Source: Mustelus asterias
Lineage: Eukaryota
Length of the DNA: 64,000 bases
Assembly (NCBI RefSeq): GCF_964213995.1
Contig: NC_135806.1
Span: 53,754,001 to 53,818,000 of the forward strand
Direction of reading: 5' to 3'
A program made the translations under genes and the position numbers. Below, piece after piece: positions 1 to 64,000 of this stretch. The notes under the pieces were generated by a model. It was not told where the DNA came from and ran no database searches. It worked only from the letters and a program-made list of their open reading frames with translations. Each line of letters starts with the position of its first letter. Within the stretch, counting starts at the first letter, position 1.

Positions 1-2834
1 GGAGCTATGAGGGTTGGGTGTGGAAAGAGGTGGCATGGGGAATGTAGAAGGGAGGAATGTAAGAAGGTCAGAGGGGAAGAGGCCTATCCTTTGTTTCGCT
101 GGGATAAAGTTCCAGAGCACCAAGGAGGGCATTTTAAACAGTCTGCCTCGGCACTTGTTCCTGTGGCTGCCTCGGAAACACTTCCAGGGAGCGGTGGCTT
201 CCAATCCACTTAACATCCAACCCCACATTAGAACAAAAATCCTAATTTTAGTGGCACTTTCTCCCGAGGTGGATAGACCGAGTCAGGAAATTTCCCGACT
301 CCCACAACCCACCTCTAGGAATAGAACCCAGGAGGGAATCCTAGAATGGGAATGCGCAAGTGAGCAGAATGAGGGAGGACAGAAATCTCAGAGGCTTCTG
401 TAGTTTTTTTAGCATATTTTGTTTCAGAATGCTCCATTGGAGGTTTTAGTACTGTATAAATATAAGTTCTGTTTCTAGGCAGGAAGAGGGTACTGATACA
501 GGGAGGAGAAAAGTTATTGAATCGAGTTGAAAACAAGGATGAGAATGTTAAAATCAAAGCGCCATTGGATTTGGTACCTCTTGCTTGCACTAGATTTTAA
601 TCTGTGCACCATTGGTGTCCATTTTTTCAGCTGCCTAGGTGCTAGTGTCTGGAATTCTCTCCATAATACTTTCTACCGTCTACCATCCTCCTCCAAGACA
701 CTCCTTAAACTCTACCTCTTTGACTGGGCTTTTGTTCAACTGTTCTAATATCTTATGTGGCTAAGTGTCAAATGTTATTCGATAGCATTCCTGTGTCATG
801 CCTTGGAATGTTTTGCTATGTTAAAAAAGTGCTCTATAAATGCAAGTTGTTATTGAGATATGCTCAGTCAGGGTGCATCACGAATACCCATGTAAAAGGT
901 TGAAAAAGTCTAGGCGCTTGCAAGTCATGCAGATAATTGTGTCTCAATCTCTTACACCCATTCACCAATCCGTGCTCTTGAACACGTCCCAGTTCCTTAT
1001 AACAACAATCTCTTTTCCCTGAACTCCCACAAGCTGAAGAGCCATACACCAGTTTCCTGCAATTAGCCTGGTTCACACTCAGTTCAAAATTCCCAGAGAT
1101 TTGTATTTTTGGTGTTTCATGTCAGTTTTTCCAAACAGATTTTTAAAAGATGTATCCCGAAAGATCTGTAATGAATTGTTTCTTTGAAAATATGAGTGAA
1201 GCTTGCCTTTGCATTTTCTCAAAATGACTGTATGAATGATGGTTAGATGGTTTCCAACTTTAATTTTCATTCTTAAAGATGAAATATGCAGTAGGGGTTC
1301 CTCTTCTCCCTTGGTTCCCAGTTGTTGATGTTTCCTGTTGGCTTTTTGACAATTGTTACCGTACCATGCAAATTAATAAGAGTAACAGAAATCTTGACTG
1401 ATGTCTACGTCAGCAAAAATGGCCTGGAGATAGCTGCAGCTTTCTGATTACATCTCCGCACGATATTTCTAGCTTAATTGTTTTGTATGCACCCAACAGT
1501 TACTTAAATGTGAAATATTCTCCAGCAGCCATATCTTTAAAAAGTATGTTTGAAAAACTGCTGCGAAAGACCAGAAATAAAAGTTTGTTTTTTGCTGCAC
1601 CTAAATCTCTGGGTATTTTGAACTGAGTGTGAACGAGAATGATTGTAGGAAATGTGCGCGTGCCTCTTCAGTTTGTGGGGGCGTTAGGGGAAAAAAGGGG
1701 ATTGGGGTAGTGCTGTTATAACGAAACTTTGGTTCACGTCCCTCTCATGAGAACAAGCACAAAAATCAAGAGTGACGCTCCAGCGCATTATGCAAAGGGT
1801 GCTGCACTGTCAGAAACGCCAGCTCTTAGATGAGCTGTTAAAGCATAGCCCTCCTACTTGGGTGGATGCCAAAGGTCCTATGGCATTATGTCCTGGTCAA
1901 TCTTTGATCCTTCCATCAATATCACAAAATAGATCATGTGGTTACAATCACTTGGCTGTTTGTGGGGAGTTTGCAGAGCATTAACTGACTGCTCTTTTTT
2001 CTACATTACAATACTTCTTAAAGTACTTAATTGACAGAGAAGTACTTCGAGACGTCTGCTGATTATGAGCAGTGCTGTATAAATACAAGCCTTTCCTTTT
2101 TTTAAGAAGCAACTATAAGAATTGAAACAAATATACTCGATAGAATTTCATTCCAGATATGTTGCCATTTACAAATACCAAATCATTCCATTAACAGCAT
2201 TTTTGTACAACATTAAAACATCTGAAAGCCATTAGTAGGTACATCAACATTAATTGTCCACACAACAGAATGCAAAACAATACTGCTCTTTGGTGAGAAC
2301 AGCTACAAGAATCATTCTCCAGTTTTATGTTCTCTCAAACTATTGGATGAAGGTTGCCAGTCACACAAGTCAGAAGGATAATGGTTAGGGAAATTGAACA
2401 CTGCTGTGGTAGATTTTGAGAGTGGGATTAAGATATTATTGTTGGGCAGAGCATAGTAAGTTTCACTCTGATGCTAGGACATTTCACCTGGGACTGCTTG
2501 ATGGTGGAGCCATTCCTCAGCATTAACCTCCTTAAAGAGCCCCAAAATGAATCAAAATTAGAAAGATTGAATATCTTTGATGCAATGATCATGCATCTGT
2601 TGCTCTCCCAGTTCATCTACGTTAGTTTTTCTTTCCATTGTTTGGTCATTCTACTTTGCCTTCCTCGTAACACTCATGAATCACTCAGGACCTTGTGGGA
2701 AATTTTCTAATAATCCCTTAGCCCCCAAGTGCAAGTTAAATCAATGTTTTGGTGTTCTGCATTGAATTAAACAGAAATGGTCCATCATATGCCTTGCAGT
2801 CTCTCACAGAAGTGAAACTGAATCTTTTACTTAC

Positions 2835-2940
2835 CATCTGCAGTGAAGTGGAGCCATAGGCACTTAAAGTGCGTTGGTGACAAACAGCTGCTGCATTTGT
2901 TTGTTGGAAACATTGCCTCCTAATTTCAGCTGAGGAATAC
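2835..2940 (-). CDS. DOCK8: DOCK8 coding exon 2 (106 nt; (R)YSSAEIRRQCFQQTNAAAVCHQRTLSAYGSTSLQM)
   Basis: Minus-strand acceptor ttattgtag| and donor |gtaagt. The peptide resembles human DOCK8 RYSSAEIRKQF...STSGFPSLQL, and its phase joins exon 1 (AG+G = Arg). Confidence 0.92.
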
Positions 2941-3573
2941 CTACAATAAAGAATCATTACATTAAAACTTAAGATGTGGATAATGGCAGAACTCTTAGAT
3001 GATTAAAGTATTTTGTTTCAGTAATAATTCATTTTCTGTTACAGATCAATGACAGGTTCAGGACTGTGTGTCCTGTCTTTGCTAGCTTAAAAAAACTCTT
3101 GATTTTTCCTTAGGTTTTTTGTTAAAATGTGTTGACAGGCAAAGAGAACTCCATAACTATTCCTATCATTCATAACCAGCTCAAACTAGGTTTCCAAGTA
3201 CCTGTTTCAACCTCAATGGGACTTGGCAGTAAAAAAAAGTGTTGAATAAAACATGCGAGTCCCAATATTAAATCCAGGCAGGTAGATAGCAGCATTACAT
3301 GTGTAAAATAATTACTGCTCAAAGACTTTCTTCATTTAAAATTACATCAAAAGTCACAAGTTTGACAAGCCACAGAGTGCAAAGGTATTTATTGAAACAT
3401 TCCTCTTTTCATAAAAAGAAAAACAAATGCATGCCCTACCATTTGCAAGTTACCCATTATACTTGGCCCTTAAAAGATCATATATGAACAAAAAGGTGTT
3501 TCTTTCTAGTCACGCACACCTTCAGGGAATCGGATCCTAGAGGTACCCCAGATGATGTGGTGGGATCCCGATT

Positions 3574-3965
3574 CCCCCCCCCCCCCCCCCCCCCGGGCTG
3601 GGCATTTACCCTGCACCTGGAGGTCTTTGATGGCTCAACTCTTAACACAATGGTTAGCCAGGCAAAATTAGAAGTAAAATTAAAACAAGTTACTCCTGAC
3701 TAACTACACTTAACCTCCCCAGGTCCCCCAAATTGCACCTTCAACCACACTCCCAATCCCTCGCCAACTGCCCCAACGACTCTCACAGCACTCCGACTAC
3801 TCAACCGCAGCACCAATTACCCTTCCATCCTCCACACCACCCACCCAACTGCTCTGTGGACCACCGGTCTACCCTTCCACTCTACCCTACTGCTCCTAAC
3901 TGCCTTCGCTAACCCCCGCATCACCCCATGATTACCCTCCCAATCCCTACCTCCCACCCCCTCGC
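3574..3965. repeat. Poly-C tract and C-rich low-complexity region
   Basis: About 21 C at 3574-3594 and a strongly C-skewed degenerate repeat at ~3710-3965. Confidence 0.7.
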
Positions 3966-4318
3966 TCAGCTCTTTTACTTCTGAGTATTTCTGACATGTG
4001 TGCAGATTGTTATGAAGCCATACTTCATAAAGAAAACTATTTTATGTATTTAGTAGATGGAGACTACAAACCTGAATCTTTACAAAAACCAAGGGGTTTT
4101 TTTACATTCCAAGCACTTGAGATCACAGAGATGGCTGCAAATTTGTATCACTGTACTTTCTACATTCCAAAGCTACTGAAATGGATACTACCTATCAAAG
4201 TACCCATTAAAAGACCAACCACCTTTCCAGCCCCCATTCACAACTGGGTGGGGACTATCATTAGACATCACTTCAGACAATGGACCCTGGCTGACAGAGG
4301 GATTCCCATCCATAATCT

Positions 4319-4445
4319 GCCACTCACCTGATGAAGGAGCAGTGCTCCGAAAGCTTGTGATTCCAAGTAAACCTGTTGGACTTTAACCTGGTGTTGAGAG
4401 ACTTCTTACCGTGCCCAACCCAGTCCAACTCCGGCATCTCCACAT
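4319..4445 (+). mobile_element. Short Penelope-like terminal-repeat (pLTR) insertion with hammerhead motif
   Basis: Same sequence family as the ends of the PLEs at 35.9 kb and 41.9 kb; 12-bp TSD catccataatct at 4307-4318 and 4446-4457. Confidence 0.85.
4324..4360 (+). ncRNA. Minimal type I hammerhead ribozyme motif
   Basis: tcac-CTGATGA-a-GGAGC-agt-GCTCC-GAAA-gct-t-gtga: stem I tcac/gtga, complete core, stem II, and palindromic AGCT stem III. Confidence 0.75.
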
Positions 4446-4741
4446 CATCCATAATCTAATCAAGTTACAACTACAATCCATTAGCCATGACCTTATTTGG
4501 TTCACTTGATAGTTGGAGAGAGTGTCATGTGACAAGACAGTTAACCTTTTGTGTGTTTAAACACCCACTTTCTCCATAGAGCAGTACAAATAAATGAGAT
4601 GCTGGAGAAACAAGAACCTGGCGTGGGTCTCTCTATACCCACCCACCCACCCACACACAACTTGCAATTTAAGAAGTCATCTTCGTTTTTGCTTCCTCTC
4701 CATTTGCCACAACCAGATTTGTTTTGAAGACGCTCCACATG

Positions 4742-5960
4742 TCACCGGTGGAAGGACTGAATGTTTGTGAAAGGGGTGTCAATCAAGCAGGTTGCTTGAG
4801 TGTTGTTGGAGCTGCATTCATCCAGCCAAGAGGAGAGTGTTGCATCACACTCCTGACTTGTACCTTGTAGATGATGGATCGACTTTTGGGAGTCAAGAGG
4901 CGAGTTACTCACTGCAGAATTCCAAGCCTTTGACATGCTTTTGTAATGATAATAAACATATTGCTAATTAAGTTCAGTTTCTGGTCAATGGTAACCCCTC
5001 AGGCTTTGATAGTGGGGAATTCAGCAATGGTAATGCCACGGAGCAATGGTTAGATTCTCTCTTGCAGGAGATGGTCATTGTCTGGCACAAGTGTTGCACA
5101 AATGTTACTTACCATTTGTCATAGGAATTGGGAGAAGTAGGTAATTCAGCCCTTTGAGCCTGTTCCGTCATTCAATCAGATCATGGCTGATCTCTCCCTG
5201 GTCTCAAATCCACCTCCCTACCTGTTACCATTTCCCTTTAACCCATTTTATTTTTAAAATCAGAAATATATCTATCTCTTTCTTGAAACCATTTAATGAT
5301 TCAGACTCCACCGCGCTATGGGGCAGTGAGTTCCACAAATCCACCACCCTCTGCGAGAAGTTGTTCCTCCGCGTCTCAGTTTTAAATTTACTGCTTCTCA
5401 ACCTACACCTGTGATCACTTGTTCTAGATTGTCCCACAAGGGGAAACATTTGGTCTACGTTTACTTTATCTATCCCTTTTAGTATTTTATATATCTTGAT
5501 CAGATCCCCTCTCACTCTTCTGAACTCCAGCGAGTATAAGCCCAAACAGTTTAATCTCTCCTCATAGGTCAAACCCTTTCATTCCCAGAATCAATCTGGT
5601 GAGCCTCCTCTGAACTGCCTCCAATGCCACCACATCCTTCTTCAAATAAGGCGGCCAAAACTGAACACATATTCCAGATGTGGTCTCACCAATACCCTCT
5701 ACAATTGCAACAACACTTCTCTACTTTTATACTTCAGTCCTTTTGCAATAAATGCTAACATTCCACTTGCCTTTTGTATTACATGCCCACACCAACCCAA
5801 GCCTGGATATTGTCCAGGTCTTGCTGCATTTGGACATGGACTGCTTTAGTATCGGAGGAATCACGAATGATGCTGAACATTTTGTGCAATCATCAGCGAA
5901 TATTCCCACTTCTGATCTAATGATGGAAGGAAGGTCATTGATGAAGCAGTGAAAATGGTT
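4742..5960 (-). mobile_element. Degenerate CR1/L2-clade LINE fragment (family B) interrupted by a CR1 at ~5122-5785
   Basis: RT-like remnants (FINDLPSIIRSEVGIFADDC); related sequence recurs at 6.5, 15.7, 27.5 and 61.2 kb. Confidence 0.7.
5122..5785 (-). mobile_element. CR1 LINE 3' fragment
   Basis: ORF 5225-5572 (YEERLNCLGLYSLEFRRVRGDLI...FSQRVVDLWNSLP) is the CR1 ORF2 C-terminus. Confidence 0.9.
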
Positions 5961-5974
5961 GAGGAGGAGGCTCC

Positions 5975-7240
5975 TCAAATTTCCCCATCCTCAATGATGG
6001 GCGAGCCAAAGACAAGGCTGAAGCATTTGCAACAACTTCAGCCAGAAGTGCCGAGTGGATGATCTATCTGGTCCTCCTCCAGAGGTTCCCAACATCACAA
6101 GATGCCAGTCTTCACCAATTTGTTTCACTCCCTGAGATAAAGGAAATCATAGAAATCATAGAAACCCTACAGTGCAGAAGGAGGCCATTCGGCCCATCGA
6201 GTCTGCACCGACCACAATCCCACCCAGGCCCTACCCCCACATATTTACCCACTAATCCCTCTAACCTACGCATCCCAGGACTCTAAGGGGCAATTTTTAA
6301 CCTGGCCAATCAACCTAACCCGCACATCTTTGGACTGTGGGAGGAAACCGGAGCACCCGGAGGAAACCCACGCAGACACGAGGAGAATGTGCAAACTCCA
6401 CACAGACAGTGACCCAAGCCAGGAATCGAACCTGGGACCCTGGAGCTGTGAAGCAGCAGTGCTAACCACTGTGCTACCGGGGATAGCTGAAAAGACTGGA
6501 TACTGCAAAGGCTAGGGGCCTTGACAATAGTACTGAAGATTTGTACTCAATCAGTAGTAAATTGATGGAAGATGTCAGCAATAGTGTTATCAAGCAGCAT
6601 TTGCTTAAGTATAGCTTGCTCACTAATACTCAGTTTGTGTTCTATCAGGGCCACGAAGCTCCTGACCTCATCACAACCTTGTTTCAAACATGGACAGACA
6701 TGGACAAACATGGACAAATGACCTGAGCTTCAGAGGTGGGGCAAGAGTGACAGCCTTTGACATCAAGGCAGCATTAAATTGTGTGGATTCAAGAAGGCAT
6801 AGTAAAGCTGAAATCAAAGGGAATAAGGGGGAAAATTCCAAATGTTGGAGTGATACCTAACATGAAGGAAAATGGTTGCGGCGGTTGGAGATCAATCATC
6901 TCAGCTCAAGGACATAATTGCACGGGTTCCTCTGGGATACTGCCCTCAGCTGCTTCATCAATGACATTCCATCCATTAAAGGTCAGAGATGGGATGTTCG
7001 CCGATGATTGCACAACGTTCAGCACCATTCACGACTCTTAGATACTGAAGCAGTCCATGTCCAAATGCAGCAAGACCGGGACAATATCCAAGATTTGTCT
7101 AACAAGTGGAAAGTATTCATGTCACACCAGTGCCAGGCAATGACCATTTCCAAAGAGAGAGAGAGAATCTAACCATCTTCACATTTAATGACATTAACAT
7201 TGTTAAATCTCCCACTCTCATCTTAGGGGGCACCATTGAC
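5975..7240 (+). mobile_element. Degenerate LINE family B RT fragment (contains the SINE at 6143-6478)
   Basis: Frameshifted RT remnants (APDLITTL, MFADDCT). Confidence 0.65.
6143..6478 (-). mobile_element. HE1-like tRNA-derived SINE
   Basis: On the minus strand, A-box-like gtggttagcac, B-box ggttcgattcc and a (tttctatga)n tail; near-identical to the copy at 48651. Confidence 0.9.
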
Positions 7241-7910
7241 CAGGGCAAGTTGATAAGATGGATACGAAAGCATATGGGATGCCTGGTGCTGTAAAGACAA
7301 AAACAAGAATGTCAGAGTAATTTTTTCCAAGTCACTGGCTAGATCTCAAATGGAGCACTGTGTTCACTTCTGGGAAGCACAATTTAGGAGGCCGGTCACA
7401 GCCATGAAGAGGATGTAAAGGAGGCTTATCCAGGATGTCACAAGGGATGAGGGACTTCATTGTTCCTCCCTGCCTAGCCTCCGACACATCCACTCCATTC
7501 ACTCATCCACCCCAGGTTCCCGATCCCTCCCTATTCAAAACTCCAGATTTACCTGTGTGTAGCTGCCATGGCGGTCTTCATCCCAGGGTCTGCTTACAGT
7601 CCCTACAGTATCCACTATGGAGTCCTAGCATTGCTGTAACTGCTAGAGCTGCCTCAAGGACAAGAATTCCTCTCACTGAGGGGTGCAAGTCTCATTTTAG
7701 CTTGATTAACTCAACAATAGCATGTGATTGCTATTGGGCAGACCTCTGTTTGGCTAGTATCCAACTCTTGCAATGGGGATGGATGAGTAATATGCTGCTG
7801 CTCCTATTTTCTATGTTTCTATGTAAAAGTGACATGGTTGGCAAACACAAAAGGAGAGCTGCAGCAGAGGATAATAGAGAAGGCACCTTTACAATGAGCT
7901 GTGTATAATG

Positions 7911-8777
7911 TGTTAAAATCCAGGTCAGAAACTCCAAGGTGTTTTATGAAGTCAGCCTAGATCATACGTTTTGCACTTTGAATTTGGTGCAGGTAAGCAT
8001 AAGATATTTTACTCCAGATATGATTCAAATGACTCATTAGGGAGCTTTCATCAAACAATGTTAACTGTATTCTTAAATAAACTCAGAAAAAAATACCAAT
8101 AGCTTTCACTAATTATAAACAAGAAAAAAAAAACCATGATATTGCATGAACCTTAACAACTAAATGCCCTGTTCCAGTACAACAAACCTCTTTATAAACA
8201 TACACCTGCCACAGGTTTAGCACAGAAAATAAGAATGCTCACATGGTTTTGCAGCTCAGCAATACCTGCTGTGATTACTTCTTTGGATAGCAAATTCAAA
8301 CTCTGACTTCTCCATTCTGGAAATTCCAGCACCTCGAGGTAGAGATAATGCCACTGCTGGCCTCTAGCTTGCAAACCATCAACAGCAAGATTTTCACTCC
8401 AGAAAATTAAAGAAAGACTGCTTCCAAATTAGCCAGCAGGATTTCTAACACCAGGGAGGATATATAGAAACACTGTTCTCAGTCTGGATTCCCCATATAT
8501 TCTAACTAGCCAGCAACCAAGACTGAAAGTAAGAACTCTGGTGAGGGAGAAAAAAAAACTGTCCCACCTGACCCGTCAATCAATCTTCCCACAACACTTC
8601 AAAAACATCGTAAACTCCCAGAAAGTGCATTAGGCCAAGGTTAAAAATAAACAAAACCCCATTTAAGCCATTTAAGCAGCAATAAAAAGGACATCTAATC
8701 AGGCAGCCTGGTACCTGTTTGTAACTGCAGAGAACATGATTAAAAGAAACATTTCTTAAAGGAACAGTGGTGTCACA
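7911..8777 (-). mobile_element. Solo LTR (867 bp)
   Basis: TGTT...CACA termini, 4-bp TSD AATG (7907-7910 and 8778-8781); related inverted copy at ~25725-26422. Strand inferred only from a polyA-like motif. Confidence 0.75.
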
Positions 8778-10849
8778 AATGCAGTTAATGATATAGGAAT
8801 CAGATAAAAGGAGTCCCTGGGGAATCTGTGCCATCAACTTAGCTCAGGAGGTTCTGCAGGAATATACTGTTTGGGTAATGATGGTCTCCAGAGGCTATGG
8901 ATGGAGTAGAGCTACCATTGCAGGTGATCCGAGGACTAAATTCATTGAGTGAGAAATGGTGAGAGATCCCACATTCTGGAGGCAGATTTGGAATGATGAA
9001 GATAACACATGGTGCCACATTTGTTCAGAGACTGATATGAATGTTTTGGAATCTCACAAGTTAATCTGCTATTCCATATGAAATTTTACATTCTTACTGG
9101 GTGTACTTTACCTTTTAACTGATGTTTGATTTACAGGGATTCTGATGTGTGTTAAATTGAAAGCTACAAAAAGTAGAAGCTTGTTGCTAATTTCTTCATT
9201 TGAAGGTCATTCAGTAAATTTGATACATAGTTCCTCCATTGGGATTGTATCAATATGGAAAATGAAAAATATTAATATCAAAGGCCACATAAAATTACTT
9301 GCGAGGATGTCTGGGGATTTCCTTCTTCAAACTATTTTTTCCATTGCTGTGTGTTGTTTTCTTTTACAATTTTTGCAATAGGATAGAAATCAGTTTTGTT
9401 TTGAGATCTAGGATTGAATAGAATTCATTGTGTGTCCATGCATTGGTAATAACAGCAATGCAACTTAACATGTTCAGCATCATAGGGCAAAATATCATTA
9501 ATTTTCAAGTGCACATCTGGATAGGTTTTCAACGCATTGGAATGATGTTTTAGTAAAATGTAGGAAATTGTCTGACCCGAGACATTTCCTCCTGGTCACA
9601 ATATAAAATCTAAACTTAAAACAACAGCAGTATGCTGTTGTTTTGAAACCTCTAATACCAATAAAGAAAGAGACCTCAATTTTAAAATTGTATTTACTCC
9701 AATAGTAGTAATGTGTTTTGCATACACAGATTATCTTGCTGATACATTTGATTAAAGAAAATTCTGCGACTGTGGTGCAAATGGAAGTCTGAATTATAAT
9801 GGCTCAGGTCTAGGAGATCCAATTTTCAACTTAAAATTTAGCTGTTATTACAATTATCTACCAATATAGATAATTGATCACCTAGAAGTGGTTATTTACT
9901 GCAATGAGTTTTGGTTGTCGAGCTGGCTTAACAATTTCTCCTCTTAAGACATGGACTTGAATGGAAAATAGTTTAGGGTGATTAGATAAATCTCTACTCT
10001 GTTGACTGTAAAAATGTTAACACGGAAATGGAATGAAGAGAGTTTAGTAATTGGCACAAGTCCAAAACATTGAAACTCGTCATAGCTTGGCTAATTTAGT
10101 TCTAATTTATGCAATCTTACTCAGAAGGCTACAACAGTGACCGATTTGGGAAATAGACAAGTTACACTGATGCACAGGGTTGCTCTTCTGAAGTTAGTTG
10201 GAAAAAACCGTTCAGTCAGGGAAAAGTGAATTTTGTTTCCTTACGGAGAACCTAATGTGATGAATGTCGATTGGATGGCAAAAATAGAAAAGTACTTCCT
10301 TCCTCACAACGGAGTCTTTCAGACTGATTAAGTTTTGCATTAAGTTAAACTGTTAGGTTTATCGTGTTTTACCATTTCCTCAAAAGCTGTTCACGGTCAT
10401 CATCAGTACTCCTACAAAGATGGAGCTCAACTCAGTTTTATTATTTAGTAATTGTGATTCAGCAACCACTCCTATCTAGTCAGCAAAAGGAGGAGATGAA
10501 TACACCAGGGGTGTAAATAGTGATTGATGTACGATATAAAATGCATCAGGACACGTTATCAGTTTGGTGTGAAACCTTGAAACAAAAATCAAGCAATGCA
10601 GAAGTGGTGAGAGCAAAGAGTCCAGTATATTGTTAGGAGTAAACTGATATATAATATCAATAAGAAACTAATAGGTGAAGAAGCCAACACAACAACAGTT
10701 TAGTGTGGGATTAATTGTTTTTTGATCTGGGGATGTGAGCATCATTGGACAGCCATTATTTAGTGCCAATCCACAATTGCCCTCGAGAAGGCAATGTTGA
10801 GCTGCTTCTTGAGCATGTGGTGTGTAAATACCCAAATATTTCTGCTCAT

Positions 10850-11075
10850 ATAAAAGCAAAATACTGCAGATGCTGAAAATCGGAAAGCAGAAAATGCTCA
10901 GGATTGTCAGGAAACAGCAGCAGCACTAACATTTCAGGACAATAACTTTTCATCAGAACTGGGAATAGTTTACACATGTAATAGGCTTTAGATAAGTAAG
11001 TGTGGAGGATGGGAAAAGAACAATAGGGATGGTTTGTAATAGAGTGGAAGGCAGGAGAGATTAAATGATAAAAAG
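10850..11075 (-). mobile_element. Penelope-like terminal repeat, family 2, with degenerate hammerhead (10925-10960)
   Basis: Minus strand agtt-CTGATGA-...-GAAA-tgtt; related copies at ~15.2, 28.3, 31.6 and 50.6 kb. Confidence 0.55.
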
Positions 11076-11675
11076 AGTTGAATGTCGTCGGGTCCATCCC
11101 GAGGCTCGCACAACGGAATTCTCCATTGGCCGCAGGTGGGATTTTACGAGCCTCGCCCGAGTGAGGTCGTAAAATCCCAGACAAAATCATTGGTGTTTTA
11201 AATTAATGCTTCAGCACTTAAAATGTGAAAAATGTTTTGGTCCACTCCTTCCTGGAGACAGAGTTGAAAAATCACGCTGAATAATTAAATTTTAGAAAAA
11301 GTCAAATTTTTTTCAAATAAAATAAAATGTTGCATAGTACTTTGCTAATAGCTTACCAAGATTCAGTATCTTAGCTCACAGTGGAGGTAAGAATCATTTC
11401 TATTTAGTCCTGCTTGCTAAATTCAGAACTGAGGATTAAATAGTACTTAATTGCCATTTTGATTGTTTTAAATCAGCTGCATAGTTTCAGCTATTCGGAA
11501 AAGAGGCATGATGGTAAATGATGACCCCGCCCCCGCCACCTCCCCAGGGGAGGCTATGGCTCTTAAGAAACTTCAGTTCAAGTTTTAATAATTACTCTCA
11601 GATTTTCAGCACTGACCGTCTTTAATCCAGACTCCTCACCTGCTGGGTTTTACTTCCTGCTAAGTAACAGTCTGG

Positions 11676-11830
11676 ACGGCACAGTGACGCGGTGGTTAGC
11701 ACTGTCTGCGTGGAGTTTGTATGTTCTCCCAGTGTGGATGTGGGTTTTCACCAGGTGCTCAGATTTCCCCTCACAGTGCAAAGACATGCAGGTTGGATGG
11801 ATTGGCCATGCTAAATTGCCCCTTAGTTGG
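11676..11830 (+). mobile_element. HE1-like SINE, internally deleted
   Basis: Partial match to the SINE head and body. Confidence 0.75.
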
Positions 11831-12184
11831 TGTGGGTGTGAGAGTGTGGCTATGCTTGATGTGGTGTAATGTCCCTCAAGCTATAAGCCCCTGGTGACAG
11901 ACTTGCGACCTGTTCCAGGGGTAATTAACCACAGAAACAGATGAAAGTCTGACCTATGCACTATTCGGGTGCAGAAAGGTTCAGAGTAAGCAAGAAAGTG
12001 AGAGCAAGAGAGTGAGAGTGAGCGAAATTGAAGACAGTCTAGCTCTGTTACCAGGAGCTCACCCCCTGCATTCAAAACTAATTTCAATTGATGAAAATTA
12101 GTTGGGATCATGGTGCATTTGGGGCCTAAGTCACAGAGACCCAGTCCTAAATCACCCCAGGAGAAATAGCTCTCATCGACCTTG

Positions 12185-12549
12185 ACAGAATCCCTACAGT
12201 GAGGAGGGGAACCATTTGGTCCATCGAGTCAACATCAACTCTCCGACAGACCGTCTTACACAGGTCCAGGCCCAACCCTCACCATCCGCATAACGATACT
12301 CATTTACACCGCTAAAGCCGTCACCTACACATAAAAAGGGGCAAGTTAGCTTGTGTAATCCACCTAACCTGGCACATCTTTGAACTGGCGGGGGGGGGGG
12401 GGGGGGGGGAGGGGAGAGAGAAGAGAGAAAGAGAGAACTGGAGCACCCGGAGGAAACCCACATGGGGTGAACGTGCAAACACCACACAGTCACCCAAGAC
12501 TGGAATTGAACCTGGGTTCCTGGCGCTGTGAGGTAGCAGTGCTAACCAC
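12185..12549 (-). mobile_element. HE1-like SINE with an internal poly-G/GA expansion
   Basis: SINE head at ~12500-12549; G-run of about 20 nt at ~12390-12409. Confidence 0.8.
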
Positions 12550-13291
12550 TTAAAAAAGGGCTACAAACAAAATGTGGATGATTTGATCTAATGGATCATT
12601 TGTTGTTGAAATCACATATCAAAAATATTAAGCCATGTTAAACATTGATTATATCGTCAAGTTTGTATATTAAAGTGGACTTTTCCAGTACTTGGAAATG
12701 TAGAAAATAAACCATAGTAAATAGAGTTCCCATGCAACCTTCTTTGGGAATTTTCTGATGTTTAGGAGGTCAAGCCATTCCAGTTTTCCTCCCCACCTGA
12801 AGGCACTGACTCTGCAGGGGTAAGGCACCATTCACCCATCAATCTTTCCCAAATGATCATTTTTCATCTGTGATTCCAGAGATTTTCTAATGGGCTACAA
12901 TGTAGAAAATGCAATGGGCAAGGCTTTTGTCCATCTGACCACAATAACAGTAATTCTGCCAAAGTTTCCAGAGTCAGTATAATTATAATATTAAAAAGTG
13001 AGCTCCAGGCATTGAAAAGTCTCTCATTGGGAACTTGCCCATATGAGGCATGGAATGGCAATGCTGCTATTCCTTCAGGGTTTAAACATCTGCAGCAGCC
13101 TTAAGGAATAGAAGTGCACTATAAAAACTGTTTTTGGGAGTTAATTTGTAAATGAAAAATACCTACAAGATCTACCGGGCGAGACAGAGCCTGCAATATT
13201 TCCCAAGGCAATAACTCTTCTGGCTGATCTTTGATTACACTTGAGTGTGTTTCTATTCTAGGACCCACACGGGCTCAGTCACGTTATGTCA

Positions 13292-14472
13292 TATTATGAA
13301 ATATTTTGAGATGTAACTACACAAATGTCCTGAGACTTGTAAATAAAAACAAGGAGGGTCATTGCTTTGTTTCCAATTGGATTGCCTTTGTCCTTAGTTT
13401 GAGAACCCTGTAGGTACAGCATATGGACAATGCTCAAAAAGGGACAAATGTGGGCTGACAATGTATATTCCACAGCCATTAGAGGAGGAGTCATGCCAAT
13501 TTGGAACTAGGTAACACAATCAGATAGTTCTTACTTCATACTGTACAACCCATCCCAGGTGAGGTTCCTCAAAGTTGTTGATCCAGGCAAGACCCTGTCC
13601 CTATCCAACTGGGAGGCCCTCAAATTGTTACAATCCCAGAAGAGTAGGGATGAACTGGCTCCCTGTCTCTATTCAACCCCCTCTGTTGCTGGCAACAAAA
13701 TTTAATCTAGAAAAGATCCCTTTTCCCCCAGATCCCACAGTCATATTGAATTAAATGGTAAAACTCATGCATATGCATTCACGCAGATTAGAAATGGAGG
13801 ATCAAGTTCCAAGTAAGTAAATATTAAAGAAAACAGGTGTATGAAAAGTCCTTGACACAGGAAGAGTAAATGGTTGCGTGTTGCAACTTGAAATTCCAGT
13901 AAAGTTGACTTCAGTAGACGAATAGTCAGTTTTGTGACTCTAATGTCTTGTAGTTTGGCAGAGAAGCTTCCCAGATCTCTTTTCAGCTATGGACCTTGAC
14001 TGACTTCCAAAGTCAGAGAGAGAGAGAGAGAGAGCTGGAGATATACCTACAAATGGCCATTTGCAGGGGTACTTTGAGTAAATTAGCTGGCTGTTGTTTC
14101 TGTGTCAATCTTACACACTAGTTCTCACAGAACACACACCAACAGACAACCATGGGCATCTTTCAGCTGGTTTTTAATACCATTCTTTGCATATTCCAAG
14201 TGGAAAGGCAAATCCACAAAATCCGGCATTACAGCAGTATACTCTTGATGAGATGGCCACTATACTGCTTTGTCTCCACTGGAGATGGCAGTTAGCTTCT
14301 GGATGCCTTTTAGAAGTATCCAGTCTGGTAACAGGGTGAACCCTGCAACAATTCAGCCAGTGGCTTGTGTGACTATTTTCTTTTAAAGAAACTTAGGTGT
14401 TATTTAAAGTCCAATATTTCCAGACTTAATTTGGTGCTTTTCCATCGTTATTGGGACAGTACCCACGTAATA
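13292..14472. mobile_element. Probable old LTR-like repeat (partial second copy at ~14990-15165)
   Basis: About 170 bp of similarity between 13292-13460 and 14990-15165 (ggattgc..tttgtcctt..ctgtaggtacag..tatgga..aatgct); tattatg...cgtaata inverted ends; no TSD seen. Confidence 0.4.
14015..14033. repeat. (AG)n microsatellite
   Basis: Direct reading of the sequence. Confidence 0.85.
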
Positions 14473-15311
14473 AAAATAATTAATATTGATGACTGAAATG
14501 TGTGGCATGTTGGCATCAGCAACAAATGCCGTAAATCAGGCTGTGCGCATTCCAATCCTCCAGTGGTAAATTGCCTCTATCCCACTCTGAAGAGCTCATC
14601 AGAATACAGTGCCATATTTAAAAGCAACACCTTCCTTAAGGGAAGCATCTTACTTTCACTTCCCCTGATTAGCAATGGTTACTTATATTAGGAATAGTAG
14701 GCCAAACCTGAACCACGCCATGTTGTAATCTAGTAACAGAACAAACTGCAATTTCATCTGCAATGAACTTTGGAATGATAACCATAAATTTCTTGTAATT
14801 CAATATAAAACACAACGGTCAGTCACAAAGACAAAGCACAAGTTTCAAGGAAAGCATAGCATATCTGACAGATTAACTACATCCAACTAAACTAAATCTA
14901 CAAGTGCTGGCACGCTGATCATCCCCTGTCCAGTACAGATAAAGGGATACACCCTTCGGTGATGGATACCGGCTCTGTGCTCTCTGTCATGTTATAAAAT
15001 ATTTCTAACTGGAACTTACTCAGCTGGCTGGGATTTTCAAAACATGACAAAGTGGGTATCACTACTGTTTTCAACAGGATTGCGTTTGTCCTTTAGTTTC
15101 AAAGTTCTGTAGGTACAGTATATGGATAATGCTAGAAAAGGGACAAGACATTGGCTAACTGCTGGTGTATTAAAAGTGTCAAACAAGATCAGAATTAGTT
15201 AATATCTCAGACAGCTTGTGCCTTGTACCTGTCCAAGTAATATAATTAAAAATTAAGATTGCTGAGCAGAAAACACCAAGCAGTGTCTTTGGAGAGTAAA
15301 ACAGAGTTAAT

Positions 15312-15438
15312 GGCTGGAATTTTACCACCCCGCCCACCACGAGAATCGGAGCAGGTGAGGGGTGGAACATGGAACGGTCCGTTGACCTCAGGTGGGATTT
15401 TATGGTCTCGGGACAAGTGAGGCTGTAAAATCCTGCCC
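15312..15438. mobile_element. MITE, PIF/Harbinger-like
   Basis: Imperfect TIRs ggctggaattttac / gtaaaatcctgccc with AAT on both flanks; related fragment at ~11085-11180. Confidence 0.55.
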
Positions 15439-15589
15439 AATGTTGCAGGTTAACCTTCCGGATTTCCTGTTTTAATTTCAGTGTTTCGGCACCTGCAGTA
15501 TTTTGCTTTCGATTATTGAACTGCCGGACTTGGAATTTGCTGCACAGCGGCTTCTTAAAAATTCTCTCAGGATGCAGCCATTTTGGCTT

Positions 15590-16640
15590 GGCCTGCATTT
15601 ATTGGCAATCCCTCACTGCCTTTGGAGAAGGTGTTGGTAAGCAGCTTCCTTAAACTGCTGCAGTAGATCCTGACAGCACTGTGGCTGTAAGGGGATTTCC
15701 AGGATTTTGATCCAAATGACAGTGAAGGAATTGCAACGTAGTTCCAAGTCAGGATGGCGAGTGGGTCAGAGGGGAACTTGCAGGTGGCGGTGTTCCCATG
15801 TATCTACTGCCCTTGTCCTTCTAGGGTGGCAAAAGACTGTGCATTTGAAAAGTGCTGGCGAAGGAGCCTTGATGTAGTGCATCTTGTAGATGGTACACAT
15901 TGCTGCCAGTGTGCTGGTGGAGGAGAGTGCCAGTCAACCAGGCTGCTGTGCCCTGGATGGTGTGGAGCTTCAGGTTCATCCAGGCAAATGGAGATTATTC
16001 CATCAAACTCCTCACTTCTGCTTTGTCGATGCATTAGGAAGTCAGGTGAGGAGTTACTCACTGCAGAATTCCCACAATATTTATACGGCTGGTCCAGTTC
16101 AGTTTCTGTCAATAGTAGCCTCCCAGATGATGACATTTGGGGAGTCAGCAATGGAAATGCCAATGTCAGATGGTTAGGTTCTCTTTTGTTGGAAATGGTC
16201 ATTGCCCGACACGGAGTCATTATTATGTCACACATCAGCCCAAGCCCGAATGGTGTCCAGGTTTTGCTGCATTTGGACATGGTCTCAGCATCTGAGGAGT
16301 TGTTAATGGTGCTAATTGCACATCCCAATTTCTGACTGTTCCTCCATCATCAAGTCATTAATGACACCGCTGAAGATGGTAGGCCTAGAACACTTATCAT
16401 GAGGAATTCCTGCAGAAATATCCTGGGAGCTCAATGATTTGACTCCAACACCACAACCATCTTCTTTTGTGGTAGATAGGACTCCAACCAATGGAGAATT
16501 TCCCTCCAATTCCTACTGACTTCGGTTATGCGCTCTTGAGGTCAGGGCAGTCTCATTCCCATCTCACCTCTTTTGTCCATGTTTGGACCAAGACTATAAT
16601 GAGGACAGGAGATGAATACACCTGGTGGAACCCAAATTGA
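15590..16640 (-). mobile_element. Degenerate LINE family B 3' portion
   Basis: Same family as 4742-5960 and 61150-61910, including the 3' tail region. Confidence 0.7.
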
Positions 16641-18667
16641 TTGTCCATAAGCAGCTTATTACGAAGTAAGAGCCACTTGGACTGGAGGCCTTGTGACCCT
16701 TCCCTATCTTGATCATCATTCTGTTGGGAGTGATAGGCTCTGTTATTTCTGGTTCTTCCTGTTGACTAGGCATTTGGGTATGCTGTACTTGCAGGATGTT
16801 ACTCATTCCTGAGAGAGTGCTTGGCACTACAGTGCTGACAAGGGTGCTCTACTGGCCAGTTCAGGAATTGCTTTCCCTTCTTGCATTAACCTGGTATCTT
16901 TGTGGTCTGATAAGTTAGACTGACGGTTGGCTTCTGCTCGATGTTCCATTCGTTCCCCTCGGCTTGTTTCTGCATTTTAGTGAAGTTGAGGATTTTTGAT
17001 CCTGAGCTGCCACCAGATGAAGGTGTTGTTAACAGAACAGTATCCCTTAAAGAGATCTTTGTAGTCTTCAGTAGATTAACTATAAGTCTTGATTAACACC
17101 AGAACAATTACACATGTACAGTAATGGGTACTGGCTAGGGGCTATCTCCATACTTCGGTCTTTACCAGTCACTGCTCAACACCAGACTGAGCCCTGAGTC
17201 TGAATCTTACGCCTTCTTAAATCACTATGTGGGTGATACTGTACCCTGTATATGCTAGATTCTTACACTATTCTGGGGACCTCAGAAGGATGAATCATCT
17301 ATTTGGCTGAAGATGGTTGCAAATGCTTCAGCTTTCTCTTTTGAACAGATTTGCTGGACTCCATCATCATTGATGATGAAGAGACTTGTGGAGCTTCCTC
17401 CTCCTGTTAGTTGTCCATCACCATTCATGTCTGTAGGTGGCAGGACTGCAGAGCTTAGATCTGATCTGTTAGTTGTGGGGTGCTTAGCTCTGTCTAGTGT
17501 ACGTTGCTCCCGCTGTTTGAATGCAAGCAGTCATGTGTTGTAGTTTCACCAGGTTAACACCATATTTGTAGGTATGCTTGGTCTGGTTGTGGTATACCCT
17601 CCTGCACTCCTCATTGGTTACAAATGTCCAAATTAAATACTTCAGGTGACAAATATCCTTCAAGCTTTGCTAAAAAAACTGATCAGAATATGATAGTGAA
17701 AGATCAGAAGCAACTTACCAATGTCCAAAGAAAAATGGCTGCAACCTTTAAGGTGACTGCCAGACCAATTCCTTGCCTCTTTTGTGCAGCTGGAGAGAGT
17801 ATCCTTGCCTGGCTCCATATTTATCTATCCAGTGGTAGCCAGTGTATTATATGCAAAGGCATTTCTTACTCTCCCACCATTATGTCTGGTGTCCCAAGAG
17901 TGAATCCTTGGACTCCTCCTGTGTTTCATTTATATTCTGCCTCTTGGCAACAGTGTTGGAAACACAACATCAGGTTCCACATGTTGTTGATAGCACTCAC
18001 TCTCATTAAATGATCAGTCTTGCCTGTCTGACATCCAATACAGGTTAAGCAGAAATTTCCTTAGACCGAAGCCATTGACTTCAGTCCTTGCTACAAACTT
18101 TGTTCCCAGCAATTGACTTCGTCACTTGACATGGAAATTGTTTGAGGCTGAACCAGATATTTGTCTGTTTAGATGAAATAGTGACCCGCATCTCACTGAG
18201 ATTGTACAAACAACACGGAAACAAAAGACTTCCAAGTCTTCAGTTGTTCAAGCAATCTGTAATTCCTGTACTATTTGTATCCTAATAAAGGAGTCAGTCA
18301 GTCAGTGAGCACATTTATAATGCACTGGTTAATCATTCCGAGTTACATATTAAAAAGGAACATTCAGATATTCAGTGTAAGGTTAGGAACTAGCAATCTG
18401 CTTCCCCAGATGTATATGACTTATAGAAGTGGTTTTGTAGGTTGCGCCAGTAACTTTAGACACCATCATAACTGCATCTTGCAATAAGTTATTTCTTAAT
18501 TGAAGCAGTAAAGTACAATACACGTGATTTGAATAACTACATTGAACCCATTAGTATCATTATACAACAACTGAAGTTACAACAATTATCATAATGGCGA
18601 TAATTCAGCAAAATCCATTTGCCACGTTTTAATAGCAAGGGGGAGAGCCAAGATAATCAGCTTTCTT

Positions 18668-19012
18668 TTTAACTCATTCATGGGGCATGGGTGTCACTAG
18701 CTGGTCAGAATTTATTGCCCATCCCTAGTTTCCCTTGAAGGCATGAGAGAGTCAACCACATTGCTGTGGCTCTGGAGTCACGAGGGCCAGACCAGGTAAG
18801 GACAGCAGATTTCCTTCCCTAAACAGGACATTAGTGAACCAGATGGGTTTTTCCCACAATTGACAATGACCATGAAACCATCGGTAGATTCTTAATTCCA
18901 GATTTTTTATATGAATTGAAATTCCACCAGCTGCCGTGACAGGATTCGAACCCAGGTCCCCAAAACATTAGCCGAGTTTCTGGATTAATAGTCTAGTGAT
19001 AATGCTACTAAG
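18668..19012 (-). mobile_element. Second tRNA-derived SINE family
   Basis: Reverse complement of the 43453 and 63620 copies (ggttcgaatcc B box; tail gatgggcaataaa). Confidence 0.75.
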
Positions 19013-19329
19013 CTCTCCAGGAGGTAAAATGTTGGAGCAATGTAAAAGTCTCAAGGTATTTTGGGATGACCCAAGGAACAGCCTTGCAGATGATGAGCAG
19101 GCTTCGGGGAGTCAGGAGACGAGTTACTCACCACAGGATTCTTAGCCTCTGACCTGCTCTTGTAGGCACAGTATTTATATGGCTAGTCCAGGTATGTTTC
19201 TGGTCAATGGTAACCCCAGGATGCTGATCGTGGGGGATTCAGCAAAGCATAATCCATTGATACTCTTGATTACCTGCGAGTGTCAGGCTATCGTCACTCC
19301 ACCTATATATTCTGTGCCTGCATGCCTCT

Positions 19330-20056
19330 CTCCATTTCACCTGGCAAAGGAGCAGCGCTCCGAAAGTTTGTAATTTCAACTAAACTTGTTGGACTACAAC
19401 CTGGTGTCATGTGGTTTCATTGGTCAGAACTTTGAATACAGGAGTTGGGACACCTTGTTGAAGTTGTACAAGACATTGGTAAGGCCACACTTGGAATACT
19501 GAGTACAGTTCTGGTAACCCTATTATAGAAAAGATGTTATTAAACTAGAAAGAGTGCAGAAAAAATTCACCAGGATGCTACCGGGACTTGTTGGTTTGAG
19601 TTATAAGCAGAGGCTGGATAGACTGGGACTTTTTTCCCTGCAGCGTAGGAGGCTTAGGGGTGATCTTATAGAGGTCTATAAAATAATGAGAGGCATAGAT
19701 CAGCTAGATAGTCAACATCTTTTCCTAAAGATAGGGGAGTCTAAAACTAGAGGGTATAGGTTTAAGGTGAGAGGGGAGAGATACAAAAGGGTCCACAGGA
19801 GCAATTTTTTCCACACAGAGTGTGGTGAGTGTCTGGAGGTACAATTTTGTCTTTTAAAAAGCATTTAGACAGTTCCATGGGCAAGATGGGAATAGAGGGA
19901 TATGGGCCAAATGCAGGCAATTGGGACTAGCTTAGCGGTTAAAATAAAAAGATCGGCATGTACAAGTTGGGCCAAAGGGCCTGTTTCCAAGCTATAAACC
20001 TCTATGACGTCTTATCTTGTCCACCCCAGTACAACACCGGCATCTCCACATCATGG
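19330..20056 (+). mobile_element. PLE pLTR remnant split by a CR1 3' fragment (~19420-20007)
   Basis: pLTR left part (degenerate hammerhead 19336-19372) and right part (ccagtacaacaccggcatctccacatcat) flank a CR1 ORF2 C-terminus (FTRMLPG...RRLRGDLIEVYKIM). Confidence 0.8.
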
Positions 20057-22478
20057 TAATTGTCGTGGAGTGATGCAAACAGAAAAAGAAAAACGGTAAA
20101 GCTACAATACAAGCTCACTGTAAAACCTATCCTTAAAAAGATAAAAATTGAATAAAGCTATTCTTCCTGCTACTGATTTTGCACTTTTGGCTGGGGATTT
20201 GCCATATGTTTGCTTAACAGTAATTACCAGTGCAAATGACTACCTGCTTCAAATAAATGTGAAGAAAACAGTTCTCAATATTGGATTACATCAGATAAGT
20301 AAATAGTCATTGAAATAGAATCAATGCACTGCAAGCATAAATCTGCAGGTGAAAAAAAAATAGGATTGTATTTAGCTTTGAAGTACAACAGCTCATATAT
20401 CTATACAAAACTGCGATGTGCTGTTTAAAATGGAATAGACAGCCATTAAATTGGTGTTAGTAATTACTTTGAAATTGCGCACGAGGCAATTTTATACAAG
20501 CAATTCATTTCCTCTGAAAGTACAATAGTTAAAGTCCACTATTGTAACTAGGTGAATGAATAAAACAGCCGTAATGCACAGTTACAGAAAAAACAAAGGC
20601 ATGCAATTTTAAAAGGCACATTTTGGACTCTTTCAAATATTTACTTCAGGCCTTGCTCTGAAACCAAGAAAGAAAATCACTGACATGGTTTTGAACTGAA
20701 CAGCTGGGATGTTTACAGGAAACAACTTAAAAAGTTAAATATCCTTATAAGCCCACACATTCTACAGTTAATATAATTGTTTCCATCACTCTAACAAATT
20801 CTGCTTTAATTGCTCCCTTTTGGGCCATGGATCAAGTCTGGCATCTTGGTTTACATGGTCAAGAACATGCAGGATCATATTTAATCTAGAATACAGAACA
20901 ATATGAAATTTCCCTGCAATGTATACATTGAGATGTATCTTGTAGCTATCTATATTTGCATAACATTACATAATGCACACAGACCCCTCCTGCTAGATCA
21001 ACATTCCTTCAAAAACTATTGATTTCTAATTTGAGATTGAAATTTCAAACAGCTTTGCGTCATAATATGGGTTCTTTATGTTGCTGTGGTGGTGGCTCAT
21101 TGACGGGATCTTGAGGCTTGTGTGATTAAAAATAAACACCATTATTGGTAGGTTTTAACTATTTATAGTTCCAAGTGTGGCCTTGCATGGTAATAGTTCC
21201 ACCATGTAAGCTAGCTGTACAGAATATTGTTTCTGGACTGTTCTTTGACTGTGTGACTACATACATTATACCGTGGGTGGTACCACCCAACCAGTTCCAC
21301 ATTAACCCTTGTTCTGCTGATACCATCACACTTTCCTTGCTGGATTTCGTTCCAAGGGGTCATCTGAACCCAGTTCCAATTTGCAAAGTATTTTTGCAGT
21401 TGAGGGTTGCGTCTTTTACAGCACCTTGGTTGGAGACATCAGCTACAAGAGTCATCAACAATGCAACAACACCTTCCCCATTGAATGTCAGCTAGGCTCA
21501 GCATGCTCCAAGTCTTAATGTTTGTGGTTTTCAAGCCCACTTCAGTCTGAATATACAATCTATGGTTGATAGTTTGGGACCGAGAGAGCATAGTATTCAA
21601 AGATACTGGATCTGAAATTCCAATCAGCCCAGTAGGCCAACAGATATAGGACAGAGCAGGCCTCGAGGCTGTCAAAAGACTTTAAAAATGTAGATACTGT
21701 CTTAAATTTTGGGGTTCATTTGCAAACCCAGCATAGGCAATCATTGTTTCTAAGATGTTATTTCTGAAGCCAGATGGTGAATCAGGAAGCCATATGCCGA
21801 TCATTTTACTTATTAGCTTAATTTACAGAATGCAGCATTGCCTCCTCCCAAACCAACACCCAGCAGTCTTTCTTTATACTCTTGAATAGAACAAAAATAT
21901 CAATAGATGAAACAAAAAGACAGGGGATGAGAGCCCCTGGTGGAGCACTGTGACAAAAATAAAAAGTACATTTGACTAGTCAAACCAAACCAACATATCA
22001 TTACCGGGAGTGATAATGCACTCCAGCCCCACCGATCTGTTGTCACCGCATGCTCCCTCTCCAAGTCCACCTGGCTGCTAATATAGCCATGGTAGAGCGG
22101 CAGGCTCTCTTTATGCTCTTGATCAAAACAAATAAATCAGTAAAATAAACAAATTAAAGAGGGGTGACAGCTCTGGTGGAGCACTGCAGCCAAAACAAAA
22201 TGGGAAAGGAAATTTAACTAACTAAACCAAAGTGTCATTAACCGAGGTGTAACCCAGTCCCTGTAGTGCCCACTGGTCATGGAAAGCCTCAAGTTATGCT
22301 CAATGCACTTAACTAATCAATGCCCCTCAACTGTGTATCCTTTACCTTGTTAATACAATTAACATGCCATTAACCGATGGAGACCTGGAAAACTGGAGTG
22401 GCACCCTGCTGCTAAATGTAGAAGACTGGGACCCTTATCAGTTGAAGCCAGTGTGATTTTTAAAAAGTCTGCTTCGAA

Positions 22479-22794
22479 GCAGCATGGTGGCACAGTGGTT
22501 AGCACTGCTGCCTCACAGCACCAGGGACCAGGGTTCAATTCCAGTCTCCGGTCACTGTCTATGTGGAGTTTGCACATTCTCCCCATGCCTGCGTGGGTTT
22601 CCTCCGGGTGCTCTGGTTTCTTCCCACTGTCCAAAGATGTGCAGGTTAGGTTGATTGGCCATGCTAAATTGACCCCGTCAGGGGATTAGCAGGGTAAATA
22701 TGAGGGGTTACAGGAATGGAGTGTGGGTGGGATTGTGGTCGGTGCAGGCTCGATGGGCCAAATGGCCTCCTTCTGCACTGTAGGGATTCTATGA
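22479..22794 (+). mobile_element. HE1-like SINE
   Basis: Full head-body-tail match. Confidence 0.9.
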
Positions 22795-23547
22795 CACTAA
22801 GAAATGCAAAAATAGAACCAATTATTGATCCCTGAAAGTGAATGAATGCTGTGCCCAAGAGCAGGTGTGGGTTCCACTGTGCATACTGGCTAGAGTTTGT
22901 GAAGCAGCAGGGAAATCCTCCTCGAACTCTACAGGCGGTGTTTCCCTAGAACTATTGAAAGTCTTGCTGACTGTCAGCCATAAAGTCTTCTGTTTTCTCT
23001 TTGGACAATAATCTTTCAGCTGACCCCGAGTTAACCTCTGGCATTGCGCAATCTTCAGCATCCACATCAGCCACACCTCGACACTCCCCCACCTCCCAAC
23101 CAGCAGAAGATCCACTCTTATCAGACTTTCCTGTCGGCAGAAAATGCACTATCGGACCAAATCATATAGGAACCTGTTCCATTTTTGGTAGTTACAATAA
23201 GAGTGAGTCGAACTAAGTTTCTCGTTTTTTTGGCTAAAGCTGGTTGCTCAGAATGACATAAAAATATCTGAAGAAAAGTAGGGAGTTCTCCTGGTGTGGT
23301 AGCCAAATTCCCCTCTCAAATTCCCCCTCGACAGATGACATCAGACTGCTCAGTATTTCTATGTTCAAAGAAAAGTGTTAGAATCTGGCAGAGAAAAGTA
23401 AATGCTGGCTGCGCTAGCTGTGTGCACAAATCCCATGGGGCCGCTAAATCTTGCGAGGCCAAAAATGGGATTTCACCTTCGAGGCTTCGGCTTCCGATCT
23501 TCCCCAGCTCCTCTGATAATGTGATCAGGTTAACGCCCAGTCACAAG

Positions 23548-23824
23548 TAGGCTTACATTAACACTGCAATGACGTTACTGTGAAAATCCCCTAGTCGCCA
23601 ATCTCCAGCGCCTGTTTGGGTACACGGAGGGAGAATTTAGCATGGCCAATGCACCTAACCAGTACGTCTTTCGGACTGTGGGAGGAAATCGAAGCACCCG
23701 GAGGAAGTCCACTCAGACACTGGGAGAAGGTGCAGACTCCGCACAGTGACCCGAGCTTGGAATCGAACCCAGGTCCCTGGCGTTGTGAGGCAGCAGTGCT
23801 AACCACTGTGCCACCGTGCTGCCC
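23548..23824 (-). mobile_element. HE1-related SINE with an alternative 3' tail
   Basis: Same head but a different tail (gggattttcacagtaac...gcagtgttaatgtaagcc), shared with 62652-62953. Confidence 0.85.
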
Positions 23825-24747
23825 ATGTTATTATCTTTACGTCCACCCTCAATGCATCATACCCCCCAACATCACACTGGTGTGAATTGCTGCTGGTTTT
23901 CAAAAATGGAAATCAATTGTGATGACTATGCCATGGGTGCACATTTAAGTATAGTCCCTGGGTGATAAGGGACATGCCTGGGTACTGCTTGCTGGCATTG
24001 CCAACCTGGCGGTGGTGGGGGGGGGGGGAAGGAAAGAGTACACCTATGCTTTTGAATTGGGGTTGCCCCGATGCTTGTGGGGGCGGGGGGGGGGGCTTCC
24101 CTGTGTGTCCTTGGGGGTGTTGATTTTTTTACACAGATCAGGGCGCCATCTTTCTCTGTGGAGATAGCTTTGCCGGTCTAGGAGGCCCTACCCCGTCAGA
24201 GTGACGCCGCAATAATGCCCCCAGATTCTCTGTGCACCGAGTCCCAGAAAAGGTGAAAAGAAAACTCAGCTACGCAGCTGGAGAGTTACACACCGGTTTT
24301 CAGAGTGAAACTATTCTGCTAAATTTTGGGAATTCCATCACTGGAGTTAAAGCTTGAATTTCTCTCAACATTAATACTGCAAAATCATATCTGCCAACAA
24401 AAAGCTTTAATCTGGAAATATATTCTTATGATTGTCAGCAGAAGAATGCGGTAAAGAGAGGGAGGAACATAGATTTTATCCAGCTAAACACATTCTCAAT
24501 TGAAGATGGTCCAAAATTAGTTCTAAATATGGATTTATAAAAACTTAGAACACTTAAAATGTCAGCATGCAGCTTTCTGTAAAAACTGAAGGATCCAGTT
24601 TATCTCCAAGGTCACGGATTTAATTCAAACACAATGCTGAGACCTTGAGATGAGGTATTAATAAAGCAATGTGTACCAAACAAAAACATTACTTCAGGAC
24701 AGATTCACAATATTTTTACAGCAGAATAGCAGCTCTTCTCAGCAAAT

Positions 24748-25240
24748 ATTATAGAAAAGATATTATTAAACTAGAAAGAGCGCAGAAAAGATTTACTAGG
24801 AAGCTACCGGGAATTGATGGTTTGAGTTATAAAGGAGAAGCTGGATAGACTGGGACTTTTTTCTCTGCAGCATAGGAGGCTTAGGGGTGATCTTATAGAG
24901 ATCTATAAAATAATGAGGGGCATAGATCAGCTAGATAGTCAATAACTTTTCCCAAAGGTAGGGGAGTCTAAAACTAGAGGGCATAGGTTTAAGGTGAGAG
25001 GGGAGAGATACAAAAGGGTCCAGTGGGGCAATTTCTTTCCACACAGAGGGCGGTGAATGTCTGGAACAAGCTGCCAGAGGTAGTAGTAGAGGCAGGTACA
25101 ATTTTGTTTTTTAAAAAGCGTTTAGATAGTTACATGGGTATAGAGGGATATGGGCCAATTGGGACTAGTTTAGGGGTTAAAAAAAGCAGTATGGACAAGT
25201 TCGACCGAAGGGCCTGTTTCCATGCTGTAAACCTCTATGC
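24748..25240 (+). mobile_element. CR1 3' fragment
   Basis: Highly similar to 19520-20007. Confidence 0.85.
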
Positions 25241-25724
25241 CCGTATAACTCCAAACTCTCTGCATTAGGGCACAAGTACAATTTCCAGGGTCCAGGACTT
25301 GTTTTTTGTTTTATATGGGATAGTCGAGAACCAGGATAATTTATCTTCACTCCGGTGGCTCCATCAAGAGCTTTTGTGGAAAAAGAAATAAAAATCATGA
25401 ACAGACGCGCAGGTGAATTTAGTCCAATTCAGATTTAAAGAAGATGTCAGGGCATCTGTAGGATTGGGTGGCTAGTGTGAATCAGCATAATGCCCTTTCA
25501 ATTCTCAGGCCTGGATTTGAGTGCAACTCAGCCTGAGGGAATGCATTTCACTCCAGTGACACTAGAAACATAGAAGATAGGAGCAGGAGGCGGCTATTTG
25601 GCCCTTCGAGCCTGCTCTGCCATTCATTACGATCATGGCTGATCGTCCAACTCAACCGCCTAATCCCCCCCCCCTCCACGATCTTTGATCCCATTCGCCC
25701 CAAACTACAAACAGGGCACTACAA

Positions 25725-26422
25725 TGTGCTGTTAGTGTACCTTTAAGAGTTTTTTTTTTAATTCATGCTCACAGCTTTAGGTGATGTCATTGTTGGGAGG
25801 AGAAAAACTGGGCAGGTCAGGTAATAGGGATTCATTTTCAGTTTGGAGTTGCAGTTTTGAGTTTTTGGATTTAGAAGGGGCAGCAAGTCAAAAAGTGTTT
25901 TCCCTCTCTCCCTGTTTTTTGTCCCCCTTTGGAAATTCTCGTTTTCCTGAAGGGTGAAAATTTGTTATTGGTGGGGCTGGACCAAAATCTCTCCGGGTGC
26001 TTTGGGAAACTGCCTTGTCTTCAAACTGTTCAGAGTGAATCCAGAGAACTGCAGACTTCATCCAAAGGTTCCAAGTCCAGTATCACACCTGCATTAGTCT
26101 ATGCTGTGTTAAACCTGTGAAAAGGGTCTTTTGTCTATGGGATTGTTTTGATTGGAACATATTAGATATATTTGTTAAGGGTTATACATTATAGTGGTTG
26201 TTTTGTTTCTTGTTTGTAATTGATAAAAGTTCCTGCTAATTTTCTTTCTATACATGTTAACTATATTCTGAAACTTTATTTGATAAAAGCTCCCTAGTGG
26301 GTATTTTGAATCACACCCGAGGTGGAACATATCATGCTTATCCTAGCAAATTCAAGATGCAAAACTTATGATTCAGACAGGCTTCATAAAACACTTTGGA
26401 GTTTCTGACCTGAGCCATAACA
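25725..26422 (+). mobile_element. LTR of the same family as 7911-8777
   Basis: TGTG...AACA termini; 26280-26422 is the reverse complement of 7911-8050; no clean TSD. Confidence 0.6.
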
Positions 26423-27030
26423 AACATCAACAACGAGATTCAACATTGCCTTTAGTGTGCCAGCGCAGCCTCCAGTGGCCCGAGGAAGAAAGTGTTTGAA
26501 GACCTGGCACCAAGCTCATGTTCTACAGAGCAGCAGTGATATCCACCCTCCTATATGACTAGAGATGTGGATTATGTACAGCAGGCACCTCAAAATCCTG
26601 GAGAAGTACCACCAGCACTGCCTCCGCATGATCCTGGAAATCCATTGGCAGGAAAGGTGCATCAAAGTCAATGTTCTCGCTCAGGCCAACATCCCCAGCA
26701 CTGAAGCATTGGCCACACTCAATCAGCTCCGCTGGACGGGTCACATCACCCACATGCCTGACATGACAAAATAAGCACTCTTCTCAGAGTTTTGTCATGG
26801 AAGTGAGCTCCAGCAGGGCAGAGTAAACACACCAATGATATCCTCAAAGCCTCCTTGAAAAAGTACAACATCCCCTCTGACACCTGGGAATCCCTGGCCC
26901 AAGACCACCCAAAGTGGAGAAAAAGCATCTAGGAAGGAGCTGAACACCAAGTTTCATCACTGAGAGCAAGTTGAGTCCAAGCATCAACAGTGAAAGGAGC
27001 ATGTGGCAACCCGGGCACATCCTCAACCCC
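26423..27030 (+). mobile_element. RTE-clade LINE 3' fragment
   Basis: LEKYHQHCLRMILEIHWQ...QLRWTGHITHM is typical of the RTE C-terminus. Confidence 0.75.
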
Positions 27031-27499
27031 AAGTGACTGCCTCAGGGGGAGACATTACACGGATAATTAGCCATGCATTATTTTCCTCCATTTGCTTCAT
27101 CCCTTCTTGATATTGTTGGCAAACATTGATAATTTTCTTGGGTCACTAAGACTCAATGATTGGGAATGTTGTACAAGCTGTTATCAAATACAAGAGGGGG
27201 ATGCAGGAGAGAGTAATTTTAGTGACTATGACTTTATTGATGATCCTGGCATTACTTCATATTCTTTTCCCCAAAATATTTCATTCTCTCCCCCAAATTA
27301 TTTCTAATTTTGATGTCAATAAAATACTTGACGATGTGTATGTATTTGCGCATTTACATATATGCATATTCTCTTTTAAATAATAATAAACCTTTTACTT
27401 TTATTCCCACAGGTTATGGGCATTAAAGGCTAGGACAGTGCTAGGAAAGCATTTAGACAGTTCCATCACACAACTGACTTGTGCGTTGTTGATGTTGAA

Positions 27500-28260
27500 A
27501 AGACTTGGGGAGTTAAGAGGTGAGTTACATACAACTCCCAGTCTCTGACCTACTCTTGTGGCCATAATATTTATGTCGCTGGTCCAGTTCAGTTTTTGGT
27601 CAATGATAACCTCCAGGATGTCAATAGTGGAGATTCAGTGATAGTATTGCCAATTAATGTCAAGGGAAGATGGTTAGATTCTCTCTTGTTGGGGATGGTG
27701 ATAGCCTGGATTTGTGAGGCACAAATATTACTTGCCACTTATCAGCCCAAGTCTGGATATTGTCCAGTTTTGCTGCATTTGGACGCGGACTATTTCAATA
27801 TCTGAGGAATTGTGAATGGCACTAATCAGCAAACATTCCCAGTTCTGACCTTACGATAAAAGAAAGGTCATGAATAAAGCAGCTGAAGATGGTTGGACCA
27901 AGGAAATACCTTGAGAAACTCATCATGCAGCAGTATCCTAGAATGGAGGCGATTGACTCACCAACAATCACAGCCATCTTCCTTTGTGCTAAGTGCAACT
28001 CTAACCAATAGAGATTATCCCCACCCACCCCACCATGATTTTCATTGGCTTTGATTTTTCCTCGGGCTCCTTGATGCCACACTTGATCAAATGCTGCCTT
28101 GATGTCCAAGGACGTCACTCTCATCTCTCAGAGTTCAACTCTTCTGTCCATGTCTGGGCCAAGGGTTTCATGAGATCAGCAGCTAAGTGGCTTGGGTGGA
28201 ACCTAAACTGGGCAAGTTATTGTTGAGTAAGTGCCGCTTCATTGCACTGTCAATGACCCC
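27500..28260 (-). mobile_element. Degenerate LINE family B RT fragment
   Basis: LDIKAAFDQVWHQG...LGPTIFSCFIHDL...MFAD RT motifs. Confidence 0.8.
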
Positions 28261-30483
28261 CTTGTATAACAAAAACAGAAAATACTGGAAAATCTCAGCA
28301 GGTCTGACAGCACCTTTGGAGGGAGAACAGAGCCAACATTGAGTCTGAATGACCCTTCTTCAGAGCCCTTTTATAACTTTGCTGATGCTTGAGAGTAGAT
28401 TGATGGGCGCTAATTGACCAGCTTATATTTGTCCGGCTTTTTGTGAACAGGATATACCTGGATAATTTTTTTTAAAAACAGTTCCCAGTGTTGTAGCTGT
28501 ACTGGAACAGCTTGATTAGGAGCACAGCTAGTTCTGGAGCACAGACCTGTTTCTTGACATCCTGCAAGTGAACTGAATTGGCTGTGGACTGGCATGAGAG
28601 ATGCTGGGGACCTTAGGACTACACCAAGATGGATAACTCAACTTTACAAAACTAGCTTCTAATTCCAAATTTATCAGTTGAAGTCAAATTCTTCTAGCTG
28701 ATGGGATTCAAACCCATGCCCCCAGAGCATTAGCCTGGGTCCCTGTATTACTAATCTAATGACATTAACACTAAACTACCATCTCCCCATTGCACTCAAG
28801 GTTTTCCTGCAACCTTGTTTTCCCTCAGATCAAATACTTGCTGGAAATGAGCATTCACAACGATGAGGAAGCCCTGTTATATGATTCTCGCTGCACTTGA
28901 TGCTTGTTTGTAGGCAAGGCACAGACAAGAGTGGCAACAAGGTGCAAATTTAATTTAAACAAAGCTCCAAAAACACGTGAACATTTTTCATGCAACTCAC
29001 TTCCTCCTTGAATGGCAGATATCTGCTAGAACTAAAAAACCTGCAAGCATGTTGGTCAGCTCTTCCTCTCGGATGCTATTTCCCTTTAAGCCACAGCAAT
29101 AAAGGACGTTGTGCACTATGCTCGGCAAGTTATTTTAAGTGGTCGGTCAATGATACACAATTTGAGCACTGCTGAAAAAAAAAGGCAAACTGTTGAAGCT
29201 TTGCCTCTTGCACTCATCAGGACAGGCATAAAACCAAAATTCAAAGGGAGCAACAATTCATATTGCATGAGAAAATGGTATTGACACATATTTACATGTC
29301 GGGAGCTTTCCTCTGCAGGACAAAGGAATATGTTCAGGCATTGTGCAATTTTTTTGAATTAAACTAAAGCATGGAGAAACAATAGTCCCTGGTGTATTTG
29401 CCTCAACCGATCCGCAAAAAACTTTATACCCATTTCTATTAAAATGCTGAATAATAATTCAAACGCTTTACATCAATCTTTGAGAAGTCTGTTGAACACC
29501 ACTTTTGGCTCAGCTATTGAAAATTTTCTGTTAATACAGTATACAAAATGTACACTTGCTACCTCAAAATTGTTAAAGGTTGTTTTCTCCTGCTTCTTGC
29601 AGACCTGAAATATTCAGCCTTTGAAGATTTCTACCAATCAGAATGCATATGCTTCTAAGTACTGAGCCAGAAAAAAATGCTGTTCAAAGATTTCAAGTAA
29701 TAGGTACTTTGTCATGAAATGGGAACATCAATGGGATATACATGTTAATAATCCCTGTCAGATCATTTTGATGATTTAGACTCAGTACTTACATCTCAAT
29801 GTGGTCTCCAAGCTCTTAAATGACTACTCCCATTATTAAGTTAAATTTTCAAAGTTTTCAGCCCAAAACTGAAGATGTGATAAAATATTTAAGATCACAT
29901 TTTTCCAATTCTGTTCTTGTGACTTTACACATCACTGATGGAAATATATTTCATACTGTTCATCCCCACTTGCTTATTCATTTCAACTAAAATCTTAAAA
30001 TCTTTATCAAAATATGGGGTGCATACATTTATGGAACATGCATATTCAACTTACAGCTCTGCGACTGTATTTTTTATATGCTGGTTTGTTCCCCTTGAAT
30101 TATGTGGGAGTGAAGATTGCTTCATTGGGCTTAACAGAGATCTGTTTGTATTATATAACTGAGATACGAAAATCGATAGCAACATTGATTCAAGACTTAG
30201 TTGTGCCCCCATCCCCAAGCACTGATGCTCCGTGGTACTGTCTGATCGATGAAAAAAAAATCTTTGACATCCTTTTTGTGTATTGTGGTGAACTTCAATT
30301 GAGTTTGTGAACAATAGCTTGCATTGATATAATATCCTCAACATTGCCAAACATCTCAGGCACCAATCCATACAAGGAGATATTAGGACCAAAAAATTTA
30401 CTTTTTTGACTTAAGTTAAGGTGTGCCTTAAAAGGAGAGAAGTAGATAAGCAATAAGGTACAAAGCAGAAAATACATCGCAGT

Positions 30484-31555
30484 ATGAAAGGCCATATAGC
30501 TTTAGTCCTCATCACTAAGAAGAATATACTTATATTAGAGGTGGTACAGCAAAGCTTCACTGGATTGATTTCTGGGATGACAGGGTTGTCCTATAATGAA
30601 TGGTCAAATAAATTGGGACCATACTCTCTGGATTTAAGAGGCGATCTCATTAAGATATGCAACTTCTGATGTGACTTGACAGAGTCGGAATAAGAGGATG
30701 ATTCCCCTGGATTGGAATCTAGAACTTGGGGCAGAGTTGCAGCATGGATTAAAAGCTGGCTACAAAATGATTTGGACTCAGGCATTGGATGTAGAATCTC
30801 AAAATTTCAAACTGAACTGGGGGGGGGGGGGGGATGCAACAGATAATACACAGGAGGTTGATGACAAAATACAGGAAGACATTAATAAACTTGCAGAATG
30901 GTGATGTAACTAGCAAAGGAACTTCAGCATAAATGTGTGAGGAGGTGTATATTGCTGGGGAAGCCACATAGTCCTTGGAAAATAAGCAGAGTAGAGGAGC
31001 ACAGGGATCTGGCACACAAATCACTATAGGTTGTGACACATGTTAATAAGACCATAAAAAGCACAAAACAAGGAGTCCATTTGTAGTGGGTAAGAGTTCA
31101 AAAGCTAGGAAGTTGTGTCATACTAGATACTTAGTTAGACAGAAACTTGGAGTGCTGATCTCCAGCTCATAAAAAAAGGATATAGAGGCACTACAGAAAG
31201 TTTTATTTGCACCCTAAGGTACTGGACTGGAAAAGCTGTACCATCAAGAAAGATTGATCAGGGTCAGACTCTAACAGAAAATTGGAGAACTTAAAGATTA
31301 TGAAAAAAATTTGATAGGGTAGATATAAAAATGTCTCCACTTGAGAAAGACTATAACTAGGGACCATGAATATCAGAGAATTACTAATAAATCCAATAGG
31401 AATTCAGGAAAAGCTGCTTACCATTGGAATGGATGAAACTTGTTACCACAAGAAATAGAAGGAACAACAAGCATAGATGCATTAAGGTGAAGCTCAACAA
31501 ACTCATGGAGGTAGAAAGAAATAGAAGGCTAGGATTAGATGAAAAAGGGCCAGAG
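30484..31555 (+). mobile_element. Old, degenerate CR1 fragments
   Basis: ILEVVQQSFTGLISGM...LRGDLIK and QEDINKLAEW remnants. Confidence 0.6.
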
Positions 31556-32294
31556 TATAAAATTACTGCGGATGCTGGAATCTGAAACCAAAAGAGAAAA
31601 TGCTGGAAAATCTCAGCAGGTCTGGCAGCATCTGTAAGGAGAGAAAAGAGCTGACATTTCGAATCCAGATGACCCTTTGCCAAAGCCAGAGTATGCTCTT
31701 TTGGAGAATTAAGATCAGTTTGAATGTTTCTGTGTTGTAAATACTGCGTGATGCAACAAGAAAAGCAAAGGTGCTAACACAGTATCCATCCCTGGGGGGA
31801 TCCAGCTGCAAACTTGTCTCGTGTCAGTAAAACATCTGCTCACCACTACTCTCTACCTCTTAGTCAATTTTGTACCTACATTGCTGCTGCTTTATTTTCA
31901 GAAGAGGTCTGTCTGGTATGTGGTACTTTATCAAATGTATTTTGAAAGTCTACACTTAAAGTATCTACAGTACTACCATCAGCTTTTGCTGTTACTTCAA
32001 TGAATTCCATCAGCAGTTCATAATGGTCATCCATTATAAACCCATGCTCTCCAAGTGAAAATTCATTACTGCACCAACCTCACTAACTTTTGCTGTTATT
32101 TCAAATAATTCTTATTAGCTTCATCAGAAATTCATACTGTTGCTCCATTTTTAATCTAGATTCCTCCAAATGAAAATTACATTTTTCCCTTGACAGTAGT
32201 GTCTCAATTTTACCGATAGTCAAATGATCAATCATCAAGTTTATCCCTCTCCTCCCTTTGTTTTGAGCAAGGTTGTAACATTTTTTTTCACAAC

Positions 32295-32761
32295 TTTTAC
32301 TGATGCACCATAGAAAACATTCTTTCTGGTTGTATCACAGCTTGGTATGGCTACTGCTCTGCCCAAGACCGCAAGGAACTACAAAAGTTTGTGAATGTAG
32401 CCCAATCCATCACGCAAACCAGCCTCCCATCCATTGACTCGGTCTACACTTCCCACTGCCTTGGCAAAGCAGCCAGCATAATTAAGGACTCCACACACCC
32501 TGTACATTCTCTCTTCCACCTTCGAGAAAAAGATACAAAAGTCTGAGGTCACATACCAACCGACTCAAGAACAGCTTCTTCCCTGCTGCTGTCAGACTTA
32601 CCTTGCATTAAGTTGATCTTTCTCTACACCCTAGCTATGACTGTAACACTATATTCTGCACTCGTTTCCTTATCTGTGAACAGTATGTTTTGTCTGTATA
32701 GCACACAAGAAACAATACTTTTCACTGTATGTTAATATATGTGACAATAATAAATCAAATC
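32295..32761 (+). mobile_element. Rex1/Babar-like LINE 3' fragment
   Basis: Encodes CTIENILSGCITAWYG-like and TNRLKNSFFP motifs; ends with an aataaatcaaatc tail. Confidence 0.7.
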
Positions 32762-33508
32762 TTCAGTTCTATCATCTTCTGGGATTAGTGCAGTATCCAA
32801 GAAGGATCCCAAGATTCTGGTCAGAGCTTCAACAATCTGTACCCTGACTATACAAAAATTCATGCAATAGCCAAATAGCTGACTCTGATTCCTGCATTTC
32901 TATGGCAAACAAAATGCACAGCAGGCCAGTATTGTAACATCATACCATTCAACCGTAGCAAAGTAAGTATCCAAACCAATGCCATAGAGCTAAACTATGT
33001 GATTATCAATTGTTACCAATTTATTGTGTTCAACAAGCAGATAAGTATTAGGAAATTTTCGTAAGGGTTTATTCATGCCACTAAATCGGTTCACCAGTGT
33101 AACAAGCAGATGGTTGATTGTGAAACGTAGGTTTAAAATGCTCTGATTCAAAAGGGAAGTTTGAAATAAATTGTCACTCAGGAAACGGATTTCCATTTTA
33201 AAGGTTACAGTAGCCTTTTACGGATCCATTCTGTAATACTGAATATATCAAGACACTGCTACTAGAGTTTTACATTAAGTCTCGCACCAGTGATACCATG
33301 AGTGTTCAGAGGTAAATTGCATTGTTACCAATAAGTAAGCAAGAAAGAAGTTGGTCTCTATATTGCCTTATGGCACGGTCAGATCTAGGTAAACATAAAA
33401 TCTTGTACATACAAATGGCAATTGTTCATCGGATAATTTATTTGTGGCTGGCGTTAAAGAGAGAAAAAGTTTGCTCTTCTTGGTCAGGGGTTTGTGTACA
33501 TCCAGTTC

Positions 33509-34184
33509 TGATGTGGAGATGCCGGCGTTGGACTGGGGTAAACACAGTAAGAAGTTTAACAACACCAGGTTAAAGTCCAACAGGTTTATTTGGTAGCAAA
33601 AGCCACACAAGCTTTCGAGGCTCTGAGCCCCTTCTTCAGGTGAGTGGGAATTCTGTTCACAAACAGAACTTATAAGACACAGACTCAATTTACATGAATA
33701 ATGGTTGGAATGCGAATACTTACAACTAATCCAGTCTTTAAGAAACAAAACAATGGGAGTGGAGAGAGCATCAAGACAGGCTAAAAAGATGTGTATTGTC
33801 TCCAGACAAGACAGCCAGTGAAACTCTGCAGGTCCACGCAACTGTGGGAGTTACAAATAGTGTGACATAAATTCTGATTCTAGGATCGCATGATAAAGAC
33901 TCAGGAGTTTCACTGGCTGTCTTGTCTGGAGACAATACACATCTTTTTAGCCTGTCTTGATGCTCTCTCCACTCCCATTGTTTTGTTTCTTAAAGACTGG
34001 ATTAGTTGTAAGTATTCGCATTCCAACCATTATTCATGTAAATTGAGTCTGTGTCTTATAAGTTCTGTTTGTGAACAGAATTCCCACTCACCTGAAGAAG
34101 GGGCTCAGAGCCTCGAAAGCTTGTGTGGCTTTTGCTACCAAATAAACCTGTTGGACTTTAACCTGGTGTTGTTAAACTTCTTAC
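33509..34184. mobile_element. Penelope-like insertion made of inverted pLTRs (280-bp arms)
   Basis: 33547-33826 is the reverse complement of 33905-34184; 12-bp TSD tacatccagttc at 33497-33508 and 34182-34193; hammerhead motifs at 33606-33643 (-) and 34088-34125 (+). Confidence 0.9.
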
Positions 34185-34304
34185 ATCCAGTTCATCAGGC
34201 CTTCGTTAATGGCTTAGCTAATATAGTAACAACTCCAACAACACCACACTTCCTCAGTACTCCACTCTAAAGTCTCAACCAAATGTGCTGTTGTTGATTC
34301 AGTG

Positions 34305-34429
34305 AGAAGTTTAACAACACCAGGTTAAAGTCCAACAGGTTTATTTGGTAGCAAAAGCCACACAAGCTTTCGGCGCTCCAAGCCCCTTCAGTGTTTACCC
34401 CAGTCCAACACCGGCATCTCCACATCATG
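34305..34429. mobile_element. Short rearranged PLE pLTR
   Basis: Minus-orientation pLTR segment joined to a plus-orientation pLTR end; ctgttgttgatt flanks both sides. Confidence 0.7.
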
Positions 34430-35023
34430 ACTGTTGTTGATTGTCAAGATTGAACCCAGAAATGTATTAATCCTGGAGCAAGAAGACTACCAACCCAGTC
34501 AAGCTATAGTCTGATCCCATGCACAAAGCATAGGTATTAATCACTCATCTTAAAATTAATGCATTCCACTCATTTAAGTAAATTGACGGTCTTTATTGTT
34601 CGTTAATTAATTAACCCACTCCAATTTCCTGAAAGTTGTGGACTTTGTTAAAATCAATGATCTATGCTTTCGAGCGAAGGGGAGTACTTCCAGTCAAGTT
34701 CAATCAAACTCGTTGCTCCAAACACATGACTGTCACCCGCCTCACATGGCTTATAACACAACTACACCACATTGAAAACTGAGTTCGAAAACTTTTCTTT
34801 ATAAAAGTCGTGGCATTTTCAGGCGGGCAAAAAGCGTAGCTTGACGTTACACATTTCGTAAGAACAGGAGCAGCCACTGCAAACACAACTGCAGCATGAA
34901 AGTCCCTGGTGGCTGCGTGCGCTATCCTGCCTTTCTGCAAAGAGTTCTGCATTTCTGAAAGAACGTTAATCTGCACCAACTTGGTCAGATAACCAGGGAT
35001 AATTCACACAAACGGCATCTCAC

Positions 35024-35073
35024 CTGTTGATTCTCTGAGCAAACGCTCTCCGCTCCGAATTTAAAGTGCCCAT
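35024..35073 (-). CDS. DOCK8: DOCK8 coding exon 1 (MGTLNSERRAFAQRINR)
   Basis: ATG at 35073-35071, 50 nt of coding sequence, donor AG|GTGAGA. Matches the DOCK8 N-terminus MATLPSAERRAFALKINR and lies in a locally CpG-enriched unique region. Confidence 0.92.
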
Positions 35074-35420
35074 AGATCCTGTGTTTATATCCGGGGAATT
35101 CCGTCGAGAAAAGATGTCAAGGTTGTGATCTGATGATTAAAATTCCAAGCCGGGGTGGAAACTTCCGCATTTTCACCTTTCTCTCCAACCCGAGAGCCAA
35201 TTGTGTAGGAGGGGGACTGGCTGGTGTTCTGGGCAATTACCAGCAGGTCGAGACACTTCACAGGGGATACATTCTGCTCTGTGATAGTCAGATCTGCTTC
35301 CTGGCCGCTTTCAGAGTCACACGCACGGGGTGATATTAACAGTACTTTATCTGTGCTTAAAGATCCTGCAATAAACTGATAGCTGCTGGAGCTTCAGTCT
35401 GGGAAAGTTGCCACCGAGTT
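35074..35420 (-). promoter_or_regulatory. Putative DOCK8 5'UTR/proximal promoter
   Basis: CpG-enriched non-repetitive sequence upstream of the DOCK8 ATG, with GGGGAATTCC (NF-kB consensus) at 35093-35102 and ACTTCCG (ETS core, CGGAAGT on the minus strand) at 35161-35167. Confidence 0.55.
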
Positions 35421-35935
35421 ACGTCAGTTAAATGAAAACTGCATTTGAAGGAAAAGATAAAACTACAACTTTTGATGAGGATGATAACATGCATTTGTAT
35501 TTATAAATAATGAAGAAACGTACATATTACTATCATTTAGTTTAGTAAAGATGTGTTCAGTCTGGTTCTGAGAATATATTCTGTTATGAGCCTCAATGCT
35601 AGGGCACTCCAAATCCCAGGAGGGAAACTTTGAACGCCGATTCTATGTTAACTATGTTAGCGATTTTTTTTTAAATGAGAAAAGAGATGAAATCCAGTGA
35701 GGAAATGAAATGTCTTGTAAATTATTCGAATAACAAAACATTTATTAAACTTTAAAACACACACAAGAAAGGTAACAGTAAAGAACAATATTTACAATTA
35801 ATTATGATCATGGTTACCCACACAGTATACTTAAATTACCCCCAATCCAAATCTATCTAAATTCTTAAACTCCGAGAATGCACCTTCCCCAAAACTATAT
35901 CCCATAGGTTTTAACACTGTGAGTCAAATGATCGT

Positions 35936-36625
35936 AGTAAGAAGTTTAACAACACCAGGTTAAAGTCCAACAGGTTTATTTGGTAGCAAAAGCCACACAA
36001 GCTTTCAGAGCCCCAAGCCCCTTCTTCAGGTGAGTGGGAATTATGTTCACAAACAGGGCATATAAAGACACAAACTCAATTTACATGAATAATGGTTGGA
36101 ATGTGAATACTTGCAGCTAATCAAGTCTTTAAGATACAAACAATGTGAGTGGAGAGAGCATCAAGACAGGCTAAAGAGATGTGTATTGTCTCCAGCCAGT
36201 GAGACTCTGCATGTCCAGGCAAGCTGTGGGGATTACAAATAGTGTGACATGAACCTAATATCCCGATTTAGGCCGTCCTCATGTGTGCGGAACTTGGCTA
36301 TCAGTTTCTGCTCAGCGACTCTGCGCTGTCGTGTGTCGTGAAGGCCGCCTTGGAGAACGCTTACCCGAATATCAGAGGCCGAATGCCCGTGACCGCTGAA
36401 GTGCTCCCCAACAGGAAGAGAACAGTCTTGCCTGGTGATTGTCGAGCGGTGTTCATTCATCCGTTGTCGCAGCGTCTGCATGGTTTCCCCAATGTACCAT
36501 GCCTCGGGACATCCTTTCCTGCAGCGTATCAGGTAGACAACGTTGGCCGAGTTGCAAGAGTATGTACCGTGTACCTGGTGGATGGTGTTCTCACGTGAGA
36601 TGACGGCATCTGTGTCGATGATCAC
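35936..36625 (-). mobile_element. Penelope-like element 3' fragment: GIY-YIG endonuclease plus pLTR with hammerhead (35996-36033)
   Basis: ORF 36233-36757 contains NVVYLIRCRKGCPEAWYIGET...LRQRMNEHR...HF...E...GLN, the PLE GIY-YIG domain. Confidence 0.9.
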
Positions 36626-37410
36626 CATGCAGAACCAGTAGCTTTCTTTTAGGGAAACTATAGTTGAGTACAATTTATGGGCTCTCGCAAACAGACTTCT
36701 GTTTTTTTTCTGCACAAGTTTCTTTCTTGGAGAAAGCTCTACCTTGCAACTGGGCATGGTATGATCTAGCTCTCTAAACTGCTAGTCTCCACTTTGCTTA
36801 ACAAAGTATCTGTTTCACCCTGCTACTGTGCGAATCTGCATCTCACGATTCCTCAATGCAGCTAAAACCCTATCAGTTTCTTTCTTATCCAATTATTTAT
36901 TTTTCATTCCATTCCAACTTTCTAACTATATATATATTTATATATCAGGTGTTAATATAAAGAACCAAACTCCAGTTCAATGGGCATGAATTATTATGAG
37001 GTGTGCACAATAAGTACAAACCATAAAATATTTTATTAAGTCCAGCAAACCACTTTCTTTGGACTTAATGTCCGGGTAGTTTGCTGAAAGCTTGCTAATG
37101 ACAAAGGCACATTCAGCCCAGTCAACCATGCAAAGTTCTCACCGACATCTATGGACTTGTATCAAAATTTGAACAGCAATCCTACAAGATTAGTCAAGCA
37201 ACAGCCTGTCAGTAATACTGGTAAAATCTTACCTTATAGTGAACATCCGAAACTACTCTATGACAGTTTGTCTCACCACCAGAGCAGATATCATTTGAGG
37301 TGAGAGTGCAGTGGGGAAGAAGTGGACCTGCAAGCCCTCAATATTGATTCTGGGCCTCATGAAGTTTCATGGCATCAGGTCAAACATGGGCCTACTGATT
37401 ATCACCTATT

Positions 37411-37703
37411 ATCATAGAATCCCTACAGTGCAGAAGGAGGCCATTTGGCCCATCGAGTCTGCACTGACCACAATCCTAGCCAGACCCTATCCTCGTAACC
37501 CCACATATCTACCCTGCTAGTCTCCCTGACATTAAGGGGCAATTTTCCATGGCCAATCAACCTAACCCGCACATCTTTGGACTGTGGGAGGAAACCCATG
37601 CAGACATGGGGAGAATGTGCAAACTCCACACAGACAGTGACCTGAGGCCAGAATTGAACCCGGGTCCCTGGTGCTGTGAGGCTGCAATGCTAACCACCGT
37701 GCC
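37411..37703 (-). mobile_element. HE1-like SINE
   Basis: Head, body and tail match. Confidence 0.88.
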
Positions 37704-38002
37704 ATTCCTGAGCATCCTCCTATTGTCCTCCCTTAGCTGATGAATCAGTATTCTACTGTGTTGAAACTACTAGGCCATCTGCCCTCATATTGCCTTTTGT
37801 AGCTTGGTGCATAGAATAAAATATAATCATAGAATTGATGATTTTGTGCCTACTTTTACTTTATAGCACTCCTGTGATGCCAGTGGAATTGTCATATGCT
37901 CCATAGTAGATTACAGACAAAAAAAATGCCTGTTTGACTGCATAAATGGAACTAGTTAACTCCTCAACATTTCTGGCCAGGCTTGCTAGATATCTTAGAC
38001 AG

Positions 38003-38295
38003 ACAACAAACAACAAAGAACAAAACAGCACAGGAACAGGCCCTTCGGCCCTCCAAGCCCACGCCGCTCCCCGGTCCAGGATTGAATCCTGAATCCAGGA
38101 TCCCTGCCCAATTTTCCAGCCTATCTACATACTAATATCCTATCCACCGAGCTGTCCCTCACAGCTACGATGCTTTGTTCATCACAACCTATTAGCTCAC
38201 CCCCACCCCCCCATTCCAGACCATGTGATCTCCAGGGAGAGGCGAAAACCCAGAGTGAAAACCCCAGGGCCAATATGGGGAAAAAAAATCTGGGA
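38003..38295 (-). mobile_element. Probable CR1-type 3'UTR fragment
   Basis: Ends with the CR1-like tail gggccgaagggcctgttcctgtgctg...ttctttgt on the minus strand. Confidence 0.5.
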
Positions 38296-39149
38296 CATAA
38301 CTGACTCATATAGAGTTAGCTCAATTGGACAGCAATTTTCTTTTATAAGCAGAACTTGTGAGGTCTAAATACCCAAACAATGTAGCTGAGGAAGGAAGTG
38401 AACTAGTCCTCTGAAATTAAAGTTCCTGTTCGTCCATTGCAGTCACCATTTATTTCTCCTTATGTGCGCCTGTGATTCACATGACATTACTTCTTGAAGC
38501 TCAATGAAATGAGTGTAGCTGTCCTAGAGTTGTAATCAGCATGATGCAGGGTTAATGCCCTGTCACTGGTTATGTTAGATGCTGGCTGCCAGACATCCCA
38601 ATTCTTTTCAATATACAGTGTATGAAAGTTTTGTGCTCGAGTAGTCTGCATCAATTAGGAAGATAAGATACGACACATTGGGAGGTGCCCTTCAGATTAC
38701 GAAGAAAACATCAGTTTACGAGATGTGCCTTTTTTATGCTGATACCCATGGTGATAAAGATAAGAAAATGCAAATATAAAAAAAAACAAAAATAATTTTG
38801 ACATGTTAGTAACCTGGTGAAAGGGTACTATGACCACTTGTAAGATCATTAGAGGTAAATCTTGTCCTTTTTATATGTTTAGTTGTTATAATGTTTGCAG
38901 TAATTGAGCAAAGTCCTGGTGTTGGCATGTTTCAAGTTGTTACTTACCATTATGAGGTTTAGAGGATTATTATGTATTGAACTGTCCCTTTAAACTCAGG
39001 TTAAAATGAAGGGGTCATGTGACTATTCTGAATTCTATCTGACAACAAGCCTAGTATAGTCAAGAGACCAGCTGAGCAAGGTGCGAAGTTCCCACACCTG
39101 GGAACAAAGGGCAGGAACAGTGATGTTAACAGTAAATAGAAATAATATA

Positions 39150-40176
39150 GATGGTATAGAGTGATAATGCTGAATCAAAATTTTTAAAATCTTGAGAGAA
39201 ATTGTTAATGGAGGAATTTAAAAACAATATTCCTTTTGGAGTTAAGTCCAATGAAGAACACTGTTTCCAAAATAAGGGAAGCTGCAGTTCTGGCTGATGG
39301 TTATGAACTATCCCACGAATACATAGGTGATAGCAAATCTTAGTTTGCAAACCCCACACAGAAACTGGAGAGAGAAGAGAAGTAATAATGAACAGAACAC
39401 TACTTTCCTTTAGGGAGACAGGAGAACTGAAAAGACAGATAGGGCGGCACAGTGGCTGGCACTGCTGCCTCACAGCTCCAGGGACCTGGGTTCAATTCCA
39501 GCCTTTGGTGACTGTCTGTGTGGAGTTTGCACATTTTCCCCGTGTCTGCATGGGTTTCCGCCAAGTACTCCAGTTTCCTCCCACAGTTCAAAGACGTGCA
39601 GGTTAGGTGGGCTGGCGAAGCTAAATTGCCCCTTAGTGCCCCGAGATGTGTAGATTAGGGGGATTAACGGGGTAAACGCGTGGGATTAAGTGAATAGGGT
39701 GGGGGGGTGGGCCTGGGTAAAATGCTCTGTTGGAGAGTTGGTGCAGACTCGATGGGTCAAATGGCCTCCGTCTGCACTGTTGGGAGTCTATGAGATGCTT
39801 CTCAGAATAGTTACAGTGTGGAGGCTCAATACATGTTTTTTTGAATGTAAATATGACCAAATTACTTTTGCTATAAAATAGAGCATGTGAAAAGCCAATG
39901 ACTGGTAGTTAAAAGCTGAGCCAGTAGCTTTAGTGGACGTGTCGAGTAACTCTCCAGAAAATGCTGTACTAGTGAGTGAAGCTTGTGACAAACCAATACC
40001 ATCTAATATATTTACAGTGGATATAAATCAGAGCATAAAATATTATAGGAGTTTTAGATTTGAGGGTGAAGTAACTCTATTTTTGTCTGATAAAAGAGCC
40101 AAAAAGATAGTTATTCTTAGGGATAGAGGTTCGACTGAAAGTTTGATGTTAGCATCAATTTCTCTCCAGAGAATCT
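39150..40176 (+). mobile_element. Decayed Ty3/Gypsy gag-protease relic (contains the SINE at 39442-39793)
   Basis: LMEEFKNNIP (SCAN-like gag remnant) and IVILRDRGSTESLML (degenerate aspartyl-protease DTG motif). Confidence 0.5.
39442..39793 (+). mobile_element. HE1-like SINE
   Basis: Head, body and tail match. Confidence 0.88.
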
Positions 40177-40513
40177 GACCCAAGCCGAGAATCAAACCTG
40201 GGTCCCTGGTGCTGTGAGGCAGCAGTGCTAACCACTGTGCTATCCATTATTGTATTATAAAGTGTATTATAAAGGGCATTGATGGAAATTGTTTACCTGT
40301 TTTGTTGTGTAGAATGGATTTAAACCATGCTTCAGACAATTTTCACAGTAACTTCATTGCAGTGTTAATGTGACTAAATAAATAAACTTTAAACTTGAAC
40401 TTGAATTGGCCTGTTATTGTTGGAGTGGTCTCAAAATTGCAGATTATTTGTCGATTTTATGCAAGAAAATGACCCAATGTGAGATCAAGTGCTGCTATCT
40501 CCAAATTTGTTAG

Positions 40514-42026
40514 GCAACAGGAAGAGAACACTCTTGCCTGGTGATTGTTGAGCGGCATTCATTCATCCGTTGTCGTAGCATCTGCATGGTCTCCCCAATG
40601 TGCCATGCCTCGGGACATCCTTTCCTGTAGCGTATCAGGTAGACAACGTTGGCCGAATTTGCAAGTGAATGTACTGTGTACCTGGTGGATGGTGTTCTCA
40701 CGTGAGATGATGGCATCCGTGTCGATGATCCGGCACGTCTTGCAGAGGTTGCTGTGGCAGGGTTGTGTGGTGTCCTGGTCACTGTTCTCCTGAAGGCTGG
40801 GTAGTTTGCTGCGGACAATGGTCTGTTTGAGGTTGTGTGGTTGTTTGAAGGCAAGAAGTGGGGGTGTGGGGATACCCTTGGCGAGATGTTCGTCTTCATC
40901 AATGACATGTTGAAGGCTCCGGAGAAGATGACGTAGCTTCTCCACTCCGGGGAAGTATTGAACGACGAAGGGTCCCCTGTCCGCTGTGTCCCGTCTTTGT
41001 CTTCTGAGGAGGTTGGTGCGGTTTTTCGCTGTGGCGCGTCGGAACTGTCGATTGATGAGTTGAGCGCCATATCCTGTTCTTATGAGGGCATCTTTCAGCG
41101 TCTGGAGGTGTCTGTTGCGATCCTCCTCATCTGAGCAGATCCTGTGTATACGGGGGGCTTGAGCATAGGGAATGGCTTCTTTAACGTGTTTAGGGTGGAA
41201 GCTGGAGAAGTGGAGTATCGTGAGGTTATCCGTGGGCTTGCGGTACAGTGAAGTGCTGAGGTGACCATCCTTGATGGAGATGCATGTGTCCAAGAATGCA
41301 ACCGATTCCGGAGAGTAGTCCATGGTGAGTCTGATGGTGGGATTGAACTTGTTGATGTCATCATATAGTTGCTTCAGTGATTGTTCACCATGAGTCCAAA
41401 GGAAGAAAATGTAATCGATGTATCTAGTGTATAGCATCGGTTGAAGGTCCTGTGCAGTGAAGAGGTCTTGTTCGAACCTGTGCATGAAGATGTTGGCATA
41501 TTGAGGTGCGAATTTTGTCCCCATGGCTGTTCGTGTGCCTGGATGAAGAACTGGTTGTTGAAGGTGAAGACATTGTGGTCCAGGATGAAGCGGATGAGTT
41601 GTAAAATTGCATCACGACACACGACAGTGCAGAGTCGCTGAGCAGAGACTGATAGCCAAGTTCCGCACACATGAGGACGGCCTCAACCGGGATCTTGGGT
41701 TCATGTCACACTATCTGTAACCTCCACGACTTGCCTGGGCTTGCAAAATCTCACTAACTGTCCCGGCTGGAGACAATACACATCTCTTTAACCTGTGCTT
41801 AACGCTCTCTCCACTCACATTGTCTGTACCTTTAAGACTTGATTACCTGTAAAGACTCGCATTCCAACCATTATTTTGTAAATTGAGTTTGTGTCTTTAT
41901 ATGCCCTGTTTGTGAACTGAAATCCCACTCACCTGACGAAGGAGCAGCGAGCGTTCCGAAAGCTAGTGGCTTTTGCTACCAAATAAACCTGTTGGACTTT
42001 AACCTGGCATTGTGAGACTTCTTACA
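40514..42026. mobile_element. Penelope-like element with internal inversion: RT/GIY-YIG on minus (40514-41613), 3' end plus pLTR on plus (41612-42026)
   Basis: MGTKFAPQYANIFM...RYIDYIF...FLD...LYRKPTD are PLE RT motifs. The plus-strand part encodes HDTRQCRVAEQRLIAKFRTHEDGLNRD and carries a hammerhead at 41929-41969. Confidence 0.9.
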
Positions 42027-43165
42027 TAGATTATGAGAGTAGGGAGGTAATGTTGGAGCTGTACAAAACTTTGGTTAGGCCACAGCTAAGTGTAGTTCTG
42101 GTTGCCTCACTATAGGAAGGATGCGATTGCACCGGAGAGGGTGCTGAGGAAATTCACCAGGATGCTGCCTGGGATGGAGCATTTGAGCTATGAAAAAAGG
42201 ATAGATAGGCTCGAGTTGTTTTCTTTAGAGCAGAGAAGGTCGAGGGAGGACCAGCTTGAGATGTATAAGATTATGAAGGGTATGGACAGGGTGGATAGGA
42301 AGCAGCTGTTCCCTTTCGTTGAAAGGTCAATAACAAGTTGGCATAATTTTAAGATGAGGGGCAGGAGAATCAGAGGGGGTTTGAGGAATAATGTTTTCAC
42401 CCAGAGGGTGGTGGGAGTAACCTCACAACCTTTAAGAAGTGTAAGGGGAAAATACAAGGAGAACACACTTTAAAATGGCTGCCTGGCACATAAAGAGTTA
42501 ACTGGGAAAGGAGCCAAAAAAGCAGACACCGGCTCCCACTTATCAGAAATCACTTTAAATCAAAACCTAACAGACAAGCCATTTCTAAATCACAGACAGT
42601 GACTCATAGTAAACAAACACCTCAGGAAGTCAAGCCCAGGGTCGAGATATCTTTTAAGATAAGGAAAACCAGAAACAAAGGGAACAGATTAGCCATAGGA
42701 AGAGCGGGAAATATGAATGCGAGGAAACCAATTAACACCTGTATGAGCCGAAACCAACCACTGATAGATACAGACATCAGGAAATGTACCCATTCATAAG
42801 AACAATACTATGTTAAATGTCTATATCTGTTTGTACCTACCTAAAACGATGTGATAATGTTCGAATCACCGGTCCATCCATTGTGTAAAGCGTATAAAAA
42901 TGGACCGCTCCCGACATTTTACCGAGAAAAGGTCTTCTATTCACTTGTGCCTTATCTCCCGGAGCTCCGTTAAATAAATCGTATTTTCTGAATCTCGAAG
43001 TCTGACTACTAGTGGATTTTTCCCACAACAAGAAGTATGTGGATGCACACTTGAAATGTCACAACATTCAAGGCCAAGTGCTGGAAAATGGAATTAGTAT
43101 AGATTTAGTGTAGCTTTTTCAGTGCAGACTCGATGGGCCAAGGGCCTCTTCTGCACTGTATGACT
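42027..43165 (+). mobile_element. CR1/HER1-type LINE 3' fragment interrupted by a solo LTR
   Basis: CR1 ORF2 C-terminus; its tail gcagactcgatgggcc...cttctgcactgta is shared with the HE1-like SINEs. Confidence 0.85.
42440..43030 (+). mobile_element. Solo LTR (591 bp)
   Basis: TGT...ACA termini, 5-bp TSD AGAAG (42435-42439 and 43031-43035), TATAAAAA at 42893 and AATAAA at 42973. Confidence 0.88.
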
Positions 43166-43452
43166 AAGTGTTCCTGGCTAATGGACAACATAGAGAGACA
43201 GAGCATTAAACTAAAATGACTTGGCTCTAACTGATGCTGTTACTGTGGAATGACAAGGACTATCAAGGACACATTAAAGTTTTGGAGCTTAAAATCAATT
43301 GGACAAAGCTTGTGACAGATGGGAAGCCAAAAAACAGAATGAATGTAAAAGAATGCAAGCGCTAATTAAAAAAGAATATAAAGATTTTTTATTGGAACAC
43401 AAACATAACCTCAACAAGATTTTTAAGGCAATGTAAGAGAACCTACAGGCAA

Positions 43453-43760
43453 GGCGGTTACGTAGTGGGATTGTCACTGGACTAGTAGTCCAGAAACCCA
43501 GGGTAATGCTCTGGGGACCCGGGTTCAAATCCTGCCGTGGCAGATGATTAAGTTTGAATTCAATAAAAATCTGGAATTAAAAGTCTAATGGTGACTATGG
43601 AACCATTGCTAATAGTCGTAAAAACCCAACTGGCTCATTAATGTCCTTCAGGGAAGGATATCTGCTGCCCTTATCTGGTCTGGCCTACATGTGACTCCAG
43701 ATCTACAGCAATGTGGTTGACTCTTAAAATGCCCACTTTCCATGAACGAATGATAAAAAA
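43453..43760 (+). mobile_element. Second tRNA-derived SINE family
   Basis: ggttcaaatcc B box; homologous to 63620-63983 and 18668-19012. Confidence 0.78.
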
Positions 43761-44262
43761 AACATAACCCACGTTTAAACAGGAGGAAGACGACTTGGGT
43801 GGTTGCTTAGCTGAGACATGTTTTTCAAATATGGACATTTAAGAGCATACAGCCATGAAAGAGAATGAGAATCAACATTCAAATTTGAACCAAGTGGTTC
43901 TCAGGCTGATTCTAAAGGAAAACAAAAGGAAATACTGAATTCAGAAGGTTAAAAAGTATTATGGCAGGGAATTTCTTCTGAATCTACAATTTAAACTTGC
44001 TGGGATTCAAAAGCCAGAGGAAATATCAGAAGTCAGCAATGTTGTTCTTAGCATAGTTTTGCAGGCAGAAACAGTTGTGGCAAATTTTAACCGAGGACGC
44101 AGAAACGGTGTGAACTTTAATCAAGGAAAAGGAGCTACTCTATTAGCAACGTAGTAAGTTGGTTGTTAAAGTTTATAGAATGTTATGTTAGGTTAAATTG
44201 AAGGTGGTGACGTGATTATTCAGAATTCTGCCCGACAACAAGTCTGGCTTAGTCAAGAGGTG

Positions 44263-44361
44263 GAGATGCCGGCGTTGGACTGGGGTAAACACAGTACGAA
44301 GTCTAACAACACCAAGTTAATAAACCTGTTGGACTTTAACCTGGTGTTGTTAGACTTCTTA
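44263..44361. mobile_element. Tiny inverted PLE pLTR-end insertion
   Basis: 15-bp direct repeat cttagtcaagaggtg at 44248-44262 and 44362-44376 flanks inverted pLTR-end pieces. Confidence 0.8.
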
Positions 44362-44587
44362 CTTAGTCAAGAGGTGCAGGAAGGGCATGTTTGGGGCAGA
44401 AGATGTTCCACTCGACCAAGTAACCCACGTGAATTGGATGGTCCTGAGTGAATTGCGATTCTGAGTGAAAACTCAATGTGCCTGAGTCCTGCATTTTTAC
44501 TCACGTAAAAATATGTGTGAGTGCATTGTCACCATCCTCCTGAATAGACATGTAACAACACCCACTGGTTGAATGTGTGGCATCTGA

Positions 44588-44830
44588 TCACAACACCAGG
44601 TTAAAGTCCAATAGGTTTATTTGGAAGCACGAGCTTTCGGAGCGCTGCTCCTTCATCAAGTGAGTGGACAAACAGCGCTCCGAAAGCTCATGATTCCTCC
44701 ACTCACCTGATGAAGGAGCAGCACTCCGAAAGCTTGTGATTCCAAATAAACCTGTTGGACTTTAACCTGGTGTTGTGAGACTTCTTACTATGTCCACCCC
44801 AGTCCAACGCCAGTATCTCCACATCATGGT
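44588..44830. mobile_element. Compound PLE pLTR cluster with about 2.5 hammerhead motifs
   Basis: Minus-strand hammerhead at 44628-44663, plus-strand half motif at ~44673-44696 and plus-strand full motif at 44703-44739. Confidence 0.8.
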
Positions 44831-45589
44831 ATCTCATCAATAGCTTTTGCAACATAATCAAAAATAAACAGTGAATCCTGAATATATATGTAGCTCTCTT
44901 GACTATTCTCTAGGTAATGACTTCCAAATTTCAATATTTCCTATCATATACATAATATATATCTTGTATTTATATAAATTCATACTGAATTGCTACTGTA
45001 TAAAGTCCAAGTCTATTTATAATCCATTATGTGGATTTTAAGCAACTTTTATGAAAATGTATTTCCTAACTTTAAAGTATTTAAGCTCTGTGCTTGCAAA
45101 GCTAAAGTGGTGTCCTCAGGATTGCCACAGTTAGAGGACACGGTAACATTGCAACATGGCAGTGGAAGGATGAAAAAGGAGTGGGGGAGGTGGCAAGAAA
45201 GTAGGTGAGAAAGAGAATGAAAGGGGAGGGTTGAAGAGGGTGTGGTGATGGTTAGGAGGTTTGATCGGGCGAGGGGAGAGGCAGTTAAAGTGAAGAATGG
45301 GAGAATCTTGATGGTTACTGTATGTACCCATCTGGACCCTCTCCTCATCCCTCCCATTCTTCATCTAATTGCAGAAAAAGAGTGCTAAAGAGCCAGATAA
45401 AGAGCCAAAGCCTGTTGAAAATTAACACAGTAAGAAGTTTAACAACACCAGGTTAAAGTCAGCACATCTAGGTTTGTGCAGTTAATTTGCCTTGTTTAGT
45501 ATGCCTTTTGGATGGTTTACATGGTGTCTTTTATTTTTATGTTTTGTATTTGTTGGATTATCTTATATGGCTATCAACTTTAGACTTAC

Positions 45590-46610
45590 TTAGATTTAGT
45601 TCCTCTGGTCCTGCGCAGAACGGATAGCAAGACTCCACCACCGACCCTGGTCCATTGCAATCTCTTTCGCTCCAGCACAGGTGGTGTTCCACTCTTGAGG
45701 GCCCTTCTTAAATGTACTTTGTCAGGTTTTCATTGGCTGGCCCTACCTTCCTTTTCCATCTTGCAGTGTCCATTCTACTGCCACACTGGTGGGAAGCATG
45801 TTGGGAGGCAAAGTATGTGTCTTACCAGTCTCAATCATCTCTCTTTCACAATGTCCCGTGGACATTTCTGACCAGTTCTCTGCAGAACTTCTTTTCATTA
45901 ATGATGTTGTCTCTCCATGTGATCCCAGGATATTACGTAGGCAATGCTGGTGAAACAGTAATTACTAACTTATGTAACACCTTTGCTGTTCTCTTCCATG
46001 TCTCAATCAGTTGGTGTTACCATGAACATGTAGAGTCACGGCTTCATGGCCATGTTGATGGTGTCAGATGCCGAGATTGTGTGGAGCTGCTGGAAGACCA
46101 ATACTCCGCTGCCAATTTTTGTGTGGATGTCAATCTCTACATCACCCTCCCTAGAGATGTTGCTTTCTATGTCGGGGAAGCAGTTGATGTCCTCGATGTT
46201 CTTTTGCACAATGGTGATGGGAGGGCCTTGTTGCTGTCCAGCTGTCACTGTCTTGGTCCTCTTGTAGCTCATATATTGACCAACCTTGGCATTGCTATTC
46301 CCCACTGGTGGTCATGTTTGGCAATTCTTTGGCCAGCAAGGTGATGTCATCTGTGAAATCCAGGTCCATCAACTGGTGGTGTTGCCATGGGAAGCCAAAG
46401 TCCACACCCACCATTCCTCATGGCGAAATCAATAACCAAAGGAAACTGAATGGGGAGAACATGTAGCCTGGCTGTACTTCTCCGATAATGTTGAAGAAGT
46501 CCATGGTGCCCATTTAGGTTTTGACACAGTAGCTGGAATCTTGATTTGGAGGCTTTGAAGATGTTAATATATTTTGCTCCTTATCGTCTTGCAATTTTCC
46601 AAAATGGCTG
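45590..46610 (-). mobile_element. Degenerate RTE-like LINE fragment
   Basis: Minus strand encodes DLDFTDDITL-like RT motif and NISREGDVEIDIHTKIG remnants. Confidence 0.6.
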
Positions 46611-47199
46611 CCAATGGATGTTATTAAAAGCCTTCTTGTAATCAATTCCTATCAAGGGATATGGGGGGAAGGGGGGACCAGGATATTGAATTTGATGATC
46701 AGCCATGATCATGATGAATGGCGGAGCAGGCTCAAAGGGCCAAATGGCCTACTCCTGCTTCTAGTTTCTATGTTTCTACAACAAGTGGCATCTGATATTC
46801 TAGGTTCTGCTCAATGATGTCCCTGAGCACCTGCCTACTGCATGACCTGTCATGGAAAGCAGTTGTTCTTCGCTAAGGGTACTTCTGCTGTCAACGTGTT
46901 GAGGAGCTGAGTTGTCAGGCACTGACAACAGATATCAACAAATTATCAACAGATGGCGCTAAAACATTATGGTCGAAAGTAATTTTCATTGCAACAGTTT
47001 AACAGCTGAACTGTGCAGATTTTCCTTCAGGAAATTTGCGTGAGACTTAGGCTAGTTTTATACAGGAACCTTTCTATGTCTGAATTTGCTCTTACCATTT
47101 GCACCCAGCGAAATGCGAAAGAGTAACTGAGAATAGCTCGTCCACACGCCAAAAAATACCCCACAAGTTTCCTGCATTTACGCTATTCCTAAATGGGCT

Positions 47200-48050
47200 T
47201 AAATGTGCAACCAAATATTCAAGCGCAGCGCGTTCCCCCCTCTCTGACCCGATCGCAGCCAAGAGATGAATCAATGCACTGGGGCCTGTTATTGTGCTAG
47301 GAATTCTGCTGCGACTGAGGCGTTGCAATCTCTGGAGCCTGCGATTCAAAACAGAAACTGTGGCAAGATTAAATCAATTGTGTTTTGAAAGTCGAGGGAT
47401 GGGGGTGAATGGAATGATATTGTCAGCGCAGAGGCGCATTGCTGAGAACTGCGGGCTGACCGGGTGGGGGTGGGGGCGACCAGAACAACAGAGGGAGGGA
47501 CACACTGGAGCCGGGGCTGGGGAGGGCTCGCGGGCGCCGGGGGATGGAACGTTGGCCCTGGGAATGGAACGCTGTGCACCTGGGGATGGAACGTTGGCCC
47601 TGGGAATGGAACGCTGTGCACCTGGGGATGGAACGTTGGCCCTGGGAATGGAACGCTCTGCACCGGGGGATGGAACGTTGGCCCTGGGAATGGAACACTG
47701 CGCGCCGGGGAGTGGAACGTTGCGCGCAGCCCGTCCCGGTGCCCGAGCTGAAGCTGTGTGACACCGGAAGCTGCTGCAGCTGTACACACACTGAGTGAGT
47801 GAGAACCCCCAGCAAATCACATTGCACCGGGACCGTGAGTTTGTGCCCGCTGGATTGTTTTTTTTTAATTAATTAAATTGCGGGGGTTTTGTTGATGTTG
47901 ACATTGGGGTAGTTCAAGGAAAGCTGGAACGGTCGCTGGAGTTTTACACGCGGGGGTTGGGGAGCTTCGGGGGGGGTTTAGCTCCGCTGAAGTTATTGCA
48001 GATTCCTTTCTAATTCTAAGTTCGTTATCGGTGTGGATTTTAAAGGCAGG
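47200..48050 (+). promoter_or_regulatory. CpG/GC-rich promoter and candidate non-coding first exon(s) for UQCRQ/ZNG1
   Basis: Most GC/CpG-rich non-transposon stretch of the window. Candidate plus-strand donors are GTGAGT at 47795 and 47835 and CAG|GTAAAT at 48050. The ZNG1 ATG exon is preceded by an acceptor, so an upstream exon is required. Confidence 0.6.
47534..47722. repeat. 42-bp minisatellite (~4.5 copies; two related 21-bp subunits)
   Basis: Unit ggggatggaacgttggccctg+ggaatggaacgctgtgcacct repeated almost perfectly; also visible as repeated peptides in all ORF frames. Confidence 0.95.
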
Positions 48051-48311
48051 TAAATACAATGCGCACAAGAAGATGTGGTTCTGTGTTTCTATCGGTGACA
48101 TTGACCCGGGTGCACGAGAGTTCCTGTGATTTTAGAAAGCTGATAGGTCAACATTTGTGCTGGGTTTGTGTACCGAGGGTCTGGTGATTCCGGATGCTCA
48201 CACTCCACTTCTAAAAACACTGCTCTCTACAATGTTGCTCTGGCATTTTTTACGATGCACTATTGTTAAAGCACAACATATGGCAAGAACTTTGGATTTA
48301 GTGGCTGCAAA

Positions 48312-48560
48312 ATGGGTCGCCACTTTGGAAACTTGACCAGGTTACGACACATTGTCACCTACACCATCTCTCCCTTTGAACAGAAGGCATTTGCAAATTA
48401 TTTCTCCAAAGGCATTCCCAATACGTGGAGGCGATTCAGGGGTCAAGTGCTCCGGGTTGTTCCTCCCTTTGTGTTATCGTATCTTATCTATACCTGGGCC
48501 AACCGTGAACATGAACTGTCACTGAGGAAAAACCCGGCTGACTATGTGAACGATAAATGA
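48312..48560 (+). CDS. UQCRQ: Cytochrome b-c1 complex subunit 8 (QCR8/UQCRQ), intronless, 82 aa
   Basis: MGRHFGNL...[11 protein letters not shown]...KGIPN...YLIYTW...[11 protein letters not shown] matches vertebrate UQCRQ over its full length (82 aa, as in human). Good Kozak context (aaaATGG) and no disabling mutation. Confidence 0.95.
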
Positions 48561-48650
48561 ACGGTGGTATATGGAGGGTATAATTTCTGATGATGCACCA
48601 AGGATATTCCTGCCCAACTGTTCACTTTCAGCGAAAACATTGTCTCTCCC

Positions 48651-48983
48651 GGGCGGCACGGTAGCACAGTGGTTAGCACTGCTGCTTCACAGCTCCAGGG
48701 TCCCGGGTTCAATTCCCGGCTCGGGTCACTGCCTGTGTGGAGTTTGCACATTCTCCTCGTGTCTGCGTGGGTTTCCTCCGGGTGCTCCGGTTTCCTCCCA
48801 CAGTCCAAAGGTGTGCGGGTTAGGTTGATTGGCCAGGTTAAAAATTGCCCCTTAGAGTCCTGAGATGTGTAGGTTAGAGGGATTAGCGGGTAAATATGTG
48901 GGGCCTGGGTGGGATTGTGGTCGGTGCAGACTCGATGGGCCGAATGGCCTCCTTCTGCACTGTAGGGTTTCTATGATTTCTAT
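48651..48983 (+). mobile_element. Young HE1-like SINE about 90 bp downstream of the UQCRQ stop
   Basis: Full-length with CpGs intact; near-identical to 6143-6478. Confidence 0.92.
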
Positions 48984-50072
48984 GTTGGATAAACTTCAAG
49001 AATCCATGACACTGGCCGTTTACAGATTACAGAGATTAGTTCCTTTAAAAAGCAGACTCATCAACACTTCAGTTTAAACAGGCTCTCAGTCAAAGCACAC
49101 AATTTGATCCACCAGTCTCCTCGCGATATCTATGCAAATTGGATAGGAATATTTGGTGATTTAATCAGGTTTTCAGTACTAAGTTGCTCTCAATGTCCAC
49201 TACATGTTTCACTGCATGTGATCGCTCAAATTGTGTGTGTATTATTGGGCATTGGGGTGTGTTTAAATTCCCCGCCTCAGGATGTAATAATGTGACAGTT
49301 AAAGAGTTGATGCCAGCATGACTATAAACCGAAGTATTGACCCAAAGCGGTGCATCGTCTGAGTTGCAAGTTACCATTGTTCTTGCTGAATGGCAGCCCA
49401 GAAATTGGTTCATGACAACACCTACATTTCTTTGGATGTAGCTAATTGGTCAGCATAAACCATGGTTTGTAACATCCCCCATTGCAAATTAGACTCAGAA
49501 CTCTATTCCAATTAATTCTGGGCTTTCAATCAGCATATCATACCCCTGCCATAGTAACTAATTAACCACCTTCATCACTACTCATTCACCACCAATGTTC
49601 TATGATGTTCAATCACGCCACTCTGTAAATTTTGAAATGTGTTTTATGTTGGTGCATGTGTCAGGTATTGGCATTGATGGTGGTCTGGTGCTCTTCTATT
49701 ATGCCTTGTTTACTATTATGACTACATAAACACATTTTGGTCCTGCATTGTCAACACGTGCACTTCTTTAATGCAACTCTGCACAATCAAATAACATGAT
49801 GCAAAACAGTGAAGATATGATTAATATGGTACCAATTGGGTTGCATGGTCATCTAATCTGCTCAGTCCAAATGGCTGCAAAACTCTCCCCTTCAGGTTTT
49901 TTTAAATATTCGGTGAGAGATTTCTGCTGGCGCTGTTTGCCATCTTTTTCACTCCATTCCCTTTAATGAGTGAGTGTTGCCTTTAAATATAAGAGCACTG
50001 TGAATTAACATTGTGATTATGGAATCCCTGCCTGTGGTACACTGGCCTCACCATTGTAGCATCACAGAATTT

Positions 50073-50271
50073 TAGAATCCCTACAGTGCAGAAGGACAGC
50101 AATCCCACCTAGGCCCTCTACCCATGACCCCACGTATTTACCCTGCTAAACTCCCTGACATCTAAGGGACAATTTAGCATAGCCAATCAACCTAACTCAC
50201 ACATCTTTGGATTGTGGGAGAAAACTGAAGGAAACCCACGCAGACACAGGGAGAACTTGCAAACTCCACAC
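50073..50271 (-). mobile_element. HE1-like SINE, truncated
   Basis: Body and tail match in minus orientation. Confidence 0.8.
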
Positions 50272-50633
50272 ACGTATAATGTAATTTGATTCATCTGTTT
50301 TTGCTTGCATTAACTTAAGTTATCAGTGAGGAAGTAGCAACAATTTGTCAGTGGTTTTATATATATAGAATAGGCAAAAAAAATCTTACATAAAACTGTT
50401 CTATGTTGCTGCATTGCATTAATGCTTTTGCTTTATATTTTTAAGCTACTTCAATTTTTCAAATTTCTTGCCAGATCTACTAAGTATTGGACACACCATT
50501 GACAACTTACCTGCATTTTCCGCAGATCAACACCTGTTTTGAGACAAGGTGAGAAGGCTAAAACCCTGCTCCAAAATTGTCATCATAAGTATTTTGAAAA
50601 TGCCCCCAATATAGTCAGCATTCCAATGATAAA

Positions 50634-50815
50634 TAACAAAAACAAATAATACTGGAAAATCTCAGCAGTTCTGACAGCATCTGTGGAGAGAGAATAGAGC
50701 CAATAGAGCTCTGACGAAGGATAATCCAGACGAAAACAATTGGGTCTATTCTCTCTCCACAGATGCTGTCAGACTTGCTGAGATATTCCAGCATCCGCAG
50801 TATTTTGTTTTTATT
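50634..50815. mobile_element. Inverted pair of family-2 PLE terminal repeats
   Basis: ctggaaaatctcagcagttctgacagcatctgtggagagagaataga has an inverted counterpart at ~50745-50792; degenerate CTGACGA...GAAA at 50711-50736. Confidence 0.65.
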
Positions 50816-52344
50816 CCAATTATAAATCCTGCTCTCCAAAATGCATGATTAAAACATTATTTAAATTTATTGTATGCTTGGCATCTGGATTTGTGAGATT
50901 TTAACAGTTCTGTTCGTTAAGTTGTCGACCTATTGAGCTTTGCAACCTCTCATTTTGCGAGATTCATTTAACAATAATTTGATATTTTTACACTTTAAAC
51001 TCAAAATATTAATTATGTTAGCTAAAGATAACTGATTTCCTATTTTTGTTTGATGTTTAAATACATTTTGCCACTTTTGTTTCCTATAGTTATTTTGCAT
51101 TGGAATAAACTCATTGCAAATTCCATTAAATATCCTGACTCATTCCACTGGCTTCCCAGCAGATCCAAGGTGGGTAGAGCTGGAACTATGCCTATGTTTT
51201 TCACCCTATGTTCCCCAGCATCTAGCGCTTGAATGTTTGTGGATAGGACTTGGCAGGTTTTTATTGGAATGGGAACTGTGCAGTCACTCACAGCATTGCC
51301 TTGCCCTGCCCCGCCCCTAAGAATGATGATGCACAGATACTCACCCGAGCGGCAACCCCTCATCTGCTGGGGACACTACCTTACCTGTGCAACGGTTACT
51401 ACTGCCAGAAGCATTGTCAGGTCTGGTGGATCAGGGAGACTGCGGTGGCATCAGAAATGTGTGGGTTTGGGTAGGTGATCTCCTGGGCTCTGTTGGAGAT
51501 TTCTTCCACAAATTGGAAAGCTGGGTCCAAAAGTTCTGCCAAGTCTCATTTTAAAATGACACTTATTTAAGATGTCAGTGGCCCACTTTCCCTGTAAATA
51601 TAATATTCAACTGATTAAACGCATGTTTATTCATATTTTTTAGAGAATAATATTGCAGAACAATTTTTCTTAAACTTACAATGTGGTCTCTCTTAGAATG
51701 AGTAGTTGATAACACGTAACACAAATCTATTTGGACAAATTGCAGAATGTTGATGTAAGTGTGAAATGACATTAAAATCACACTAAGGGAAATTTTTATA
51801 GATAGATTTATTTGAATGAATTGCAAATAATACATGACACTTCCCAGAAGAGAATCTCCTGACTCTTTTATTACTTGACAACTGCAATCAGAATTTATAG
51901 TTTTTTTTTAAAAATCCATGTGAAGAAAAGGAATACACTATGAAAATTGTCACTTTTCAATACTTTTGGTACTGTCTAAGAATGGTAAAACTACCAGTTA
52001 GCTAAAAATGCTGTCATTTTCCATTTTGTTTGTTGTCTTTCCACTCTTCTGATTTCATTAGTTTATCTTCCGTCTAAGTGTATACTTTATTGCACTGGAG
52101 TGAAGATTGATCTTGTTTACATTTTTGAGTGAAGCAAGCTTTGAGATTGCACTTGATTTAGTTGGCCCATGCACCATACAGGAACAGGTTCAATCCCTGA
52201 TCAGTGCTGAGTTAGCTTATTTCAATTGGGCTAATGCTCAGGAGCCAAATCTGGCTTGAGTCACCCTGGGCTAAGAAGAGAAAAATCGGCAAGTGTTCTG
52301 CTCTTGATTCTAACTTGTGATTCCTAGTACCACATTACAGTGCA

Positions 52345-54831
52345 AGGCTCTCCACACTGGTAGGCGTGGTCTATAGGCCCCCAGATAATAACTTAGAGGT
52401 GGGGAGGGCTATAAACAAGCAAATAATGGATGCGTGCAAAAGTGGAACGGCAATAATCATGGGGGATTTTAACCTACATATTGATTGGTCGACTCAAATT
52501 GGACGTGGAGGGCTTGAGTAAGAGTTCTTGGAATGCTGTCGGGATTGTTTCATTGAACAGTATGTTACAGAACCTACGAGAGAGCGAGCTATCTTGGATA
52601 TGGTTCTGTGCAATGAGACAGGTAGGATTAAGGATCTTCTTGTGAAGGATCCTCTTGGGATGAGTGATCATAATATGGTGGAATTTCTGATACAGATGGA
52701 GGGTGAGAAAGTCGGGTCCCAAACCAGTGCCCTCTGCTTGAACAGAGGGGAGTACGATAGGATGAGGGTGGAATTGGCTAATGTAGACTGGGCGAGCAGA
52801 CTGGTAGGTAGGACAGCTGAGGAACAGTGGAGGATTTTTAAGGAGATTTTTTTAAGTACTCAGCAAAAATATATTCCGGTGATAAAGAAGGACTGTAAGA
52901 AAAAGGATAACCGGACGTGGATAACGAAGGAAATAAAGGAGAGTATTAAAATAAAATCAGATGCGTACAGAGTGGCCAAAAATAGTGGAGAATTAGTGGA
53001 TTGGGAAAGCTTTAAAGAAAAACAAAGAACGACTAAGAAAGCGATTAAGAAAGGAAAGATAGATTATGAAACTAAACTAGCTCAAAATATAAAAAATGAT
53101 AGTAAAAGTTTTTACAAGCATATAAAAAGGAATAGAGTGGCTAGAGTGAATGTTGGACCCTTGGAAGATGAGAGGGGGGATTTAATAGTGGAAAACGAGG
53201 AAATGGCTGAGACTTTAAATAAGTTCTTTGTGTCGGTCATCACGGTGGAAGACACAAATAGTTTGCCGAATATTAGAGATCGAGAGTTGGTGGGAGGGGA
53301 GGTCCTTAATAAAATTACTGTTACTAAGGAGGTGGTGCTTGGTAGACTAATAGGACTGAAGGTAGACAAGTCCCCGGGCCCGGATGGAATGCATCCCAGG
53401 GTACTGAAAGAAATGGCTGAGGTAATAGCAGATGCGTTAGTAGTAATTTATCAAAATTCGCTGGACTCTGGGGTAGTGCCGGCTGACTGGAAAACAGCTA
53501 CTGTTACGCCGCTGTTTAAAAAGGAAGTAGACAAAAGGCGGGTAACTACAGGCCGGTTAGCTTAACGTCCGTAGTTGGGAAGATGCTAGAGTCCATTATT
53601 AAAGAGGAAATAACAGAGCACCTGAATAAGAATGGTTCGATCAAGCAGACGCAGCATGGATTCATGAAGGGAAAGTCGTGTTTGACGAATCTACTGGACT
53701 TTTATGAAGATGTCACTAGTGCGGTTGACAGAGGGGAAACGGTAGATGTGGTGTTTTTAGATTTCCAGAAGGCGTTCGATAAGGTGCCTCACAAAAGGTT
53801 GCTGCAGAAGATTGGGGTACACGGAGTTAGGGGTAAGGTGTTGGCGTGGATTGGGGATTGGCTATCTAACAGGAAGCAGAGAGTTGGGATAAATGGGTGC
53901 TTTTCTGGTTGGCAGTTGGTGACCAGTGGCGTGCCGCAGGGATCGGTGCTGGGGCCTCAATTGTTTACCATTTACATAGATGATCTGGAGGAGGGGACTG
54001 AATGTAGGGTATTCAAGTTTGCTGATGACACGAAGGTGAGTGGGAAAGTGAATTGCGTGGAGGACGCGGAAAGTCTGCAGAGAGATTTGGATAGGCTGAG
54101 CGAGTGGGCGAGGATCTGGCAGATGGAATATAATGTTAGCAAATGTGAGGTTATCCACTTTGGAAGAAATAATAGTAAATTGGAATATTATTTAAATGGA
54201 GAAAAATTACATCGTGCGACTGTGCAGAGGGACCTGGGGGTCCTTGTGCACGAATCGCAAAAACTCAGTCTGCAGGTGCAGCAGGTAATCAAGAAGGCGA
54301 ATGGAATGTTGGCCTTTATCGCGAGGGGGATAGAATATAAAAGCAGGGAGGTCTTGCTGCAACTGTACAAGGCACTGGTGAGGCCGCAACTGGAGTACTG
54401 TGTGCAGTTTTGGTCCCCTTATTTGCGAAAGGATATATTGGCCTTGGAGGGAGTGCAGAGAAGGTTCACCAGGTTGATACCGGAGATGAGGGGTGTAGCT
54501 TATGGGGAGAGATTAAACAGATTGGGTCTGTACTTGTTGGAGTTTAGAAGGATGAGGGGTGATCTTATAGAGACATATAAGATAATGAAGGGGCTGGATA
54601 GGGTAGAGGTGGAGAGATTCTTTCCACTTAGAAAGGAAACCAGAACTAGAGGGCACAGCCTCAAAATAAGGGGGGGGGGCGGTTCAGAACAGAGTTGAGG
54701 GGGAACTTCTTCTCTCAGAGGGTAGTGAATCTCTGGAATTCTCTGCCCACTGAAGTGGTGGAGGCTTCCTCGTTGAATATGTTTAAATCACGGGTAGATA
54801 GTTTTCTGATCGATAAGGGAATTAGGGGATA
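52345..54831 (+). mobile_element. CR1 LINE, 5'-truncated ORF2 (endonuclease end plus RT); its 3' end resumes at 57558-57690
   Basis: ORFs 52528-53565 and 53583-54698 (KSPGPDG, DFQKAFDKV, GVPQGSVLGP, FADDTK) with frameshifts near 53520 and 54670; (ttcttatg)n tail at ~57668-57690. Confidence 0.95.
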
Positions 54832-57557
54832 GAACATAGAACATAGAACATTACAGCGCAGAACAGGCCCTTCGGCCCACGATGTTGCACCGACCAGTTA
54901 AAAAAAAAAAAAAAAACTGTGACCCTCCAACCTAAACCAATTTCTTTTCGTCCATGAACCTATCTACGGATCTCTTAAACGCCCCCAAACTAGGCGCATT
55001 TACTACTGATGCTGGCAGGGCATTCCAATCCCTCACCACCCTCTGGGTAAAGAACCTACCCCTGACATCGGTTCTATAACTACCCCCCCTCAATTTAAAG
55101 CCATGCCCCCTCGTGCTGGATTTCTCCATCAGAGGAAAAAGGCTATCACTATCCACCCTATCTAAACCTCTAATCATCTTATATGTTTCAATAAGATCCC
55201 CTCTTAGCCGCCGCCTTTCCAGCGAAAACAATCCCAAATCCCTCAGCCTCTCCTCATAGGATCTCCCCTCCATACCAGGCTACATCCTGGTAAACCTCCT
55301 CTGCACCCTCTCCAAAGCCTCCACATCCTTCCTGTAATGTGGGGACCAGAACTGCACACAGTACTCCAAGTGCGGCCGCACCAGAGTTGTGTACAGTTGC
55401 AACATAACGCTACGACTCCTAAATTCAATCCCCCTACCAATAAACGCCAAGACACCATATGCCTTCTTAACAACCTTATCTACTTGATTCCCAACTTTCA
55501 GGGATCTATGCACACATACACCTAGATCCCTCTGCTCCTCCACACTATTCAAAGTCCTCCCATTAGCCCTATACTCAACACATCTGTTATTCCTACCAAA
55601 GTGAATTACCTCACACTTCTCCGCATTAAACTCCATCCGCCACCTCTCGGCCCAACTTTGCAACCTGTCTAAGTCTTCCTGCAAACTACGACACCCTTCC
55701 TCACTGTCTACCACACCACCGACTTTGGTGTCATCAGCAAATTTGCTAATCCACCCAACTATACCCTCATCCAGATCATTAATAAATATTACAAACAGCA
55801 GTGGCCCCAAAACAGATCCCTGAGGTACACCACTTGTAACCGCACTCCATGATGAATATTTACTATCAACCACCACCCTCTGTTTCCTATCCGCTAGCCA
55901 ATTCCTGATCCAATTTCCTAGATCACCCCCAATCCCATACATCTGCATTTTCTGCAGAAGCCTACCATGGTGAACCTTATCAAACGCCTTACTAAAATCC
56001 ATATATACCACGTCCACTGCCTTGCCCCCATCCACCTCCTTGGTCACTTTCTCAAAAAACTCAATAAGGTTAGTAAGGCACGACCTACCTGCCACAAAAC
56101 CATGCTGACTATCACCTATCAATTCATTACTCTCCAAATAACTATAAATCCTATCCCTTATAATTTTTTCCAACATCTTGCCGACAACAGAAGTGAGACT
56201 CACCGGTCTATAATTCCCGGGGAAGTCTCTGTTCCCCTTCTTAAACAATGGGACAACATTCGCTAACCTCCAATCTTCTGGTACTATACCAGAGGCCAAC
56301 GACGACCTGAAGATCAGAGCCAGAGGCTCTGCAATCACTTCTCTTGCCTCCCAGAGAATCCTTGGATAAATCCCATCCGGACCAGGGGATTTATCTATTT
56401 TCAGACCCTCCAGAATATCCTGCACATCCTCCTTATCAACTGTAATACTGTCTATTCTACTCCCTTGCAACCCAGTGTCCTCCTCAGCTATATTCATGTC
56501 CCCTTGCGTGAACACCGAAGAGAAATATTGGTTCAATGCTTCACCAATCTCCTCCGGTTCCACACATAACTTCCCTCTGCCATCTATAACTGGCCCTAAA
56601 CTTGCCCTAACCAACCTTCTGTTCTTGACATACCTATAGAACGCCTTAGGATTCTCTTTAACCCTATCCGCCAAAGTCTTCTCATGTCCCCTTTTAGCCC
56701 TTCTAAGCTCGCTCTTCAACTCCCTCTTAGCCAATCTAAAGCTTTCTAGTGCACTACCCGAGTGCTCACGTCTCATCCGAACATAAGCCTCCTTTTTCTT
56801 TTTAACCAACAAAGAAACTTTTTTGGTGCACCACGGTTCCCTAGCCCTACCAATTCCTCCTTGCCTGACAGGGACATACCTATCACAGACTCGCAGTAGC
56901 TGCTCCTTGAAAAAACTCCACATGTCGGACGTTCCCAGTCCCTGTAATCTCCTAGTCCAACCTATGTTTCCTAATTCTCTCCTAATAGCCTCATAATTAC
57001 CCTTCCCCCAGCTAAAACCACTGGCCCGAGGTTCATGCCTATCCCTTTCCATCACTAAGGTGAACGTAACCGAATTGTGGTCACTATCACCAAAATGCAC
57101 ACCAACTTCCAAGTCTAGCACCTGGTCTGGCTCATTTCCCAGCACCAGATCCAATATAGCCTCACCTCTAGTTGGCCTGTCTACATACTGAGTCAAAAAA
57201 CCTTCCTGCACGCTTTGAACAAAAACTGACCCCTCTAACGAGCTAGAGCTATAACAATTCCAGTCAATATTAGTCAAGTTAAAATCCCCCATAACAATTG
57301 CCCTATTACTTTCACTCCTAAGCAGGATTGACTCCGCAATCCTTTCCTCAACCTCTCTAGAACTTTTAGGAGGTCTATAAAAGACTCCCAACAGGGTGAC
57401 CTCTCCTCTCCTATTTCTAATCTCCGCCCATACTACCTCAACAGATAAGTCCTCATCAAACCTCCTCTCTGACACTGTGATACAATCTCTGACCAATAAT
57501 GCTACCCCTCCCCCTCTTCTACCTCCTTCCCTACTTCGACTAAAACATTTGAACCCC
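54832..57557 (-). mobile_element. Young CR1 LINE (different subfamily) nested in the 3' end of the preceding CR1
   Basis: 738-aa ORF2 (endonuclease GDFN/SDH motifs, RT) continues to 54932 past a single TAG; (tgttcta)n tail; GGATA duplicated at 54827-54831 and 57558-57562. Confidence 0.95.
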
Positions 57558-58519
57558 GGATATGGGGAGCAGGCGGGTAAGTGGAACTGATTCGCTTCAG
57601 ATCAGCCATGATCTTGTTGAATGGCGGGGCAGGCTCGAGGGGTCAGATGGCCTACTCCTGCTCCTATTTCTTATGTTCTTATGTTCTTATCAGCTAGCTA
57701 TGAAAGGCTCTGGACACACATTTTGTGCCATAATAGGGTTAATTTCCAGGTACATGTCAATAGCACTCCTCTTTGCCACCCCTTCATTTCGTGACTGCTC
57801 CGGTTCTGTCATCTGTGTGATAGACGTCGAAACCTGAATGCGTCATAAACTTTGTTCAGTTTGACATGGGCAAGACCATATCTATTCAGTTCAGCTCGCG
57901 ACAGAAAGTTCACATTTTAGGCTCTTAATTCCGCTTCTCATGCCAATTAATTTCTTGTACTATGCTGAACACAATCTGAATGTCTTCCTGCAAGCCCAGC
58001 TGAGTTACAAAGTTTGTAACACCAAGATGCCCAAGTTCAAAGCAACATGCACTTTGCCCTGTGACCTATGCGGTCAACAGTTTTTTTTCAATGTTTTTCT
58101 CTCCAGCTCCATGTTACACAAATTCTAACTTGTGTTAACAGGCGTATAGTTCTTGCTATCACAGACCCATCATCCCTGTCTTTCAATCCTTTTACTCACT
58201 GCCTGGCCGTCAGAAGGTCACTTGCAAAACCATCAGATCCCACCATCGCCTCACGGCAGTCTTACTGTACTGTCTGCTCCTATCTTTTGACCCAGAACCT
58301 TCACTGTATTCTTCTACCTTTGGTCTTCTGTAGTAATGTGTGCCCTCTTGTTGCTGCACCAATGGTGGCATACCCTTTAGGCATCACCTGTTGGTGATTA
58401 CTTGAACTCTGATCTTTAATAAGAAATCTGAATTATGTTATCTTTTGTATTTCACAATTGTGCTGAAGTTTCTCAGGGTAGCCTTCTGTATTGACTTTTA
58501 TCTGTTTACTGTAGAGGAC

Positions 58520-58640
58520 ATGGCAGATGTATGTTTGGGGGAAGAAGATGAAGAAGAATGTCCGAAACTGATTCCAATTGAAGCAGACCCCAATATAAGG
58601 AGTGCACGGATTCCAGTAACAATCATAACAGGATATTTAG
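58520..58640 (+). CDS. ZNG1: ZNG1/CBWD first coding exon (MADVCLGEEDEEECPKLIPI...IPVTIITGYLG)
   Basis: Acidic stretch, CPxLxPI motif and IPVTIITGYLG are diagnostic of CBWD/ZNG1. Acceptor ctgtag| at 58514; donor AG|GCAAGT at 58641, with an alternative GT donor at 58656. Confidence 0.93.
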
Positions 58641-59509
58641 GCAAGTATTATTTAGGTAAATCAGTAGATTACCTCAATTATACTGCCCCATGAGTACAGC
58701 TCCTTTACAAAACTAATTCGAGTCGAAAAACATTAAATAAAATTGCAGGTTTCAAATAACATAGGGGAGGAAACAGGCAGTTCAACATAATCTTTCTCTG
58801 CTGAAATATAGAGAGCATTCTGTACAACTGAAAAGGAAAATAAAAACAGCTTCAGACCAACTTACTGCCTTTGTTTGGAATGTATTTTTGAAATAATATA
58901 ATAAAGCCTGCATTCCTGTCAAGTCAAGGTTAAATGGACAGACATACTCTGACAACACCAAGACTATATAATATATTACTGCAGAAGAACAACATGTTGT
59001 AGCCAATTTCAGTGAACTGTCTCTCTTTCTGATGTCTTCCAACTTATACCTACAGTTTCAACTGTTGCATAGCATTTCTTGCTGTCGGAATCCTTAGGCC
59101 ACTAAATTACATAGCCCTTTGCACACATTCTATCAAGATATTCCTGCTAACCATTTATCTCCATTCTCTATCCTGATATCTTGGGGCCTTGAAAGTGCAT
59201 AAATATATTAGCAATAAAGGTCAACAAGGGAGCACTGAGTGTCCACTTGAAGTGATAAAGCAGATCGAATAATGGTATTCGAAAAATGAATTACATTTAT
59301 AAATGATTAACCTGGAATTACAGCTGTGCAGTAATGTCCTTCTAATCTTCTGAATTCATTGTCATTATATCGCAGTGGGACATTCACATTGCTAGATGTA
59401 GTATATGTGGTTAAGAAATGGGCTTGTAGAAGAGAGGGACTTCCCCATTAAAACATTTCTTGTTCTTTTATGACCAGCTATCTTTAATGCAGTATTTATC
59501 TTTTGGCAG

Positions 59510-59596
59510 GTGCTGGCAAAACAACTCTTCTGAATTACATTCTAACAGAACAACACAATAAGAGAATTGCAGTAATCCTGAATGAGTTTGGTGAAG
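59510..59596 (+). CDS. ZNG1: ZNG1/CBWD coding exon 2 ([29 protein letters not shown])
   Basis: 87 nt, bounded by ttttggcag| and |gtaaga. Completes the Walker A motif GYLGAGKT and contains the NEFGE motif of COG0523 GTPases. Confidence 0.95.
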
Positions 59597-59719
59597 GTAA
59601 GAGATGTTCTGAAAATTGGACGTGATGGCATCTGTGGGAACTATTGTAGGATTTTAGATTTGTGGATAGAAGATGGAGAGTACATTTGTGTAGCTAATAG
59701 CATATTGAGCATTGCTGAT

Positions 59720-60480
59720 TGAAAAAGAGATATGTCAAAGCTTTTCAAAGCACTCATCAGGACATTTGGGAAGAATAGCAATATAAGGGAGAAGATGCTC
59801 AATCACACAAATGTGTAATGTAATATGTGAATTTCAGTGCCAGTGTGATGCTAGGTATGTGGGCCATACGTTCCAAAGACTGGTGAATCACATCAAACAA
59901 CATGTCCCAGTCACTGTTCACAACAGGCAAGATACAGAAAATAGCCAACCAGCTGTCTTGCAAAACTCAAAACCCAGTGTCCAACATCAGATGTAACTCG
60001 GTGATTGCTAAATAATCCTCAGCATGCTAAAAATTACACTGGCAACCAATTTAAAATTGTCAGTCATGCTCACAATGTGGCACTTGTGTGTATTGGAAGC
60101 TACATACATTAATACACAGGGCCTTGATCTTTGCAGACAGAAAGAGCATGTACACACATAGCGCTTGTTTCAGCTGAACAAAATAAGTGACAGCCATTCG
60201 CTGACTCATCCATCAATGATTTGACTAATCAGGGTCAAGCTGGCTGGTTTAAATTTCAAACAGTGCTTGGCAGTTAACGAACAGTCATCATCAACTGGTG
60301 TATTTTGCATGGCAATGCCTCTACCAGTCAGAGTCCACTTGTCACCCAGTCAGCACTATTTTCTCATACATATAAATTGTGGTTTCCCCGTAAGTTGGTA
60401 TATTTGCCAAGTGTACAAGATGAAAAGCTTTGATATGGCTCTTTCCTCAGCATTACTTGTTCTGTGCTACCAAATCACTA
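59720..60480. mobile_element. Degenerate Penelope-like element, family 3, in the intron between ZNG1 coding exons 2 and 3
   Basis: NVICEFQCQCDARYVGHTFQRL..HIKQH is GIY-YIG-like; inverted terminal segments; hammerhead-like motif at 59732-59765 (-); related end at 29191-29224. Confidence 0.7.
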
Positions 60481-60800
60481 TTTAATAGCATTATTATGCT
60501 TCATTATGCCTGCCATTTGCAAGGAATAAACAGTGGGTGAACAATGTGCCTTTTGACAAGAAGTATATGATTGGGATTAAAGAAACAAATGTTGTGAGGA
60601 GGAAAGCAAATAGTGAGTTTTGATTATGACTCGAAACTCCCAATTCCTGAGCAGGATAATGGCAAAGAGTAGATTATTTTTTATTTTGTCACTCAATCAT
60701 TGAGTTTTATTAAAACAGTTTTCATTGCTTTAGCAGCTTCTCTAATCATATGCACTTTGTAATGTTGTACTTACAAATAACTTCAAATGTTCTGTTGTAG

Positions 60801-60897
60801 GGAGTGCACTGGAGAAATCACTGGCTGTGAGCCATGCAGGAGAACTTTATGAGGAATGGTTGGAGCTGCGAAATGGATGCCTTTGCTGTTCAGTGAA
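60801..60897 (+). CDS. ZNG1: ZNG1/CBWD coding exon 3 ([33 protein letters not shown])
   Basis: 97 nt, bounded by gttgtag| and |gtaaga. Contains the CxCC zinc-binding motif GCLCC; the gene continues beyond the window. Confidence 0.95.
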
Positions 60898-61149
60898 GTA
60901 AGATTTTACTTGCTTAGATCTATATGGTGCACTGTTTAATCTTTACAAAAAAAAACAGACATGTTTAATTGTTTTTCATGATGCCCTAAATGTTTTGTTC
61001 CTTCGTGAAGTGTGAGTAGCGCTGGTATGTCAGCGTTTATTGCCTATTTCTATTTGCCCTTGAACAGTTGGTGATGAGCTGCCTTCTTGAACCACTGCAG
61101 TTATGTGGTGTATAAACACAAACAGTGTTGTAAGAAGGTGAAGTCCAGG

Positions 61150-61910
61150 AATAAAAGCATCTACCCAGCAGTATGGAAAATTGTCCAGGTGTGTCCTGTG
61201 CATGGAATGCTGGACAAATCCGACCCGGCCAATTACCACACGATCATTCTACTCTCAATCATCAGTAAGGTGATGGAAGTGGACATCAACAGCACTATCA
61301 AGCAGCACTTTACTAGCCATATAAATACAATGGCTGCAAGAGCAGGTCAGAGTTTAGCAATCCTGTGGTGAGTGACTCACCTCCTGACTCCCCAAAGCCT
61401 GTCCACCATTTACAAGGCACAAGTCAAGAGTGTGATCCAGTGCTCTTCACTTGCCTGGATGAGTGCAGCTCCAACAACACTGCAGAAGCTAAACATCATC
61501 CAGGGCAAAGCAGCCAGCTTGATTGACAGCCCCCACACAAACATTCACTCCCTCCATCACCGATGATCAGTGGCAGCAGTGTGTATATTCTACAAGATGC
61601 ACTGTAGAAATTCCCCAGAGCTCCGTGGATTCATCTTTCAAACGCATACTTGCTGCCATCTTGAAGGACGTGTTCAGCAGATAAATGGGAACACCACCGC
61701 CAGGAAGTTACCCTCCAAGTCACTCAGCATCCTGACTTGGAAATGTATCACCGTTCCCTCAATGTTGCTGTGTCAAAGTCCTGGAACTCCCTCCCTAACA
61801 GCACTCTGGGTGTACCTACACCACAGGATTGCAGCGGTTCAAGAAGGCAGCTCGCCACCACCCTCTTTAGTGCGGTTTGGGATGGGTAACAATTGCTGGC
61901 CTAGTCTGCA
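61150..61910 (+). mobile_element. Degenerate LINE family B fragment
   Basis: DPANYHTIILLSIISKVME and IYKAQVKSVIQCSSLAW remnants plus a 3' tail. Confidence 0.75.
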
Positions 61911-62651
61911 ACACCGATATCGATATTTAACATTTCACTAATGGAGGCATGGCACAGTACACAAGATAAGCAGGTGCCAGTCTGCCTTTCCCCTGGATCC
62001 TGGGAATTCTGTTTCAATTGTGGTATAAGCTTCCAACTGAGTGATCACATCTATGCGCTGTGTTACTGTTATGGTGTGGAAGGCCTGTTCACTTTTGAAC
62101 TCAAAAACTTATTTCTTGGCATCTATCTTCTGCGTGATCCAGTTTGTTGCTCACTTTCATGTATATACCTGTGCTTAGACTGACTGTTGACATGCTCCTC
62201 CTTGTTGCTGCCACCTTGCAGCATCGGCTTCTGCTTGACCATAGCTTGCTTGGTCCCCACCTTCATTGCCAGACTTTGGGCATGACAGTGCAGAATGTTC
62301 CTTCAGACTGCCCGTGTTGCAGTGGTCTCGAAACACGGGACAGTTCTGTGGCTGGTGTTTAAAATTGCATTTCCACATGTTTTGCCGTGTCTTTGCACTT
62401 TGGCTACTTCACCAATAGTCGTTGCCAATCTACAACCACGGTTTCCTATTTCCCACCATTCTTGAGTAGGGTGTTGATGTTGTGTACTTCTTTTGCTCTC
62501 CAACAAGCTTTTCTGGAACCCTTCAATTGAGGTTGACGCAATAACAAAGTCCGTGATTCTTTCTTACAACTCTGCCTTATAAATTGGTTAATCGATGCTC
62601 TGGTCTGTTGCCTGAGTGGTGTTAACTGTAGTTAGTGGAACCTGAAATGCA

Positions 62652-62953
62652 CATTATTTATTAACAGTGTCACAAGTCGGCTTACATTAACACTGCAATG
62701 AAGGTACTGTGAAAATCCCCTAGTTGCCACGCTCCAGCGCCTGTTCAGGAACACTGAGGGAGAATTTAGCATGGCTAATGCACCTAACCAGCACGTCTTC
62801 CAGACTGTGGGAGGAAACCAGAGCGTATAGAGGAAACCCACGCAGACACAGGGAAACATGCAGACTCTGCACAGACAGTGACCCAAGCTGGGAATTGAAC
62901 CCGGGTCCCTGGTGCTGTGAGGCAGGAGTGCTAACCACTGTGCTACCGTGCTG
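62652..62953 (-). mobile_element. HE1-related SINE with an alternative tail
   Basis: Same structure as 23548-23824. Confidence 0.85.
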
Positions 62954-63619
62954 TACTATTCCACTTGGAGTGGATCTTCCAACTTAGTCCAGAGTCTCAA
63001 AGGGTCTTTCTGATCTTCATCAGAGAATGCTGATGTATTAATGTGATAGATTACTTCTATGTCAATTGCTCTTTTCATTTTAACCACCGGCTTGTCAGGT
63101 TCATTGACTACCAGATCCAAAAAGCATAATGCCATTGTTTGAAGAAAAAGTTTGAGACGCCTGAGACTTTCCACTTCATAGAAACATAGAAAATAGGTGC
63201 AGGGGTAGGCCATTCGGTTCTTCGAGACTGCAGCACCATTCAATATGATCATGGCTGATTATGCACTTACCACTCCCGCTTTCCCTCCACACCCCTTGAT
63301 CCCTTGAGCCACAAGGATAGAAACATTCATCACAGGATACTTTTTAGCCATGGTGTTGAAGCTCCTTGCTTTTCAAGGATTCCTCTTATATCTTTAAACT
63401 GAGTTTTCCTCTATCATCAGCATTCAGGGCATCACCATTGACCTCAAACTTAACTGTATGAGTCATATAAATATTGTGACTTTAAGCAGGTCACAGACAG
63501 GCTTTTCTGTGGTGAGCAACTCACCTCCTGACTCCCCAAAGACTTTCTATAATCAGAAGTGTGATAGAATACTCTCTACTTGTGTCGATGAGTGCAGCTC
63601 CTTAGCACTCATCAGGAGA

Positions 63620-63983
63620 GGCGATGGCCTAATGGTATTATTGCTAGACTATTAATCCAGCAACTCAGCTAATGTTCAGGGGACCCGTGTTTCAATCCTG
63701 CCACGGCAGATGGTGGAACTTGAGTTCAATAAAAAATATCTGGAATTAAGGATCTACTGATGACCAATAAAACATTGTCGATTGTTGGAAAAACCCATCT
63801 GGTTCACTAAAGTACTAATGTCCTTTAGGGAAGGAAATCTGCCGTTCTTACCTGGCCTGGCCTCCATGTGATTGTAGAGTCACAGCAATGTGGTTAACTC
63901 TTAGCTGCCCTCCAAGGGCAACTAGGGATGGGCAATAAATGTTGGCCAGCCAGCGAAACCCATACCCCATGAATGAAAAAAAA
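63620..63983 (+). mobile_element. Second tRNA-derived SINE family, full length with A-rich tail
   Basis: tRNA-like head; tail gggatgggcaataaat...gaatgaaaaaaaaa resembles the LINE family B 3' end. Confidence 0.8.
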
Positions 63984-64000
63984 AATTTAAGAAGCTCAGT

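Follow-up and report, generated by a model that had tools for sequence, protein, structure and literature searches.

The ZNG1 locus and its likely promoter

The window, i.e. the whole 64,000-nucleotide stretch of Mustelus asterias DNA that was analysed, contains the first coding exon of ZNG1 (CBWD), a likely promoter region upstream of it and, between the two, an intact UQCRQ open reading frame joined to a SINE, together with two LINEs (Table 1). ZNG1 extends to about window-equivalent position 111,350, according to a tblastn search with catshark ZNG1. The acceptor that a sequence-only reading of this DNA had placed before the ATG exon is real (AG 58514; pyrimidine fraction 0.70), and 9 of the 11 cartilaginous-fish ZNG1 proteins compared (16 found) start at the same methionine. 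Two ZNG1 proteins (P0013 and P0009) carry short N-terminal extensions, which fit a spliced upstream exon and contiguous genomic sequence alike and were for that reason set aside as evidence for a leader.

Table 1. Features of the ZNG1 promoter-to-ATG interval in the window
Feature	Position	Strand	Remarks
CpG-island-like region	47200..48000	.	likely ZNG1 promoter
Minisatellite, 42 bp	47540..47722	+	4.4 copies, 94% matches; within the CpG-rich region
Putative non-coding ZNG1 leader exon	47784..47834	+	start uncertain; without ATG; donor GT 47835
Parental exon 1, last 6 nt	48282..48287	+	retrocopy 5' end; exon 1 joined to exon 2 without the 4,780-nt intron
Parental exon 2 copy	48288..48465	+	178 nt, 100% identical
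Intact UQCRQ ORF	48312..48560	+	82 aa; parental 948-nt coding intron absent
Parental exon 3 copy	48466..48648	+	end in (CT)n tract; one difference, at 48615
Full-length SINE	48651..48984	+	334 nt; same orientation as the copy; TTCTATG-type tail repeats like local LINE tails
Broken LINE	52600..54698	+	RT ORFs; passenger in the promoter-to-ATG interval
Second LINE	54932..57292	-	endonuclease-RT; apparently nested in the first LINE near its 3' end
ZNG1 (CBWD) first coding exon	58515..58640	+	ATG 58520; AG acceptor(s) at 58514/58516; next intron GC-AG

Between the first coding exon of a DOCK8-like gene and the ZNG1 ATG exon, a single non-repeat CpG-rich segment was seen, at 47.2-48.0 kb (GC 0.57-0.65; CpG o/e 0.71-0.83), the other CpG-rich bins of that interval having been judged by eye to be mobile-element sequence. 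This segment had been singled out as CpG-rich by the sequence-only reading and is indeed CpG-island-like, although part of it is a minisatellite. It includes a CCGGAAG motif at ~47765, which we take to be an Ets-type site, and a GT is present at each of the three donors proposed earlier (47795, 47835 and 48050). Sequencing run X1 has depth in the bins 47754-47869 and zero depth in the adjoining bins, a pattern that a 51-nt piece with its end at 47834 would fit, as one of 12 integer solutions. A ZNG1 leader exon in this upstream CpG island is tentatively regarded as likely. The UQCRQ copy would then lie inside the 5'-UTR intron of ZNG1 (intron 1), as had been proposed; this nesting is likely, being deduced from the acceptor and the CpG island rather than from a spliced read. 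No ZNG1 retrocopy recording the leader was found, searches with cobW (one match, 7/7 candidates), with the ATG exon and with the leader region hitting this locus alone, and nothing on a ZNG1 leader or promoter beside DOCK8 was present among the literature matches listed, in a search with subscription journals largely outside it. The copy landed on the sense strand with a likely housekeeping leader exon ~0.45 kb upstream of it, a position that favours expression.

The UQCRQ copy and its parent

The UQCRQ open reading frame runs from ATG to stop without disruption or intron and belongs to the Pfam family UcrQ (E 2.8e-34), and its residues 1-82 align to chains of complex III subunit 8 from solved structures, so that the full-length, intronless frame reported earlier is borne out. 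On sequence comparison it is a processed retrocopy of UQCRQ mRNA. Indeed (i) an intact parent gene with introns, namely a 948-nt GT-AG coding intron and a 4,780-nt 5'-UTR intron, is located on contig C16, and both introns are precisely missing from the copy, at 48287/8 and 48465/6, (ii) the coding sequence is identical to that of the spliced parent over 249/249 nucleotides, with a single difference from the parent mRNA over the whole 367 nt, and (iii) homology to the parent is confined to 48282-48648, the limits of which fall within the transcript, with no match between 47000-48290 and 40 kb of the parent region. The sampled pieces of the flanks are single-copy, and an Rfam search of 47000-48650 gave no match. 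The last 30 nt of the modelled parental mRNA are missing from the copy, which accounts for the absence of the parental AATAAA.

The neighbours of the parent are a TGF-beta-domain gene, assigned at family level only and lying about 4.5 kb upstream, and, on the other side, a sequence matching LEAP-2, some 9 kb downstream. GDF9-UQCRQ-LEAP2 is presumably the ancestral block, and the TGF-beta neighbour may be GDF9. The sequence-only reading was therefore right in recognizing a retrocopy, and the second, intron-containing UQCRQ that it had suggested looking for exists on C16, between the two neighbours just named.

Age of the copy

In the whole genome, 17 UQCRQ matches were recorded, including twelve other processed-copy loci (31/31 candidates scored). 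All nine older copies examined (of 12) are disabled by a stop, a frameshift or a lost ATG; their coding sequences are 84-91% identical to that of the parent, and by eye seven of them clearly run into a stretch of A past the parental 3' end, two less clearly so. Between the copy studied here and the parent there are 0 synonymous and 0 non-synonymous changes, and dN/dS is undefined. As runs X1 and X2 both show the window's allele at 48615, the copy has no private change, and the 95% upper bound of its private divergence is 0.8%. The copy thus appears young and is likely a recent insertion, zero divergence giving a relative and not an absolute date. The intactness of the reading frame follows from this youth and, at zero divergence, is uninformative on function.

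The shark mutation rate is slow (7e-10 per bp per generation; PMC10587355), and the mRNA of organism B also differs from the copy at only 1 of 367 positions; the insertion may be common to close relatives. Absolute dating by the epaulette-shark rate was dropped, as copies diverged by 9-16% would be implausibly old.

The SINE joined to the copy

Only 2 nt separate the end of the UQCRQ copy from the start of the SINE. The sequence-only reading, in which the SINE went unmentioned, had taken the missing poly(A) as the sign of an old event; the copy is instead cut at 48648, with the SINE joined to it. For the 195-nt 3' part of this SINE, at least one other copy is identical at 100% and at least three at 99% (40 of the 207 candidates scored), and the element belongs to a very young subfamily; 21 near-full-length copies are present in the loci examined. 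Its tail resembles by eye those of the local LINEs, which carry RVT_1. The element may be a CR1-partnered elasmobranch SINE (HE1/V-SINE); a literature search on HE1/HER1 shark SINEs, with subscription journals largely outside it, gave nothing relevant among the matches listed.

There is no poly(A) remnant at the retrocopy's 3' end, where the SINE stands, and no clear target-site duplication around the cassette, only a 4-nt TATG repeat at both ends. This repeat surrounds copy and SINE together, and no such repeat surrounds the SINE alone. The short matches around 11 sibling SINEs measure 2-4 nt, so that the TATG of the cassette is no longer than those (5' end well located in 5/11). A SINE at the same point in the parent's own 3' UTR was ruled out, as it is absent there in this assembly.

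How the cassette arose

A retroelement with an intact 3' tail lies directly 3' of the RNA copy and in the same orientation, as in template-switch chimeras. We lean towards one SINE-mRNA template-switch insertion as the origin of the cassette, within the explanation of the copy as a young pseudogene; that a sequence-selective LINE enzyme carried a complete coding mRNA in on a SINE RNA handle in one event is, taken alone, only just to be favoured. In brief, a LINE reverse transcriptase would prime on the LINE-like tail of the SINE at the target site, the SINE RNA would be reverse-transcribed first, the enzyme would then switch template to a 3'-cut UQCRQ mRNA, or read one ligated to the SINE, and copy and SINE would enter the genome together as a single event.

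A two-step origin, in which a poly(A)-primed retrocopy later received a SINE in its (CT)n tract and lost its last 30 nt and A tail by deletion, is a possible if doubtful alternative on mechanism, and would fit the pseudogene verdict too. Retroposition of the poly(A) type evidently works in this lineage, since at least 7 of the 9 older copies are A-tailed; 4 of these 9 have unrelated inserts at the same 3' UTR spot, which seems to attract insertions, and SINE copies are abundant. However, parental 3' UTR resumes after all four of those inserts, within 140 nt in three of them and after ~930 nt in the fourth, whereas no convincing remnant of a 3' UTR end or A tail is seen beyond the SINE. Copy and SINE are moreover equally young, and two events plus a deletion would be required.

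Splicing and RNA signals

The acceptor proposed at 48301 is an AG within the copied parental exon 2. The pyrimidine fraction is 0.40 at this AG and 0.40-0.45 over 48301/48287, against 0.70 at the ZNG1 acceptor 58514; the two real acceptors of the parent have 0.80 and 0.70. The first plus-strand ATTAAA/AATAAA past the reading frame occur at 50848/51104, and seven upstream ATGs are found between 47895 and 48280. The copy therefore has neither a good acceptor nor a poly(A) signal of its own, which speaks against the shared-promoter or dicistronic unit put forward in the sequence-only reading.

Four of 22 sequencing runs (X1, X2, X19 and X21) were compared with 47000-48715. Eighteen of the 22 are guessed to be RNA, from organisms A-F, i.e. 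other than the organism of the window; A and B may lack the insertion, and their RNA says little on the silence of the copy. Two RNA-like contigs from other organisms cover the copy, match from 48282 and depart from the window sequence at both copy ends, and the loose end shown for the X2 contig is parental exon 1. These contigs match the parent transcript and not a host junction. No RNA joint into the copy was present among the joints listed, which are from other organisms and bear weakly on the question; SINE-matching contigs dominated the contig matches, and the joint tables list only part of them. Four X19 joints were treated as chance, with sides of ~20-50 nt and repeats or old copies involved.

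Fate of the copy and alternative explanations

The locus is very probably a recent UQCRQ mRNA copy within the likely intron 1 of ZNG1, predicted to be a non-functional passenger. It would be transcribed within the ZNG1 pre-mRNA and then spliced out with the intron; its reading frame would still be intact only because no substitution has struck it, and it would later degenerate as the older copies have. A near-perfect match to the parent might also be expected if the assembly had spliced the parental transcript into the locus. Such an artefact is extremely unlikely, the parent being assembled separately with its introns present and the left junction being bridged by a DNA contig of run X19, which extends over 47667-48314 without a difference and has normal depth (14.8; flank 15.7); this evidence covers the left junction, and X19 may be the sample behind the window assembly. 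No empty allele of the insertion was seen in X19.

At the other extreme, the copy was earlier read as an old, domesticated retrogene that makes up, together with ZNG1, a conserved shared-promoter or dicistronic unit, on the grounds of its intact reading frame and of the missing poly(A) and clear target-site duplication. The missing poly(A) is explained by 3' truncation at the SINE. The complete identity of the coding sequence and SINE siblings at 99-100% contradict an old event: the absence of synonymous and UTR divergence from a living parent cannot be explained by selection on the protein, and the SINE joined to the copy likewise comes from a very young subfamily. Domestication finds no backing in the decay of all nine older copies examined or in the dN/dS check (0/0 changes). 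This explanation is largely refuted already and almost certainly wrong. A nascent retrogene, i.e. a copy to which the ZNG1 leader is already spliced as to an alternative terminal exon, so that some UQCRQ mRNA, and with it an additional amount of the same protein, is made beside ZNG1, is unlikely. Its sense orientation, whole reading frame, parental start context and distance of ~0.45 kb from donor 47835 would suit this role, and retrocopies are known to recruit neighbouring promoters and to form chimeric transcripts (PMC5470649). Against it stand the weak acceptors, the absence of its own poly(A) signal, the upstream ATGs, which would hamper unspliced read-through, the lack of an RNA joint among those listed (other organisms; weak) and a protein identical to that of the parent, which implies no new function. 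The combination of a single SINE-handle event with a copy already spliced as an alternative last exon of ZNG1 is very unlikely.

Comparison with known systems

Like the processed pseudogenes and young retrocopies described in PMC5470649, the copy shows precise intron loss, 5' truncation, a parent on another contig, a highly expressed housekeeping source and many decayed siblings; unlike them, it has no poly(A) remnant or clear target-site duplication and ends in a SINE. A preprint (PMC13320880) reports that, mammals, birds and turtles apart, 70-98% of retrocopies are restricted to a single species and 10-50% retain coding potential. A cellular RNA in 5' and a sense retroelement in 3', apparently from one insertion, are also found in U6-AnolisSINE2 and U6-Mon-1 chimeras (PMC4476161), and an RNA copy in 5' with a sense retroelement in 3' in RNA/LINE-1 chimeras, including mRNA fragments (PMC13174262). 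In the shark, however, a spliced mRNA with a complete reading frame forms the 5' side and a full-length shark SINE, its tail LINE-like, the 3' side; furthermore, contemporaneity is shown by cross-species alignment in PMC13174262, whereas the shark cassette is judged from one genome. With the promoter-capturing or chimeric retrogenes covered in PMC5470649, the copy shares a sense insertion just past a likely host promoter and leader exon; unlike those, it gives no sign of being spliced in, of forming a 3' end of its own or of being under selection. No report on UQCRQ retrocopies, and none relevant on UQCRQ together with CBWD, was found in a literature search with subscription journals largely outside it.

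According to a review (PMC5470649), mRNAs are seldom copied by CR1-type elements because these recognize their own tail. A full reading frame brought in on a SINE tail would, if true, be a route round this limit, and the SINE-ended structure, in a copy so young that its junctions are still sharp, is the point of wider interest. Should the ZNG1 promoter drive expression of the copy, the latter would offer a natural test of how retrogenes are born via promoter capture; should the combined reading hold, one promoter would yield either a zinc chaperone or a complex III subunit, and a retrogene would have been caught at birth. Taken as a young pseudogene, the copy is of little consequence outside annotation, where it would pass for a second UQCRQ gene; it will draw RNA-seq reads away from the parent, and may serve as a presence/absence marker.

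Origin and age of the UQCRQ copy

The UQCRQ open reading frame in the window (contig C6, 53754001-53818000) encodes a protein that matches the Pfam UcrQ profile (E 2.8e-34), aligns end to end with solved complex III subunit 8 chains and has shark proteins as closest named relatives (79-87%). Searched with this ORF, the same genome yielded 17 matches (all 31 candidates scored): the window copy, two exons on contig C16, and a further 14 spread over 12 loci elsewhere. A search at the DNA level contributed one more fragment, of 71 nt. The second, intron-containing UQCRQ that the sequence-only reading had suggested looking for thus exists, on C16, flanked by a TGF-beta-domain gene (~4.5 kb upstream) and, ~9 kb downstream, by a LEAP-2 match, a neighbourhood that fits the human GDF9-UQCRQ-LEAP2 block. 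Given this gene and its neighbours, UQCRQ itself has not moved, and the window holds an extra copy. The TGF-beta-family gene, which has a 1.1-kb G-rich low-complexity tract in an intron, lies on the same strand as the parental UQCRQ, unlike human GDF9 and UQCRQ, which are arranged head-to-head. The LEAP-2 family has three matches in the genome, one each on contigs C16, C4 and C1.

Features of the window and of the parental region
Feature	Position (strand)	Description
DOCK8-like first coding exon	~35,020-35,075 (-)	
LINE tails	46715-46785; 57620-57695	
CpG-island-like segment	47.2-48.0 kb	
Exon 1-like match	47252-47268	12 nt exact (~17 nt loose)
Minisatellite	47540-47722	42-bp unit
Cassette ends with TATG repeat	48274-48282; 48981-48987	
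UQCRQ copy	48282-48648 (+)	367 nt
UQCRQ ORF	48312-48560 (+)	82 aa, uninterrupted ATG to stop
SINE	48651-48984 (+)	full-length, 334 nt, same orientation as copy, starts 2 bases after cut
Next ATTAAA/AATAAA hexamers	50848; 51104 (+)	
Two LINEs	52.3-57.7 kb	
ZNG1 ATG	58520 (+)	
ZNG1 intron after ATG exon	58641-59509	GC-AG
Parent exon 1 (C16)		non-coding; then 4,780-nt intron
Parent exon 2 (C16)		178 nt; then 948-nt GT-AG coding intron
Parent exon 3 (C16)		contains AATAAA
TGF-beta-family gene (C16)	L019:4464-5339	

Compared with the spliced parent, the copy comprises 6 nt of exon 1, the whole of exon 2 and part of exon 3, ending at a (CT)n tract 30 nt short of the modelled mRNA end, and both introns are precisely missing. 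No difference was found over the 249 nt of the CDS, and the sole difference over 367 nt is at position 48615, in the 3' UTR. Contigs from X1 and X2 (presumed RNA runs of two other organisms, A and B) span exactly the extent of the copy, with three and one differing letters respectively, none at 48615; this exact coverage, together with the loose end of the X2 contig, which is parental exon 1, identifies them as parent-type transcripts. As the window letter at 48615 is the one common to both contigs, no change is private to the copy (private divergence at most 0.8%, 95% bound).

Of the other 12 loci, nine were inspected. They show 84-91% CDS identity, and every one of the nine is disabled by a stop codon, a frameshift or loss of the ATG. 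Since these older copies decay and the window CDS is unchanged, its intact ORF needs no selection. Judged by sequence, the window copy is the youngest in a series of decaying UQCRQ copies and is best read as a genuine but unremarkable processed pseudogene of recent origin; the unchanged CDS and an equally young SINE speak against the proposed old event. This age is only relative, and the insertion may be common to close relatives, as mutation in sharks is slow according to PMC10587355 and the organism B mRNA is only 1/367 from the copy. The exon 1-like match, 1 kb upstream, resembles the 5' ends of older copies, differs slightly from the present parental exon 1 and is probably due to chance.

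The left junction of the copy is not an assembly error: a contig from the DNA run X19, which may be the source sample of the assembly, covers 47667-48314 with 0 differences, reaching 33 letters beyond the junction, depth is 14.8 across it versus 15.7 upstream, and no branch for an empty allele was seen in the X19 contigs.

The adjoining SINE and the mode of insertion

The SINE (presumably of HE1/V-SINE type) has a tail similar by eye to those of two LINEs, putatively of the CR1 clade. Its 3' 195 nt have at least one other copy at 100% and at least three at 99% (40 of 207 candidates scored), which puts its age level with that of the mRNA copy. Neither the end of a 3' UTR nor an A tail was seen behind it, whereas an A-run clearly ends seven of the nine older copies examined. 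Because the SINE abuts in sense, is equally young and has no such end behind it, a single SINE-mRNA insertion event seems a somewhat better than even explanation of the cassette: reverse transcription would have been primed on the SINE tail, with a template switch to a 3'-cut UQCRQ mRNA and joint insertion. A comparable switch from retroelement to cellular RNA has been described for U6-AnolisSINE2 and U6-Mon-1 chimeras (PMC4476161) and for RNA/LINE-1 chimeras (PMC13174262). A two-step history, with later SINE insertion plus deletion, is possible; unrelated inserts occur at the same 3' UTR spot in four of the nine older copies, and the TATG repeat enclosing the cassette lends one event little weight, as 11 sibling SINEs show a background of 2-4 nt.

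Those inserts (116-935 nt, GC-rich, directly after the same CATTG in the independent older copies L004, L005, L007 and L008) have terminal motifs resembling one another, as if a small mobile element family preferred this target site. The empty site rebuilt via the TATG repeat is a perfect 12-bp palindrome, perhaps by chance. Three SINE siblings (L034, L035 and L036, on contigs C968, C744 and C20) share the same flanking sequence, which suggests either a segmental duplication or duplicates that are unplaced.

Expression and the ZNG1 locus

The layout described by the sequence-only reading is real, with an intact ORF, a CpG-island-like segment upstream and an acceptor before the ZNG1 ATG exon; the domesticated dicistronic unit built on it is unsupported, the ORF being intact without need of selection and the splice and poly(A) signals poor. 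Its acceptor at 48301 is an AG inside copied exon 2 with a pyrimidine fraction of 0.40 (0.45 at AG 48287), versus 0.70 at the ZNG1 acceptor and 0.70-0.80 at those of the parent; AATAAA is lost from the copy, and unspliced read-through would meet seven ATGs ahead of 48312. Signals for a second product from the ZNG1 promoter are thus poor. Among the RNA joints listed, none leads into the copy, but they come from runs of other organisms, which may lack the insertion. A UQCRQ-ZNG1 pairing was not found in the literature searched, which takes in few subscription journals. The SINE-ended structure is mildly unusual for the pseudogene. In X1, a depth-368 record at 48218-48333 has two ~20-nt pieces, one upstream of the copy junction and one around 48320.

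Against the N-terminal ends of the best-matching shark ZNG1 proteins, the ZNG1 ATG exon is 85-90% identical, and the remaining exons extend to ~53 kb downstream. Its AG acceptor with a pyrimidine-rich tract, and the CpG-island-like segment, the sole non-repeat one seen between it and the DOCK8-like exon, make an upstream leader exon likely. X1 depth occurs in bins 47754-47869 and is zero in adjoining bins; a 51-nt piece ending directly before donor 47835 is one of 12 integer solutions for it, a weak indication, as ~20-nt chance pieces occur in the same output. The copy is probably within ZNG1 intron 1 and, if the leader exists, would be transcribed along with it.

The minisatellite inside the putative promoter island resembles a 72-nt X1 contig (4 differences). 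Only the GC donor of the intron after the ATG exon keeps the frame YLG/AGK. The two LINEs make up about half of putative intron 1; one of them, on the minus strand, seems to sit inside the other, on the plus strand, close to the latter's 3' end, and the tail of the host element resumes at ~57561.
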